Assembly: GCA_029007825.1 (NCBI GenBank)
Contig: JAQXIO010000053.1
Location: 28,156-92,155 of the forward strand
DNA from: Bacteroidales bacterium
GTDB lineage: Bacteria; Bacteroidota; Bacteroidia; Bacteroidales; JAQXIO01
Length of the DNA stretch: 64,000 nt
Reading direction: 5' to 3'
Within the stretch, counting starts at the first letter, position 1, and the number at the start of each line of letters is the position of its first letter. The position numbers were made by a program, and so were the translations under genes. Below, piece after piece: positions 1-64,000 of this stretch. The notes below the pieces were generated by a model that was not told the origin of the DNA, ran no database searches, and worked only from the letters and a program-made list of their open reading frames with translations.

Positions 1-112
1 TCATGGCGCAACGATCATGGTATATGGTAAATTGTTTAAACCTGAAATAGGGATTTGACATCGGATAAATGCAATTGTAAAGCAAATTTAAGTATTACTT
101 CTCCAATATTGT

Positions 113-120
113 TACCTTTG
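113..120 (+). promoter_or_regulatory. candidate -7 promoter box for lon
   Basis: TACCTTTG matches the Bacteroidetes -7 consensus TAnnTTTG and lies 52 nt upstream of the ATG at 172. Confidence 0.4.
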
Positions 121-171
121 GCATGGAAATTGTTATATATTTCTTGCTATTCAACATTACATTCTATCAGT

Positions 172-2619
172 ATGAGTTTATACCTTGATGATATTTATGA
201 TGATCTGGACGATCAGCAGATCTCTATAGTTCCTATATTAACCGATTGTGACAAAGACGAAGATTTCCAGGAGGGGATGGAGAACCTGAGCAATAAACTG
301 CCTATACTTCCTACCCGCAACATGGTGCTTTTTCCTGCCGTAACGATGCCTATTTCGGTAGGGCGCACAAAATCGATGCGGCTGATTAAAGAGCTGCAAA
401 AGAAAAAAGGCGGCCTTATTGGCGTAGTCTGTCAAAAAGACATGGAAGTAGAAGACCCGGGATTTTCCGATTTATACAGGGTCGGAGTAGTCGCAGAGGT
501 TATCCGAGTCCTGGAGCTTCCAGACCATACTACTACGATTATAATACAGGGAAAGAAACGCTTTATTCTGAATGCTCTTCTGGAGGAGGAGCCTTATTTA
601 AAAGGAGATATAACACCTATCAACGACCCGGCAATTCCGAAAGAGGATACGGAAATGCAGGCTCTTTTCGCTACGATAAAGGAACTGACGATCCGGCTGC
701 TCAAAAGTTCGGGAAATCCTCCCGGCGAAATTCTTTTAAGCATAAAGAACAACAAGAATCTTCTTTATATGATCAACTTTGCCTGTACCAATATTCCGGT
801 TATGGCACAGGAGAAGCAGGAGTTACTGCAAATCGACGATATAAAGGAGAGGGCTTATAAATTACTGGTTTTGCTGAACCGGGAGGTGCAACTTCTGGAA
901 TTAAAGCAATCGATCCAATCACGGACAAAAGAGGATATAGACCGTCAGCAAAAGGAGTATTACCTGCAGCAACAGCTTAAAACCATCCAGCAGGAGTTGG
1001 GCGGAACGAACAGCGAACAGGAACTTGCCGAGATGCGCGCCAAGGCTGCCCAGAAAAAATGGAGTCCTGCGGTGGCGGAGGCTTTCGAGAAAGAGTTGCG
1101 CAAATTAGAACGTATATCGCCGCAAATGCCGGATTATTCGATGCAGGTGGGTTATCTGCAAACGTTGCTTAACCTGCCGTGGAACGAATATACGCGTGAT
1201 AATTTTAACCTGAAACAGGCCGAGCGTGTACTCAACCGCGATCATTACGGATTGGAAAAAGTAAAAGAGCGGATTCTGGAGCATTTGGCTGTACTGAAAC
1301 TGAAAGGTGATTTCAAATCGCCTATTATCTGCCTTTACGGCCCTCCGGGGGTCGGAAAGACTTCTTTGGGAAAATCGGTGGCGGACGCTTTGAAACGAAA
1401 ATACGTACGCGTTTCTTTAGGCGGGTTGCACGATGAGGCAGAAATACGCGGACACCGACGGACTTATATCGGCGCCATGCCGGGACGTATCATCCAGAAT
1501 ATACAGAAAGCGGGCTCTTCGAATCCTGTCTTTATACTCGACGAGATCGACAAGATCGGCAACGATTATAAGGGTGATCCTGCCGCAGCCTTGTTAGAGG
1601 TTCTCGATCCGGAACAGAACAGTGCGTTCCACGATAATTACCTCGATCTGGATTACGATCTTTCAAAGGTACTTTTTATCGCTACGGCGAACAATATCAA
1701 TACAATCTCGCAGCCTTTGCTGGACCGTATGGAATTGATCGAGGTGAGCGGCTATATTATCGAAGAGAAGATCGAAATCGCTTTGCGGCACCTTATCCCG
1801 AAACAGATGGAGAACCATGGTATCGGAGAGAAGATTACTTTCAAGAAAGATGCCATACGGAAAATCATCGAGTCTTATACCCGGGAATCGGGTGTGCGGG
1901 AACTGGACAAGAAGATTGCCAAGATTATGCGGAAGATGGCGAAAAAGATCGCTATGGGCGAAGAGGTTAAAAAGAGTTTCGATGTTGCCGATGTTATCCT
2001 TTACCTCGGTAAGCCTGAATATACTTCAGACCGTTATCAGGGAAACGATCATGCGGGCGTTGTTACGGGTCTGGCCTGGACTTCGGTAGGCGGAGAAATC
2101 CTGTTTGTCGAATCGAGTATCAGCAAAGGAAAGGGGGCGAAGCTTACCCTTACGGGAAATCTCGGCGACGTAATGAAGGAATCGGCGGTACTTGCTCTCG
2201 AATATATCAAGGCTCATGCTTCAAAATTAGGTATTAACGAGAATTTGTTCGAAGAGTGGAACGTACATATCCATGTGCCGGAAGGGGCTATACCGAAAGA
2301 CGGCCCTTCTGCCGGTATCACGATGCTGACATCACTTGCTTCGACTTTTACCCAGCGAAAAGTGAAGAAGGGCCTTGCCATGACAGGAGAAATAACCCTG
2401 CGCGGAAGGGTGCTTCCGGTAGGCGGCATCAAAGAAAAGATACTGGCTGCCAAACGTGCGGGGATAAAGGAGATTATCCTTTGCGAAGAGAACCGAAAAG
2501 ATATAGAAGATATCAAGGATATTTATATCAAGGGGCTTACGTTCCATTATGTAACATGGGTGGATGAAGTGCTAAAAATAGCTCTTCTCGAAGAGAAGGT
2601 AGCGCATCCGCTTTTTTAA
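172..2619 (+). CDS. lon: ATP-dependent Lon protease
   Basis: Walker [10 protein letters not shown], Walker [10 protein letters not shown], protease Ser motif [10 protein letters not shown], and Lys in [14 protein letters not shown]. The ATG at 172 (MSLYLDD) is preferred to the TTG at 55 used by the ORF track. Confidence 0.97.
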
Positions 2620-2640
2620 GGAAAGAGAAACAGATTTCAT

Positions 2641-2677
2641 TGCAAAATGTCCGGGCTGATAGTCCGGACGTTTTGCA
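2641..2677. terminator. bidirectional rho-independent terminator between lon and the DUF2867 gene
   Basis: TGCAAAATGTCCGG (2641-2654) pairs with CCGGACGTTTTGCA (2664-2677) with one G-T pair and a 9-nt loop. A/T runs lie inside both arms. Confidence 0.7.
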
Positions 2678-2686
2678 ATATCCATC

Positions 2687-3166
2687 CTATACGGAAACTG
2701 TTCTCATCGTTTTATCACTTAGCTTCCCTACCCTTTTCAGAATCGAACAGACTATGATTTTATGAAAGGGCCTGATGATGAAAAAATAGAAACGGCCTAA
2801 ACGATTATTGTAGTTTACTAAAGTAGTAATCTTTAGTTTCTGCCTGCCGTTCTTTTCTGCTCCGCACCATAACGAGACATAGAATGTTAAGTGTTTGTCG
2901 GACATACCAAAAATAATTTCGCTGGCGTTTTTCCCGCATATTTTATCGGTAAAACGTGTTTGTGTATCCAGCCCCAATGGCCTGACCAGCGCATTCCGCA
3001 ATTTCATCAGAGTGTTTATCCAAGCGGGAAGTTGCTTAAAGGCACTATCGAGAAATTCGTCCGGCGTGATCGTTTTTCCTTGTATTTCCTTTGAAAAAGA
3101 GTCAATATAATCGGCGGGAAGGTAGTCTGCTATAAGGGTGCCTTTATATGTATCGTGTGTTTCCAT
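2687..3166 (-). CDS. DUF2867-like protein
   Basis: 159-aa ORF recognised by overall resemblance to the DUF2867 family. Its start codon overlaps the TetR stop codon (TAATG), which implies co-translation. Confidence 0.5.
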   Translation of the reverse strand: METHDTYKGTLIADYLPADYIDSFSKEIQGKTITPDEFLDSAFKQLPAWINTLMKLRNALVRPLGLDTQTRFTDKICGKNASEIIFGMSDKHLTFYVSLWCGAEKNGRQKLKITTLVNYNNRLGRFYFFIIRPFHKIIVCSILKRVGKLSDKTMRTVSV

Positions 3167-3705
3167 TATTTCTGTTTTTTGAATTTATCGAGAACAATAT
3201 CTTGCAAGTCCTTAAATTCTACCGGGGAGAGGTCGGAGCATAACTGCTGCATTCCTATCAGTAATGCATATTGCAGGATTGCCATTTTCCGCGCCTGGGT
3301 ATTATCGAGCCCGGTGTCTATATTGAGGGTTTCCAAATAATCCAACCGTATTTTATCGGCTTGTCCGACATAGCTGCGCACTATGTCGTTTGCATAACTC
3401 CATCCGCGTATGACTTCTTCGCTTTTATTGGAGGCTGAAGCTGCCTTATCTGCCAAGTGCTGCATTTTCAATTCTGCGTTTTCCTGCTTCTCTGCTTCAC
3501 GAATAAAGCTACTGGTATTTTGTTCGAGCCAATATTGCATCAGTATTTCAATATAGCCATCTATATTTTTAAAATGGTGGTAGAATGCTCCTTTGGTTAT
3601 ATTTAACGAGTCGCACAAATTATCGATCGTGATCTTAGAAAATCCATCGTTTTCCAGAATTTTCATACCGGTTATAAACCATTGTTCTCTATCTATTTTT
3701 TTCAT
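3166..3705 (-). CDS. TetR/AcrR family transcriptional regulator
   Basis: N-terminal HTH ITIDNLCDSLNITKGAFYHHFKN. Start set at MKKIDREQW (3705) rather than the ORF-track start at 3768. Confidence 0.85.
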   Translation of the reverse strand: MKKIDREQWFITGMKILENDGFSKITIDNLCDSLNITKGAFYHHFKNIDGYIEILMQYWLEQNTSSFIREAEKQENAELKMQHLADKAASASNKSEEVIRGWSYANDIVRSYVGQADKIRLDYLETLNIDTGLDNTQARKMAILQYALLIGMQQLCSDLSPVEFKDLQDIVLDKFKKQK

Positions 3706-3804
3706 ACCCAAAACATACCATATAGTATGGTATGTAAAAATAATTGTTTCATACGGATAAATAATCATTCCATCTCGTTTATTTTTCTCTATATGCCAAT
3801 TTTA

Positions 3805-4800
3805 TTAATTCCGAGATTTACGGATATTCCTGACAAAGGCCGGCACAAAGCAATAAACGAGATGCGCCCGGGACCATATGAAACATTTCTGAAAGAAGAG
3901 CATCGCTATCGTAATGAACAGGGCTGCTCCTACTGCTACCTGAAAAGGAAACCACAAAAGGGCAGAAGCCGGAATAATTACAGGTACCAATGCGACGGCT
4001 CCGGCCGGTGCAAAGAATTTGCCAGTAATTTCAAAAACGACAAAAAGAGCGATTACAAGAAAAAATATAACCACACTTTGCGGTAATCCGAAATATATGT
4101 GTCCTACCAACTGGAACAGCGTTCCAAAAGTCGCCGCTCCCACCAATAGTAAGAATACGTCGAGCGGGCGGTTCCGAAAGCCGGCTTTAGAACCAGCGAA
4201 TTCCACAAAGGTCACCACCAACGGAGGTAAAACGAAATAGGGACTGGAGGCATAAACGGAGAGTGTAGCTATCAGTGAGAGAAAAAACAGTAGGGAAAAC
4301 CATTTTTGCAGCTCTTTCCGGCGGTCGATCTGCAGAGGAATGCTATCGATTTTCTTTCGCAACCCTGCCTTCTCCATCACGATCTGACCACCTGCAATCA
4401 TCAGGGACATGACAAATACTGCAACCGGATAAACCCAGCTTTGTGTTCCCAATAAGACAGGGAGCATACAGGCTGAAATAAGGGGTATCAAGGTGGTAGC
4501 CGTAAAAAGAAGAAGCATTGCTGCCGCCATAAAAGCCAGAAGGAGGTTAAACGCCAATGGTAACGGCGAATAACGGACTATACAGATTCCGATTACTGCA
4601 GCAATGGACATCAGGATTACCATGCTTTTCCGGTCGATCGTCCAAACTTTTTTATCAACTATCCACATACCAATAGCCAAAGCTGCCATTTCAGGAAAAA
4701 CAATTTCTTTTTCTCCTATCCATTCGGCAACAGCGACCATCAGCACAATCATAGACAATGCGCAGAGGTATCTTTTATATTTCGCTATATTTTCTGACAT
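3805..4800 (-). CDS. polytopic membrane protein of unknown function, apparent internal duplication
   Basis: 331 aa, about 10 hydrophobic spans. The two halves share patterns such as IPLISACMLPVLLG and FAPAGAVALVPVII. First gene of a minus-strand operon with TetR and DUF2867. Confidence 0.6.
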   Translation of the reverse strand: MSENIAKYKRYLCALSMIVLMVAVAEWIGEKEIVFPEMAALAIGMWIVDKKVWTIDRKSMVILMSIAAVIGICIVRYSPLPLAFNLLLAFMAAAMLLLFTATTLIPLISACMLPVLLGTQSWVYPVAVFVMSLMIAGGQIVMEKAGLRKKIDSIPLQIDRRKELQKWFSLLFFLSLIATLSVYASSPYFVLPPLVVTFVEFAGSKAGFRNRPLDVFLLLVGAATFGTLFQLVGHIYFGLPQSVVIFFLVIALFVVFEITGKFFAPAGAVALVPVIIPASALLWFPFQVAVGAALFITIAMLFFQKCFIWSRAHLVYCFVPAFVRNIRKSRN

Positions 4801-5152
4801 GAAGCGGCATTATTACTTAACGGGGAATATTTTATCGAAGATGTAACAACAAAGATAGCTATATTCTATCACTTCCGGTTTCAGAATTTATACAAGATAC
4901 TGATTTTTCAGAAAAAATATCATTTATAATTATCTAATATGAAGAAGGATAGCTGCAAGATATTCCGAAATATTACCAACCTGAGTCCGATATAATTTTA
5001 ATATGGAGAAGTATTGCGCTATTTATTCAAACTTCTCACTCAATGGCTGACATTTCCGATAAAAGCACATATACTGTAAGCGCTCCGATTAAGTTTGAAA
5101 TGAGGTTTACGAATCTCTCTTTATTGAAAGAAAGTGCTTACATTTGCGCATT

Positions 5153-5887
5153 ATGCACATTATCTACAAACTATTTTGCATAGCAGTTTTGGCCGGAGCC
5201 ACGAGCTGCTGTAATCATCAATATAAAAAAGGGGATATGAAAGTAAGAAAAATCAGTATTGCCAATGTTCAGGTGAATGCATTACCGAAATTGCTGGATG
5301 AAGCAAAAATAGACTTTCAACCTATTGACAATGCCAATTGGTCAGAAACATACCCTTATAAGCCTAAAGCTGAGTTCCGTATAGCGTATACCGATGATGC
5401 TATTTTATTGCATTACAAGGTGAAAGAGGCCAGTGTACGCGGCAAGTACAGCAAGGATAACGATCCTGTGTGGACTGATGCCTGTGTGGAGTTCTTCTTT
5501 ATCCCTGCCAGTGATGGCGTTTACTATAACATTGAATGCAACTGCATCGGGACTATTCTTCTTGGTGCAGGTTCCAGCCGTGCCCATCGGGAACGTGCTT
5601 CGCAGGTAGTTATGGATAAAGTGCAACGATGGTCAAGCTTGGGATGCAAGCCTCTTGACGAACGACTCAGGGAGACTTCGTGGGAGGTAGCTCTTATCAT
5701 TCCTTACTCAACGTTCTTCAAGCATCACATCACTTCACTGGATGGCAAAACCTTAAGAGGCAACTTCTATAAATGCGGTGACGAACTACAAACCCCGCAT
5801 TTCCTCTCCTGGAAACCGATACCGATCGAAAAGCCTGATTTTCACCGCCCCGACTTTTTCGGCACATTGGAGTTTGAGAGTAGGTAA
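5153..5887 (+). CDS. CBM9-like (carbohydrate-binding family 9 / DOMON-like) lipoprotein
   Basis: Lipobox LAGATSC. FRIAYTDDAILLHYKV, DPVWTDACVEFFF and YYNIECNCIGT resemble the CBM9_2 family. ATG at 5153. Confidence 0.55.
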   Translation: MHIIYKLFCIAVLAGATSCCNHQYKKGDMKVRKISIANVQVNALPKLLDEAKIDFQPIDNANWSETYPYKPKAEFRIAYTDDAILLHYKVKEASVRGKYSKDNDPVWTDACVEFFFIPASDGVYYNIECNCIGTILLGAGSSRAHRERASQVVMDKVQRWSSLGCKPLDERLRETSWEVALIIPYSTFFKHHITSLDGKTLRGNFYKCGDELQTPHFLSWKPIPIEKPDFHRPDFFGTLEFESR

Positions 5888-6366
5888 CGAACTGAGGGAA
5901 TGGTTTTCAGAATGAAATAAAGTATTGCTCTTTGGACTAAACATCGTCTTAACGGATGCTCTTCCGGTAAAAATATATATGCCTTAAACTCTTTTTTTCA
6001 AGTTTGTTATCTGACAAATATTCTTCAGTTCGTCATCGGTGGTTTCAATCATTTCTCTTTTTATGAATATAATTTTCCTATGTTTTGCGATATATATCTT
6101 TTTTCACCGTGGTTATTTGCAACTATAAGATCATTACTCTTCTGACTTTCGACTCCGGACAATACCTGCAAAGATTTTATAAAGCGAGATACATTTATTC
6201 TCTCAAACATAAATGCTGCAATTGTCTACAAAAGAGTCTCCGGTACATTCGTTCAACCTGCACATTTTCAAAAAACAAACCAATATCAATTTAACTTTTG
6301 CCTGTAGTTCATCAAATCAATTAAAGGTTTTCTTTTTATATATTTCAACTACCGACCTCCTAAATA

Positions 6367-6403
6367 GAAAAAGGAACTGTCAGTCGATGACAGTTCCTTT
6401 TTC
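6367..6403. terminator. bidirectional terminator downstream of mmdB
   Basis: Perfect 16-bp stem GAAAAAGGAACTGTCA / TGACAGTTCCTTTTTC with a 5-nt loop. A5/T5 runs give a U-tract in both orientations. Confidence 0.8.
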
Positions 6404-6424
6404 TATTATAGAATGTATTCTTTA

Positions 6425-7597
6425 TTACATCAAGAATCCTAACAGTACACCGGCTGCAACAGCAGAACCGATTACTCCGGCAACGTTCGGTCCCATTGCA
6501 TGCATCAACAGATAGTTGGTCGAATCGTATTCCAACCCTACATTCTGAGAGATACGTGCGGACATGGGCACGGCAGAAACACCGGCATTTCCGATAAGCG
6601 GATTGATCTTATTGCTTTTACTCAATACAAGATTAAATATTTTAACGAACAACACACCGGATGCCGTTGCAATAATAAAGGCCATAAAGCCTAACGCAAA
6701 GATGAATACGGAGTTGAGCGTTAAAAATTCAGAGGCTTGCGTAGATGCACCTACGGTTACACCCAAAAGTATCGTGATGGAGTCGATCAACGGACCGCTG
6801 GCCGTTTTAGCAAGACGCGGGGTAACACCACTTTCTTTCAGAAGGTTTCCGAAGAATAACATCCCCAAAAGAGGAAGTCCCGAAGGCACAAGGAAACAAG
6901 TCAACAGCAATCCTATAATAGGGAACATTATCTTTTCGGTATGGGAAACGGCTCTTGCCGGCTTCATCCGAATAAGACGTTCTTTCTTCGTAGTGAGCAA
7001 ACGCATAATAGGAGGCTGTATTACGGGCACGAGCGCCATGTATGAATATGCCGATACGGCAATGGCTCCCATGAGGTTCGGGGCTAACTTAGAAGATAAG
7101 AAGATGGCCGTAGGCCCATCTGCACCACCGATAATACCGATTGCTCCAGCTTGATTCGGCTCAAAGCCAAGCGCCAATGCAACCATGTATGCACCGAAAA
7201 TACCGAACTGCGCCGCTGCACCCACCAACATTAATTTCGGATTGGATATAAGGGCAGAGAAATCGGTCATAGCTCCGATTCCCAAAAATACCAGAGGGGG
7301 ATACCATCCGGTAGCTACACCCTGATACAATATATTCAGAACCGATCCTTCTTCGTAAATACCGACTTCGAGCCCGGCATCTACCTTAAAGGGGATATTA
7401 CCTATCAACATACCGAATCCTATCGGCACAAGAAGCATAGGCTCAAAATTCTTCTTAATTGCCAGATAGATAAAGAATAACCCGACCAATATCATTATGA
7501 AATGTCCCGGCGTTGCATTCGCGAAGCTGGTATATTTCAAAAATTCAATCAGATTATCGTACAGAAATGATGTGAATTCGCCCATAATATTATTCAA
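6425..7597 (-). CDS. mmdB: Na+-translocating decarboxylase beta subunit (methylmalonyl-CoA decarboxylase MmdB / OadB family)
   Basis: 390-aa polytopic protein with the typical OadB N-terminus (FANATPGHFIMILVGLFFIYLAIKK) and operon context. An alternative start at 7585 (MGEF) would remove the 8-nt overlap with mmdC. Confidence 0.92.
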   Translation of the reverse strand: MNNIMGEFTSFLYDNLIEFLKYTSFANATPGHFIMILVGLFFIYLAIKKNFEPMLLVPIGFGMLIGNIPFKVDAGLEVGIYEEGSVLNILYQGVATGWYPPLVFLGIGAMTDFSALISNPKLMLVGAAAQFGIFGAYMVALALGFEPNQAGAIGIIGGADGPTAIFLSSKLAPNLMGAIAVSAYSYMALVPVIQPPIMRLLTTKKERLIRMKPARAVSHTEKIMFPIIGLLLTCFLVPSGLPLLGMLFFGNLLKESGVTPRLAKTASGPLIDSITILLGVTVGASTQASEFLTLNSVFIFALGFMAFIIATASGVLFVKIFNLVLSKSNKINPLIGNAGVSAVPMSARISQNVGLEYDSTNYLLMHAMGPNVAGVIGSAVAAGVLLGFLM

Positions 7598-8036
7598 TTA
7601 TGATAAGATCCGTACCTTCAAGAACTGAATCTCCTTTATTAACCTTAATAGCAACTACTTTACCGTCACGATCGGCATTGATGTTGTTTTCCATTTTCAT
7701 TGCTTCCAATATCACTACTACCTGACCTTTCTTTACAACATCACCTTCTTTTACCTTGAAATCCAAAATGACGCCGGGCAGGGGCGATTTAACTGCAGCC
7801 TGGCCGGACGACGCAGCTACCGGACGAGAAACGACCGGTGCACCGGTATTTGTCTTCGGAGCGGCAGCAGGACGCGGGGCTATAATCTGTACAGGCTTTT
7901 TAATTGTTTTGTCCAACAATTCAACGCTGTAAGGGGTACCGTTTACCTCAACGTGCGCAACATTGCTATCTTCTTCTACATCGTTAACCGTAACGTTGTA
8001 AAGATTTCCATTGATTTTATATTTATACTGTTTCAT
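7590..8036 (-). CDS. mmdC: biotin carboxyl carrier subunit (MmdC)
   Basis: Biotinyl-lysine motif LEAMKMEN near the C-terminus. An Ala/Pro-rich linker precedes the lipoyl-like domain. Confidence 0.9.
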   Translation of the reverse strand: MKQYKYKINGNLYNVTVNDVEEDSNVAHVEVNGTPYSVELLDKTIKKPVQIIAPRPAAAPKTNTGAPVVSRPVAASSGQAAVKSPLPGVILDFKVKEGDVVKKGQVVVILEAMKMENNINADRDGKVVAIKVNKGDSVLEGTDLIIIE

Positions 8037-8062
8037 CTGAATGATTTGTTTAATGTTTGAAA

Positions 8063-8986
8063 TTAACGTCTGTTGGGTGTATCACGCAATGTATAAATCT
8101 TAGAACTCCAAGGAGAATAATTTCTCTTTACCTTATTTATGGTAAGGATGGTAGCTTCAACATCGTGAACATCCTGCTGATATTCGTGCATGGCCATTGC
8201 TATGGCAGCAAAAACTTCCCCTTCTTCATGTCCGATGGATTTAGCTTTTGCTTCCTGCTTGTCCGTAATTCCATGCGCTTTCATTGCATTACGTTTATTC
8301 AGGTGAACGGCAATACTTCCTACCAGTTTGAAAGCAATGAACAATAACAATAAAGCGGAGAATACCACTCCCATGGCTATAATCGCCATTCCGATACCAA
8401 AGGCATCGTATTTTTTAAAGCCTTCGATCTTGGTATTTTTATCTACCGTACGGTTGTTGGTACTTGGGGTAACATAATTGCTGGGATCTCCCCCTCCTTT
8501 TATCACCCACTCACCTGCTCCATCATCCACACGTGCATAAGAATGGTCGGCTGGAATTCCGGCAGGAACCGTAACTGAGTCGATCAGTGTTCTTCCGTTC
8601 GCATCGTAGAGCCCTATCCAATTCGGTTTATTGGGATCGAGCGTAAAATTCACATGAAACGTTCCCCGATTCGGATTTCCGTCTGCCCAAAAAAGTGCAT
8701 GCTGACGAGGCTTAATCAACGTAAGTACATCACTTTTCGGGATCGGATACATGGTCGGGTTATTGGGGTCGGTAGTGAGGTAGCAACTTCTTAAATTGAC
8801 ACTACCGAAAGTCGGATTGAATATTTCAATCCACGAACTGTGCACACCATAATCATCAAGATAGTTCGTTTCATTCGTAACCAATACCTCATTTATTTTC
8901 AAAGACTTAGCTCCTTGTCCATAGGTAACGGCCAGTGATGAAACAACTAACATCACGATATATATTCCTATTTTTCTTTTCATCAT
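8063..8986 (-). CDS. OadG-like decarboxylase membrane-anchor subunit fused to an N-terminal lamin-tail-like domain
   Basis: Signal peptide, then LKINEVLVTNETNY...SSWIEIFNPT (LTD-like), one TM (MGVVFSALLLLFIAFKLVGSI), and an OadG-like tail (EVFAAIAMAMHEY). It sits between mmdA and mmdC. Confidence 0.7.
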   Translation of the reverse strand: MMKRKIGIYIVMLVVSSLAVTYGQGAKSLKINEVLVTNETNYLDDYGVHSSWIEIFNPTFGSVNLRSCYLTTDPNNPTMYPIPKSDVLTLIKPRQHALFWADGNPNRGTFHVNFTLDPNKPNWIGLYDANGRTLIDSVTVPAGIPADHSYARVDDGAGEWVIKGGGDPSNYVTPSTNNRTVDKNTKIEGFKKYDAFGIGMAIIAMGVVFSALLLLFIAFKLVGSIAVHLNKRNAMKAHGITDKQEAKAKSIGHEEGEVFAAIAMAMHEYQQDVHDVEATILTINKVKRNYSPWSSKIYTLRDTPNRR

Positions 8987-9064
8987 AACTGTCTGTTTTA
9001 AATAGTTATAGGCAAAAATGAGAAGTGTAAGCGGGACGAGCCCGCCTTACTTCCTGTTCTGCCG

Positions 9065-10618
9065 TTAAAGTGGAATATTACCGTGTTTTTTAGCAGGATT
9101 TACCAGTTTCTTCGTTTGCAGCTGCTGTAATGCCCGAATAATACGGAAACGGGTATTTCTGGGTTCGATTACATCGTCGATATAACCGTATTTCGCAGCA
9201 TTATAAGGATTGGCAAACAGTTTCGTATATTCTGCTTCTTTTTCTGCCATAAATTTAGCGGGGTCTTCGGCTTCTTTCGCTTCTTTCGCATAAAGCACCT
9301 CTACTGCTCCGGCTCCACCCATTACGGCAATTTCAGCTGTAGGCCAAGCGTAGTTCATATCGCCGCGAAGTTGTTTACAGCTCATTACGATATGCGAACC
9401 GCCATACGATTTACGAAGCGTTACGGTTACTTTAGGCACGGTTGCTTCACCATAAGCGTAAAGCAACTTAGCTCCGTGAAGTATCACGCCATTGTATTCC
9501 TGGCCTGTTCCCGGAAGGAATCCCGGTACATCTACCAATGTTACCAACGGAATATTGAATGCATCGCAGAAACGGACAAAGCGTGCGGCTTTGCGTGATG
9601 CGTTGCTATCCAGTACGCCTGCCAGATATTTAGGCTGGTTTGCCACCAGACCTACGGATTGTCCGTTGAAGCGTGCAAATCCTATAATGATGTTCTGTGC
9701 GTAGTCTTTCTGTATTTCGAGGAATTCTCCGTTGTCTATGATGGCTCCTATCACTTCATACATGTCGTATGGTTTGTTGGGGCTATCGGGTATGATTTCA
9801 TTCAAAGAGTCTTCCAGACGGTCTGCAGGGTCGTTGCAATCGACCATCGGCGCTTCTTCCAAGTTATTCTGCGGTATATAGCTTATCAGCTTACGAATAA
9901 TGGCCAAACCTTCTTCTCCGGTTTCCGCAGCAAAATGGGTAACACCCGATTTCGAAGCATGTACGCTTGCACCTCCCAAATCTTCCTGACTTACGTCTTC
10001 ACCCGTAACTGTTTTTACCACTTTAGGGCCTGTAAGGAACATATAGGAGGTTCCTTTTGTCATTATGGTAAAGTCGGTCAGAGCAGGAGAGTAAACCGCA
10101 CCACCGGCACAAGGGCCGAAGATTCCGGATATCTGGGGAATCACGCCGGATGCCATGATATTCCGCTGGAATATTTCGGCATAACCTGCCAAGGCATTGA
10201 TTCCTTCCTGAATACGAGCACCACCCGAGTCATTGATTCCAATAACAGGGGCTCCCATTTTCATAGCCTGATCCATTACTTTACAAATTTTCAAGGCCAT
10301 CGTTTCAGACAACGATCCGCCGAAAACGGTAAAGTCCTGAGCAAACACATATACCAAACGGCCATCAATCGTACCATATCCGGTAACAACACCATCGCCC
10401 AAATAGGATTTTTTGTCCTGACCGAAATTGGTACATCTGTGCTTCACAAACATATCAAATTCTTCAAAACTTCCTTCGTCTAACAACTGGGCAATACGTT
10501 CACGAGCCGTATATTTACCCTTGTCGTGCTGTTTCTGAATAGCTTTTTCGCCACCACCTAAACGAGCCTGAGCGCGAAGCTCAATAAGCTCTTTTACTTT
10601 TTCAAGTTGGTTACTCAT
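9065..10618 (-). CDS. mmdA: methylmalonyl-CoA carboxyltransferase (acyl-CoA carboxylase beta family, MmdA)
   Basis: 517 aa with the [10 protein letters not shown] motif and two carboxyltransferase halves. Operon context with mce and biotin carrier. Confidence 0.93.
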
Positions 10619-10642
10619 TTTATTATGAAATTGATTGGATTT

Positions 10643-11053
10643 TTATTTAGCTGGTTGTTCGCAAAGTTCGGTCAACACGCTGCATGTTGATTTCGGATGC
10701 AAGAAAGCGATGTTGAGACCTTCCGCACCTTTTCGCGGGGCTTTGTCGATCAACTGAACGCCTTTTGCAGCAACTTCGTCTAACGCTACCTGTACACCAT
10801 TTACCGAAAAAGCGATGTGGTGTATTCCTTCTCCTCTTTTCTCAATGAACTTCGCAATGGTGCTGTCTTCGCTTGTCGGTTCAAGTAGTTCAATTTTCGT
10901 CTGTCCTACTTTAAAGAATGCTGTTTTCACTTTCTGATCGGCAACTTCTTCAATGTTGTAACACTTCAATCCCAATACATTTTCGTAATAAGGGAGAGCG
11001 GCCTCGATACTTTTTACAGCGATACCGAGATGCTCAATGTGACTGATTTCCAT
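10643..11053 (-). CDS. mce: methylmalonyl-CoA epimerase
   Basis: 136-aa VOC/glyoxalase fold (HIEHLGIAV, GIHHIAF, FLHPK). First gene of the mmd operon. Confidence 0.9.
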   Translation of the reverse strand: MEISHIEHLGIAVKSIEAALPYYENVLGLKCYNIEEVADQKVKTAFFKVGQTKIELLEPTSEDSTIAKFIEKRGEGIHHIAFSVNGVQVALDEVAAKGVQLIDKAPRKGAEGLNIAFLHPKSTCSVLTELCEQPAK

Positions 11054-11115
11054 ACTTATAAATTTATAAATGTTGTTTGAGTTTCTACAATGAGATACTG
11101 TTTTTCATGAACTTA

Positions 11116-11123
11116 CAAAGTTA
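11116..11123 (-). promoter_or_regulatory. candidate -7 box for the mce-mmd operon
   Basis: The minus strand reads TAACTTTG about 60 nt upstream of the mce ATG. Confidence 0.4.
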
Positions 11124-11233
11124 TATTCTTTTTCCACACGAAAAAAGATTTGAACGAATAAAGTCTGGTATATAACGAACTTCAGAATGCTGTTTTTTGT
11201 TAAAAAAACAAGCTTATTCATAAAGAGCAAAAA

Positions 11234-11857
11234 TCAGAAACCAAGCTTTTCCGTAACAAGTTGTTCAATAATTTCCGCCGTCTTTTCTATGCCAAAAAGC
11301 GAAGAGTCGAGGGAAAAGTGATAGGAGGCCGATTTTCCCCACTCTTTATGTGAATAGTAGTTATAATAGTTCGCTCTGTTTTTATCTGTTTTCGTTATGA
11401 GTTCAAGAGCTTCTTGCCTACACAGTGATTCTCTCAGCATAACTCTTTCTATGCGAACCTTTTCGGGGGCGTGCACGAAAACATTTATGCAGCGCGGATT
11501 TTCCCGGAGGACAAAATCGGCACATCTCCCAACAATGACGCAAGACTCTTTTTCTACCAGATTACGCATTGCTTCGGATTGAATATTAAAAAGCGTATCG
11601 TTCGAAAAGCAACTGCTAAAAGGCGTTCCGCAAAAAGAAAAACCGGAAGAAAGGGCATAAGCCAGCTTATTCGTTGCCTGTTCATCGGCGGAATCAAACA
11701 ATTCCGGCGAGAGGCCGCTCTCTTTCGCTGCCAGATACAACAATTCCTTATCGTAAAAGGCAATACCCAAATCAGCGGCTATCCGTTTACCGATTTCCCG
11801 GCCTCCACTACCGTATTCCCGGCCAACCGTAATTACATAGTGTTTTTCTGATTTCAT
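11234..11857 (-). CDS. cytidylate kinase-like family protein (AAA/P-loop NMP-kinase fold)
   Basis: GREYGSGGREIGKRIA N-terminal loop. Length and layout are typical of the cytidylate-kinase-like family common in anaerobes. Confidence 0.7.
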   Translation of the reverse strand: MKSEKHYVITVGREYGSGGREIGKRIAADLGIAFYDKELLYLAAKESGLSPELFDSADEQATNKLAYALSSGFSFCGTPFSSCFSNDTLFNIQSEAMRNLVEKESCVIVGRCADFVLRENPRCINVFVHAPEKVRIERVMLRESLCRQEALELITKTDKNRANYYNYYSHKEWGKSASYHFSLDSSLFGIEKTAEIIEQLVTEKLGF

Positions 11858-11930
11858 AGTATATTACTGGTTCGTTTTTCTGTTTTTATTCTGTTATCGG
11901 GTTTTAACCGACCAATTTATCTTTATTTTT

Positions 11931-13334
11931 TCAACCTGCATTCTCTTTATTGTCCAGAGGTTCACCGGCATTATTACTCAGGTTATGTTTATGCATTTTC
12001 CTGAACCGCCGCATTTGATCGAACAATACCGCAGCTGTTACCAGAGAGGAAACGAGGTCTGCTGCGGGCATACTCATCCACACTCCTGTGGTACCCCAAT
12101 GGCGGGGAAATATGATCAGGAACGGGATCAGGAAAAGCAATTGTCTGGACAAAGAGAGGAAGATGGCTTTCTTAGGCATTCCGATCGACTGAAAAAAGTT
12201 GGCCGTCACCATCTGAAACCCGACGATCGGGAAGAGACAAAACACGATACGAAGTCCTTCTGCGGACAGGTTTATCAAATCTTCTTCCCTTGTAAACATC
12301 GTCGCTACCTGAAACGGGAATATCTGGCTCAACAGGAAGCCACTCGTGGTGAGCACCGTAGCACAGAAGATCGTATATTTCAAAACTTTCATAACCCGGT
12401 CATAGCGCTTCGCTCCGAAGTTGTATCCTGCTATCGGCTGCATTCCCTGATTCAAGCCCATCACAATCATAAAAAAGAGAAATCCGATGCGATTGACAAT
12501 TCCATAGGCTCCCACTGCCATATCTCCTCCATGTTCGTTCAGGCTTTTATTAATGATGATTATAACGAGGCAGGAGCATAGGTTCATTAGAAACGGAGAC
12601 ATCCCTATGGAGAGAATATCGTTTACCACTTTACGCTGCAATTTCAATATTCCTTTCTGGAAATGAAGTAATCTCCGCTTATCCAGAAAATGGAAGAGTT
12701 CTATCATCAGCGCCATTACCTGCGCCACAATCGTAGCCCATGCAGCCCCGGCAATGCCCCATTCAAACACAAAAATAAAGAGGGCATTCAGACCACAGTT
12801 TATCACAACGGAAGCGAGCATGGCAACCATCGCTTTATTGGGGTAACCGGAAGCGCGAAGAACATTATTCAGACCGAGGTAGAGATGTGTTATAATGTTT
12901 CCGTACAGGATTACCTTCATATAATCACGTGCATAAGGGAGCGTGTTTTCACTGGCTCCGAAAAAGAGCAGCATATCGTCCAGAAAAGGAAGGGCTATCA
13001 GCGTCATGCCTATACCGATGATGATATTGAGCATAATCACATTTCCCAAAATATGATTTGCTCCGTCCATATCTTTCTGTCCCAAACGCAAAGAGACCAG
13101 CGCTGCAGCTCCTACCCCTACCAACGATCCGAATGCTGCGGCAACGTTCATCAACGGTAATGTTACCGCCAATCCGGAAATAGCCAAAGCTCCTACCCCC
13201 TGGCCTATGAATATACTGTCCATCATATTGTAGAGGGAGGCAGCGGTCATTGCGACAATAGCGGGCAGCGCATAGCGGAACAGCAGTTTTTTTATGTCTT
13301 CGGTGCCTAAGGTGAGTGGCGACGATTGTTTCAT
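11931..13334 (-). CDS. MATE family efflux transporter
   Basis: 467 aa with 12 predicted TM spans and N-terminal LLFRYALPAIVAMTAASLYNMMDSIFIGQGVG, typical of MATE/NorM proteins. Confidence 0.9.
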   Translation of the reverse strand: MKQSSPLTLGTEDIKKLLFRYALPAIVAMTAASLYNMMDSIFIGQGVGALAISGLAVTLPLMNVAAAFGSLVGVGAAALVSLRLGQKDMDGANHILGNVIMLNIIIGIGMTLIALPFLDDMLLFFGASENTLPYARDYMKVILYGNIITHLYLGLNNVLRASGYPNKAMVAMLASVVINCGLNALFIFVFEWGIAGAAWATIVAQVMALMIELFHFLDKRRLLHFQKGILKLQRKVVNDILSIGMSPFLMNLCSCLVIIIINKSLNEHGGDMAVGAYGIVNRIGFLFFMIVMGLNQGMQPIAGYNFGAKRYDRVMKVLKYTIFCATVLTTSGFLLSQIFPFQVATMFTREEDLINLSAEGLRIVFCLFPIVGFQMVTANFFQSIGMPKKAIFLSLSRQLLFLIPFLIIFPRHWGTTGVWMSMPAADLVSSLVTAAVLFDQMRRFRKMHKHNLSNNAGEPLDNKENAG

Positions 13335-13362
13335 CTTAAAAGTGTTCTCGTTAACAAAATGA

Positions 13363-13485
13363 GAGCTTGTTTAAATTTTCCACAAAAAAATTTTAATCAA
13401 TAAACGACTTGCTGTTTATTTTTATATCGTTTTTCGCCCTGTTGCGAGCTAAATTAAACAGGCTCTGAGTTTTTGCACGAAGATA
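13363..13485 (-). promoter_or_regulatory. candidate promoter plus structured 5' leader of the MATE gene
   Basis: Minus strand: TATCTTCG box (13485-13478), then a 15-bp long-range helix (13465-13451 with 13378-13363) enclosing two hairpins (13447-13434 and 13420-13399). Confidence 0.3.
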
Positions 13486-13545
13486 GGCATTTTTAAGGGC
13501 AATGTAAAGTTATAAAATGCTAAGAATCATTTCTTCCGCCGAAGG

Positions 13546-15960
13546 TCAGAAGTCGAGGATGAGGCGGAAATTAAACTGCCGCCCGGTAAGGTAATTGGGA
13601 ACGGCATACTGGTAGTTAGAGACATCGGATATCCAGATATAGGAGTTCACGTTATTAATGTTCAGAAGGTTGAAGCAGTCTATTCCGAACCATATATTCT
13701 TAAAATAACGCAGGAATGACCAATCCATCACGCGATCTACGCCGGATGCCAAATGGTAAGATATGCCGATATCGACACGTTTATATGCAGGCGTGCGGAA
13801 ATAACCATTTTCATAGCCTTTACGGGGTGCTGCCGTCGGAAGTCCGTCCGATACGACTCCTTTTAAATTCAGGAGTACTTTCTTAAAACCGGGGAAATAG
13901 TCCTGGAAATAGAGCGAAACGGTATAACGCTGGTCGGAGGGCAACGGTACTTTGACTCCGTTTATATTCTGCTGCGTTTTCATCAATGAAAAAGAGAGCC
14001 ATGAATCGGTGCCGGGAACAAACTCTCCGAACAGTTTCATATCGAGTCCGGTTGCATAGCCGGACGCACAGTTTTCGCCGTAGTAACGGATTTTGACGTT
14101 ATTGACGGTATAGGGGTTTATCCTATTCAATATCTTATAATATGCTTCTGCCGAGAATTTAAAGTTCCGGTCTCCTACTTTAAACACATAATCTCCTCCG
14201 GCTATGAACTGGATGGATTGCTGCGATTTTATCTTATCGTTCAGCTTTGCTTCAAAGAGACCGTGTCCGACGGCTACTGTATCGAGCAATTCTTTATAGA
14301 AGGGTGCCTGATAGTACAATCCGGTCGCAAAGCGAAGCGTCAATGCTGAGAGTCCGTTAGGTACAAAACCGAGCGATGCACGGGGGCTTACGATCAGTTC
14401 TTTATTGAAATTCCAGTAAGAGGCTCTCAGACCTGCGTTGAGCGTAAACATACCGCCTTTTATACGGAATTTATAGGTATCCTGAAGATATGCGGAGGGG
14501 CGAACGGTGGAGAGTTCACTTCTTGCCTGAAGGCTGTAAATCATTTCTACATTCTCTCCGGTATGGGGTAACGAGTAGCCTGCCGAGTCGCGCATTTCCC
14601 ATTCTTTTATGCGGTCGTGTATTTTTTCAAACTGTACGGAGGCTCCCCACTGGATGTTATGCTTACGGGGACGTACAGAGCCGTAGACGCCTATATTCGC
14701 GACCGATGATTTCAGGCGGTTACGGGCATGTTCATGGTAGCCGCCGACGCCCACAACTTCCGCTTCCGATGCCTGCGAATTATCTACCAGTGCTTCTTTC
14801 AGCCAATATTCTCCCTGTATGTCGTAGGTTTCTTCTTCGTTGGAACTGAATCCGGATATCTGCAAACCGATGTCGCTTTTCGCATTAATTTTATGTTTCA
14901 GAAAGAGGGCTCCGAAATAGGTGTCAAATTTATCCCTTTCCTGTCCGTCAAAATAGACCGTAAAATCGCGTGCCATTTCACTCGTTCCGAAGGATGTCGT
15001 CCGGTCATGGGGGATAAACTTGTATTTATTGATGGTTATGTTTCCCATGAAACTGAGCTCCCAACGGGGCGTTATCGCATAGGTCATATAGGTTTGGGCA
15101 TCCAGAAAGTTCGGATAGTACTCTCCTTTCGTATCGAGTGTTCCCAACAGTGAACGACCGGTCTTATAACGTATTCCGGTAACCTGCGTGAAATTTTTCG
15201 TCGCACTCCCGACGTAGGCCGAGGCGCCCATAAGGCTACCGGATACGGAACCTTCCAGGCGTTCGGGTTTTTTGTAGGTAATATCGAGCACTGACGACAT
15301 TTTATCACCGTAGCGCGCTTCAAAGCCCCCGGATGAGAAATTTACCTCTTCTGTCATATCGGGATTGATGAAACTCAACCCTTCCTGTTGTCCGGAACGA
15401 ATCAAAAGGGGGCGATAAATTTCGACTCCGTTTACATAAATCAGGTTTTCATCGTAGTTTCCTCCCCGCACGGAATACTGGGAACTTAACTCATTATTGG
15501 AGGATACTCCCGCAAACGTTACAATCAACGATTCGATGCTTCCTCCGGAGGCATCGGGCAAGAGCTTCGTTCGTCCGACATCGAGCGTGGTCATGGTATT
15601 CGTCTGTTTCTTAAATTCGGAGACGGTTACTTCGCCGAGCGCATGGGATGCGTGTGTCATCCTGACATTCAACCGCATATCGCCCGAGAGCTGGGGGATT
15701 ATCCTTTCCGCTTTGTTGTAACCGAGGCATGAATATAATATACGAAGGGAATCCTTGGGTGTTACGTACAGCGTATAGGCTCCCTTGGCATCTGTCATCG
15801 TACCGTTTAAGGTTCCGGCAACCTGTATACCTGCCAATTCAATGGGGTTTCCGTCAGGGTCCACGACAATACCCGACACTTTATAACGCGATTGCGCATA
15901 TAGTGCGGCCTGAGAAAAGAGTATATATATGAGTAAGATATATTTTATCGGTTGCGACAT
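13546..15960 (-). CDS. TonB-dependent receptor with CarboxypepD_reg-like N-terminal domain
   Basis: Signal peptide, YKVSGIVVDPDGNPIELAGIQV (carboxypeptidase-regulatory-like), a plug region, and a long beta-barrel ending in a terminal aromatic (NFRLILDF). No SusD partner is adjacent. Confidence 0.85.
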   Translation of the reverse strand: MSQPIKYILLIYILFSQAALYAQSRYKVSGIVVDPDGNPIELAGIQVAGTLNGTMTDAKGAYTLYVTPKDSLRILYSCLGYNKAERIIPQLSGDMRLNVRMTHASHALGEVTVSEFKKQTNTMTTLDVGRTKLLPDASGGSIESLIVTFAGVSSNNELSSQYSVRGGNYDENLIYVNGVEIYRPLLIRSGQQEGLSFINPDMTEEVNFSSGGFEARYGDKMSSVLDITYKKPERLEGSVSGSLMGASAYVGSATKNFTQVTGIRYKTGRSLLGTLDTKGEYYPNFLDAQTYMTYAITPRWELSFMGNITINKYKFIPHDRTTSFGTSEMARDFTVYFDGQERDKFDTYFGALFLKHKINAKSDIGLQISGFSSNEEETYDIQGEYWLKEALVDNSQASEAEVVGVGGYHEHARNRLKSSVANIGVYGSVRPRKHNIQWGASVQFEKIHDRIKEWEMRDSAGYSLPHTGENVEMIYSLQARSELSTVRPSAYLQDTYKFRIKGGMFTLNAGLRASYWNFNKELIVSPRASLGFVPNGLSALTLRFATGLYYQAPFYKELLDTVAVGHGLFEAKLNDKIKSQQSIQFIAGGDYVFKVGDRNFKFSAEAYYKILNRINPYTVNNVKIRYYGENCASGYATGLDMKLFGEFVPGTDSWLSFSLMKTQQNINGVKVPLPSDQRYTVSLYFQDYFPGFKKVLLNLKGVVSDGLPTAAPRKGYENGYFRTPAYKRVDIGISYHLASGVDRVMDWSFLRYFKNIWFGIDCFNLLNINNVNSYIWISDVSNYQYAVPNYLTGRQFNFRLILDF

Positions 15961-16050
15961 TCGTTAGCCACTTTAGTTGTAGAAACGTGAAAATCGCGAA
16001 GAGCGTATATATTCGGGGAAGAAAAGTTTCTTTTCGTTCAAAATTCCCCC

Positions 16051-16514
16051 TATTTCTGCAGAATCCAAGAGGTGTTTCAGATAAAACCGGTAAAATAAAA
16101 TTTCTTTTACTTTATCTCTCAATGTTCACTGTCGTATGCAAAATACAGAATGCTTTCGGGAAAACTGTAAGCGTAGCTGTTTTTTTGCTTACTTTCATTA
16201 TATTTGAATAATATAGGATGTATCCCGGCAATCTTTAAGAACAAATTTTCACGATTGCGCCCGACTTTCGCTATATTTGCGTTGTTACGCGAAGATAGGA
16301 CGTGTCTCAGCAAAAAGTTCAAACAAAGTTTGACTTTCTGCGTTCGACTTTCACTATCTTTGCAAAATATAGGGTGTGCCCGGACAAAATGCAAAGTTTG
16401 CTTCGATTTTGCCTTGCGGTTTTCTCTATATCTGCAAACAAATACGCGAAAACAGGCTATACCTCAGCATAACCAAGTAAACTTGTTTCTGTTCCCGGTT
16501 TGCACTATTTTTGG
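16051..16514 (+). repeat. tandem array of degenerate promoter-like cassettes (72-83 bp units, about 155 bp dimer)
   Basis: TAnnTTTG-like boxes at 16051, 16199, 16272, 16355, 16427 and 16506. ACTTTCnn recurs before the boxes and AGGnnGTnnCnC(G/A)GCA after them. Confidence 0.7.
16227..16364 (+). repeat. dispersed repeat core, copy A
   Basis: 138 bp aligning to 36192-36328 with 15 substitutions and 1 indel, counted by eye. Confidence 0.85.
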
Positions 16515-16534
16515 AAATAATAATAAAAAAAGCG

Positions 16535-17092
16535 ATGAATAGTTTTGCCGAATTAATAAAAAAGCGCCGTAGCACACGCAAATTTACCGACCAGTTACTT
16601 ACTCCGGAAGAGGTAGAAAGTTTATTAAAAGCCGCATTAATGTCTCCGGCATCCAAACGTGCGAATCCGTGGCAGTTTGTCGTAATCGAAGACAAGGATA
16701 CTCTCCAGAAGCTTTCATTATGCAAAAAACAGAGTAGTGGTTTTATTGCCGACTGTGCTCTTGCCGTCGTTGTGATTGCCAACCCGCTCGACAGCGATGT
16801 CTGGATCGAAGACGCTTCCATTGCCTCTATTTACCTGCAATTACAGGCCGAAGAGTTAGGTCTCGGTTCGTGCTGGGTACAGGTGCGCAACCGCTTTACG
16901 GCTAACGAAGTGAGTTCGGACGAGTATGTGAAGGAGGTATTGAATATTCCTTATTATATGCAGGTTTTATCTATTATCGCAATCGGTCATAAAGATCAGG
17001 AGCGCAAACCTTTCGACGAATCGCACCTGCAATGGGAAAAGATTCATCTGGGAAGCTACAAAACGCCGGAGACACAAGAAGGAGAAAAATAA
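16535..17092 (+). CDS. nitroreductase family protein
   Basis: ELIKKRRSTRKF FMN-binding N-terminal motif. Start set at MNSFAEL (16535), which sits correctly behind the -7 box at 16506. Confidence 0.85.
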   Translation: MNSFAELIKKRRSTRKFTDQLLTPEEVESLLKAALMSPASKRANPWQFVVIEDKDTLQKLSLCKKQSSGFIADCALAVVVIANPLDSDVWIEDASIASIYLQLQAEELGLGSCWVQVRNRFTANEVSSDEYVKEVLNIPYYMQVLSIIAIGHKDQERKPFDESHLQWEKIHLGSYKTPETQEGEK

Positions 17093-17114
17093 AAGGCCCG
17101 AAATTCCTGTAAAG

Positions 17115-17897
17115 ATGAATGAGTGCTCTCTCAAAAAGATCGTATTAATCGGCGCGGGCAACCTTGCCACACGGTTGGGCATCGAATTACAAAAACGGGG
17201 ATGTGAAATCATACAGGTTTATTCGAGAACCGGACAATCTGCCCAGATGCTCGCCGATATTCTGCATGTTCCTTACACTACCGATCTGTCCCAATTGAAT
17301 GAGGATGCGGATCTTTATGTCTTTTCACTGAAAGATAACGTTCTTCCAGAAGTTATATCCAAAGTCCGATATACAGGGGGGCTATGGGTTCACACGGCTG
17401 GAAGTGTGGATATCGAGGTATTCAACGGATATACTCCACGTTACGGTGTTTTCTATCCGCTTCAATCGTTCAGCAAGTCTCGGGTTTTCGATTTTTCAAA
17501 AGTGGCAATTTTTACAGAGGCAAACAGTGAAACGGATGCTTCGGCTTTGATTCAACTGGGCTCGCTGTTGTCGAGCCGTGTCGTTCCGATGTCATCTGAA
17601 AAAAGAAGGTATCTTCATTTATCAGCCGTATTTGCCTGCAATTTCACGAATCATCTTTATACCATTGCTTTCAAGTTATTAGAAGAGCACGGCATAGACG
17701 GTACGGTACTGTTGCCTCTGACCGAAGAGACAGAGGCGAAGATTCACGAGATGCATCCGTATGACGCCCAAACAGGACCGGCGGTGCGCTTCGATACAAA
17801 TGTAATCGCAAAACATTTAGAGTTGCTGAACGATCCGGAGCTTCAGTCTGTTTACGAGCTTATCAGCAATCATATACATAAAACGCATACAAAATGA
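17115..17897 (+). CDS. Rossmann-like / DUF2520 domain protein
   Basis: IVLIGAGNLATRLG dinucleotide-binding loop. The C-terminal half resembles DUF2520. Overlaps kdsC by 4 nt. Confidence 0.65.
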   Translation: MNECSLKKIVLIGAGNLATRLGIELQKRGCEIIQVYSRTGQSAQMLADILHVPYTTDLSQLNEDADLYVFSLKDNVLPEVISKVRYTGGLWVHTAGSVDIEVFNGYTPRYGVFYPLQSFSKSRVFDFSKVAIFTEANSETDASALIQLGSLLSSRVVPMSSEKRRYLHLSAVFACNFTNHLYTIAFKLLEEHGIDGTVLLPLTEETEAKIHEMHPYDAQTGPAVRFDTNVIAKHLELLNDPELQSVYELISNHIHKTHTK

Positions 17898-18415
17898 GCA
17901 GTATTCCTTACGATCTGAAACGTATAAAGGCTTTTATTTTCGACGTGGACGGTGTTTTATCGAAAAACGTTATTGGTATGTCGGAAACGGGAGAGCCTCT
18001 CCGCACGGTTAATATAAAAGATGGTTATGCATTGCAACTGGCGATAAAAAAGGGTTATATAGTAGCAATCATTACCGGTGCGTATACGGATGCGGTGCGT
18101 ATGCGTTTCGAACGTTTAGGTATTCAGCATATCTATATGAAATCGGCTATAAAGACAATCGATTACGAAGATTTCATGCAAAAGATGCACCTTAAGGACG
18201 AAGAGGTCGTGTATGTTGGCGACGATATTCCGGACTATGAGGTGATGCAGCGCGCCGGCTTACCTATCGCTCCTGCTGATGCGGCTCCGGAGATCAAGTC
18301 GGTAGCCAAATATATATCGCCTATCAAGGGCGGCGAGGGCGTGGCACGTGAAATCATCGAACAGGTTATGAAGATACACGGCAACTGGTTTATGGACGAC
18401 GCTTTCGGCTGGTAA
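17894..18415 (+). CDS. kdsC: 3-deoxy-D-manno-octulosonate-8-phosphate phosphatase (HAD, KdsC family)
   Basis: HAD motif I FIFDVDGVLS and motif IV VGDDIPD. Its 173-aa size is typical of KdsC. Confidence 0.85.
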   Translation: MSSIPYDLKRIKAFIFDVDGVLSKNVIGMSETGEPLRTVNIKDGYALQLAIKKGYIVAIITGAYTDAVRMRFERLGIQHIYMKSAIKTIDYEDFMQKMHLKDEEVVYVGDDIPDYEVMQRAGLPIAPADAAPEIKSVAKYISPIKGGEGVAREIIEQVMKIHGNWFMDDAFGW

Positions 18416-18436
18416 TTTATAAAAAACGGTTTTATC

Positions 18437-19030
18437 ATGAATATTCAGGAAGTAGCCCAACGCTACCAAATTATACTGGCGTCCAATTCCCCACGACGCA
18501 AAGAGTTATTAGACGGCCTTAATATTCCTTATTCGGTGGTCAGCCTGCCGGATGTGGACGAATCGTTTCCTTCTTATTTACAGGCCGAAGAGATTCCTCT
18601 CCATATCAGCAAAAAGAAGAGCGAGGCTTACCGACCGATGATGAAGGATAATTCGCTGCTTATCACTGCCGATACTATCGTGTGGCACGAAGAGAAGGTT
18701 TTCGGAAAACCAACCGACAGGGAGGATGCCAAAAGAATGCTGCAATCTCTTTCGGGTAAAACCCATCAGGTTATAACAGGTGTAACTCTCAGCACAAAAA
18801 ACAAGGAACGGAGCTTCGCGGCATTATCGGAGGTACGGTTCGCTCCGCTCGAAGAGGAAGAGATCGAATATTACTTAGATCATTACAAGCCTTACGATAA
18901 AGCGGGTTCGTACGGTGTGCAGGAGTGGATCGGCTACATCGGGGTAGAGTCGATCAAGGGTTCTTATTTCAATGTCATGGGGCTTCCGATTCAACGCCTT
19001 TATATGGAGTTACAGCATTTCGCGCTATAA
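18437..19030 (+). CDS. maf: Maf family nucleoside-triphosphate pyrophosphatase
   Basis: ILASNSPRRKELL, KAGSYGVQE and MGLP motifs. Confidence 0.9.
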   Translation: MNIQEVAQRYQIILASNSPRRKELLDGLNIPYSVVSLPDVDESFPSYLQAEEIPLHISKKKSEAYRPMMKDNSLLITADTIVWHEEKVFGKPTDREDAKRMLQSLSGKTHQVITGVTLSTKNKERSFAALSEVRFAPLEEEEIEYYLDHYKPYDKAGSYGVQEWIGYIGVESIKGSYFNVMGLPIQRLYMELQHFAL

Positions 19031-19213
19031 CAAGAAGGTATCTTTTCTACAACTGTCAGAATTTTCCACAAAATAATTATATTGTTTTGCGTTTCTTTCC
19101 GGCTTTATCCGTTACATAGTCCGTTTTGCTTCTTATAAAAACACAAAAATATTCTCGTTTTTTTCAAAACAGCGGCGATAAAAATCCTAACAATTATTGA
19201 AAAGAGATTTCCG

Positions 19214-20233
19214 TCAGGGCTTGAATATGTATTTTTCGATGCCCAGTGATTTTATAATTTCATGATGTCCATCGGGTGCGGCATAAATCATAAGGTATTC
19301 GACTTCTCCATTCAGTTTCTCCGCTACTTTTTTCGCTTCATCGAGTCCTAATGCCATAAATGCCGTAGCATAGGCATCGGCGGTCATGCAGTTCGCCGCA
19401 ACAATCGTAACACTGAGGAGGGATTGTTCGGACGGATAACCTGTGCGGGGGTCGATGGTGTGTGCATATTTTTTTCCGTTTTTTACATAGAAGTTCCGGT
19501 AATTTCCGGAGGTGGCAACGGCTCCGTCACAAACAGCAAGAACTTCTTCGATCTCATTTATCGAGCCGCTCTGGTCGTCAATGGGCTTATTTACTCCTAT
19601 GCGCCAACATTCGCCTTTCGGGTTGTGTCCTTTCATTTTGACTTCTCCTCCGATTTCGACCATATAGTTTTCAATGCCATGACGTTCAAGGAGGTTGCCG
19701 ATCACATCGCTGGCATATCCTTTGGCTATCGCAGAGCAGTTCAACATCACACGGGGATCGTCTTTTTCTATTTTTTTACCGTTTAGCCGTATTTTGCGAT
19801 AACCTACAAATTCTTTAATACTATCTATTTTTGTCTGTGTTACCTGATCGGAATTCGCAAAGCCGAAGCCCCACAGGTTGATTAGCGGTGCACAGGTAAT
19901 ATCAAAAACTCCATTCGTATTTGCGGACACTTCCATCGCTTTATCGAACACTGTCGTAAAACATTCATCGACTTCGACAGGTTGATTATTATTTACTTTG
20001 GCAATGATGGATTCTTTATTAAAGGGATTCATCGAGGCGTCAAAACGCAACAGTTCTTCCTGTATTTCCTTGCTTAAAGAGTGGGGGGACTTATATTTGA
20101 TATGGTAGATTGTCTTAAAAATGGTACCACTATCTTCGTAGTATTCTCCTTTTTCCGCACAAGCGGGCAAAAATGCGAGGATCATCAAGAGAGCGCCGAT
20201 ACGCTCTATTATGTTCTTATTCATAATTTTCAC
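19214..20233 (-). CDS. apbE: FAD:protein FMN transferase (ApbE) lipoprotein
   Basis: Lipobox LPAC, ATSGNYRNF and HTIDPRTGYP motifs. Confidence 0.9.
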   Translation of the reverse strand: MKIMNKNIIERIGALLMILAFLPACAEKGEYYEDSGTIFKTIYHIKYKSPHSLSKEIQEELLRFDASMNPFNKESIIAKVNNNQPVEVDECFTTVFDKAMEVSANTNGVFDITCAPLINLWGFGFANSDQVTQTKIDSIKEFVGYRKIRLNGKKIEKDDPRVMLNCSAIAKGYASDVIGNLLERHGIENYMVEIGGEVKMKGHNPKGECWRIGVNKPIDDQSGSINEIEEVLAVCDGAVATSGNYRNFYVKNGKKYAHTIDPRTGYPSEQSLLSVTIVAANCMTADAYATAFMALGLDEAKKVAEKLNGEVEYLMIYAAPDGHHEIIKSLGIEKYIFKP

Positions 20234-20802
20234 GTTAATGTATATAGATGCTCAACCAATATTTTTATTCCGATAGAAATCAATACGAGTCCTCCAATTA
20301 TCTCTATCGCTTTAGAATTCACTTTTTTCCCGAAACGGCCGCCTAAAAAGACACCGAAAAAAGAGAAGAGGAACGTCGCGGCGGATACAACCAGGAATGC
20401 AGAGAGGATAGGCGTATTCAACATCGCCAGCGATATACCTACAGCGGCGGCATCAATGCTGGTAGCAATGCCGAGCCCCCATAACACACGGGGACGCAGC
20501 GGATCGAATATACAGTTGTCGCCACCCTTATTTTTCAAACGTTCATAGATCATTTTGGAACCGAGGTAAAACAACAGCACAAAAGCAATCCAATGGTCAT
20601 AACTTTGAATGAGCCCGCTCATACCGACTCCCAAGAAATAGCCCAAAGCAGTCATAACGCCCTGACATAATGCGAATATCGCAGCCATTTTCCATATAAT
20701 GCGCCGATACTGCTCTTTCATTACCGCACCTCCGGTAACAGAGACCACAAAACTATCAACCGAAAGCCCTACGGCAATCAGTACTATTTCAATACAGTAC
20801 AT
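20230..20802 (-). CDS. mntP: manganese efflux pump MntP
   Basis: 190 aa, 6 TM, duplicated DSFVVS / SIDAAAVG motifs. Overlaps apbE by 4 nt. Confidence 0.85.
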   Translation of the reverse strand: MYCIEIVLIAVGLSVDSFVVSVTGGAVMKEQYRRIIWKMAAIFALCQGVMTALGYFLGVGMSGLIQSYDHWIAFVLLFYLGSKMIYERLKNKGGDNCIFDPLRPRVLWGLGIATSIDAAAVGISLAMLNTPILSAFLVVSAATFLFSFFGVFLGGRFGKKVNSKAIEIIGGLVLISIGIKILVEHLYTLT

Positions 20803-21330
20803 CTATTTGAAGCTATTCCACTTTACCAGCTCAAACATCTCCTTCCGTTTCTTAACAGGCGGCATTTTTGCAGCCGACTCCGAAGGATATCCCAGCGGCA
20901 AAATGACAACCGGCTCCCAATTTTCAGGAATCGAAAACAGTTCGCGGCATTTCAGAACATCGAAATTGCATACCCAACAACATCCCAACCCTTGTTCGGC
21001 TGCTGCCAAGGCTATATGTTCGGTAAAAATAGCTACGTCGACATCGCTGTGGTCTTTTCCGTCGCTTCCGCGTTTCCATGCGGCCTGATGATCTCCGCAA
21101 ATAATCAGATAGAGGGGTGCTGCATTAAACCATTCACGTGTATAACATGTATGTAATTTACCGCAGGCTTCTTTATCTTTCACTACAATGCAACACCAGG
21201 GTTGATAATTAACGGCAGAGGGTGCCATGCGGGCACACTCTAACAGATAATCCAGTTTCTCAGGTTCAACGGCTTTTTCCGAGAAGCTCCGTACGGAATA
21301 TCTTTTTCGTGTCAATTCAAGAAATGTCAT
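20803..21330 (-). CDS. nitroreductase family protein
   Basis: LTRKRYSVRSF N-terminal motif, 175 aa. Abuts mntP with no gap. Confidence 0.85.
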   Translation of the reverse strand: MTFLELTRKRYSVRSFSEKAVEPEKLDYLLECARMAPSAVNYQPWCCIVVKDKEACGKLHTCYTREWFNAAPLYLIICGDHQAAWKRGSDGKDHSDVDVAIFTEHIALAAAEQGLGCCWVCNFDVLKCRELFSIPENWEPVVILPLGYPSESAAKMPPVKKRKEMFELVKWNSFK

Positions 21331-22274
21331 ATTTCTTCTGCTATTTTATAATTGTTCCTTTCTACAGAATTACGTGTTATCAATTCACCGATGAAACCGG
21401 CCAGAAAAAGTTGTGTTCCTATTATCATGGATGCTATCGAGAGATAGAAGTAGGGAGAATCGGTAACCAGCCTGTATTCCATACCGTTGTGCATAAAATA
21501 CAATTTGCTGATGCCTACGATCAGGACGGCTATCAAACCAAAAAGGAACATGAGGCTTCCGAGAAGGCCGAAAATGTGCATCGGCTTTTTCCCAAATTTA
21601 GATAAGAACCATAAGGTCATAAGATCGAGATAACCGTTGAAGAAGCGGTCTAATCCGAATTTCGTTTTTCCGTATTTCCTTGCCTGATGGTGTACGACTT
21701 TTTCTCCGATACGGTTGAACCCGGCAATTTTAGCCAGATAGGGTATATAGCGGTGCATGTCGTTATAGACTTCGATGTTTTTCACTACTTCGCGGCGATA
21801 GACTTTCAGTCCGCAATTAAAATCGTGCAAGCAGATGCCCGATACCATGCGTGCCGTGGCATTATACAGTTTCGTCGGCAACGTTTTAGAGATGGGGTCG
21901 TAACGTTTCTGTTTCCAACCCGAAACCAGATCGTAACCTTCTTCGGTTATCATCCGGTAGAGTTCCGGTATTTCGTCGGGGCTATCCTGCAGATCGGCAT
22001 CCATCGTGATAACGACATCGCCCTGTGCTTTTGCAAAACCGCAGTGCAGACCGGGTGATTTCCCGTAATTGCGCCGGAATCGTATTGCCTTCACATAGGG
22101 CGACTGTTGCGACAGCTTTTCTATTTCTTTCCATGAATTATCGGTGCTACCGTCATCGATAAAAAGAATTTCATAAGTGTAGCCGTGTTGTTCGAGCACT
22201 CGTTTCAACCAATCGTACAATTCAGGAATGGATTCCTCTTCGTTATACAAAGGAATTACTATCGATAAATCCAT
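21327..22274 (-). CDS. glycosyltransferase family 2, polyprenyl-phosphate sugar transferase type
   Basis: IVIPLYNEEESI, FIDDGSTD and DADLQD motifs, plus two C-terminal TM helices as in DPM1/ArnC-like enzymes. Confidence 0.88.
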   Translation of the reverse strand: MDLSIVIPLYNEEESIPELYDWLKRVLEQHGYTYEILFIDDGSTDNSWKEIEKLSQQSPYVKAIRFRRNYGKSPGLHCGFAKAQGDVVITMDADLQDSPDEIPELYRMITEEGYDLVSGWKQKRYDPISKTLPTKLYNATARMVSGICLHDFNCGLKVYRREVVKNIEVYNDMHRYIPYLAKIAGFNRIGEKVVHHQARKYGKTKFGLDRFFNGYLDLMTLWFLSKFGKKPMHIFGLLGSLMFLFGLIAVLIVGISKLYFMHNGMEYRLVTDSPYFYLSIASMIIGTQLFLAGFIGELITRNSVERNNYKIAEEI

Positions 22275-22278
22275 CTAC

Positions 22279-22800
22279 TTAGTTGTTATTTTGTTTTACC
22301 TGCCGTTTCGTCAAAAATGCAATGGGTATCGAAACGACGGCACCTATTGTAATATTATTCGCTATTCCCTGAAGCGTCATCTGAATGGGTGTCGGGACTC
22401 CCATCGATTTTGCCTGTTCCAATACTTTCTGATCGGTTTTCATTTCGGACAAGACGGAAATTGCCTGATTCACAATATCGGACAGTTCCTGCGGCGTCAC
22501 TACATTTTTATAATAGTAAAAATGGAGCGGAGCAACAATCAGGGCCGAAAAGGCGTAAAGCAACAGACCGAACTGCCATGCGTGGAAAAAAGAGAATTTG
22601 TCGCCTCCGAGCAGATTACGATAGAGCAAAGTGCACCGATAAGCTATAAAAGGTACCACAACGGTCAACGCAATATATAACATGCTCAAAACCTGATTCT
22701 TTCCTCCAACAATGACCAATATATATTTGAGCGCCCAGAAAAGTCCCATAAAAAGCCCCATACGAGCGGCGGCTTTCATCAATCTGCTTTTATCTTCCAT
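22279..22800 (-). CDS. DUF4199-like membrane protein
   Basis: 173 aa, 4-5 TM. The position downstream of a GT2 is typical for this family in Bacteroidetes (family call from memory). Confidence 0.55.
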   Translation of the reverse strand: MEDKSRLMKAAARMGLFMGLFWALKYILVIVGGKNQVLSMLYIALTVVVPFIAYRCTLLYRNLLGGDKFSFFHAWQFGLLLYAFSALIVAPLHFYYYKNVVTPQELSDIVNQAISVLSEMKTDQKVLEQAKSMGVPTPIQMTLQGIANNITIGAVVSIPIAFLTKRQVKQNNN

Positions 22801-22978
22801 CTTTTTTCTATATTCCTAACAAAGATAGTGATATTTTACAAAACATCGTTTCTTAAAAAAGCGGGTTTTTAAAGATACAAGACTTAAACACAGCAGCGTT
22901 AAAACAAACCGTTACAATATTTTTCAACCGGGCTCGGGATTTCAGATAAATTGTCTCCTACATATAATATGCCTAAGT

Positions 22979-23028
22979 TTTTCCAAAATGAAAAATATAT
23001 TTCCATTTTGGAAAACTCCATTTTTCAT
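22979..23028. promoter_or_regulatory. interleaved inverted repeats upstream of otsAB (candidate operator)
   Basis: TTTTCCAAAATG (22979-22990) pairs with CATTTTGGAAAA (23004-23015). ATGAAAAAT (22988-22996) pairs with ATTTTTCAT (23020-23028). Confidence 0.35.
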
Positions 23029-23108
23029 TACATTTTCATATACAACTGATTATAAAGCAAATAAAAAGTAAAAAATCACTCTGGCATATCGTTTGTCAAG
23101 GTGATTAT

Positions 23109-25367
23109 ATGAAACTGTATATTATATCGAACCGATTACCGGTCAAGGTTAGCAAGCAAAACGGGAGCTTCGTATTTTCACGAAGCGAAGGGGGCTTAGC
23201 AACAGGTCTGGATTCTCTTCAGATTCCTTATGAAAAGCACTGGATAGGATGGCCGGGGTTATGCCCGGATAAGGAAACGGATAAAAAAGAGATAGAGGCT
23301 AAGCTGAAAGTGCTCAATTTCCATCCTGTATTTTTATCGGAAACACACATCAAGAAATACTACGAAGGTTACAGCAACAGCACGATCTGGCCTTTGTGCC
23401 ATTATTTTTTTGCATACACTTTATTCAAAAACGATTTCTGGCAATCGTACCGACAGGTCAACCAATTGTTTTACGAAACGATTTGCCGACTGGTAGCTCC
23501 CGGTGATATCGTATGGGTACAGGATTACCAGCTTATGCTGCTTCCGGATTTGCTCCGAAAAGCATTTCCGGATTTAAGCATCGGTTATTTCCATCATATT
23601 CCTTTTCCCTCATACGAACTTTTCCGTATTCTCCCGGAACGTGCTGAAATACTGAAAGGTCTTTTAGGTGCCGATTTCATTGCGTTTCACACGCATGACT
23701 ATATGCGGCATTTTATCAGCAGCGTGCAACGAGTGCTTCATATCGATTTCAAATTAGACGAGGTTCAATGGGGCAACCGGGTTGTACGGGTGGATGCTTT
23801 ACCTATGGGTATCAATTACGGGCTTTACCACAAGGCATCGCAAAAGGCAGAAGTGCAGCAGGCTATCGAACGGACGCGTAATCTCTTCGGGGAGCACAAA
23901 CTGATATTATCGGTCGACCGGCTGAATTACAGCAAGGGTATATTGCACCGTTTAGAGGGTTTCGCTTCTTTTCTGGAACATCGTCCGGAGTATCACGGGA
24001 AGGTGACGCTGGCAATGATTATCGTACCTTCTCGCGACCATGTGGAGAATTATACGAAGCTGAAAACGAAAATAGACGAGGTGATCGGGTCTATAAACGG
24101 AAAATATTCGACGATCAACTGGACGCCTGTCTGTTATTTTTACCATGGTTTTTCTTTCGAGGAGCTTACTGCTATGTATTATGTCGCCGATATTGCTTTG
24201 GTAACGCCTTTACGCGACGGGATGAACCTGGTTGCCAAAGAGTATGTTGCAACCAAATGCGGCAATGCGGGAGTTTTAATTTTGAGCGAGATGGCGGGTG
24301 CCGCTGTGGAGATGACGGATGCGCTGCTTATCAATCCGAACGATACGGAACAGATCGAGCGGGCAATTTGCCAGGCATTAGAGATGCCGGAACAAGAGCA
24401 GAAGAGTCGTTTATCGGCCATGCAAGCGGTTATCTCGGTACAAACGGTCAACAAATGGGCTTCGGATTTCATAAACGGGCTGAAAGATACATGCCGGAAA
24501 AACGAGGAGCTTCGCCGGAAACTTCTGACACCCGCCCTCACAGAGCACATCCAATTGCAATACCAGCAAGCCGGACAACGGTTGATTCTTCTGGATTACG
24601 ACGGGACGCTGGCTGTTCTTCAGGCACGACCGGAGGATGCACGACCGACAACGGAACTTATTTCATTTTTACGACAATTATCACAGGATCCGGCCAATCA
24701 TGTGGTTATCAACAGCGGGCGCGACCACACAACGTTAGAGAAATGGCTGGGTGCTCTTCCCGTATCGTTGGTTGCCGAACACGGTGCGTTTTACAAGGAG
24801 AACGGCGTATGGCACAAGAGGGTTCATAACGCCGATTGGGGACAGGGGTTGCTTTCTATTCTGCAACTGTTCGTACAGAAAACGCCTCGTTCTCATCTCG
24901 AAGTCAAGGATTCTGCTCTGGCGTGGCATTACCGGCAGAGCGACGCATGGCTGGGGCCCTTGCGGGCAAAACAATTGGTCGATGCTCTTATTTCTATCTG
25001 CATGCGCCAGAATCTCCAGATTTTACAAGGCAACAAAGTTGTGGAGATCAAACCGGCCGATTACAACAAGGGTTCGGAGGTGAAGCGACTGACGGAAAAC
25101 AGGTATTATGATTTTATCTTAGCTATGGGCGACGACACGACGGACGAAGATATGTTCAGGGCTTTACCAGAAGAGGCCATAACAATAAAAATCGGTAATG
25201 TTTCAGAATCGGCCCGCTATAATTTGCCGTTCCAAAGTGAGGTATTATCTTTCCTCAAAAAGATTACGGAGAGGGATCTGCGGGAGCATACCGACAATAC
25301 CCGGGGAGGGTTGAAGGGTACGCTCGGCTTTTTAAAGAAATTGTTTACAAACTTTATAAAGGAATAG
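23109..25367 (+). CDS. otsAB: bifunctional trehalose-6-phosphate synthase / phosphatase (OtsA-OtsB fusion)
   Basis: The N-terminal GT20 domain starts IISNRLPV. The C-terminal HAD phosphatase carries LLDYDGTL and MGDDTTDEDMF. Confidence 0.92.
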   Translation: MKLYIISNRLPVKVSKQNGSFVFSRSEGGLATGLDSLQIPYEKHWIGWPGLCPDKETDKKEIEAKLKVLNFHPVFLSETHIKKYYEGYSNSTIWPLCHYFFAYTLFKNDFWQSYRQVNQLFYETICRLVAPGDIVWVQDYQLMLLPDLLRKAFPDLSIGYFHHIPFPSYELFRILPERAEILKGLLGADFIAFHTHDYMRHFISSVQRVLHIDFKLDEVQWGNRVVRVDALPMGINYGLYHKASQKAEVQQAIERTRNLFGEHKLILSVDRLNYSKGILHRLEGFASFLEHRPEYHGKVTLAMIIVPSRDHVENYTKLKTKIDEVIGSINGKYSTINWTPVCYFYHGFSFEELTAMYYVADIALVTPLRDGMNLVAKEYVATKCGNAGVLILSEMAGAAVEMTDALLINPNDTEQIERAICQALEMPEQEQKSRLSAMQAVISVQTVNKWASDFINGLKDTCRKNEELRRKLLTPALTEHIQLQYQQAGQRLILLDYDGTLAVLQARPEDARPTTELISFLRQLSQDPANHVVINSGRDHTTLEKWLGALPVSLVAEHGAFYKENGVWHKRVHNADWGQGLLSILQLFVQKTPRSHLEVKDSALAWHYRQSDAWLGPLRAKQLVDALISICMRQNLQILQGNKVVEIKPADYNKGSEVKRLTENRYYDFILAMGDDTTDEDMFRALPEEAITIKIGNVSESARYNLPFQSEVLSFLKKITERDLREHTDNTRGGLKGTLGFLKKLFTNFIKE

Positions 25368-25375
25368 GAATTGTC

Positions 25376-27166
25376 ATGAATAATCTGAATTACGGTGTTA
25401 TCGGAAATTGCCGGACTGCAGCCCTTATCTCGGAAAAGGGAACGATTGAGTGGCTGTGTTTCCCGGATTTCGATTCGCCTTCGATCTTCGCAAACCTACT
25501 GGACCGCGAAAAAGGCGGATGCTTCGGTTTTGAAGTGTCAAACGATTACCGTATCACACAATCGTATGTTCCTCATACGAATATCTTGTCTACGCAATTT
25601 TCTTCGGGGGAAAACGAGTTTGTCGTACTGGATTTTATGCCTCGCTACCGTTCAAAAGATCACGAACATTATATTCCTGCGGAGATTTACCGTTACATAC
25701 GCCTTGTGAAAGGGCATCCACGTTTTAAAGTCAACTACCGTCCGGCTCCCAATTATGCACGGGGAAAGGCTATTTACAACATTACGCCGCAATATATCGA
25801 AACTTACTGTTCGTCGGATAACAAGGACAGACAATATCTCTACTCTTCACTGCCATTACAATCGATTCATGAACAAAAAGAGGTGTTACTAAAAAAAGAC
25901 GAGTTTTTTTTGCTGTCTTATAACGAGAAAGTAATTCCGATCGATATAGAGCGTGAAAAGCTCGAGTATTGCCGTACGCTCGTTTACTGGCTGAACTGGA
26001 CGAACCGTACAAAAAAGTATTCTTTATATAACGAGGTGATCGAACGCAGTTTATTGGTTTTGAAACTTATGTCGTATTATAACGGGGCGGTGTTGGCTGC
26101 ACTGACGACGAGTCTACCGGAATCGATCGGCGATATTCGCAATTGGGATTACCGTTTCTGCTGGCTCAGGGATGCATCGATGTCTATCGAAACGCTGTTT
26201 AAAATCGGTCATGAAAAGGCTGCGGAACGTTTTATGAGGTTTATACAATCTACTTTCGTTTCCAAACATGAATCGTACCAGATTATGTATGGTATACGCG
26301 GCGAACGACAATTGACCGAGGTTATCATGGAACATTTATCCGGCTATAAAAATTCGAAGCCGGTAAGGGTGGGAAACGACGCTTACCATCAACGGCAAAA
26401 CGATTCTTTCGGCTATCTGATGGATTTGATTTATCAATATTACCGTCTAATGCCCGGCACGCTCAACGAGATCGAGGATATGTGGGAAATGGTAAAGAGC
26501 ATTCTTTCGACTGTTACCGAGGATTGGAAAAAACCGGACAAGGGTATCTGGGAGATCCGTGGGGAGAGCCATCATTTCGTGTCTTCGAAAGTGATGTGCT
26601 GGGTCGCTTTAGACAGGGGGATGCGTATCGCTTCCCTACTGAACAAGTATAATTACAGCGAGAAATGGCAGAAGGAGGCCGATAAAATACGGGCAGACGT
26701 AATGGAACATGGTTGGAAAGAGGGGATACAAAGCTTTTCACAGGCTTATGATAATCTTGCGTTGGATTCTTCTTTGTTGCTTATGGAGCCTTATGGTTTT
26801 ATCGCAGCGGATGACGTGCGGTACCACAAAACGGTAAAAGCCGTTAAAAAGGCTCTTTTTCACAAGGGCCTGATGTACCGGTATAATAACGAAGACGATT
26901 TCGGGATGCCTTCTTCGGCTTTTACGATCTGTACTTTCTGGCTGATCCGTGCACTTTTCGTTATCGGAGAGAAGGAGGAGGCGCGCTGCCTGTTCGACGA
27001 GACGCTGAAATATTCCAATCATTTAGGTCTTTTCAGCGAGGATATCGATTTCGAAACGAAAGAGCAGTTAGGGAATTTTCCGCAGGCTTATTCTCATCTG
27101 GCACTTGTCAACACGGCTATTTTATTCGCAGAGAAGGACAACAGCTTGTTTTTCATCCGCCCGTAA
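25376..27166 (+). CDS. glycoside hydrolase family 15 (glucoamylase/trehalase-like)
   Basis: 596 aa with NWDYRFCWLRDAS and C-terminal FPQAYSHLALV motifs of the GH15 (alpha/alpha)6 barrel. Confidence 0.9.
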   Translation: MNNLNYGVIGNCRTAALISEKGTIEWLCFPDFDSPSIFANLLDREKGGCFGFEVSNDYRITQSYVPHTNILSTQFSSGENEFVVLDFMPRYRSKDHEHYIPAEIYRYIRLVKGHPRFKVNYRPAPNYARGKAIYNITPQYIETYCSSDNKDRQYLYSSLPLQSIHEQKEVLLKKDEFFLLSYNEKVIPIDIEREKLEYCRTLVYWLNWTNRTKKYSLYNEVIERSLLVLKLMSYYNGAVLAALTTSLPESIGDIRNWDYRFCWLRDASMSIETLFKIGHEKAAERFMRFIQSTFVSKHESYQIMYGIRGERQLTEVIMEHLSGYKNSKPVRVGNDAYHQRQNDSFGYLMDLIYQYYRLMPGTLNEIEDMWEMVKSILSTVTEDWKKPDKGIWEIRGESHHFVSSKVMCWVALDRGMRIASLLNKYNYSEKWQKEADKIRADVMEHGWKEGIQSFSQAYDNLALDSSLLLMEPYGFIAADDVRYHKTVKAVKKALFHKGLMYRYNNEDDFGMPSSAFTICTFWLIRALFVIGEKEEARCLFDETLKYSNHLGLFSEDIDFETKEQLGNFPQAYSHLALVNTAILFAEKDNSLFFIRP

Positions 27167-27230
27167 AACGATTACTGGTCTATCCTGTTTTATTTCCTAC
27201 ACATAGAATGAGGGTTTTCCCGTTTAGAAT

Positions 27231-27268
27231 AAAAAAAGCGAGACGATCGAATCGATCGTCTCGCTTTT
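27231..27268. terminator. bidirectional terminator shared by GH15 (+) and tRNA-Thr (-)
   Basis: 12-bp perfect stem GCGAGACGATCG / CGATCGTCTCGC with a 3-nt loop, flanked by A7 on one side and T4 on the other. Confidence 0.85.
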
Positions 27269-27269
27269 G

Positions 27270-27343
27270 AGCCTCTTGTCGGATTCGAACCAACGACCCC
27301 GAGATTACAAATCACGTGCTCTGGCCAACTGAGCTAAAGAGGC
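27270..27343 (-). tRNA. tRNA-Thr (anticodon UGU)
   Basis: 74-nt cloverleaf on the minus strand: acceptor GCCTCTT/AAGAGGC, D arm GCTC-AGTTGGCCA-GAGC, anticodon loop TTTGTAA, T arm GTTGG-TTCGAAT-CCGAC. The anticodon stem has one T-T mismatch. Confidence 0.93.
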
Positions 27344-27347
27344 AAGT

Positions 27348-27443
27348 GGGTAAGCTTACTATATCGCGTCGCTACAACCAACTACCCTTGCTGCGATCAA
27401 ACCCTGGGGGATTCGAAGGGAGCTGACCGTATAGGACTTACCC
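27348..27443 (-). ncRNA. candidate ~96-nt structured RNA co-transcribed with tRNA-Thr
   Basis: A 7-bp terminal helix, GGGTAAG (27443-27437) with CTTACCC (27354-27348), starts at the predicted TSS and ends 4 nt before the tRNA 5' end. Inner helices are CTATA/TATAG and CCCTT/AAGGG. Confidence 0.3.
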
Positions 27444-27448
27444 GGGCA

Positions 27449-27479
27449 CAAAGGTAGTAGTTTTTTCCAAAATTGCAAA
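27449..27479 (-). promoter_or_regulatory. near-consensus Bacteroidetes promoter for the leader RNA and tRNA-Thr transcript
   Basis: The minus strand reads TTTG-N19-TACCTTTG, with -33 at 27479-27476 and -7 at 27456-27449. Confidence 0.6.
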
Positions 27480-27646
27480 CAGGTCTATTCTCTTTTTATT
27501 AATTCCTTATATGAAAAAATAAAATATATTTTTCTTACCCAAGAAACAGCTTCTGACTGAGGGTATTCCTTTATCCGACATTTATTTCCTAAAAATATTC
27601 GGATATGAGTTTTGCCAGCCAACATTACATATTGTAGAATAATTGC

Positions 27647-27654
27647 TACATTTG
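27647..27654 (+). promoter_or_regulatory. candidate -7 box for the purF-like/pepT operon
   Basis: TACATTTG lies 48 nt upstream of the ATG at 27702. Confidence 0.4.
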
Positions 27655-27701
27655 TATGACAATTAGAGACAATAAACCAATCATAAATCAGCACGACAAC
27701 A

Positions 27702-29111
27702 ATGGGTGGCTTTTTCGGAACAATATCCAATCAAGAGTGTACAACAGATTTGTTTTACGGAACAGATTATAACTCACATTTAGGAACAAAAAGGGGCGGT
27801 ATGGTAACGCTCAAAGACAATGAGCTGAAACGTTCCATACACAACCTGGAAAATTCCTATTTCCGTACTAAATTCGAATCGGACTTAACAAAATTTGCAG
27901 GAAAATCAGGTATCGGAGTTATCAGCGACACAGATCCTCAACCTATCGTTATGAACTGCCACCTCGGAAGATTCGCTATCGTAACGGTTGCAAGAGTAAA
28001 CAATATACGTGAAATAGAGGAGGGATTACTCGAACGCGGACGCCATTTTACGGAGCTCAGTTCGGGTAAAGTAAATCAAACCGAGTTAATCGCTTTGCTG
28101 ATTTCGGAGGGAAAAGATTTTGTTAATGGCATTGAAAATGTTTTCAATGCCATTAATGGTTCATGCTCGATGCTTCTGTTGACAGAAAAGGGTATTATCG
28201 CCGCCCGCGACAAATTCGGAAGGACTCCCGTTGTCATCGGGAAAAAAGAGGGTGCCCATGCGGTATCAAGCGAACCATGCAGTTTTCCGAACTTAGGTTA
28301 TGAGCCATCTTACAACGTCGGACCGGGAGAGGTCGTATTGCTGACAGCAGACGAGCTTGTCCAATTACGGAAACCGAACAAAAGAATGCAGGTGTGTTCT
28401 TTCTTATGGATTTATTTCGGGTATCCCGTATCGGAATACGAAGGGATCAACGTCGATACGGTACGCTATAACAGCGGTCTGGCTATGGCGATGAAAGATA
28501 ATACGAAGGCTGATTTCGTATCGGGTATTCCCGACTCGGGAATCGGTCAGGCTTTAGGGTATTCGCAGGGTATGAGGATTCCTTACAAACGGGCAATTGT
28601 CAAATATACTCCTACATGGCCCCGCAGTTTTACTCCGTCGAATCAGGCAACTCGCGACCTTGTGGCAAAAATGAAACTGATTCCGAATAAAAAACTTTTA
28701 GAGGGTCAGCGCGTTATTTTCTGTGACGACTCTATCGTAAGGGGAACTCAATTGCGGGATAATGTGAATATTCTTTACCGGTATGGCGCAAAAGAGGTTC
28801 ATATGCGTATCGGTTGTCCTCCGATTTTATATTCTTGCCCGTTCTTAAATTTCTCAGCGTCAAAATCGGTTCTCGAGCTTATCGCCCGCCGTACCATCGC
28901 CGAATTAGAGGGCGGTAATGACGAGAAGGATCTCGAACTGTACGGAAAGACGAATAGTGAGCAGTATAAGAATATGGTCGAGAGCATCCGTAAAAAGTTA
29001 AATATCACGTCTCTCCAATTTAACACGCTGGAGGATATGGTTGCAGCGATCGGACTACCGAAAGAACAACTCTGCACCCATTGCTATGACGGAACAGGTT
29101 GTTTTAAATAA
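27702..29111 (+). CDS. amidophosphoribosyltransferase-like protein (PurF paralogue with degenerate glutaminase domain)
   Basis: The PRPP-binding motif FCDDSIVRGTQL is intact. The N-terminus is MGGFFG instead of MCG, and no HNG motif is present. Confidence 0.8.
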   Translation: MGGFFGTISNQECTTDLFYGTDYNSHLGTKRGGMVTLKDNELKRSIHNLENSYFRTKFESDLTKFAGKSGIGVISDTDPQPIVMNCHLGRFAIVTVARVNNIREIEEGLLERGRHFTELSSGKVNQTELIALLISEGKDFVNGIENVFNAINGSCSMLLLTEKGIIAARDKFGRTPVVIGKKEGAHAVSSEPCSFPNLGYEPSYNVGPGEVVLLTADELVQLRKPNKRMQVCSFLWIYFGYPVSEYEGINVDTVRYNSGLAMAMKDNTKADFVSGIPDSGIGQALGYSQGMRIPYKRAIVKYTPTWPRSFTPSNQATRDLVAKMKLIPNKKLLEGQRVIFCDDSIVRGTQLRDNVNILYRYGAKEVHMRIGCPPILYSCPFLNFSASKSVLELIARRTIAELEGGNDEKDLELYGKTNSEQYKNMVESIRKKLNITSLQFNTLEDMVAAIGLPKEQLCTHCYDGTGCFK

Positions 29112-30347
29112 ATGATAAAAGATTCTCTTACCGAACGTTTTCTCAAGTATGTGTCCATCGATACCCAATCGGATGCATCGTCGCTTCATTTCCCGTCAAC
29201 AGCGACACAAACCGAATTTGCACGGTTGTTGAAAAAAGAGATGGAAAAAATCGGCATATCATCGGTTAACTTAGATGAGAACGGTTATCTGACGGGAGAG
29301 ATTCCGAGCAACTCAAAAAAGAGATTGCCTTCGGTGGGTTTTATAGCCCATATGGATACTTCTCCTGATTTCAGCGGAAAAGGGGTGTCTCCTTCCATTG
29401 TAAAGAACTATGATGGAAAGCCGATTCTCCTGAACGAGCAAGAGGATATTATCCTGTCGCCCGAGGATTTTCCGGAACTAAAAAAATATACCGGTCAGGA
29501 TCTGATCGTTACCGACGGAACTACTCTTTTAGGTGCAGACGACAAGGCCGGTATTGCCGAAATCATGACGGCTGCCGAATATCTTATAGGACATCCTGAA
29601 ATCGAGCACGGACGTATCGGCATCGCTTTCACTCCGGACGAGGAGATCGGTAAAGGTGCCTCGCGTTTCAATGTAAAGCGTTTCGACTGCGACTGGGCTT
29701 ATACGATGGACGGCGGGGAGACGGGCGAACTGGAATTCGAAAATTTCAATGCTGGGGAGGCGATCATTACTTTTAAAGGCAGGAATGTACATCCGGGAAC
29801 CGCCAAAAGTAAAATGATCAATGCCCAACATCTGGCCATGGCTTTCGCGCATCTGCTTCCTCAGAACGAACGGCCTGAAAATACCGAAGGGTACGAAGGT
29901 TTCTATCATCTGATTTCTATGTCGGGGGATGTAGAAAAGGCGACCTTGCATTATATTATAAGGGATCACGACACAGATACATTCGAGTTACGCAAAAAAT
30001 ATATAGAGGAGTGTGCCTCTAAGATAAACAGGGAATATCCGGGAAGCACGACTTTATCGATCCGCGACCAGTATTTCAATATGAAAGAGAAGATCGCTCC
30101 TGTTTTCCATATTATCGAAATTGCAAAAAGGGCTATGCTGAACTGCGGAATTACTCCTGTTATCAAACCTATCCGCGGCGGTACGGATGGAGCTATCCTT
30201 TCGTTCAAAGGCCTTCCGTGCCCTAATATTTTTGCCGGCGGCCTGAATTTCCACGGAAAATACGAGTTTGTTCCTATTCCGTCTATGGAAAAGGCATGCG
30301 AGGTAATTATCAGTATTGCCAAAGAGGTTGTGCTTACCAACCAATAA
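29112..30347 (+). CDS. pepT: peptidase T (tripeptide aminopeptidase, M20B)
   Basis: [13 protein letters not shown]-terminus, then [19 protein letters not shown] and IRGGTDG motifs. The ATG follows the purF-like TAA with no gap. Confidence 0.93.
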
Positions 30348-30566
30348 CTTTCCAATCAGGAAGATTCCCAGCAAAAAAGGGAAACAGATACTGCTACGAT
30401 GGTTCAATGCTTTGGCATAACTGCCGGAAGCAAATTGTCTATTCTCTACAGTAAAAGGGATTATCGAGCCGTTACCGGTTGCAGAACTTCATCCATTTCC
30501 CTCAAAGAGAAACAGATTTTATATTCCGATATCATGCGACTGAAAAATCAGGATTCTCCGTCTTGC

Positions 30567-31001
30567 TTATGAATCGGGATCGTCAAAATCGAAATCAAAA
30601 TCGAAGCCGTCATCGATATAGGTGGGTTCGGTAAACGACTCAAGGTTGCGCCGGTCTTTTTTCGTAGGACGTCCCAGTCCTTTCGCCCGATTCACAAAAC
30701 CGGATATTTTGCTGAGCTCCAAAATTTCATACTGTTCCGTGGGAGTTACATTTTCCAGAAATTGAGGAACAAGCTTCGCTCCTACCCTTTTATCGATCAG
30801 CCCTAATACGCGAAACGAATAGGTTACGGGCGGCTTGCGTACTTCTATCACTTCTCCGACTTTAATCATGCGTGATGGCTTTATGGTAACTCCTTTAACG
30901 GATATACGGCCCTTTTTACAGGCTTCAACTGCTATCGTGCGGGTCTTAAAAATACGGGTTGCCCACATCCATTTATCGATCCGTACTTCTTCCATACTCA
31001 A
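30567..31001 (-). CDS. hslR: S4-domain RNA-binding protein (Hsp15/HslR-like)
   Basis: [19 protein letters not shown]4 motif and an acidic C-terminal tail. Overlaps pth by 4 nt. Confidence 0.75.
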
Positions 31002-31561
31002 CGATTGTTATATTGGTTCATCGTATTTTGAATTCCGGCGAGACAAAAACTGCGGATGATGTCGCATGCGCGTTCTATCCGAAGCGGCAGTTCCCGTTGT
31101 TCTTCCGGGAAAAAGCTACCCAAGACGTACTCGACTTGCATTCCTTTGGGATAGTTATTCCCGATTCCGAATTTCAACCGGGCATAAGACTGCGTAGCCA
31201 AGAGCTCTTCTATATTTCCCAGCCCGTTATGTCCGGCACAGCTTCCTTTTGGTTTTATACGCAAGGTTCCGAACGGTAAGGCTAAATCATCGACAACGAC
31301 CAAAAGGTTCTCAAGCGGAATATTTTCTTTCTGCAACCAATAGCGAACGGCGTTACCGCTCAAGTTCATATAGGTAGATGGCTTCAGAAGCACCATAATT
31401 TTATTCTTCAGCCGCACCTCGCAGGTTGCGCCGTAACGGTTATCGCTAAAAACAGCATTGGACGCTTCTGCTAAAGCGTCCAATACCATAAATCCTATAT
31501 TGTGGCGGCTGTACCGGTATTCTGCACCGATATTGCCTAAACCAGCAATCAAATATTTCAT
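30998..31561 (-). CDS. pth: peptidyl-tRNA hydrolase
   Basis: [21 protein letters not shown] and GHNGL motifs. Confidence 0.95.
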
Positions 31562-31572
31562 TTTTCTACTTC

Positions 31573-32145
31573 TTACTCAGCTTTAGCAGCGGCACCTCTT
31601 GCGGCACGTGTCAGTTTCACAGAACAAACAACTGCATTTTTAGCTTCTGTTACTTCCAGATTTTCGAAAGAGAGCTGACCTACCTGCAATGATTTTCCGA
31701 TACCCAAGTTCGTTACATCAACTTTCAGTTGTTCAGGGATTACAGAATATACGGCTTTTACTCTCAATTTTCTCTTTTCAAGCGTCAATTTACCACCGGC
31801 TTTCACACCTTCTGCCAATCCTTCCAATACCACAGGAACTGCCATCTGGATAGGCTTGTTATCAAATACTTCAAGGAAGTCGATGTGCAAAACTTTATCG
31901 CTTACCGGATGGAACTGAACTTCTTTCAGCACTGCTTTTACATTTTTACCATCAATAGCAAGATCTACGACATGAATATCGGGCGAGAAAACCAGTTTAC
32001 GAATATCGTCTTGTTTTACACTGAAATGTACAACGTTTTCACCACCATACAAAACGGCCGGAATCAAGCCTTCTTTACGAAATTGTTTAGCTGCCTTTTT
32101 TCCTGTTTCGGTTCTTAAGGCTCCTGACAAATTAAATGTCTTCAT
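31573..32145 (-). CDS. rplY: 50S ribosomal protein L25 / general stress protein Ctc
   Basis: 190-aa long-form L25 ([21 protein letters not shown]) located upstream of pth. Confidence 0.93.
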
Positions 32146-32363
32146 TTTTTTACAATAAAATTGTGTTACTCAAAATTATGGATCTCTCAATGCTCCATTA
32201 TTTCCCATCACACGGAAAATGTTAAAAGCAGGGCAAAGGTAGCATTTTTTTATATTATCTGCAATATTCGCAAATGTGTTTTCCGTTTTTTACCCGAAAT
32301 ACGCAAAAGCGTCTTTTACTTTCTTATTATCAGATATTTACAACAAAATATACAGATTTATTC

Positions 32364-32648
32364 TTATTTGATAAATTCCACTACTTCATCGAGTGCCGAC
32401 ATAAACTTTTCCAAGTCTTCTTTATAAAGGAATATTTTGTGTTTCTCAAACGAAATTTTCTGTTCGCCGGCTTCTCCCTGAATTACCTTTTTGCTTTCCG
32501 TAATTGAGAGGTAGGTTTCATCTTTCATCGTTTTCTTAACATCAAGGTAATATATCCGCTTACCAGCCTTGACGCTACGGGAAAACAATATTTCTTTTTC
32601 GCGTTTATCTACTTCGGGGTTATTAGGTGTCTGGTCCATATTTTTCAA
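32364..32648 (-). CDS. DUF3276 (PUR-alpha-like nucleic-acid-binding) protein
   Basis: LFSRSVKAGKRIYYLDVKKTMKDETYLSITESKK is typical of DUF3276. Confidence 0.7.
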   Translation of the reverse strand: MKNMDQTPNNPEVDKREKEILFSRSVKAGKRIYYLDVKKTMKDETYLSITESKKVIQGEAGEQKISFEKHKIFLYKEDLEKFMSALDEVVEFIK

Positions 32649-32968
32649 TAATAATAGTTTAGGCGTTCTCTATCTGACTATCAAACATATTAATTTATAT
32701 TTACATAACAAAGCGATTTTCTAATTTATTAAAAATAAACTTTCTGTCAAAAAACAGAATATCGCAGGACATAACGATTCGACGGAAAGGAGTTTTAGCC
32801 TTTCACATCATTTCTCCTGAGGTACTGAAAACCAGACCGGATCAAATAAAAAACAGTATATAAAGACCTTACGGGCACCCGAGCATTTTCTCTAAATACT
32901 CAGGTGTCATATAAATTTCCACCACCGGCAATTCTGCCGAACCAATCTTGATCTATTAATTCCGGCAA

Positions 32969-34134
32969 TTACTTTTTTATGCCGAGAATATGTTTTTTCA
33001 ACCATTCACGAACAGGGAGGTCGTACAGCTTCAAGGAGGCATAAGCCAATGCAACACATAAAATAAATATGGATACGGAAACACAGATATGCGTGCTTTG
33101 GGGAATATCGGGATGTTGTGCAGCCCAGGTTGCCTGCATGTAGATAAGGGGATAGTGCGTAATGTAGAGGGGATAGGATATTTCACCAAGGAAACTACAA
33201 ACTTTCACACTATGCCTGCCCTTCACATTACGCCTGCTCCCATAGCGACAATCAACGGAAAGGCGAAAAGGATGCAAATGGCTTCATACAAACCATTCTG
33301 CCACGCACCGGTTTCGCCTCCTATACGCGGCATTATCAGGATGAGGGTAATCAACAAAGAACACCAGAAGAATCCGTTTTTTACCTTTATCAATTTACCA
33401 ATCCGGAATAGCAGCAATCCGCTAAAGAAAGGATAAAGCAGGCGGGATAGACCGACATAGCATTGTTCGGGTGTGAGGCTCCAGCCACCGATTACGGTGT
33501 TTGCTGTTATTTGCCGATCGGCAAGCAGTCCGAACAAATCAAAATTCATAGTCAGATCTATAGTCAGAATTGCTGAACAAAGGACGAATACCGTCAATAC
33601 TACTTTAGAAAACCTACGAACGAGAAGGGCGTAGAGGATATTGGCAATGTATTCCCATGTGAGCGACCAGTTGGGGCCATTGAGCGGATTGGTTTCCTGC
33701 CACCCGCGTATATCCCACCGAGGAAGCGCGGGAATCATAAAACATCCGAGTAGGAATATCAATAGCATCTTCCACCACGGTGTCTGAGCGATAAAGGGAA
33801 ATACTTCACCAGCACCAAAATAAAACAAAAGTGCCCCGATAGCACACCCCATAATTACCATCGGCTGCAACCGCACGAGACGCCGCTTAAAAAAATCCCA
33901 TGTCGTCATTCTGCCCCAACGGTCATCGTAAGCGTAACCTATTACAAAGCCTGAAAGAACAAAGAAAAAATCGACGGCCAGATATCCATGATTCAAAATC
34001 TGATAGGCGGGGCCTTTCGAATAGGTTTCCAACAGATGAAAGGCTACCACAATCATCGCGGCAACACCACGCAGTCCGTCCAGAATTTCGTAACGCGGCT
34101 TTTCCGCCATATATACTTTTCCACTATTTGCCAT
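32969..34134 (-). pseudogene. acyltransferase-3 family gene interrupted by a single frameshift
   Basis: ORF 33223-34134 carries the N-terminal part (LDGLRGVAAMIVVAFH). ORF 32969-33277 in another frame carries the C-terminal part (FLGEISYPLYITHYP). The two reading frames overlap at 33223-33277. Confidence 0.75.
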
Positions 34135-34214
34135 AAGGTGAATCCAATTTTACGGCTACAAAAATAAGACAGGATTCTTTATTCGCGGTTACCTATCGTC
34201 TGATTATTTTGATC

Positions 34215-34222
34215 TATATTTG
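34215..34222 (+). promoter_or_regulatory. candidate -7 box for the AraC-family gene
   Basis: TATATTTG lies 93 nt upstream of the ATG at 34315. Confidence 0.35.
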
Positions 34223-34314
34223 CATTTTATGCAAACATAAACGATAGTATTATAAATTCGAAATATTATCACATAACCGACACATGTCATTCGTATGTAT
34301 TCCGGCATGACCTA

Positions 34315-35097
34315 ATGATGCCTGAGGATGAGTTTCCCATCCACTCTCAAGCGGACTGGGAACTGGCTTATATTGTCAAAGGCAGCGGAACCGCTCTTAT
34401 GGGGGACGAAACCCGACCTTTTTCGAGAGGTGAGATTTTCCTTCTCCCACCCAATATGCGGCACGGATGGATTTTCGATAATCATGACCGTACGAAAGAA
34501 GGTTATGTCGAGGATATCTGCCTGTCGCTACGCAAGGATTTATTCGATAAGCTTGCATCGATACCGGAACTCGGACGGCTCAATTACCTGAATAATCATC
34601 AGGAAACCGCTTTCCGTCTTCATGGAAATACATTGAACACGATAAAACGAGTGCTGTCCGAAATGATTTCAGCGGACGAACGGGAGCATTTCGGACAGGT
34701 GATGCGAATCGTGCATTTGCTTGCCTCGTCCGATAACCTGATTCCGACAGGACACAACCAGCCACTAAAGAAAGCGGACGAAAAGATACAACAAATCGAC
34801 GCTTATATCCCGCTTCATTACAACCGGGATATTCCGATTAACGATGTTGCGTCACTGGTTCATATGAACCGTTCATCTTTTTGTGTATTTTTCAAACGAA
34901 TGAAAGGTATTTCTTTTTCGACTTACCTCAATACTTACCGCATCGATACGGCATGCCACCTGCTGGCAACTACCGACAAGAGTATTTCAGAAATAGCCTA
35001 CAACGTCGGGTTCAACAGTCCGTCTCATTTTTCCCGTACATTCCGGAAAATCAGAAAATGCGCTCCTTTAGATTACAGGAATACCCGACTGCGATGA
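34315..35097 (+). CDS. AraC family transcriptional regulator (cupin sensor plus HTH)
   Basis: N-terminal cupin-like WELAYIVKGSG...LLPPNMRHGW and C-terminal HTH SISEIAYNVGFNSPSHFSRTFRK. Confidence 0.88.
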   Translation: MMPEDEFPIHSQADWELAYIVKGSGTALMGDETRPFSRGEIFLLPPNMRHGWIFDNHDRTKEGYVEDICLSLRKDLFDKLASIPELGRLNYLNNHQETAFRLHGNTLNTIKRVLSEMISADEREHFGQVMRIVHLLASSDNLIPTGHNQPLKKADEKIQQIDAYIPLHYNRDIPINDVASLVHMNRSSFCVFFKRMKGISFSTYLNTYRIDTACHLLATTDKSISEIAYNVGFNSPSHFSRTFRKIRKCAPLDYRNTRLR

Positions 35098-35169
35098 GCA
35101 GGGAGAGCCGAATTCTTATATAAAAAACATATTTCGCACCAGTTTCTTTTTTGCAGGGATTATTCTTTT

Positions 35170-35177
35170 TATCTTTG
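35170..35177 (+). promoter_or_regulatory. candidate -7 box for nusB
   Basis: TATCTTTG lies 52 nt upstream of the ATG at 35229. Confidence 0.45.
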
Positions 35178-35228
35178 CAGCGAATAAGCGAAAATAAGCT
35201 AAATAACTAAAGAAGTTCTTTCACAGCA

Positions 35229-36155
35229 ATGATTAACAGAGTTCTTATCCGAATCAAAGTTTTGCAAATCCTATTTGCATGCAACCAAAACCACAGCAAG
35301 GATCTCGCTGCCATCGAAAATGAGTTGTTAACCAGTCTTAAGAAGGCGTATGATTTATACTTTTATCTTCTCAAACTTATGGTGGATATAACGGAATGGC
35401 AAAAACAGCGCCTGGATATGGCAAAAAACAAATATCTGCCTACCGAGGAGGAGTTAAACCCCAACCTTAAATTGGCCCAGAATCAATTCATTGCCCAACT
35501 ATCACAAAATAAAACTTTTTTAGCTTATACCCAAGAGAATACTATCTCATGGGATAATAACCGGGAAACGATCAAGTACCTGCGTTCCGCAATTTTACAT
35601 TCCGACACTTACAAGGAATACATAGAGTCGGACGATAACAGTTATGAGGCCGATAAAGAGTTTTGGCGTAAAGTCCTAAAGAATGTCATATGTCAGGACG
35701 AAACGTTTATCGAGGAACTTGAAAATATGTGTATCTACTGGAACGACGACCTCGATATTATCGAAACGTTCATACTGAAAAGCATCCGGCGCTTTGAAGC
35801 CGAAAAGGGCGACGATCAGGAATTGCTTCCGATGTTCAAAAGTGAAGAGGACAAGGATTTTGCCATACAGCTTTTAAGGTTTACCTTATTAAATGAAGAC
35901 AAATATAACGAGGAAATAAACAAATATCTCAAGAACTGGGATATGGAACGTATCGCGGATATGGATATGGTTATTCTCCGGACGGCAATCGCGGAGATTC
36001 TCAATTTCCCGACTATTCCTATCAATGTAACAATGAACGAGTATATCGAAATTGCTAAAGTTTACAGTACGCCGAAAAGCGGTACTTTTATTAACGGTAT
36101 ATTAGATGCAATGGTAAAAAATCTGAAAGCCGAAAATAAGTTGTTGAAGAAATAA
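35229..36155 (+). CDS. nusB: transcription antitermination factor NusB (long Bacteroidetes form)
   Basis: The C-terminal NusB core carries ILRTAIAEILNF and NEYIEIAKVYSTPKSGTFINGILD. It is preceded by an N-terminal extension. Confidence 0.85.
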   Translation: MINRVLIRIKVLQILFACNQNHSKDLAAIENELLTSLKKAYDLYFYLLKLMVDITEWQKQRLDMAKNKYLPTEEELNPNLKLAQNQFIAQLSQNKTFLAYTQENTISWDNNRETIKYLRSAILHSDTYKEYIESDDNSYEADKEFWRKVLKNVICQDETFIEELENMCIYWNDDLDIIETFILKSIRRFEAEKGDDQELLPMFKSEEDKDFAIQLLRFTLLNEDKYNEEINKYLKNWDMERIADMDMVILRTAIAEILNFPTIPINVTMNEYIEIAKVYSTPKSGTFINGILDAMVKNLKAENKLLKK

Positions 36156-36191
36156 CTTATTTCTATATTTGTAGAATATAAAAGGTGTCTC

Positions 36192-36328
36192 GGCAATCTT
36201 TAAGAACAAGTTCTCACGATTGAGCTCGACTTTGACTATATTTGTGCTGTCACGCGAAGATAGGATGCGTCTCAGCAAAAAGTTCAAACAAGTTTGACTT
36301 TCTGCACTCGACTTTCATTATATTTGCA
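36192..36328 (+). repeat. dispersed repeat core, copy B
   Basis: 137 bp aligning to 16227-16364 at about 88% identity by eye. It carries TATATTTG boxes at 36237 and 36319, and another lies just upstream at 36164. Confidence 0.85.
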
Positions 36329-36447
36329 GAAGATGAATGAAAACAGGATACGCCCCGGCATAATCACATAAATTTGTTACTGCGTAAGGCGTGTAGTATT
36401 TTTATCGTATAACAATGTATTACAAACAATTATAAACTGTTTATCTT

Positions 36448-36747
36448 ATGATTTTACAAGCAGCAGCAGGAATGGATCAGCAATGGTCATCCATACTTAT
36501 GATGGTAGCAATTTTCGCTATCTTTTATTTCTTCATGATCCGTCCGCAACAAAAGCGTCAGAAAGAGATCAAAAAATTCCGCGAAGCCCTGAAAGTAGGC
36601 GATAAAGTAGTTACTGCAGGTGGTATCTACGGAAAAATCAAAGAGATCAACGACAGTACATTACTTGTCGAGATCGCAGAAAATGTACGTATTAAAGTAG
36701 ACAAGGCTTCGGTATTCGCATCGACAGAAGATTCATTGCAAAAATAA
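36448..36747 (+). CDS. yajC: preprotein translocase subunit YajC
   Basis: Single TM followed by FFMIRPQQKRQKE and GDKVVTAGGIYGKI. Confidence 0.9.
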   Translation: MILQAAAGMDQQWSSILMMVAIFAIFYFFMIRPQQKRQKEIKKFREALKVGDKVVTAGGIYGKIKEINDSTLLVEIAENVRIKVDKASVFASTEDSLQK

Positions 36748-36749
36748 CG

Positions 36750-37748
36750 GTGGCTAAGCCGAATAACCATATATCGAATTTAAATCCTAAAAAAAAGATC
36801 CAGACCTTTCTGAGAAGTAAAAGTTTCAGAGAGGTTATGATCTTTTTGTTTTTTGTCTGTATCGCTTTCGGGTTCTGGATTTTACAGACATTACAGCAGG
36901 AGTTCGAAATCACTACTCCTATTACCATCAACTACAAAGATATGCCGGAGGGCTATGCCCTTATAGACCAGCCGACGAAAAAACTGCAAATTACCGTGCA
37001 GGATAAAGGTGCCGTTTTACTGAATTATATCTTCGGCAATAAGTTCGCTCCTATCGAACTGAATTTAACCAATAAAAAAAATGACGGTACCATAAGCTTC
37101 AACAAGGCCAAATTAGAATCTATCATTTCAAAACAGCTGATTAATACCACACGGCTGATAAAAATCATGCCGGACTCTATTTCGCTGCATTACGGTAAAC
37201 TGGATAAAAAATCGGTGCCGGTACGCTTTGCCGGAAATATCAATCCGGCCGCAGGCTACCTATTAGACGGACAGATCGAAATAGATCCCCAGACGGTAGA
37301 GGTGTATGCTCCCAATTCCATACTGGATACTCTTTCTTATATCGCGACCGAAAATATCAGCCTCAACAAGCTAACAAAAAAAATAAACAAAACGGTACGA
37401 TTAGATTTGCCAGAGGATATTTCTACAAAAAGCACAACGGTAGAAATCTCGGCTAATATAGAAGAGGCCGTAGAAAAGAGATTAGAGGTTCCCATTTCGT
37501 GCGATATTCTGCCTAAAGGGCTGAGCTTAAAACTTTTCCCGCCTAAGGTGGAAGTTACCTGCCGGCTACCTATCTCAAAATTCATATCCGTAAATGCCTC
37601 CGATTTTAAAGTTGAGGTATTTTACAACGATCTCATCAACAATAAAAATGGCTGGGTTATAGCTAAAATAACCAGAAAGCCGGACTTCGTGGATTTTGCC
37701 CAACTCTCCGTTTCCCGTGTCGATTTTATTCTGGAAGAATTAAGATAG
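36750..37748 (+). CDS. YbbR-like domain protein
   Basis: GTG start, N-terminal TM (MIFLFFVCIAFGFWIL), then repeated beta-rich YbbR-like modules. The yajC/coaE neighbourhood is conserved. Confidence 0.65.
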   Translation: MAKPNNHISNLNPKKKIQTFLRSKSFREVMIFLFFVCIAFGFWILQTLQQEFEITTPITINYKDMPEGYALIDQPTKKLQITVQDKGAVLLNYIFGNKFAPIELNLTNKKNDGTISFNKAKLESIISKQLINTTRLIKIMPDSISLHYGKLDKKSVPVRFAGNINPAAGYLLDGQIEIDPQTVEVYAPNSILDTLSYIATENISLNKLTKKINKTVRLDLPEDISTKSTTVEISANIEEAVEKRLEVPISCDILPKGLSLKLFPPKVEVTCRLPISKFISVNASDFKVEVFYNDLINNKNGWVIAKITRKPDFVDFAQLSVSRVDFILEELR

Positions 37749-37754
37749 AATTAT

Positions 37755-38336
37755 ATGATAAAAGTCGGTATCACAGGTGGCATCGGTGCCGGAAAATCCG
37801 TCGTAGCCCAAATATTGAAGACTCTCGGGTATCCCGTATATATCGCCGATACCGAGGCCAAGCGACTGATGTGCGAATCGCCAGCTATCCGGCGCGGTTT
37901 AATATCCTGTTTAGGCGCAGAGGCTTTTAACGGCAGACAGTTGAACCGCCCTTTTATTGCCCAAGCTATTTTTCACAATAAAAACCTTCTGAAAAAAATC
38001 AATTCGTTGGTGCATCCCGAAGTCCGCTCCGATTTCCAGAGATGGACAAAGCAGTTTCCGGAGTCTTCCATTCTTTTTTTAGAGTCCGCAATTCTGTATG
38101 AAGCCGATTTTCAGAAAGAGCTGGATGCAATAATTTACGTTTCCGCTCCCCATGAGGTCCGTATAAAAAGAGTAATAGAACGGGATTCCTGCAGCCGAAA
38201 CGACGTGGAACAACGTATTTCCGCCCAGCGGACAGAGGAAGAGAAGGCGGAGAAAGCCGACTTTACGATACTCAACGATGATCTCAATCCTCTTATCCCT
38301 CAAATCGTATTTATTTTAAATCAATTAAAACATTAG
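37755..38336 (+). CDS. coaE: dephospho-CoA kinase
   Basis: P-loop GITGGIGAGKS, 193 aa. Confidence 0.92.
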   Translation: MIKVGITGGIGAGKSVVAQILKTLGYPVYIADTEAKRLMCESPAIRRGLISCLGAEAFNGRQLNRPFIAQAIFHNKNLLKKINSLVHPEVRSDFQRWTKQFPESSILFLESAILYEADFQKELDAIIYVSAPHEVRIKRVIERDSCSRNDVEQRISAQRTEEEKAEKADFTILNDDLNPLIPQIVFILNQLKH

Positions 38337-38376
38337 ATTTTTCTCTTCTGTTGTTAGTTTTTTAATAGAGTCTTCG

Positions 38377-38384
38377 TATTTTTG
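38377..38384 (+). promoter_or_regulatory. candidate -7 box for the DUF5606 gene
   Basis: TATTTTTG lies 27 nt upstream of the ATG at 38411. Confidence 0.45.
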
Positions 38385-38410
38385 CAAACACTAATTTAAC
38401 ATTACAAAAT

Positions 38411-38836
38411 ATGCTTAAAACTATTTTATCCATATCCGGTAAGCCAGGTCTTTTCAAGCTCATATCACAAGCCAAAAATATTATTTTCGTAGAATCTATC
38501 TCCGATCACAAACGTATTCCGGTTCATTCAAGAGATAAAGTGGTTTCACTCGGTGATATCGCTATTTACACTACGGATGAAGAGGTGCCCCTTTCGACCG
38601 TAATGGATGCTATCAAAAACAAAGAAAACGGAAAAAACGCTTCAATTCCGTCTAACGCTTCGGCAGACGAACTGAGGGATTATTTAGGCTCGGTGCTTCC
38701 TAATTTCGACCGCGACCGTGTTTATCCGAGCGACATAAAGAAATTGATTACCTGGTATAATCTTCTTATCAATGCCGGTCTCGACGACTTTGTAGAAAAA
38801 ACGGAAGAAACGGAAGAGAAGAAAACCGAAGAATAA
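38411..38836 (+). CDS. DUF5606-like protein
   Basis: 141 aa with an acidic C-terminus. Family assignment is from memory of the conserved coaE-adjacent gene in Bacteroidales. Confidence 0.5.
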   Translation: MLKTILSISGKPGLFKLISQAKNIIFVESISDHKRIPVHSRDKVVSLGDIAIYTTDEEVPLSTVMDAIKNKENGKNASIPSNASADELRDYLGSVLPNFDRDRVYPSDIKKLITWYNLLINAGLDDFVEKTEETEEKKTEE

Positions 38837-38858
38837 AAACATTCACGACAATATCATA

Positions 38859-38902
38859 AACGGACAGAAGAAAACGGATATATCCGTTTTCTTCTGTCCG
38901 TT
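38859..38902 (+). terminator. terminator hairpin after the DUF5606 gene
   Basis: Perfect 44-bp palindrome: AACGGACAGAAGAAAACGGATA joined directly to TATCCGTTTTCTTCTGTCCGTT. Confidence 0.7.
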
Positions 38903-39244
38903 CTTTATCCGGAAAAATATTTAATTTTTTGTCCGGCTGTTCCAGATTCACCGGATCATAGAAAGTTCGTTCTAAAGTATTTACCCAAATAAAATGAGAC
39001 AGGAAAGCTTATCTCTCTGCTTTCACTTTTGCGGTAACAGGCGTTTTACCGTTTGTCTCCGAAAGTTTATCACTTTTCATCACCGTAAAAAAACGGCTTT
39101 CGATAAAATGGTTTCATTATTCCAATAAACGGTTATTTCATCGATCCGGTAACAGATAAAACGATCATTGACTTTACAAATAATATCTCCGTAACCGACC
39201 GATACATTCCCGTCTGTTGGCGGGTATAAACGAGTTTCTTCTAT

Positions 39245-39284
39245 GGAAAATAAAAACTGCCGCTGTTCACACAACGGCAGTTTT
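39245..39284 (-). terminator. rho-independent terminator of the GH116 gene
   Basis: The stem core is CTGCCG / CGGCAG, extended by A-T pairs, and on the minus strand it is followed by TTTTTATTTT. Confidence 0.75.
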
Positions 39285-39306
39285 CAAACCCAAACTTAAA
39301 CCAGAA

Positions 39307-41865
39307 TCAAAGATTCCTTATTTCCAACGCTCCATCTTCACCCGCTATTTTGCAGGATTGAGGAGCGATATTTCCATAATACACGGTCAGCAGAACTTTT
39401 CCGTTATTCAACTCGACCGTACCGAAACCGGTATCGGTAGAGAGAAACGATTTAAAGTTCTTCCCTATTTTCGAATCGACGTAAAGCGTTTTATCCACAG
39501 CGTCATAACGCACTCCGGTAAGCGCTTGCAGCATGCTGTAACTGGCAAGTGCCCTTGCATACCATGCACCGCATTCGTATTCGTTAAACGGATTCCGTAC
39601 TTTTCCGTCGTAGCGGTCACGGCAGGCACGCACAATTTCCAGCCCTTTTTCCACTTCTCCTTCATACATAAGATGGGCGGCTACCTGATATTCGATTCCT
39701 GTCCATACTTCATTGCTGTAAACAAAGGGTAGTTGCAGCTTTCCGCCTTTCGGCCAAGTACACAGCAACAGTCCTCCTTCATTGCCAAGAGCAAACGTTG
39801 GCCGCTGCGGGTTCGAATGGTCGCTCAGGTCTTTCCTGAAATTATATTTATGCACCGCGTTCAGATGGCTACGTACTTTCTGCCTGTCTAACGGCTCATC
39901 CATTCCGGCAGTAAATGCCATATAGCAACCTAATACACCATCGGAAAGGCATCCTTTCCCATACTGGTATTTGGGCCCTTCCTTTTCAAGCAGAACCACG
40001 GCTTCGGGCGAATAGCCCCCTCCTATCGAATTTTCCGTCGCTTTTACAGGGTCAACGGCATCCAGGTCTTTCCATCTGATATCCTGTATAAAATATTCAC
40101 CGTCATACAGCTTGTTTTCCATATAGTCTTTGCTTTTCGTCAAAAGCGCTTCGTATGCAGAGACGTCGTCGTTTACAGCTTTTCCCAATAACACGATACT
40201 TTGCAACGCTGCGGTATAAAAGCTGGTACACATTCCGTCCGGCCCCCAAAACTCAATATCGTACGTATTGTGGTGCGGTTCTTCGAGCGCTCCTACTCTT
40301 CTCGGGTCCCATGCAGCAATGCAATAGTCCATGCTTTCTTTCACCTTCGGATAAATATCTTTCAGCCATTCATTGTCGCCACTGATGCGCCAATCTCTGT
40401 AAACTTTTACGATGCCTCCCAACTGGCCGTCGGCCGCTGCATAGAAATTGTGCTTAATGGGACGAATGGGCATTCCGGCACGGAACATCTGATGTCCCAG
40501 TTTATTCTGATCCACATAAAATTCGGTTTCCCTTAAAGAGCGTTCCAATGCGGGAAAGAGATGCGGTACGGCCTGTGCATAGTTCCAAACATGCGTGCAT
40601 GACCCATGACAGGAACCCCACGTATCGCCGGTGCCTTCATAGTTCCACATACGGCCATCGTACTGCCGCATTACTGTAGGGGATTTAAGTATCGAAAGAT
40701 TGGCACTCACGGCTTCCAGCACTTCGGGGGGCAGCGAACTGCTAAAGAAGGCATCGGTGAAGAGCTGCGATTTCGCTTTCAATCCATCGTAATTCTGCAA
40801 CCAATATGCGGCAACGTCCTGCACATTTCCAAAACGACGGCTATACCACGGCTCGTATGTTTCCGGCATATCGGCATCGCACGCCGCCGCCGTGCCTTTA
40901 TCTATTTCGGTTTCGGCATCTTCTCCATGCTGAACATCCGAGAAAGGAACGTACCATGCCATACAGAGACGTACGTTTTTCTTCTCTCCTGCCTTCAACT
41001 TAAAAGGCACAAAAAGAGAGGCTCCGGGTGCGTCGCTGTCAATCGGTTCATTTTGTCTTATCTCTCCATTCTGAATATCGTTCCATAACATGGTTATAGG
41101 ATCGAACCAAGCTCCTCTGAACCAACAATAATCTACCTGCGCCGGCTCGTCAGCGGTAAAAACGGCAAAATCGCCCTGCAAATGTTTTTTTTGCTGCGTG
41201 CCTCCCTGAGAAAGTACAAATCCGTTCTCTATCTTTCCTATCGAATTTTTCGCACTTTTATCGTTTTTCATGAAGTTTTCAGAATTGTAAGAGAACACGG
41301 CTTCTATATCTCTGTCCGTCGGGTTGTAAAAGGTATATTCTATGGCTCCGACCGGAAGGCTGGCATTGTCGTTGTCGCCCGGAATAAAAGGACTCCATGC
41401 CGTCATTTCCACTTCGAAAGGTATATCCTTATCGGAGAGAGCAATCGTGGCAAACGGAAAGCGGGCGGTGAACACGGCCTTATCAAAGCGCGGCAATCCC
41501 CACGATCCGGAGCCACCGATGGCTGAATGCTTCATTCCGAATTTTTTCCAGCCGGGAACAGGTCCTTCCAGAACTTTCGTTCCGTTTTCCACTCCTTTTA
41601 TGTGTATGGCCGCATACATAGCCGGTTCAAAAAAGACGTCGGGCTTGTGCCTGACCGACATATTGGAGATTGCGCCTGTTCCTTCCCAGCAAAACATTCC
41701 GGCTCCGATTCCTCCTACCGGAAATGCAATGCGGTCAAGATATTCACCTTCGTAAGAAGCATTGTAACGGTGCTTTTCCGTATTTTGTGCAGCTTTATCG
41801 CAGCAGGACGACAGCATAAATGCCATCCCAACCACGGCTGCAATTGTCTTTAATATAGGTTGCAT
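39307..41865 (-). CDS. glycoside hydrolase family 116-like lipoprotein (GBA2-type N-terminal domain plus DUF608 catalytic domain)
   Basis: Lipobox LSSC and FPVGGIGAGMF N-terminal motif. The 852-aa length and layout are typical of GH116. Confidence 0.75.
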   Translation of the reverse strand: MQPILKTIAAVVGMAFMLSSCCDKAAQNTEKHRYNASYEGEYLDRIAFPVGGIGAGMFCWEGTGAISNMSVRHKPDVFFEPAMYAAIHIKGVENGTKVLEGPVPGWKKFGMKHSAIGGSGSWGLPRFDKAVFTARFPFATIALSDKDIPFEVEMTAWSPFIPGDNDNASLPVGAIEYTFYNPTDRDIEAVFSYNSENFMKNDKSAKNSIGKIENGFVLSQGGTQQKKHLQGDFAVFTADEPAQVDYCWFRGAWFDPITMLWNDIQNGEIRQNEPIDSDAPGASLFVPFKLKAGEKKNVRLCMAWYVPFSDVQHGEDAETEIDKGTAAACDADMPETYEPWYSRRFGNVQDVAAYWLQNYDGLKAKSQLFTDAFFSSSLPPEVLEAVSANLSILKSPTVMRQYDGRMWNYEGTGDTWGSCHGSCTHVWNYAQAVPHLFPALERSLRETEFYVDQNKLGHQMFRAGMPIRPIKHNFYAAADGQLGGIVKVYRDWRISGDNEWLKDIYPKVKESMDYCIAAWDPRRVGALEEPHHNTYDIEFWGPDGMCTSFYTAALQSIVLLGKAVNDDVSAYEALLTKSKDYMENKLYDGEYFIQDIRWKDLDAVDPVKATENSIGGGYSPEAVVLLEKEGPKYQYGKGCLSDGVLGCYMAFTAGMDEPLDRQKVRSHLNAVHKYNFRKDLSDHSNPQRPTFALGNEGGLLLCTWPKGGKLQLPFVYSNEVWTGIEYQVAAHLMYEGEVEKGLEIVRACRDRYDGKVRNPFNEYECGAWYARALASYSMLQALTGVRYDAVDKTLYVDSKIGKNFKSFLSTDTGFGTVELNNGKVLLTVYYGNIAPQSCKIAGEDGALEIRNL

Positions 41866-41913
41866 GATTATAGAAATAAAGGTTCTGTTCCGGAATTCTA
41901 TTATTTTCAGTTA

Positions 41914-43083
41914 TCAGGGTATTTCCAGTTCATCTCTTTCAGGTAATGCGGGGAACTTCGCATGCGGTTCGGCCTGATACCAGAATACGGTCGAAGATAT
42001 ATCGGATTTCTGATCGAGATAGCGTCCGTCGTATCTCCAGCCCAAATCCTGAATGGTTACTTTCAGGTCTTTGTCAAAACGGATAGGGTCCAGAATATGC
42101 CAGCGATAGAGGCCGAAAGCCTGTACGGAACGATAGAGGCCGTTCGGTCGAATCACCTGATGCATACCGGAATAAGGTGTCGTAAATTCCTGATACTGGT
42201 GTGTTTTCTGGTTTTCAAAATTGTACGAACCACAAAAATAGTCTTCTGTTCCGGTACCGCAAATGGTGGGATATTCTTTATCGCCATCCATATAGAATTT
42301 AATTTCTCCTTCTCCCCACCATCCGTTATCGTTTACGCGCCATGCGAGATAGGTACCGACGTATTGTCCCTTTCCCTTAATTCCGTCGACCAATGTATGC
42401 TGTGATCCCTGCGTCGGATTGGAACGGCGAAATTGTGCATGGAAATAGGCTTCGTCTTCGGGCACATCGGTAAGGGTATAATTGATCTGGTAGTAGAGGC
42501 GCATGCCTTCCTTTTTATTTATGTTTTCCATCGTAATCTTACATTTTTTACGGAAAGGCATTTTCCAGTAGCAGTTAAAAGCGCTTCCGGGATTTACGCA
42601 TACGGCAAGCGAAGAGAGTTGGGCGTATTCATTATAGGCGCTGCAAAAGAAATCACCGACGGGACATTCGACGGAGGGTTCTTTTTCATCGTCCCAATAG
42701 ATACGCAAAATCGAAAAACGCCAGTTTCCGGTGGGTGTCATCCATATTTGCTGAATGGCTCCGGGGCCTTCTATTTCGGCTATCGTTACCGTTTCTCCCG
42801 AAGCTATATGGATAAAAGGATTTACTTTCCAACCTTTTCCCAAATCCTGTGCGGCATGCGAAGCGTTGGCTACATTGTTTTTCCCAGCGTCGGCCTTGGG
42901 GTCTGCCATTCCCCCTTTTCCTTTTTCGCCTTTATAGTTTTCTGGACTTATGGAGCGTGTCTTCGCATCGGAAAGACGGGACAGGGTTCCCATGTTCATA
43001 TCCAAACCGTTAAAGGGATATTTCTGTGCCGAAAGCGCAAAAGATACTGCTGCCATCAGCAGCAACGAGAAGTACTTTTTCAT
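41914..43083 (-). CDS. DUF2961 / glycoside hydrolase family 172-like secreted protein
   Basis: Signal peptide, then EIEGPGAIQQIWMT and GTGTEDYF motifs characteristic of DUF2961. Confidence 0.7.
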   Translation of the reverse strand: MKKYFSLLLMAAVSFALSAQKYPFNGLDMNMGTLSRLSDAKTRSISPENYKGEKGKGGMADPKADAGKNNVANASHAAQDLGKGWKVNPFIHIASGETVTIAEIEGPGAIQQIWMTPTGNWRFSILRIYWDDEKEPSVECPVGDFFCSAYNEYAQLSSLAVCVNPGSAFNCYWKMPFRKKCKITMENINKKEGMRLYYQINYTLTDVPEDEAYFHAQFRRSNPTQGSQHTLVDGIKGKGQYVGTYLAWRVNDNGWWGEGEIKFYMDGDKEYPTICGTGTEDYFCGSYNFENQKTHQYQEFTTPYSGMHQVIRPNGLYRSVQAFGLYRWHILDPIRFDKDLKVTIQDLGWRYDGRYLDQKSDISSTVFWYQAEPHAKFPALPERDELEIP

Positions 43084-43232
43084 AGTATTTATATTTTCAG
43101 AGTTATTCTTTATATATCAGGATTCACCAACGGCCGGAATACAAAACCTACTATCAGAAAACATCTAAACGCAGTATCCGATTCGTGTTTTGCATGTATT
43201 TTCTATCCTGTTTCCGGCAATCATGCAAATGT

Positions 43233-43260
43233 AATAGCTAAAACGATTTAGCTATTTTTA
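43233..43260 (+). terminator. orphan plus-strand terminator-like hairpin in the GH172/proA divergent gap
   Basis: 10-bp perfect stem AATAGCTAAA / TTTAGCTATT with loop ACGA, followed by TTTTTATT. No plus-strand gene lies upstream. Confidence 0.4.
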
Positions 43261-43382
43261 TTCAAATATGTTTTACAACATAGCGCAAGTATGTAATAAC
43301 AATGTGAATTTGTATTCTGACAACTTATTCCGGCATTTTACTTTTATATAGGTTCGGTTATCGGGAAATAAATTAGATTTCC

Positions 43383-43390
43383 TACCTTTG
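43383..43390 (+). promoter_or_regulatory. candidate -7 box for proA-argF'
   Basis: TACCTTTG lies 48 nt upstream of the ATG at 43438. Confidence 0.45.
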
Positions 43391-43437
43391 TATTTAAGAT
43401 ATTCAGACGGAATATCGGTAAATCAACCATCAGAATT

Positions 43438-44682
43438 ATGGAAACTGTTTTTAAATCGGTGCAGGCTGCAAGCCGTACACTCAATTTACTCGATGCCGCC
43501 ACAATCAACCAGGTTCTTCTGGCCGTAGCAGACGAGGCGGAAAAAGAAATTCCTTCTATTCTGGAAGCAAACCGGAAAGATCTCAGCCGTATGGATCCGA
43601 ACGATCCGAAATACGACCGGTTAATGCTTACCGAAGAACGTATCAAAGGTATCGCCAGCGATATGCGTAACGTTGCATCTTTACCGTCACCGACCGGCCG
43701 TATTTTATCCGAAACGAGACATCCCAATGGGATGACGATTACCAAAATAAGTGTTCCTTTCGGGGTTATCGGTATTATATACGAGGCACGCCCGAATGTC
43801 AGTTTCGATGTATTTTCTCTCTGCCTGAAATCGGGTAATGCTTGTATTCTGAAAGGAGGGTCGGATGCTCACGATTCGAATACCGCAATCGTTTCAGTTA
43901 TCCGCAAGGTCTTAAAAAGATTCGATATAGACCCGAATGTGTGCGTACTTCTTCCGGCGAGCCGCGAAGCTACCGCCGAGTTGCTGAATGCCGTAGGTTA
44001 CGTAAACCTGATTATTCCACGCGGCAGCAGTAGCCTGATCAATTATGTGCGGGATAATGCCAAAATTCCGGTTATCGAAACGGGTGCGGGCATTTGCCAT
44101 ACGTATTTCGATGCTACGGGCGACGTGGAAAAGGGTGCTGCCATTGTATTCAACGCGAAAACGCGCCGCGTAAGCGTGTGCAATGCTCTCGATTGTCTCA
44201 TCATTCATGCTTCACGCTTGAAAGACCTGCCTGCAATATGTGACCGGCTGAAAGAGGAGAATGTAATCATCTATGCAGATGAAAGGGCTTATAAGGCTTT
44301 GGAGGGGCATTATCCGGCCAACTTACTGGAGCATGCAACGAACGAAAGTTTCGGCACCGAATTTTTGTCGTATAAGATGTCTATCAAAACGGTCGATTCG
44401 TTCGAGGATGCGATTAAACATATCAATACTTATTCTTCCATGCACAGCGAATCGATCGTAAGCGAGGATGCGGAAAAGATTACGTTATTCGAAAAGATGG
44501 TGGATGCGGCCTGCGTGTATACCAATGTTTCTACGGCCTTTACGGACGGGGCTCAATTCGGGTTGGGTGCGGAGATCGGCATCAGTACGCAAAAACTGCA
44601 TGCCCGCGGCCCGATGGCGCTGGAGGAGCTGACTACTTATAAATGGATTATCAAGGGTAACGGACAAACAAGATCAAAATAA
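43438..44682 (+). CDS. proA: glutamate-5-semialdehyde dehydrogenase (gamma-glutamyl phosphate reductase)
   Basis: [10 protein letters not shown], catalytic Cys in [14 protein letters not shown], and a typical C-terminus ([15 protein letters not shown]). Confidence 0.95.
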
Positions 44683-45635
44683 TGAGAAATTTCACAAACG
44701 TACAGGATATAGGAGACTTGAAGGGTGCTGTAAAAGAGGCTTTGGAGGTAAAGGCTAACCGTTTTGCTTACCAGCATTTAGGCAGGAACAGGACTTTACT
44801 GATGATCTTTTTCAATTCAAGCCTGCGTACGCGCCTCAGCACGCAAAAGGCTGCCATGAACTTAGGGATGAATACGATCGTGCTGGACGTGAACCAGGGT
44901 GCATGGAAATTAGAAACGGAGCGGGGCGTGATTATGGACGGAGACAAGCCTGAACATTTGCTGGAGGCTATCCCGGTAATGGGTTGTTACTGCGATGTGA
45001 TCGGTGTACGTGCTTTTGCTCGCTTCGAGAATAAGGAGGAGGATTATAACGAAACGATCATCAACCAGTTTATCAAGTATTCGGGACGCCCGGTATTCAG
45101 TATGGAAGCAGCGACAAGACATCCTCTGCAAAGTTTCGCCGACCTGATTACGATCGAGGAGTATAAACGCTGCGAGCGTCCGAAGGTGGTGCTTTCGTGG
45201 GCTCCTCATCCGAAATCGTTGCCTCAGGCTGTTCCCAATTCGTTTGCGGAGTGGATGAATGCAACGGATTATGATTTTGTCATTACCCATCCGAAGGGTT
45301 ACGAGCTGGCTCCCCAGTTCGTAGGGAAGGCTAAGGTGGAATACGATCAACGCAAGGCTTTCGAGGGGGCGGATTTTATATATGCCAAAAACTGGTCTGC
45401 CTATGCTGATCCGAATTACGGAAAGGTTTTATCGACCGATCGTGCGTGGACGGTCGACAGTGAAAAGATGGGACTGACCAATAATGCGTTCTTTATGCAT
45501 TGTCTTCCGGTACGGCGCAATATGATCGTTACGGACGATGTTATCGAGAGTCCGCAATCGATCGTTATTCCCGAAGCTGCCAACCGTGAAATATCGGCTC
45601 AGGTTGTTCTGAAAAGAATACTGGAGTCGCTGTGA
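44682..45635 (+). CDS. argF: N-succinyl-L-ornithine carbamoyltransferase (Bacteroidetes argF' type)
   Basis: FFNSSLRTRLSTQKAA, GAWKLETERGVIMDG and FMHCLPVRRN closely resemble my recollection of the characterised Bacteroides fragilis SOTCase. Overlaps the proA stop by 1 nt (TAATG). Confidence 0.88.
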   Translation: MRNFTNVQDIGDLKGAVKEALEVKANRFAYQHLGRNRTLLMIFFNSSLRTRLSTQKAAMNLGMNTIVLDVNQGAWKLETERGVIMDGDKPEHLLEAIPVMGCYCDVIGVRAFARFENKEEDYNETIINQFIKYSGRPVFSMEAATRHPLQSFADLITIEEYKRCERPKVVLSWAPHPKSLPQAVPNSFAEWMNATDYDFVITHPKGYELAPQFVGKAKVEYDQRKAFEGADFIYAKNWSAYADPNYGKVLSTDRAWTVDSEKMGLTNNAFFMHCLPVRRNMIVTDDVIESPQSIVIPEAANREISAQVVLKRILESL

Positions 45636-45680
45636 TTTTAACCTAAGAAGAAGATTTATAAATAAAATATTACGGAAAAG

Positions 45681-45715
45681 AACCTGCCTGCAAAACCGGG
45701 CGGGTTTCTTTTTTT
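45681..45715 (+). terminator. rho-independent terminator of proA-argF'
   Basis: AACCTGCC / GGCGGGTT stem with a 10-nt loop, followed by TCTTTTTTT. Confidence 0.75.
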
Positions 45716-45862
45716 AGTGTTTTCGAAAACGTTGCCTGTCTTTCGATTTTTTTATCGAAATGCTTATATATCCAAATAGTTCCGATGCAGGGAAACGGAT
45801 AAAAGGGAGCTGCCCTGCGATAAAAGAATGTGATCGATTATTTATATCTATAACAAAGTATT

Positions 45863-46294
45863 TTATACGTTTTTTTTGCGTAATTCTTTCCATCCGCGGT
45901 ACAGAAATAAAAATCCGGTTAAGATAAGGGCGGAAGAGAGTCCTGTATAGAATACAGCGATAAACGGTACGGGGAACCACCCGAACCTGCGTGCAACAAT
46001 GCCAAAAGTGACCATTACGACCATTACGATCCATCCTTTGATATCGAAAAAAGAGAAGGGACAGTTTTTCTCATTCTTTTTTCCGATGCGTTGTGTATGC
46101 TTTAACAGCAGTTTCCTGAATATAAAACAGAAGAAGAGCAAAAACACGACGATGGCTTCCCCAATTTTAAATAACCAGAACTGGCTGTTATCCTGCCAGG
46201 TTACAATTCCGATCCTGAGAATATTGCTTCCGGCTACTATCCATACAATACCGGCCGTGAACAACAATGTTTCCTTACTGACCCCGTATTTCAT
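45863..46294 (-). CDS. small 4-TM membrane protein, unknown function
   Basis: 143-aa ORF with four hydrophobic spans. No family recognised. Confidence 0.5.
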   Translation of the reverse strand: MKYGVSKETLLFTAGIVWIVAGSNILRIGIVTWQDNSQFWLFKIGEAIVVFLLFFCFIFRKLLLKHTQRIGKKNEKNCPFSFFDIKGWIVMVVMVTFGIVARRFGWFPVPFIAVFYTGLSSALILTGFLFLYRGWKELRKKNV

Positions 46295-46495
46295 CTGTTC
46301 TGTTTTATCTCTTGTCCGATTATATAAAGCCTAATATATACCGAATGTTGCTCTTCTAATAAATGTTTCCCCAATTATTCAATCCCATATAAGAACAAGC
46401 TAAAGATTTGTTTCAAACCGCATAAGAAAAAGGAACTTTTTATCTTTTCGATACAGATACCGTTTCTTATCCCCACCCTTCCGAAGCTATATCCC

Positions 46496-47758
46496 TTATT
46501 CTCTTTTTTCCGGAACAGTAAGTTCTTCAAAAATCGCTGTAAACTGGCGTGCTTGTTCCACACGTGAATATTTCCGGATTATATCTTTCTTTACGGGAAC
46601 TGTCGTGTAACCTTTTTGTTTCCATTCGGCATATTTCTCCAAAAGAAAAACTTTCACTTCTTCTACAGTTCTGGCCGATAAGCCCGCTCCCGTCTCACGG
46701 ATCGCCTGTTCCAGACATTGTTCGTCGCTCCGTACACAGAGAACCGGTTTTTCGACTGCAAGCGCTTCGAAAAACTTCGTTGTCATAAGTCCTTTGGGGC
46801 CTGTTCCGGTTGCCTTGTTCGTCAATTGCAACAGCACGGAGCTACGATTCAGCAAAGCGGGTATTTCGGACGCCGGTATATAACCGGGATAGTCCATATA
46901 TTCCATAATTCCGTATTGCCGGACAAGCGGAAGAAGAATTTTTTCAGAGTCGTTATCGATATACCACTTTATCCTGAAGTCACCCGGAGAAATTTTCCCT
47001 TCACAGGACAACTGTGCCACGGCTTCAAAAAGAAGGGAGGGGTCACGCATCGCAAGACTGAGAAGGCGTCCGGTGTAGGTAATGACAAATTGTTCCGTCT
47101 TTATTTGTTCGGGATAAAAAATATCCGGATCGTATCCGTTATAAATCAGCTCTACATCGGGGTTGTATTTTTTCAGTACTTCGACGTGCCACGGCGAAAC
47201 GGTGGTGACACAACCAGCAAAACGCAGCACTTTATTTCTCCGTGTGAGGCTTTTCCATTTAAAGAATGCGGTGATCCATCTATCCAAAAAAGGGAGGGTT
47301 TTAAAAGAGGACGATATATATTCGTTTCCTGCATACTGTTCTATTATATCGCGAAGATCAGCTACCAGAGGCAAATTGTATCTCCGTGCCAGCCGCATCG
47401 CCGCACCAAGCGGAAATGTTCTGTATGTACTGCACAGGATAAGATTGAATTTTTCTTTCTCCGCCACTTCGCGGGCTTTGCGATAAAAGAGACGGTCTTT
47501 ATAATTGAAAAACAGATTCAGCAGAAAGAAGATAAACCATTCGATCCGTTTCGCTATGCGTCCTTTCGCCCTATAAAAGGAGACGGCAGTAACCGCACAA
47601 TTTCCGGAAAGGAAGGCAAACGTATTATCTGAAGAGGCTTCGGTTACAACAGTGGGTGTCCATCCGAGGGCTTTCAGATACTTACACAGATACCCCATCC
47701 TCGGCCCGAAGGCGGGGGGGAATAGATCGCAGAGTATCAATATTTTCTTCGTATCCAT
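46496..47758 (-). CDS. GT-B fold glycosyltransferase (GT4-like)
   Basis: 420 aa. N-terminal ILILCDLFPPAFGPRMGY and a C-terminal nucleotide-sugar-binding half (GLMTTKFFEALAVEKPVL). Confidence 0.75.
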   Translation of the reverse strand: MDTKKILILCDLFPPAFGPRMGYLCKYLKALGWTPTVVTEASSDNTFAFLSGNCAVTAVSFYRAKGRIAKRIEWFIFFLLNLFFNYKDRLFYRKAREVAEKEKFNLILCSTYRTFPLGAAMRLARRYNLPLVADLRDIIEQYAGNEYISSSFKTLPFLDRWITAFFKWKSLTRRNKVLRFAGCVTTVSPWHVEVLKKYNPDVELIYNGYDPDIFYPEQIKTEQFVITYTGRLLSLAMRDPSLLFEAVAQLSCEGKISPGDFRIKWYIDNDSEKILLPLVRQYGIMEYMDYPGYIPASEIPALLNRSSVLLQLTNKATGTGPKGLMTTKFFEALAVEKPVLCVRSDEQCLEQAIRETGAGLSARTVEEVKVFLLEKYAEWKQKGYTTVPVKKDIIRKYSRVEQARQFTAIFEELTVPEKRE

Positions 47759-47767
47759 CGGGGTGGG

Positions 47768-49087
47768 TTATTTTCCTTTGTTTTTCAAATCATTCAACAG
47801 TTCTCCGTAGAGCTTCCGCTGCCACGGTGCATATCCGGGAGACAGATGTGTTTCAACAACCGTGTCGTTGTGCCAGAGCAACGCTATTTCGCCATTGACC
47901 TTTTCCGAACGGTCTATTAACCGGCGGCAATAGTCCAATGCTTCTTCATATTCCATATTCATATAGCGGGAATCGTCTAACGTACATTCCATTACGGTAA
48001 GCGGATGAAGCGTCAATGCGGTTAGCGTCTGACTTACAGGATTTATCCAGCGTACCGGCTGCGATGTGCCCAGACGGAATCCTGCAACGTCGGCATATCC
48101 CATCGTGAAATCGTCCGTTATACCGGCCTGTACCAAAGCGGCCATATCTTCGGGCTCACGGGAACCGAGATAATGGTGACGGTTGCGATCTACCGGCATT
48201 CCCGATGCCTGTCCGAGCTGTGTCCGTTCTTCTGCTATCAACCCGGGGTTCAACCCGGCCTCATAACTGCTGTGCAGACCGATGGAGGCTTCCATCTTCC
48301 TGCAAAGGGCAAAAAGCGCTTTCATATCGTCCGAACCGATTTTGTAATGCGGCTTGTCTTGGGCGGTTTTACCGGAGGATTTGAAAAAGAGCAGGATTTC
48401 GCACCGCTCTTTTCCCCACATTTGCCGTACTTGGTTATCTTTCCCGAGCAACCACGGAAAGGTATAATTAGGATCATTCTCCAAAGCGCCGAAATAGTAG
48501 TTCAACGTCCTGAATATATTTCTACGGGCTACGAGTTCCCGGACGATACTACGAAAAGTGCGGCAATAAAAGGGAGCGTCTACGTCGTGTGTCAGGTATA
48601 TTTTTTTCAATGTTTGCGGAGGTTCCGGAATATCTATGTTTTGCCGCCTCAACCATTGCCTGAGCAAACGGCCGTATTCGTCCACTACGGGACGATCGAT
48701 AAAGCCGCCGCGATAAGGGAGAGATTCTTTTCCGTAAAAACGACCATGCGTATCGCGCACATCCCTCTTCACCGTCTCTTCGTAACGGGAAACAAGGAAA
48801 TAGGTGCCTGCTATTATATCGGCATGCACGACCAGCGTATCGCCGATATATTCCATTTCGGGCGTACCGAAAAGCAAGGGTACATTTTCTATCTCAGACA
48901 GGGGTAAAACCGGCAGTGAGGCTTCTGTTCCATATATATCCGGACGGAAAAAAGGAGAAGGAAGGATAACCAGTTTATAGTCACCGAACTTTTCCTTATC
49001 GTCCGTATAACCGACATATGAGCATATTTCATCCGTAGCGTTCCCGCCAATCAGAAAACGGACGATATAGGCTATAATGTCTTTCAT
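47768..49087 (-). CDS. putative NodB-like polysaccharide deacetylase family protein
   Basis: 439 aa. LTHDVDAP, GLHSSYEA and NRHHYL resemble divergent carbohydrate-esterase-4 metal and catalytic motifs. The N-terminal about 170 aa are unassigned. Confidence 0.45.
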   Translation of the reverse strand: MKDIIAYIVRFLIGGNATDEICSYVGYTDDKEKFGDYKLVILPSPFFRPDIYGTEASLPVLPLSEIENVPLLFGTPEMEYIGDTLVVHADIIAGTYFLVSRYEETVKRDVRDTHGRFYGKESLPYRGGFIDRPVVDEYGRLLRQWLRRQNIDIPEPPQTLKKIYLTHDVDAPFYCRTFRSIVRELVARRNIFRTLNYYFGALENDPNYTFPWLLGKDNQVRQMWGKERCEILLFFKSSGKTAQDKPHYKIGSDDMKALFALCRKMEASIGLHSSYEAGLNPGLIAEERTQLGQASGMPVDRNRHHYLGSREPEDMAALVQAGITDDFTMGYADVAGFRLGTSQPVRWINPVSQTLTALTLHPLTVMECTLDDSRYMNMEYEEALDYCRRLIDRSEKVNGEIALLWHNDTVVETHLSPGYAPWQRKLYGELLNDLKNKGK

Positions 49088-49093
49088 AGAGAA

Positions 49094-49732
49094 TCAGAGA
49101 AACAGGCGTATGACTTCAAATGCTTCGGCGTATGCACATCCGGCCTGTACGCCGCGCGCCTTTGCCAAGGCGTATATAAATTCTTTCGAAAGGTAGTCGC
49201 GACGTCCCTGCGATTCGTATTCTTTCAGCGCTTCTACTTTGGCATCGATGTATTTTTCCTCGAGCTTCACGAAGCATTGCGTATTGAATGTCAGATTGTT
49301 CCAAATAAGTTCATATCCAAGCAGTGTGGTATTCTTAAAAGCGCGGACACCTTCCTGCGCTATCGTGGTGTGGTCCTGATGAATATCGTGCAGACTGGGA
49401 ATAAAGACAAGATCGAAGTGTACTGTGTTTTTTATGCGGATTAGTTCTTCGAGTATTTCCTGACGCGCATATCCCAGTTTACGGACTTCGTAATTATAGA
49501 TCAGCAGGTTTTCGGGTTTTACTCCGAGCTTTTCCGTAGCGCGCTTTACTTCCGTTTTGAGAATATCTTTCGGAAAACCGGCCGGAACGGACTGTTCCGC
49601 CGTAGAGAAAGCGGCATATACCACATTTTTCCCCTGTTCTATAAGATAGTTGATGGTACCTCCCAACCCGAGTTCTCCGTCATCGGTGTGCGGTGCCAAT
49701 ACCAAAACGTTATTGCATTTATCGGTTATCAT
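49094..49732 (-). CDS. PIG-L / LmbE family N-acetylglucosaminyl deacetylase
   Basis: VLAPHTDDGELGLGGT (the AHPDDE-type motif) and DIHQDH zinc-ligand motif. Confidence 0.85.
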   Translation of the reverse strand: MITDKCNNVLVLAPHTDDGELGLGGTINYLIEQGKNVVYAAFSTAEQSVPAGFPKDILKTEVKRATEKLGVKPENLLIYNYEVRKLGYARQEILEELIRIKNTVHFDLVFIPSLHDIHQDHTTIAQEGVRAFKNTTLLGYELIWNNLTFNTQCFVKLEEKYIDAKVEALKEYESQGRRDYLSKEFIYALAKARGVQAGCAYAEAFEVIRLFL

Positions 49733-49850
49733 AAATCCTAATTTTTTGTTGCCGTATCTTCCGGAGTTCTTTTCTGTCCGGCAAATACAAACGTATATTT
49801 ATCAAACCTTATTTTTCTCCGGTTATTGCAACCACAGGAAGGTTTTAATT

Positions 49851-50159
49851 TTACGCTTCACCGGGCTTACCGAAAGGAATAACGGGTATCTGGTCTGCCG
49901 GCAAAGTAATTTCTCCGAACTGATTTTCGTATTTTACGATGTTTTCATTCAATGCCATCAGGAGACGCTTTGCATGTTCGGGAGTAAGGATGATACGACT
50001 TTGTACCCGGGCTTTCGGTATTCCGGGCATGATCCGCACGAAATCCAATACGAACTCGGACGAGGAGTGTGCAATAATGGCAAGGTTGGAATAGGTTCCC
50101 TGCGCTACTTCATCGTTCAGTTCTATCTGGATATTGTTTTGTTGTTCGTTCGTTGGCAT
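49851..50159 (-). CDS. DUF3467-like protein
   Basis: 102 aa. YSNLAIIAHSSSEFVLDFVRIMPG is typical of DUF3467. Confidence 0.6.
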   Translation of the reverse strand: MPTNEQQNNIQIELNDEVAQGTYSNLAIIAHSSSEFVLDFVRIMPGIPKARVQSRIILTPEHAKRLLMALNENIVKYENQFGEITLPADQIPVIPFGKPGEA

Positions 50160-50170
50160 ACTATTTTATT

Positions 50171-51241
50171 TTAGTTCAGATTTAATGCAGCTAATATTTT
50201 TTTATCGGCCTCTCCCACCCATTTACGAAACGTTTCGTTGGGCTGATACGAGGGGATATAATCGAGTAAGGCGGAGAGGTTAAATTTTCTCGAAGAGAAT
50301 CCGGCTTTTACATTTTTCGCGTCAAAGGCATTGCATTCCTGCTCTATGTGCGTGGGCACCATCATCACGGGTTTCTGCAGGTAGAGGGCTTCACATACCG
50401 ACTCGAATCCTGCCGTGGTGGCATATCCCCTGCATCCTGCCATGTATTCGATAAAGAGCCTGTCGTTCAGCCTATGAAACGAGAGATTGTCATCGATTTT
50501 CAACGTGTCGGGAACGTCTTTCTTATCCCAGAAGAAATGGATGGGGATATCGGGGTGTTCGTTATGCCATTCGATAATTTCTTCGGAGAAACCGCTGTTG
50601 AGCATATAGCCATGCAGGTAATCGCCTTCTACGGATTCCAGTTCCAGCACCTCTTTCCGTAAAAGAGGGGGCACTACTTCTATACGCCATTTCGGATCGG
50701 GCGGAAGAGTATAAAAAGAGAGTGCCAACCGTTTTACGGCGTTCCGCGACGTGAGCAACGAAAAGAAATTGAGTGTCCGGAATTCGGCGGCTTTACTTCC
50801 AGGAAATTTGAATTTCGAATGTAAAAAGATGTACTGATGGGCAATCGCTATCATTTTCACCTTCGGCTTATAAAGCGTATATACGAGTCCTGTTATGAGT
50901 TCGTAGAAGTTGATTACGATGTCGGCACCGGATTTATCGATTTCCCTCCGGACGATCCGCAAGCTTTTCATATAATGTCCCAAATTCGAGATGTTGTATG
51001 AGATAGTGCGCAAGACATTCACTTTCTTATTGTGTGCGCTGGGGAGGAAATTGGGACTACTGAAAACGCGCGTAGGTACCGTTACTTTTTCCGAAAAAAA
51101 ATTGGGGAGCTGACGTGTAGGACTTTTACCGACCAAAACACGTACTACTTCATGTCCGTTCGCTTCGAGCATATACTTTAATGCGATCGCCTGCGTGAAG
51201 TGGCCTCTTCCTTCTCCCTGAATAACAAAAAGTACCTTCAT
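50171..51241 (-). CDS. GT-B glycosyltransferase, MurG/GT28-GT1-like
   Basis: The N-terminal VIQGEGRGHFTQAIAL corresponds to the G-rich loop of MurG-like enzymes. The C-terminal part carries TTAGFESVCEALYLQKPVMMVP. Confidence 0.78.
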   Translation of the reverse strand: MKVLFVIQGEGRGHFTQAIALKYMLEANGHEVVRVLVGKSPTRQLPNFFSEKVTVPTRVFSSPNFLPSAHNKKVNVLRTISYNISNLGHYMKSLRIVRREIDKSGADIVINFYELITGLVYTLYKPKVKMIAIAHQYIFLHSKFKFPGSKAAEFRTLNFFSLLTSRNAVKRLALSFYTLPPDPKWRIEVVPPLLRKEVLELESVEGDYLHGYMLNSGFSEEIIEWHNEHPDIPIHFFWDKKDVPDTLKIDDNLSFHRLNDRLFIEYMAGCRGYATTAGFESVCEALYLQKPVMMVPTHIEQECNAFDAKNVKAGFSSRKFNLSALLDYIPSYQPNETFRKWVGEADKKILAALNLN

Positions 51242-52074
51242 CCTTTTTCCATTAGCAGAAATTCTTCCGATTTGTCCGTTTCATATTTTTTGCAAAAGTC
51301 CTCATAATAGAGAATTTCCCATGTTCCATCCACTTTCTCTACCAATGCAGAGAGTGTTTCCACCCAATCTCCGGAGTTCAGATAGTGTACTTTACCGTAA
51401 AATGTGTTGGCGGGATGGTGTATATGGCCGCAAATAATGCCGTCAAAACGGAGTTCCCGTGCCAAAGCTACTAATTCTTTCTCAAAATCGGAAATATATG
51501 AGACCGCCGATTTTACCTTTTGTTTCACCGATTGTGCCAACGAATAGTAAGGTTTCCCTTTTTTCTGCCTGTATCTGTTGTAATACTTATTGATCCACAG
51601 CAAAATAGAGTATCCGATGTCTCCCAGTTTCGCGAGCCACCGCATGTGGGTAGTAACGGAATCGAACACATCTCCGTGCAACACGAAATAACGTTTTCCG
51701 CAACTTTCGTATATATAGTCTTTCACAATGGATATCTGGGCGAACTGAAAAGGGAGTACCTGATCGAGAAAGTCGTCATGGTTACCGCGCACATACACAA
51801 TGCGGGTACCGTTTTTATACATGATTTTCATCAGGATTTTCAAAAAGTTGGTATAACTTTTTTTCCATTTCACCCCGTTTTTTTTCAACTTCCATCCGTC
51901 GATAATATCTCCGTTAAGAATCAATGTCGCACAATTTACCGATTTCAGAAATGTTATTACTTCTTTGAACTTGGAATATTCAGACCCGATATGGATGTCG
52001 GAGAGAACAATGGTCTGAAAAAAGGGACGATACGCCATATGCTTTATTTTTCGTACTACAAAGGTACTGCCCAT
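51238..52074 (-). CDS. LpxH-family metallophosphoesterase (UDP-2,3-diacylglucosamine diphosphatase-like)
   Basis: Calcineurin-like motifs SDIHIG, NGDIIDGW, GNHD, HGD and GHIH. The true start may be MAYRPFF at 52038. Overlaps the downstream GT by 4 nt. Confidence 0.8.
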   Translation of the reverse strand: MGSTFVVRKIKHMAYRPFFQTIVLSDIHIGSEYSKFKEVITFLKSVNCATLILNGDIIDGWKLKKNGVKWKKSYTNFLKILMKIMYKNGTRIVYVRGNHDDFLDQVLPFQFAQISIVKDYIYESCGKRYFVLHGDVFDSVTTHMRWLAKLGDIGYSILLWINKYYNRYRQKKGKPYYSLAQSVKQKVKSAVSYISDFEKELVALARELRFDGIICGHIHHPANTFYGKVHYLNSGDWVETLSALVEKVDGTWEILYYEDFCKKYETDKSEEFLLMEKG

Positions 52075-52127
52075 GTATTACGATAGCGATACAGAGTTGT
52101 TTCATCCGTTTTAAAATAAAAGGCTGT

Positions 52128-53207
52128 TTATCCGGCTTTGCGGGCATTAAATTTTCTTATGACCGCATTTATCCACCGCCCCAGAAGAATCAGGCAAATA
52201 CAGCTTCCGGTCACAAACAGCGTTCCGAGCAATACGGTAACTACCGGAGGGATACCTGCGCCACATTCCGTGAGCTTTAAAAACAATTGCAGCAAGGGCA
52301 TATGCAACAGATAGATATAAAAGCTTTCTTTCGTAAGAAAGCGGAGTGCAGAAGATGAAAAGAGCTTCTTATTTTCTCTGTCTATCCAAAGGAATATATA
52401 GTAAAAGAAAAAGACCGTAACCAGTGATATTGCGTAGGATAGGAATGTATTTGCTGGCAACAGAAATCCGGCGTACTGTGCCGCCAGTGTCAGCAGAAAG
52501 GTTCCGATGAAAAGAGAGAGGCGGTATTCGCCCAAGAGAAGTTTTTCTACGGATAAACGAATGCGATAAAAGAGCATCCCGACGTAAAAAAAGAGAAGAA
52601 AATAGGGCGATTCGGCAAAGCAGAACCATTGCCATTTCTGAAAATCCGCGCTTGTTACGGAGAGGTACCCTATGACAGCAAAAAGCGCAACGCCCAACCA
52701 CCAGGGGAGCTGGGTAATTATTTTACGCAGAAGTATAAAAGCGAGCGAAACCCAAAAGAGCATCCAGAGAAACCACAAATGGTCGGTAAAAGTTCCTGTT
52801 ACCACCCTCAGCAAATCGGTCCATGCTTCACCTTGTCTGTTGTGTGCCGGAAAATCAAATAACAGATAGGTAGGCCACAGATATAAAATGCTCCAAAGAT
52901 AATAGGGTTTTAAAAGGCGTTTTGCCCTGTTCCGTATTTCACTTACCGGTTTTCTCTGTGCCGTTTCCTGTTTAAAGGCAAACAGGAAACCGGAAGCAAA
53001 TACAAATCCGGGGATGAGAAATGTAACGAATACAAAAGATAAACCACGAAAAAAAGCGGAGTGTTCGGGTGAATAGAGCTTCCAATAAGGATTTTCACCC
53101 GGTTGGATATAAATCAGCGACATATGGGCTACAATTACCCCTAAAAGGCAAAAGAGTTTCAACCAATCGATTTCCCGAAACTCTGTCTTCTTAACCGTTT
53201 CTTTCAT
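52128..53207 (-). CDS. acyltransferase-3 family membrane protein
   Basis: 359 aa, about 10 TM, N-terminal FREIDWLKLFCLLGVIVAHM. Confidence 0.8.
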   Translation of the reverse strand: MKETVKKTEFREIDWLKLFCLLGVIVAHMSLIYIQPGENPYWKLYSPEHSAFFRGLSFVFVTFLIPGFVFASGFLFAFKQETAQRKPVSEIRNRAKRLLKPYYLWSILYLWPTYLLFDFPAHNRQGEAWTDLLRVVTGTFTDHLWFLWMLFWVSLAFILLRKIITQLPWWLGVALFAVIGYLSVTSADFQKWQWFCFAESPYFLLFFYVGMLFYRIRLSVEKLLLGEYRLSLFIGTFLLTLAAQYAGFLLPANTFLSYAISLVTVFFFYYIFLWIDRENKKLFSSSALRFLTKESFYIYLLHMPLLQLFLKLTECGAGIPPVVTVLLGTLFVTGSCICLILLGRWINAVIRKFNARKAG

Positions 53208-53220
53208 ATAAAAACAACTA

Positions 53221-54294
53221 TCAACCTACAATATATTTGCTTTTAGGCAAATAGGAGAGCAATTTTATTACCAGATAAGAGACTATAAAAGTCAATATGG
53301 AAATAAGCGGAATTTTAATAGCTGGCGTTTCGATCCACGGGTCGAAAGCAGCAAAAAAGAGATTCAATATCATAATGTGGAGCAGGTATATTCCGTAGCT
53401 GAGCTCGGACATGCTCGTAATCAGGCGAAGGAAGGGCGACTGCAGATTTTTGAAACGGATATTCTTGACAATCAGAAACAGGCCGAGGCTCATCATCGCT
53501 ACATTGATCGTTCCATATCCCCATGTCAATTCCAAATCCCATACGAAGGGGGCAAAGCCGAGACGATAAGCAAAACCTCCTGCGGTTGCGGCATATCCGA
53601 CTATTATGAGCAGCAGTGCTACCGGGAGATTCCATGCTTTCTTTTCCATCCAATAGCGTTTTATATAAAATGCCAGCACCATGTAGCCCAGCAGTCCGGA
53701 GAAATAATACAACAAGGGGGTAGGGTTCCAGAAACATTCACCCAGAACAGCAGGAAAGATCCGATGGATATAGGGCAAAAACAAGGTGAAAGCCCACAAA
53801 CAGAGATAAAATTCCAGATTTCTACGGGATACCGAATTCAACCACGGCGATATAACCGGTGCCACCAGATAGAGGCCGATCAGCATATAGACGTACCATA
53901 AATGTCCTACATCCACGCCGAAATTAACCGGAATTTTCAGAATATTCATCAAAGCGCCCGAAAGCGTTACCTGTCCCATTACCATATGATAGAAGGCATA
54001 GAGTACGCACCATACGACAAAAGGAATCACGACACGGGTAAAACGCTTCTTAAAAAAGATTCCCAGACTTTCCTTTACCGGCAGCAGGAAGAAGCCGGAT
54101 AACATGACAAACAGAGGAACCGCAGAACGGAACAACGAATTGTATATATCCACCCAATAGGCTGCACTTCCATTTATTACGGCGCCATCGGCCCCAATAT
54201 AGTAATACTCGCCTGCATGTACCTGAATCACCATATAGCATGCCAATACCCTCAAGAGATCGAGCGCATGATTTCTTTTTCCTATCTGTTCCAT
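53221..54294 (-). CDS. acyltransferase-3 family membrane protein
   Basis: ALDLLRVLACYMVIQVH motif. Start set at MEQIGKR (54294) because the -7 box at 54331-54324 lies downstream of the ORF-track start at 54342. Confidence 0.8.
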   Translation of the reverse strand: MEQIGKRNHALDLLRVLACYMVIQVHAGEYYYIGADGAVINGSAAYWVDIYNSLFRSAVPLFVMLSGFFLLPVKESLGIFFKKRFTRVVIPFVVWCVLYAFYHMVMGQVTLSGALMNILKIPVNFGVDVGHLWYVYMLIGLYLVAPVISPWLNSVSRRNLEFYLCLWAFTLFLPYIHRIFPAVLGECFWNPTPLLYYFSGLLGYMVLAFYIKRYWMEKKAWNLPVALLLIIVGYAATAGGFAYRLGFAPFVWDLELTWGYGTINVAMMSLGLFLIVKNIRFKNLQSPFLRLITSMSELSYGIYLLHIMILNLFFAAFDPWIETPAIKIPLISILTFIVSYLVIKLLSYLPKSKYIVG

Positions 54295-54323
54295 TTTATT
54301 TGTTCCGGTGTTATTCGTATTTC

Positions 54324-54331
54324 CAAATATA
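54324..54331 (-). promoter_or_regulatory. candidate -7 box for the envelope cluster
   Basis: The minus strand reads TATATTTG about 30 nt upstream of the ATG at 54294. Confidence 0.45.
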
Positions 54332-54650
54332 ACTAAAAACAATGCTTTTCATGAAGGTTACTTCTTTATTGCCCGGATATTCATACTGCAAAATACCGGG
54401 AAGTTCCGGTAAAGCCGTCCGACTTCCGTTAACCAACCATAAGCTGGGCATTTAATCCTGTTTCAAAGATAACCGTTTTATGCAGATTATAATAGCAGAA
54501 ACGCAATATTTCTGTTCCTATTTAAACCATAATATGCTACCGATATAAGCAGACAATATCATCTTTTTCATTACCTGTTGAGGTCTTATATCTGTTTACA
54601 ATAAAATAAGTCCTGAATGATTACCGGAATCCGAGGAGAAGAAAATACTT

Positions 54651-55589
54651 CTATTTTCCGGTATTTTCCTTTTCTTTCCGGTAAGCTTCCATTTGTGCGC
54701 GGCTACGGCTTTGCGTAACCATAAAAACGCCCCAGAAAACAAGGATTACCGCCAATACCTTTAAAAGATCGAAGGTGTCCAGTCCCCAGTATATCGCCAT
54801 AATACTGGCGACTACCGGCTGCACATAGTTATACATGGTGGCTACGGTGGGACGGAGTATGCGCTGACCTATCGGGACAAGCAGATAGCTGATAAAAGTT
54901 CCACCGAATACGACCAGTGCTATTCCGAGCAGTATATCAGTATCTACCGCCGTCCAATCAATTGCAATAAATTCGTTATACGAAAACGGGATAATGCAAA
55001 TAGAGGCATAAGTAAACATCCATTTCATCAATGTAACAGGGGAATAACGGCTTATCAGCCCTTTAAACAATACAATGTATAAAGAGAAGCTCAATTGTGC
55101 GAGCAAACAAAGCAGGTCGCCCCATATATTGCTGCTATTCCCGTTCGCCATGTGCTGCCCGCTCATAACCAGCAACAATGCTCCCGAGGCACCCAGAAAG
55201 ATACCGAGCACCTTTTTCCCGGTCACCGGTTCTTTCAGATAAAATGCGGCAATTACCATTGTTATAATGGGCGTGCTCGTAGTTATTATAGAGGCATCGA
55301 TAGGCGAAGTCAGGCCTACCCCGAACAGGAACGATCCCTGATTAAAAATGATGCCGAGCAGGGATGCAAAAAAGAGCTTTGTCAAATCGGAATGTGTTAC
55401 ATGCTCTTGTTTTGTAAACAACGATGCGATCCAGAAGAGAAGGGTAGCGCCCCAGATGCGCAGGTCGGTTAAAACGAGCGGCGTTACGGCACTGCTTATC
55501 AGCACCATTTTCGCCACGGGGGACATCAGTCCCCACATCATATTGGCCCCGATCATAGACAAATGTCCCTTTAATCCCTCAATTTTCAT
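54651..55589 (-). CDS. DMT superfamily (EamA-like) transporter
   Basis: 312 aa, 10 TM, arranged as two EamA-type halves. Confidence 0.88.
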   Translation of the reverse strand: MKIEGLKGHLSMIGANMMWGLMSPVAKMVLISSAVTPLVLTDLRIWGATLLFWIASLFTKQEHVTHSDLTKLFFASLLGIIFNQGSFLFGVGLTSPIDASIITTSTPIITMVIAAFYLKEPVTGKKVLGIFLGASGALLLVMSGQHMANGNSSNIWGDLLCLLAQLSFSLYIVLFKGLISRYSPVTLMKWMFTYASICIIPFSYNEFIAIDWTAVDTDILLGIALVVFGGTFISYLLVPIGQRILRPTVATMYNYVQPVVASIMAIYWGLDTFDLLKVLAVILVFWGVFMVTQSRSRAQMEAYRKEKENTGK

Positions 55590-55823
55590 CGTCGTGTATA
55601 TTCTTCACTTCTACCGGTTCCTGACAGCAAAATTAATTATTTATTATAATTCTCCCGCTTTTTCCGCCGAGGGATACCACATAAAACGTCTTTTACACAA
55701 ACAATACCCAACATAAAACCGACGGATATACATGACCCCGGTACCATAGGCAATTTTCCATATGCCCAAAAGAAAGCGATGTATCTTCCTGCGGCAGCCG
55801 TTCTGCGAACCATCATTTTTTCG

Positions 55824-55831
55824 TAAGTTTG
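55824..55831 (+). promoter_or_regulatory. candidate -7 box for aguA-aguB (near-leaderless)
   Basis: TAAGTTTG ends only 8 nt before the ATG at 55840. Confidence 0.45.
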
Positions 55832-55839
55832 CAAGCATA

Positions 55840-56877
55840 ATGAAAAAGAGTATCATCCAACTACCACCCGAGTGGGCAGAACAAGACGCGATTCAGCTTA
55901 CCTGGCCACACGAAGAGAGCGACTGGGCTCCCATGCTCGACGAAGTGGAGCAATGTTATACCGAACTTGCTCTTGCGATCATGCGTTACCAACCGCTTAT
56001 TATCGTTTGCAGGGATGCAGCTGCCGTCCGTTTACGGATGGGAAAATACGATCCGGACAAAGTCCATTTCATCGAACTACCAAGCAACGATACCTGGGCA
56101 CGCGACCACGGGGGTATATCCGTTTTCGAAGACGGAAAACCTGTATTGTGCGATTTTACATTTAACGGCTGGGGTATGAAATTCGCAGCGGACAAAGATA
56201 ACCTGATTACGCGGCGGATGTTCGAAGAAGCTATTTTCTCTCCGGAGGTATGTTATAAAAACTGCCTGCATTTCGTATTAGAGGGGGGCAGCATCGAGAC
56301 AGACGGCGAAGGCACTTTGCTCACAACCGCCGAGTGCTTGCTATCTCCGAACCGGAACGATTTTTTGACAAAAGAGGAGATCGAAAAAGAGTTGGGCCGT
56401 TTGTTGGGCTTCGACCGTTTTTTGTGGTTGAGCCACGGTTATCTCAGAGGGGACGACACCGACAGCCATATAGACACTTTAGCGCGCTTATGCGACCGGG
56501 AGACCATTGCATATGTGCGATGTACCGATGAAGGGGACGAGCATTACCCGGAATTGAAAGAGATGGAAAAAGAGTTACAGACATTCCGTACACGTGACGG
56601 CAAACCATACCGGCTTATCGCCCTGCCGATGGCCGACCGTGTGGAGTGCGACGGGGAACGATTGCCGGCAACTTACGCCAATTTCCTGATTTTAAACGGG
56701 GCGGTGCTGATGCCGACGTACAATTCGCCTAAAGACGACATTGCTTTGCAGCAGTTACAAAAAGCTTTTCCCGGCCGTAGCGTAACAGGCGTCAACTGCC
56801 TGCCTCTAATCAAGCAACACGGATCACTGCATTGTGTTACCATGCAGTATCCGAAAGGTTTTATTTACCCGAGATAA
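55840..56877 (+). CDS. aguA: agmatine deiminase
   Basis: LPPEWAEQDAIQLTWPH, NDTWARDHGG, and catalytic Cys in GSLHCVTMQ. Start set at MKKSIIQ. Confidence 0.92.
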   Translation: MKKSIIQLPPEWAEQDAIQLTWPHEESDWAPMLDEVEQCYTELALAIMRYQPLIIVCRDAAAVRLRMGKYDPDKVHFIELPSNDTWARDHGGISVFEDGKPVLCDFTFNGWGMKFAADKDNLITRRMFEEAIFSPEVCYKNCLHFVLEGGSIETDGEGTLLTTAECLLSPNRNDFLTKEEIEKELGRLLGFDRFLWLSHGYLRGDDTDSHIDTLARLCDRETIAYVRCTDEGDEHYPELKEMEKELQTFRTRDGKPYRLIALPMADRVECDGERLPATYANFLILNGAVLMPTYNSPKDDIALQQLQKAFPGRSVTGVNCLPLIKQHGSLHCVTMQYPKGFIYPR

Positions 56878-56887
56878 TTTACACATT

Positions 56888-57763
56888 ATGAAAATAGGAA
56901 TCATACAGGAAGCCATCGGAACCGACCGGAAAGAGAATATCCGGCGGTTATCGGAACATATTCGTTCGTGCGCCTCGGAGGGTGCCGAATTAGTGGTTTT
57001 ACAGGAGTTACACAATACGCCTTATTTCTGCCAGACGGAAGATCCGGCGAACTTTGACCTGGCGGAGAGTATTCCGGGCGAATCGACCGAGATTTACGGT
57101 TCCTTAGCCAGAGAACTGAATATCGTACTGGTTCTTTCGCTTTTCGAAAAGCGTGCAGCCGGGCTCTACCATAACACGGCGGTGGTGCTCGAACGCGACG
57201 GTTCAATAGCGGGGAAATACCGTAAAATGCATATACCGGACGATCCGGCTTATTACGAGAAGTTTTATTTTACTCCGGGCGATTTAGGTTTCGAGCCTAT
57301 CCAAACATCGGTGGGACGATTAGGCGTCTTAGTATGCTGGGACCAGTGGTATCCGGAAGCCGCCCGGATGATGGCACTTGCCGGAGCCGAATTGCTTATT
57401 TATCCTACTGCGATCGGATGGGAATCGACCGACACAAAGGATGAACAAACCCGGCAAACAGATGCCTGGGTTATCGCCCAACGCGCCCATGCAGTAGCGA
57501 ACGGTCTGCATGTGGTATCCGTCAACCGCACGGGCTATGAAGCCGATCCGTCCGGTGCCACCAACGGCATCCAGTTCTGGGGCAACAGCTTTATTGCCGG
57601 CCCGCAGGGTGAGTTACTGACTGTTTTACCTAACAACGAAGCTGCTCACACTGTAACCGAGATCGATTTCAAACGAACGGAAGAGGTCCGTAGGATGTGG
57701 CCGTTTTTCCGTGACCGGCGTATCGATGCTTTCGGCGAGCTGACCCAGCGTTACAGGAAATAA
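56888..57763 (+). CDS. aguB: N-carbamoylputrescine amidase (nitrilase superfamily)
   Basis: E-K-C triad context (VLQELHN, YRKMHIP, VLVCWDQWYPE). Adjacent to aguA. Start set at MKIGIIQ. Confidence 0.92.
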   Translation: MKIGIIQEAIGTDRKENIRRLSEHIRSCASEGAELVVLQELHNTPYFCQTEDPANFDLAESIPGESTEIYGSLARELNIVLVLSLFEKRAAGLYHNTAVVLERDGSIAGKYRKMHIPDDPAYYEKFYFTPGDLGFEPIQTSVGRLGVLVCWDQWYPEAARMMALAGAELLIYPTAIGWESTDTKDEQTRQTDAWVIAQRAHAVANGLHVVSVNRTGYEADPSGATNGIQFWGNSFIAGPQGELLTVLPNNEAAHTVTEIDFKRTEEVRRMWPFFRDRRIDAFGELTQRYRK

Positions 57764-57766
57764 AAA

Positions 57767-59023
57767 ATGGCACTCCGCATCATCCATACGGCCGACTGGC
57801 ATCTGGGGCAGACGTTTTTCGACTACGACCGGAGCGAGGAGCAACGTATCTTTCTGGAAAATCTGACCGACCAGCTAATTTATAACGATGCGGATGTCCT
57901 TCTGGTGGCAGGGGATGTCTTCGATACGGCCAATCCTTCAGCCGCCGCACAAACTATTTATTACGAATTTCTCCGGGAGGCGACGTCGCGTATGCCTCAC
58001 CTGCAAATCGTCATCATAGCCGGCAACCACGATTCGGCCGCACGTCTCGAAGCGCCACGTCCTCTTTTAGAAGAACTGAAGGTGCATATCGTCGGCACCG
58101 TGGAACGAAACGGCAACCACGATATAGATTTAAGAAAACACCTTATCCCCCTGTATGACCGGAAAGGGAGACGGGCGGCTACCTGCCTTGCCGTTCCTTT
58201 CCTGCGGCAAGGAGATTACCCGCCCGGAACGGACGGGAACAGCACCTATGCTGAGGGCGTAGCACGCATGTACCGTTGCCTGACCGATTTAGCGGAGAGA
58301 GAACGGAAGGGGGAGGAAGCTCTTATCGCTATGGGACATTTGCATGTCTCCGGTGCGGATTTATCGGTAAACGACCGCAGCGAACGTATCGTTATGGGTG
58401 GATTGGACGCTATCGGTGCAGAGATTTTCGACGAGCGTATCTCTTACACTGCGCTCGGGCACCTGCATAAAGCGCAACGGGCGGACAAAGCGGGTAAAGT
58501 ACGTTATTCGGGTTCTCCCCTGCCGATGTCGTTCGCCGAACGGAATTACCGCCACCGTCTCTATTTCCTTGCGTTCGAGGGGAAGAGTATCTCCGAATTC
58601 CGGGATATCGAACTGACGCCTCCCGCCCCGCTTCTCCGCGTCCCCCCTACTCCACAGCCTTTAGAGGCCGTTATCGAAGCTTTGTCGCAACTGCCGGATA
58701 GAAAGGAGGATGATACGCTGCTTCCCTATCTTGAAGTTCCCGTTGCCCTGACGGAGCCGGAACCGTCTCTCCGCCACCGCATAGAAGAGGCCGTGACGAA
58801 CAAAGCGGTGCGCCTCACTCCTCCCGTTCCTTATTATCCGAACCGGGAAGCGGTTTCCGATGCTCCTACGCTTACTTTTCAGGAGTTGCAGTCTATCGAT
58901 CCGAACGATCTACTGCAACGTGCGTTCAGAAGCCGCTACGGGGAAGAGCTTCCGAAAGAGCTTACGGAGCTTTTACAAGAGGTCGTACAGGATATTCACC
59001 TTTCAAATCCCGACGCTGTATGA
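57767..59023 (+). CDS. sbcD: exonuclease SbcCD, nuclease subunit D
   Basis: Mre11-type motifs HTADWHLG, AGDVFD, GNHD and GHLH. Confidence 0.93.
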   Translation: MALRIIHTADWHLGQTFFDYDRSEEQRIFLENLTDQLIYNDADVLLVAGDVFDTANPSAAAQTIYYEFLREATSRMPHLQIVIIAGNHDSAARLEAPRPLLEELKVHIVGTVERNGNHDIDLRKHLIPLYDRKGRRAATCLAVPFLRQGDYPPGTDGNSTYAEGVARMYRCLTDLAERERKGEEALIAMGHLHVSGADLSVNDRSERIVMGGLDAIGAEIFDERISYTALGHLHKAQRADKAGKVRYSGSPLPMSFAERNYRHRLYFLAFEGKSISEFRDIELTPPAPLLRVPPTPQPLEAVIEALSQLPDRKEDDTLLPYLEVPVALTEPEPSLRHRIEEAVTNKAVRLTPPVPYYPNREAVSDAPTLTFQELQSIDPNDLLQRAFRSRYGEELPKELTELLQEVVQDIHLSNPDAV

Positions 59024-62000
59024 AGATTTTAGCTATACGAGGAAAGAATATCGCGTCGTTAGAGGGAGAGTTTTCCATCGATTTCACCACCGAGCCTCTC
59101 CGTTCGGCCGGCATATTTTCGATCAACGGGCCTACGGGTTCCGGCAAATCGACGCTTTTAGACGTCGTATGTCTCGCGCTATTCGCCCAAACACCCAGAA
59201 GCCAACAGGCACGCGAACAAAAAATCGCGGTGCAGGATATGGGGAAGGCCTTAGCTCAGAGCGATGCGCGCAACCTGTTGCGAAGGGGTACGGCTTCGGG
59301 TTATGCGGAAGTGGATTTCATAGCTGCGGACGGGCACAGTTACCGTTCGCGTTGGTCTGTGCGCCGTGCACGCGACCGTGAAAACGGGGTATTACAGGAT
59401 TACGAAATGCAGCTTACCGATCTTTCGACCGGGAATCCGGTGCCGGGTAAAAAGAGTGAGCTTATGGCCTGCATCGTGCAGCGTACGGGACTCACTTTCG
59501 AACAGTTTACGCGCACCGTATTACTGGCTCAAAACGAGTTTTCGACCTTCCTGAAAGCCGAACAGAACGAAAAGGCGGAATTGTTGGAGAAACTTACGGG
59601 CACAGAATATTTTTCTCTTCTATCAAAAAAAATCTATGAAAAATATGCCGCGGCAAAGAGCGCTCTCGATCAGGTAAACCTGCTGACGAAAGGTATCGAG
59701 TTGCTGAGTGAAGAGGAGGTGGCTTCGCTGCAGAAAGAGGTTGAAGAACAGGAGCGGGTTTTATCTGTACTCAGAGAGCAGGAAAAGCATCTCAGCCTGT
59801 TGCAGGAGCGATGGCTTAACTTAGAAAAAAGCGAAAAAGAGTTCCGAGCGCAAAATGAAAGGTTGCAACGGCTTAGAGAAGAGGCGGTTTCTTTAAAATC
59901 GCAATACGAAGAGAGAAAAAAGAAGCTGCAAACGCTGAAAGAGCGAGAAGAGGCATATATCTTCGAACAGGAACGTTTGAACGGTCTGCTGAAAGAGGTG
60001 CGTTCAATCGACCTTTTAACAGGAGAAAAGGCTAAGAAGCTTGCCGAGCTAAATGAAGAGGAGCTTTCGACCGGACGAAAACAGCGGGATGCCGAATCCA
60101 GAAAGAACGAGGTTTCCGTGCAGTTGGCTTCAAACAAAAAACAGAAGGAAGATACTGCCGCCTGGATCGCAGCGCATCAAAGCCGGGCGCATGTAGCGGA
60201 ACAGGGCGAATTGCTGAATAACCTACTGGGGCAGATCGGCGATAACCGGAGAGAGCATGCCTCCTTAAACGAGCTACACAAGGAGTGTGTGTTAAAAGTC
60301 AAAGAGCTGACACGGCTAACGGAACAGAAAAAAGCTGTATTCGAAGAGCAAAAGGGAAAAGCGGACGAGGCAACTCAAGCACTGCGTAAACTTACCGAAG
60401 AGCGGGAAAAGATCGACTTCCAATCGGTAAGTTCCCAACTGCAGCAATGGGAAAAAAAGCTCGAAAGGGTTACAGCGCTGCAAAAAATCCGGACAGAATC
60501 GGAACGGACAATGGAAGAGTTCCGGAAAATTTCCACCGCTTTACAGGAAGCAGAAAACAAATACGATGTTTTATTACCGGAAACCAAACAAAAAAAACAA
60601 GAAACCGAACAGGCAAAATTGTATAAGGAGGGACAAGAGGCCCTTTACCAGAATTATCTCGTCGCCGCTTCCGAAAAAATAGAGTCCCTGCGACCGACTT
60701 TACAGGACGGAGTCGCCTGCCCTTTGTGCGGGGCGACCGAACATCCTTATGCCCACGGGGAGAGAGGGGCCGTACATCAATTGTTGGCATCTGCGAAAGA
60801 GGGATTAAAGGAGAGCCAGAAACGCTATGAGTTTCTGCTCGGCCAATATAACCAGTCGTTGCAATCGGAGGTTTTGTTGCGCAAGCGCATGGATGAACTG
60901 AAAGAGGAAGCCGAAAAGGCAGAGAAAGCGGTAAAGGAGAACGAAGAGTTGTGGCTTAACGCGACCGACGAAACTTTCCGTTTATCGATGAAAGAGAGAG
61001 GGGCGGCCTGGTTAAGCGAAGAGATCGAGACGTATAACGGGCAAATCCGGTCACTGAACGATATAAGGTCTTATTATTTGTCGCTGACACAAAAAGCGGA
61101 ACAGCAACAAAGGGTTGCAGAGGAGCTAAAAGAGCTTTGCCTGAAAACGGAAAAAGAGATCGTACAAGACCAGCAGGAGCTTTCGCTGACCGAACAGAGG
61201 CAGAGGGAGTATGCCCGGAGAGCCGAGGAGAAGGAGTCGGCTATCGCTACAGACAAAACAAAGGTGGATGCTCTTTTCGGAAACGGCGAATGGCAGAAAG
61301 GCTGGGAAGAGGATCCGGCTCTTTTCCTCGACCGGTTGAACCGCTTTACGAAAGAGTGGCACGAATACAACGCTCTTATTCCCGAATTGGAAAAGGGGGA
61401 TGAGCGGCTGCATGCGGAACTGGTATTCTGCGACCAGACATTGCAGGAGTGTTTGCTGCGACAAAACAGCTTACAGCAGAAAAAGGGGGAGATAGTCCGG
61501 GAACTTTCGTCTTTGCAGGAACGGCGGAGCGCTTTATTCGGGACTTCCGATCCGGACGAAAAAGAGGTGCAGTTCAAACAGGAACGCGACATGTTGCAAA
61601 AGGATATCCGGCGCGAGCAGGAGGAGAATGAGAAGATTTCGGTTGCATACGAGCGTATTTGCGGAGAGGAGAAGCAGTTATCGCGGAGTCAGGAAGAGAG
61701 GGACGATGAACTCACAAAACTGCGACTGCAATTGCAGGAAGAGGGGGATTACGAAGCTTTGCCGAAACAGATAGAGCAGCTTACGATACGGCAAAAAGAG
61801 CTAACCGAAGCAATCAGCCAGATACGAATGCGGCTTCATTCAAATACGGAAAAGGGCGAACGGTTGCAGGCTTTGTCGGAAGAGAAAAAGGCGAAGAAGG
61901 CTTTGTTCGAATCGTGGGGTAAATTAAACGAGCTGGCGGGTTCGAGCGATGGAAAGAAATTCCGCCTGATCGCACAGGGCTATACGCTCGAGATTCTGCT

Positions 62001-62409
62001 TGCCGATGCTAACCGGCATCTGAAAGAGCTGGCGCCGCGCTACCGGCTGGAACGTATTCCGGAGACTCTGGCTTTACAGGTTATCGACCATGATATGTGC
62101 GATGAGAGCCGCACGGTGCACTCGTTATCGGGCGGTGAATCGTTCTTAGTATCGCTGGCCCTGGCGTTAGGGCTATCATCGCTTTCATCGAACCGGATGC
62201 GGGTAGAGTCGCTGTTTATCGACGAGGGTTTCGGTTCGCTGGACGGGGAGACGCTGCGTATTGCGATGGAGGCTTTGGAGAATCTCCGCATGCAGGGAAG
62301 GAAGATCGGGGTTATATCGCACGTGGCGGAGATGGCGGAGCGTATTACTACACAGATACGTGTAGAGAAGGCCAGCAACGGGAGAAGCCGTATCCGGGTA
62401 ACGGGTTAA
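59020..62409 (+). CDS. sbcC: exonuclease SbcCD, ATPase subunit C
   Basis: Walker A NGPTGSGKST, a long coiled coil with zinc hook CPLCG, signature LSGGESFLVSLALAL, and Walker B LFIDEGFG. Overlaps sbcD by 4 nt. Confidence 0.93.
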   Translation: MKILAIRGKNIASLEGEFSIDFTTEPLRSAGIFSINGPTGSGKSTLLDVVCLALFAQTPRSQQAREQKIAVQDMGKALAQSDARNLLRRGTASGYAEVDFIAADGHSYRSRWSVRRARDRENGVLQDYEMQLTDLSTGNPVPGKKSELMACIVQRTGLTFEQFTRTVLLAQNEFSTFLKAEQNEKAELLEKLTGTEYFSLLSKKIYEKYAAAKSALDQVNLLTKGIELLSEEEVASLQKEVEEQERVLSVLREQEKHLSLLQERWLNLEKSEKEFRAQNERLQRLREEAVSLKSQYEERKKKLQTLKEREEAYIFEQERLNGLLKEVRSIDLLTGEKAKKLAELNEEELSTGRKQRDAESRKNEVSVQLASNKKQKEDTAAWIAAHQSRAHVAEQGELLNNLLGQIGDNRREHASLNELHKECVLKVKELTRLTEQKKAVFEEQKGKADEATQALRKLTEEREKIDFQSVSSQLQQWEKKLERVTALQKIRTESERTMEEFRKISTALQEAENKYDVLLPETKQKKQETEQAKLYKEGQEALYQNYLVAASEKIESLRPTLQDGVACPLCGATEHPYAHGERGAVHQLLASAKEGLKESQKRYEFLLGQYNQSLQSEVLLRKRMDELKEEAEKAEKAVKENEELWLNATDETFRLSMKERGAAWLSEEIETYNGQIRSLNDIRSYYLSLTQKAEQQQRVAEELKELCLKTEKEIVQDQQELSLTEQRQREYARRAEEKESAIATDKTKVDALFGNGEWQKGWEEDPALFLDRLNRFTKEWHEYNALIPELEKGDERLHAELVFCDQTLQECLLRQNSLQQKKGEIVRELSSLQERRSALFGTSDPDEKEVQFKQERDMLQKDIRREQEENEKISVAYERICGEEKQLSRSQEERDDELTKLRLQLQEEGDYEALPKQIEQLTIRQKELTEAISQIRMRLHSNTEKGERLQALSEEKKAKKALFESWGKLNELAGSSDGKKFRLIAQGYTLEILLADANRHLKELAPRYRLERIPETLALQVIDHDMCDESRTVHSLSGGESFLVSLALALGLSSLSSNRMRVESLFIDEGFGSLDGETLRIAMEALENLRMQGRKIGVISHVAEMAERITTQIRVEKASNGRSRIRVTG

Positions 62410-62415
62410 TATTCC

Positions 62416-62874
62416 CTATTCAAAACGGATGTATTCGCGTATGCGGAGAAAATTTTCCTGTAATTTCAGCATATTCGCGGCAAGGTATTCATAGAAGCCT
62501 GGCCAATGTTCGCGGCGATGGATATCGAGCCCGCCCCGGAAGCAATAGACACGGGCAACCTGCTGCCCCGATTCACGCACAAAGAAGGGATCCCATACCA
62601 GCGCCCCGGAAAATCCCTGTTCCAATTGTTCTTTGTACCACTCTACCCTTTCGTACATTTCCAGACGTTCCGCTTCGTTGCGGTGGTTGATCTCGAGAAT
62701 CACAAAAGCGCCCTCGCGCGTGGCATCGAATTTCAGCTCGACGCCTTTCACTTTCGTATCGTAGAGTATCCATCGGCATCGTTTGCCGCGAAACTCCGGA
62801 AGCAGGCTGCAATAGTCGTCGAAGCCTGTCCAGAAAGTCCGTTTTAATTCCTTTAATTCTTCTTTTGAATACAT
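62416..62874 (-). CDS. DUF4268-like protein
   Basis: About 152 aa from MYSKEELKELKRTFWTGF. Family call is from memory. Convergent with sbcC across a 6-bp gap. Confidence 0.5.
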   Translation of the reverse strand: MYSKEELKELKRTFWTGFDDYCSLLPEFRGKRCRWILYDTKVKGVELKFDATREGAFVILEINHRNEAERLEMYERVEWYKEQLEQGFSGALVWDPFFVRESGQQVARVYCFRGGLDIHRREHWPGFYEYLAANMLKLQENFLRIREYIRFE

Positions 62875-62959
62875 AATCTGTTCGGCGGACAAAGATAGAA
62901 ACAAGTTCAAAGATTTCAAGATTTTAGGGCGAATCGTTCTACTTGTTGAGAGAAAGCAT

Positions 62960-62967
62960 TAAATTTG
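62960..62967 (+). promoter_or_regulatory. candidate -7 box for pheS
   Basis: TAAATTTG lies 34 nt upstream of the ATG at 63001. Confidence 0.45.
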
Positions 62968-63000
62968 CAACTTAATTCAGAATATAAGAGAGAGACGGGT

Positions 63001-64000
63001 ATGATTCAAAAGATAAACGCACTGCTGAAAGAGATCGGAGACATGAAAGCTTCCAATATGGAAGAGTTAGAAGCTCTCCGTATCAAGTATTTAAGCAAGA
63101 AGGGAGAAGTTACAGCTCTTTTCAACGATTTCCGTAACGTTGCCGCCGAAGAAAAACGTGAGATGGGTAAACGCCTGAACGAACTGAAGGAGCAGGCACA
63201 AACCAAAATCAACGAGATAAAGGAGGCTTTTGAAAACAAGTCTTCTTCGAATAACGAACTGGACCTGACACGCACGGCTTATCCTGTCCGTTTAGGTTCG
63301 CGCCATCCGTTGTCGGTTGTACGTGAGGAAATCTGCTCTATTTTCGGACGCCTCGGCTTCAGCATAGCAGAGGGTCCTGAGATCGAAGACGACTGGCATG
63401 TATTTTCGGCACTGAACTTCGCGGAGGATCATCCGGCGCGCGATATGCAGGATACTTTCTTTATCAGCCATCAACCGGATGTGTTGCTGCGCACGCACAC
63501 TTCGTCGGTACAAACGCGCGTAATGGAAAAGAGCGAACCTCCTATCCGTATTATCTGTCCGGGACGTGTTTACCGCAACGAGGCCATATCGTACCGCGCA
63601 CACTGTTTTTTCCATCAGGTAGAGGCTTTATACGTTGACAAGGATGTTTCGTTTGCCGACCTGAAACAGGCTCTTTTATTCTTTGCGAAAGAGATGTTCG
63701 GCGCGGAGACGAAAATCCGCCTTCGCCCCTCTTATTTCCCGTTTACAGAGCCTTCGGCAGAAATGGATATTTCGTGCAACTTGTGCGGGGGAAAGGGTTG
63801 TCCGTTCTGTAAATATACCGGCTGGGTAGAGATTTTAGGTTGCGGCATGGTTGATCCGAATGTGCTGGACAGTTGCGGCATCGACAGTAAAATTTATTCG
63901 GGCTATGCTTTGGGTATGGGTATCGAACGAATTACGAACCTGAAGTATCAGGTTAAAGACCTCCGGATGTTTTCGGAGAATGACCTGCGGTTCCTGAAGG
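63001..64000 (+). CDS. pheS: phenylalanine--tRNA ligase alpha subunit (3' end beyond the window)
   Basis: My own translation gives HPARDMQDTFF, LLRTHTSSVQ, GRVYRNE, FHQVE, FPFTEPSAE and GMGIERI. The ORF is open to the window edge and is absent from the ORF track. Confidence 0.93.
   Translation, partial: MIQKINALLKEIGDMKASNMEELEALRIKYLSKKGEVTALFNDFRNVAAEEKREMGKRLNELKEQAQTKINEIKEAFENKSSSNNELDLTRTAYPVRLGSRHPLSVVREEICSIFGRLGFSIAEGPEIEDDWHVFSALNFAEDHPARDMQDTFFISHQPDVLLRTHTSSVQTRVMEKSEPPIRIICPGRVYRNEAISYRAHCFFHQVEALYVDKDVSFADLKQALLFFAKEMFGAETKIRLRPSYFPFTEPSAEMDISCNLCGGKGCPFCKYTGWVEILGCGMVDPNVLDSCGIDSKIYSGYALGMGIERITNLKYQVKDLRMFSENDLRFLK

Follow-up and report, generated by a model that had tools for sequence, protein, structure and literature searches.

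The window, a stretch of 64,000 nucleotides from a Bacteroidales bacterium whose nearest named relatives are Tannerellaceae, contains a gap of 574 bp (15961-16534) bounded on one side by a TonB-dependent receptor ORF with Plug and CarboxypepD_reg domains (13546-15960, minus strand) and on the other by a nitroreductase gene (16535-17092, plus strand; Pfam PF00881), which begins with an ATG at 16535 and heads the gene order nitroreductase-DUF2520-HAD-Maf. A homologue search found the nitroreductase to be 100% identical to a protein from an NCBI MAG labeled "Bacteroidales bacterium"; exact-protein look-ups with the nitroreductase and DUF2520 proteins returned no record. Promoter-like boxes are found in the gap at 16051, 16199, 16272, 16355, 16427, and 16506, the positions given in a preliminary description made from the letters alone, and the last five are separated by 73, 83, 72, and 79 bp, within the 72-83 bp range reported there. 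The -7 consensus TAnnTTTG is present in three of the five main boxes of the window (16199, 16272, and 16355) and in the terminal box at 16506. A repeat search recovered a five-copy family of a 25-nt promoter-like module, as well as a 41-nt pair, 156 bp apart, with 78% identity. The pattern ACTTTCNNTATNTTTG, allowing at most one mismatch, has five matches in the 64 kb against 0.28 expected, and none of 100 shuffles gave five; within the window the module with the CGACTTTC spacer is never solitary. Box spacing, internal repeats, and enrichment of the pattern bear out the proposal that the gap is built of tandem cassettes, each with a Bacteroidetes-type promoter consensus. Tandem Repeats Finder reported no repeat in the gap, where units are only 59-73% identical to one another; units so diverged would be expected to escape it, and the blank result is no argument against a repeat.

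Other parts of the preliminary description fared less evenly. The proposed two-unit period rests on a real alternation, weak to marginal in the gap: alternate units are 0.73 and 0.67 identical and neighbors 0.59-0.64, with a shuffled maximum of 0.61. It is not general across the family described below, where an array may have short linkers throughout, long ones throughout, or both kinds. Contrary to the description, mechanical ORFs of 74, 91, and 112 aa are listed in the gap; the whole stretch is nevertheless missing from the closest relatives, making coding very unlikely and supporting a non-coding reading. A CRISPR array, already discounted in the preliminary description, is rejected here too, as the units are diverged (59-73% identical), the variable part is itself a palindrome, and there are no unique spacers. 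No cas genes were found among the seven neighboring genes scanned.

The repeated unit, here termed a rod, is a 63-83-nt imperfect palindrome (about 75 bp) with the consensus AAKATAG-GATGC-GNC-TC-GGCA-[variable hairpin]-TGC(G)C-TC-GN'C-TTTCRC-TATMTTTG. Read along an array, the order is TGCGCTCGACTTTCRC-TATMTTTG, a linker, AAKATAGGATGCGTCTCGGCA, the variable hairpin, and the next TGCGCTCGACTTTCRC-TATMTTTG. The linker consists of 3 nt or of an additional short hairpin, whose loop is often TTCG. The 5' arm of the rod is the "AGG word" of the preliminary description, which was confirmed at 16215, 16297, and 16454, with a more diverged copy at 16371. This word had been taken for a motif lying 3' of its own box; it is instead a palindrome arm, an imperfect complement of the promoter-bearing 3' arm, and its partner is the next promoter downstream. 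The pairing is supported by covariation. The position K of AAKATAG covaries with M of TATMTT (G-C 33, U-A 24, A-U 4), and N of GCG-N-CTC with N' of CG-N'-CTTTC (U-A 47, G-C 7, C-G 5); the basal pairs within the variable hairpin likewise covary among themselves. Paired cells make up 96.8% of the total in 67 distinct rods, compared with 35-55% in slid controls, and double-change cells number 82 versus 21.6 in shuffles, with none of 500 shuffles reaching 82. Where neighboring promoters differ (n = 21), the word fits the downstream promoter in 17 cases, both in 3, and only the upstream one in 1; in the outer helix the partner is the downstream arm in both discordant cases. An initial reading of a local hairpin between the AGG word and the box just upstream is disfavored by these discordant cases, and such a hairpin is possible as an alternative fold. 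Covariation together with the downstream partner identifies the 63-83-nt palindrome as the evolutionary unit.

Which molecule does the pairing is a separate matter. Non-Watson-Crick pairs comprise 11 G.U and 14 A.C, with no strand bias, and the minus strand of the rod folds better by 2.5 kcal/mol on average, so that the pairing is not assignable to the RNA of one strand, and selection for one-strand RNA structure is unsupported. A small peptide was also considered, of 27 codons for a unit of 81 nt, with its ATG in GGATGCG and its stop at the TAG of the following AAGATAGG. It was rejected on three grounds: units range in length from 72 to 83 nt, many read GGAGGCG and have no ATG, and their middle part evolves by compensatory substitutions.

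The first array can be divided on this basis into native, decayed, and intact parts, all on the plus strand. The box at 16051-16058, decayed to TATTTCTG, is probably the ancestral -7 box of the nitroreductase gene: it aligns with the sole -7 box of the closest relatives' 126-bp intergenic region (TATTTTTG or TAATTTTG), and the two lie at equal distance 3' of a conserved GCGTATAT block. A decayed part of the array follows (16059-16190), with at least one degenerate rod (AATACAGAATGC..TTTCGGGAAAA..GCTTACTTTC, about 16141-16204) found by local alignment. The degenerate region scores z of about 3 to the family consensus and 4.8 to unit U1b relative to shuffles; nhmmer did not detect a rod at 16141-16204, leaving the call tentative. 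Next come a family promoter module, ACTTTCATTATATTTG (16191-16206), whose -7 box occupies 16199-16206, and four units. U1a (16207-16279; nhmmer E=1.6e-8) has a 3-nt linker and a rod at 16210-16277 that folds as such, with the 5' arm AATATAGGATGTATCCCGGCA, a variable hairpin, and a 3' arm that is the promoter with the box at 16272-16279. U1b (16280-16362; E=2.5e-15) has a long linker with its own small hairpin (CGTTGTTACGCG) and a rod at 16292-16360 with a fold of -20.4 kcal/mol and a box at 16355-16362. U1c (16363-16434; E=1e-9) has a short linker and a rod at 16366-16432, with the box TATATCTG at 16427-16434; the sequence partner of its GCC is the downstream GGT and not the upstream GAC. U1d (16435-16513; E=7.7e-5) has a long linker and a rod at 16449-16511, in which AAAACAG/CTATTTT and ACC/GGT pair with the downstream arm. 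The -7 box nearest the gene, TATTTTTG (16506-16513), is in its 3' arm, 21 nt from the ATG of the nitroreductase gene that the array serves; this box agrees in type and register with the native box of the relatives.

A second array of the family lies about 20 kb from the first in the same window, between nusB (35229-36155) and yajC (36448-36747), and accounts for two of the five ACTTTCNNTATNTTTG matches. The native yajC -7 box, TATATTTG (36164-36171, plus strand), stands directly after the nusB stop, and the array begins at the next base. Three units were delimited by pattern and nhmmer (36172-36244, 36245-36326, and 36327-36404, plus strand), the last of which closes with TATTTTTA (36397-36404), a decayed box; 43 nt separate it from the yajC ATG at 36448. 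The first unit resembles U1a of the first locus. Over a shared two-unit block, 183 bp long in the first locus, 36156-36334 and 16188-16370 are 87% identical (155/179); U1a is 81% identical to unit U2a of the second locus and U1b 88% identical to U2b.

Both loci are empty in close relatives. At the first, relatives with a 77-84% identical nitroreductase and the same gene order have 126 bp in place of 574 bp and only one box, TATTTTTG, which precedes the ATG by 26-29 nt; more distant syntenic gaps measure 125-145 bp and contain no units. About 455 bp have been added in the window 3' of the native box at 16051. At the second, relatives that are 76-77% identical in NusB have a gap of 58-61 bp versus about 290 bp, made up of the nusB stop, ACTTATTCC, TATCTTTG, 45 nt, and the ATG; the corresponding order in the window is CTTATTTC, TATATTTG, three units, TATTTTTA, 43 nt, and the ATG. 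Both junctions are immediately 3' of the native TTTG, both arrays close with a -7 box whose distance to the ATG is roughly the native one, and comparison of empty and filled sites at these two loci reveals no duplication apart from the box that belongs to the unit. Alignment with the closest relatives shows both window arrays to be insertions in register behind what are predicted to be native -7 boxes. The same kind of comparison shows turnover of units between close relatives: in one relative, 95% identical in NusB, the native box and second unit are the same and the first unit is different. The contig of this relative stops inside the array. Differences in insertion were seen between relatives, and none were seen within one species, a point against the reading as a spreading repeat given below. 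Elsewhere in the family, the leftmost box of an array often shows an ordinary, non-family spacer, and a linker and a rod whose C, A, or T type matches come directly after it. The type of the native first box equals that of the 5' arm of the first rod in 5/5 coded cases and in about 14/15 judged by eye.

The family extends well beyond the window. A search with a strict pattern of box plus AGG word, covering 185,579 species-representative genomes, returned 59 further loci, all in Bacteroidales. The carriers include Alistipes, Muribaculaceae, Barnesiella, Dysgonomonas, Proteiniphilum, Parabacteroides, Prevotellaceae, Bacteroides, and uncultured lineages, with up to seven or eight strict-pattern loci in single MAGs; Phocaeicola massiliensis carries the family too. 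The cassette consensus is present elsewhere, in the second window array and at these 59 loci, counter to the possibility raised in the preliminary description that it would be confined to the gap. An nhmmer profile built from these units found 148 units in 67 arrays. An array comprises one to four full units, all on one strand and head to tail, and often closes with a partial unit that is the promoter alone. Related species keep arrays at the same gene in the case of cysH (two loci) and ileS (three loci), and the core motifs are nearly invariant among bacterial families whose proteins have strongly diverged. A scan of viral contigs gave no matches to the family and hence no evident vector for horizontal spread. 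Records labeled "Bacteriophage sp." that match the family are UNVERIFIED fecal scaffolds, one of which has a uvrA-like gene by eye; such scaffolds are probably bacterial DNA.

The preliminary description did not recognize the element as a described one, and database and literature searches agree with it. Rfam gave no match at E<=10 for positions 15000-17500 of the window, including to FopS and GibS; FopS is said to be deposited there (PMC11697453). Six canonical loci searched against Rfam at a permissive E-value produced only chance matches to miRNA hairpins, and a full-text search of the papers covered found none containing the consensus strings. Identity with the FopS/GibS sRNAs is rejected, as these do not match the family.

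From its consensus, the 3' arm of the rod is a complete predicted promoter of the sigma-ABfr type, for which the consensus is -7 TAnnTTTG and -33 TTTG (PMC7366714). An alignment of 53 units shows, in their second, unselected promoter, box letters TAT.TTTG that reach at least 90% conservation, or invariance, in every column. A -33 TTTG at a spacer of 17-23 nt is present in 65 of 145 distinct family promoters, the rest having near-variants, and its spacer peaks sharply at 19-20 nt (49/145). The -7 box lies in the outer helix of the rod, and the upstream TTTG inside the 3' arm of the hairpin. The complement of the 5' arm is TATCTTAT or TATCTTCG, never TAnnTTTG, and the promoter consensus is found on the gene-ward strand only. 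An ATG ORF of at least 100 aa on the same strand starts no more than 400 nt past the last box in 55 of the 67 arrays. The distance from the last box to the ATG has a median of 36 nt and is 60 nt or less in 35 arrays, which fits the lengths of Bacteroides 5' UTRs (median 32 nt; PMC7366714). Genes downstream are unrelated housekeeping genes, including nadA, trpS, recQ, proS, dnaN, ruvB, metG, ileS, nitroreductase, and aspartate aminotransferase. Upstream of the arrays, 26 genes are co-directional and 31 divergent, and some arrays, that between nusB and yajC among them, begin 2-50 nt after the stop codon of a co-directional gene. A standard intrinsic-terminator scan found no terminator-like sites after units on the plus strand of the window region.

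Judged by consensus and gene context, these comparisons show a family of dispersed palindromic repeats that carry predicted promoters and point at genes. The gap looks like one instance of an undescribed promoter-copying repeat family and not like a control region built for the nitroreductase gene; the family is dispersed before unrelated genes, and the array is an insertion relative to the relatives. The array is probably a non-autonomous repeat that targets promoters, regenerates them (the promoters themselves being predicted), and grows by tandem addition. The family would have spread by the copying of units of linker plus rod behind TAnnTTTG boxes. An identical box at the end of every unit would make each insertion a new target, so that arrays could grow head to tail. 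A unit would also restore the promoter that it displaces, and insertions would therefore be tolerated in this orientation only. The downstream gene would gain a proximal promoter and several upstream promoters, with rod hairpins in its 5' leader.

How units might be copied can be approached from two sides. One candidate is a hairpin-recognizing single-strand DNA transposase acting in trans. IS200/IS605 elements have hairpin ends recognized in single-stranded form and insert 3' of a short target without target duplication. The rods resemble them in lying 3' of TTTG, in strand specificity, in the lack of duplication, in hairpin ends, and in an arm complementary to the target; they differ in being a single palindrome over the entire unit, where IS200/IS605 elements have two subterminal hairpins. 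A tblastn search of 0.9 Mb with approximate IS200-like and RAYT-like (YafM-like) queries, a weak test, gave no match at E<0.3. The other candidate is template switching or gene conversion, with the box as microhomology, and it fits the data equally well. A more specific version, tentative and on balance unlikely, is that the rods are a guide-directed mobile element that carries a promoter and whose 5' arm pairs with the single-stranded -7 box. AAKATAG (CGAAKATAG in long-linker units) would pair with CTATMTT(TG) and direct insertion immediately 3' of the box, and the box at the unit end would be the next target, giving head-to-tail growth. If true, this would be a transposition system that targets a promoter element of the host primary sigma factor and compensates with a replacement promoter. 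The near-invariance of the core across families is no better explained by selfish DNA than by selection for a role in the host, for example as an RNA or a site bound by protein.

Such host functions supply several other explanations, which could hold together and each of which covers fewer observations than the repeat-family reading. The arrays might be stacked sigma-ABfr promoters with stabilizing 5' hairpin leaders, kept by the host with copy number as an expression dial. The -7 consensus in the units, the placement of nearly all arrays facing a gene at promoter distance, their persistence before cysH and ileS, and the conservation of the core across families are all consistent with this. 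Yet the downstream genes have nothing in common, the closest relatives manage with a single promoter in a gap of 58-126 bp, and neither the complementarity of 5' arm and promoter nor the conserved CGACTTTC spacer is explained, so that it is judged a rather unlikely account of the arrays. Tandem small-RNA genes, each unit giving a hairpin RNA of about 70 nt from the promoter of the preceding unit, seem improbable. In such RNAs the conserved GGAUGCGUCUCGGCA would serve as a seed or protein-binding site; NsiR1 of Nostoc and LhrC1-4 of Listeria are likewise direct repeats with their own promoter, but end in terminators. A start a few nucleotides past the box would indeed yield an RNA beginning with the 5' arm and folding into the whole rod, conservation is strong in the core motif and, in the apical stem, limited to pairing, and the G.T wobble in CGAA/TTTG of long-linker units, which pairs only on the plus strand, is invariant. 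Against this, no terminator-like site follows the rods on the plus strand of the window region, a result that makes discrete RNAs of 60-80 nt less likely, and their 3' flank TTTCRCTA is too T-poor. The lack of strand bias in non-Watson-Crick pairs, the slightly better fold of the minus strand, and the absence of an Rfam family also count against small RNAs, and the last unit, usually a promoter alone, is easier to reconcile with a promoter role than with an RNA gene.

Two further proposals make use of the hairpin or the core alone. In the first the rod would be an insulator, its hairpin halting read-through and its 3' arm restarting transcription. The GC-rich stem, flanked by A-rich sequence 5' and T-rich sequence 3', suggests this, as does the position of about half of the arrays after a co-directional gene, in some cases within 2-50 nt of its stop as at nusB-yajC; the other half lie in divergent intergenic regions with no read-through to stop, the rods fail standard intrinsic-terminator criteria, and arrays of two to five are left unexplained because one hairpin would suffice. 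Insulation is accordingly considered highly improbable. Least probable is a landing pad for multi-site binding of a regulator or nucleoid protein at the conserved core. The cores GGATGCGTCTCGGCA and TGCGCTCGACTTTC are nearly invariant, as such a pad would predict; Watson-Crick covariation at three or more positions and a freely changing apical stem that keeps its pairing point instead to an intramolecular hairpin, and the target genes lack a common function.

Read as a promoter-copying repeat family, the rods work most like REP/REPIN sequences and promoter-bearing MITEs such as the Correia elements. In Neisseria, the Correia elements (CREE/NEMIS) are short palindromic repeats, non-autonomous and with outward promoters, that place RNA hairpins in leaders; they have 26-bp terminal inverted repeats, duplicate a TA target, and occur as single insertions. 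The rods share with them small size, presumed non-autonomy, palindromic structure, gene-adjacent position, predicted promoters, and hairpins that would lie in leaders. The rod ends AAKATAG and CTATMTT are inverted repeats; MITEs are marked by terminal inverted repeats together with a target-site duplication and a related autonomous IS, and at the two window loci the only duplication is of the box belonging to the unit. There is no sequence relation, and Correia elements neither target promoters nor rebuild them in register. REP, BIME, and REPIN sequences, including the GTAG- and CGTC-tagged superfamilies, are mobilized by RAYT tyrosine transposases (PMC3733652, PMC3116915). Like the rods they are abundant, clustered, intergenic, non-coding imperfect palindromes with compensatory pairing, presumably mobilized in trans. 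REP sequences are 20-40 nt long in contrast to 63-83 nt for rods, occur mostly as head-to-head or tail-to-tail dimers (PMC3733652) where rods are all head to tail, and bear an unpaired GTAG or CGTC tag (PMC3733652); rods have no GTAG, and the CGTC within their word has its GTC paired in helix P2. Size, tag, and inverted dimers all being unlike those of rods, identity with CGTC-REP is rejected. Unlike REP sequences, moreover, one arm of the rod is a complete predicted promoter, and insertion is tied to -7 boxes and oriented toward genes.

Other promoter-bearing repeats are more distant. Putative mobile promoters are promoter-containing upstream sequences reused before unrelated genes within a genome (PMC3488235), a reuse that the rods share, and the survey that described them defined families by similarity only, with no tandem arrays, hairpins, secondary structure, or target site. 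Type II-C CRISPR repeats with embedded TAnnTTTG promoters (PMC10309648) are, like the rods, promoter-bearing direct repeats, but are separated by unique spacers and lie beside cas genes. BrickBuilt of Porphyromonas gingivalis is an intergenic repeat of Bacteroidales with promoter activity and internal tandem repeats, in these respects like the rods; it is a MITE whose terminal inverted repeats are IS-like and which trapped a 23-nt minisatellite (PMC4596501). Neither its sequence nor its architecture matches the rods, and identity with it is rejected. What would distinguish the present family is the combination of targeting of a primary-sigma -7 box, in-register regeneration of the promoter, and tandem growth.

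If this account is true, many Bacteroidales carry a repeat that rewrites the promoters of core genes, including those for tRNA synthetases as well as dnaN, ruvB, recQ, and yajC, and cultured members of Phocaeicola, Parabacteroides, and Dysgonomonas would be affected. Two to six stacked start sites and long hairpin leaders would alter the annotation of promoters and 5' UTRs at these genes. Assembly of metagenomes is affected as well, one relative's contig breaking within an array. The 35-nt 3' arm would be a compact, portable sigma-ABfr promoter that could serve in engineering of Bacteroides. Landing behind a -7 box and restoring the promoter would make the family a clear case of an element evolving harmlessness, and would provide a concrete mechanism for the "promoter propagation" of genome surveys (PMC3488235).

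The long-linker units of the family, in which the linker between rods carries a small extra hairpin, all place the G of a CGAA, never an A, opposite the third T of the TTTG in the -7 box (TAnnTTTG), forming a G.T wobble within the imperfect palindrome. In the window the CGAA lies at 16289-16292 in the array of the TonB-dependent receptor/nitroreductase gap and at 36254-36257 in the nusB-yajC array. A perfect complement would put TAnnTTTG on the opposite strand, so the wobble may be a sign that an antisense promoter is being avoided. A strand asymmetry was also found upon folding of 67 distinct rods: the reverse complement is more stable than the gene-ward strand, which carries the promoter consensus, by a mean of 2.5 kcal/mol (53 rods vs. 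14). The greater stability may be due to the bonus of a CUUG loop, which replaces CAAG on the reverse-complement strand.

Arrays may occur back to back, as in another record carrying the family (L011), where a single divergent intergenic region contains one on the minus strand (about 3657-3835) and one on the plus strand (4422-4512), each directed at its own gene, one of which encodes a recQ-family helicase. In the window, the TonB-receptor-proximal end of the gap is occupied by a conserved block of ~70 bp (TTTAGTTGTAGAAACGTGAAAAT...AAGAGCGTATAT, 15961-16030) adjoining the receptor start codon. Its DNA sequence is preserved in relatives with protein identities of only 77-84% and, more loosely, at orthologous human-gut loci; it has no match in Rfam. 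It is probably the TonB receptor's own promoter or a regulatory site. The only tRNA of the window, a tRNA-Thr (TGT) at 27269-27343 on the minus strand, is unrelated to the arrays.

The repeat is also present in two records from human faeces deposited as 'UNVERIFIED: Bacteriophage sp.' (MT835643.1 and MT836672.1), in the latter upstream of a gene read by eye as uvrA-like; these scaffolds are probably bacterial DNA within a virome. In a relative 95% identical in NusB (L148, array at 3008-3130), the contig ends midway through the second repeat unit, suggesting that the family breaks short-read assemblies. A mechanical ORF of 112 aa with a TTG start (16204-16542) spans the whole array of the receptor/nitroreductase gap and was rejected as a gene because the region is absent from relatives, and gene callers could annotate it by mistake.
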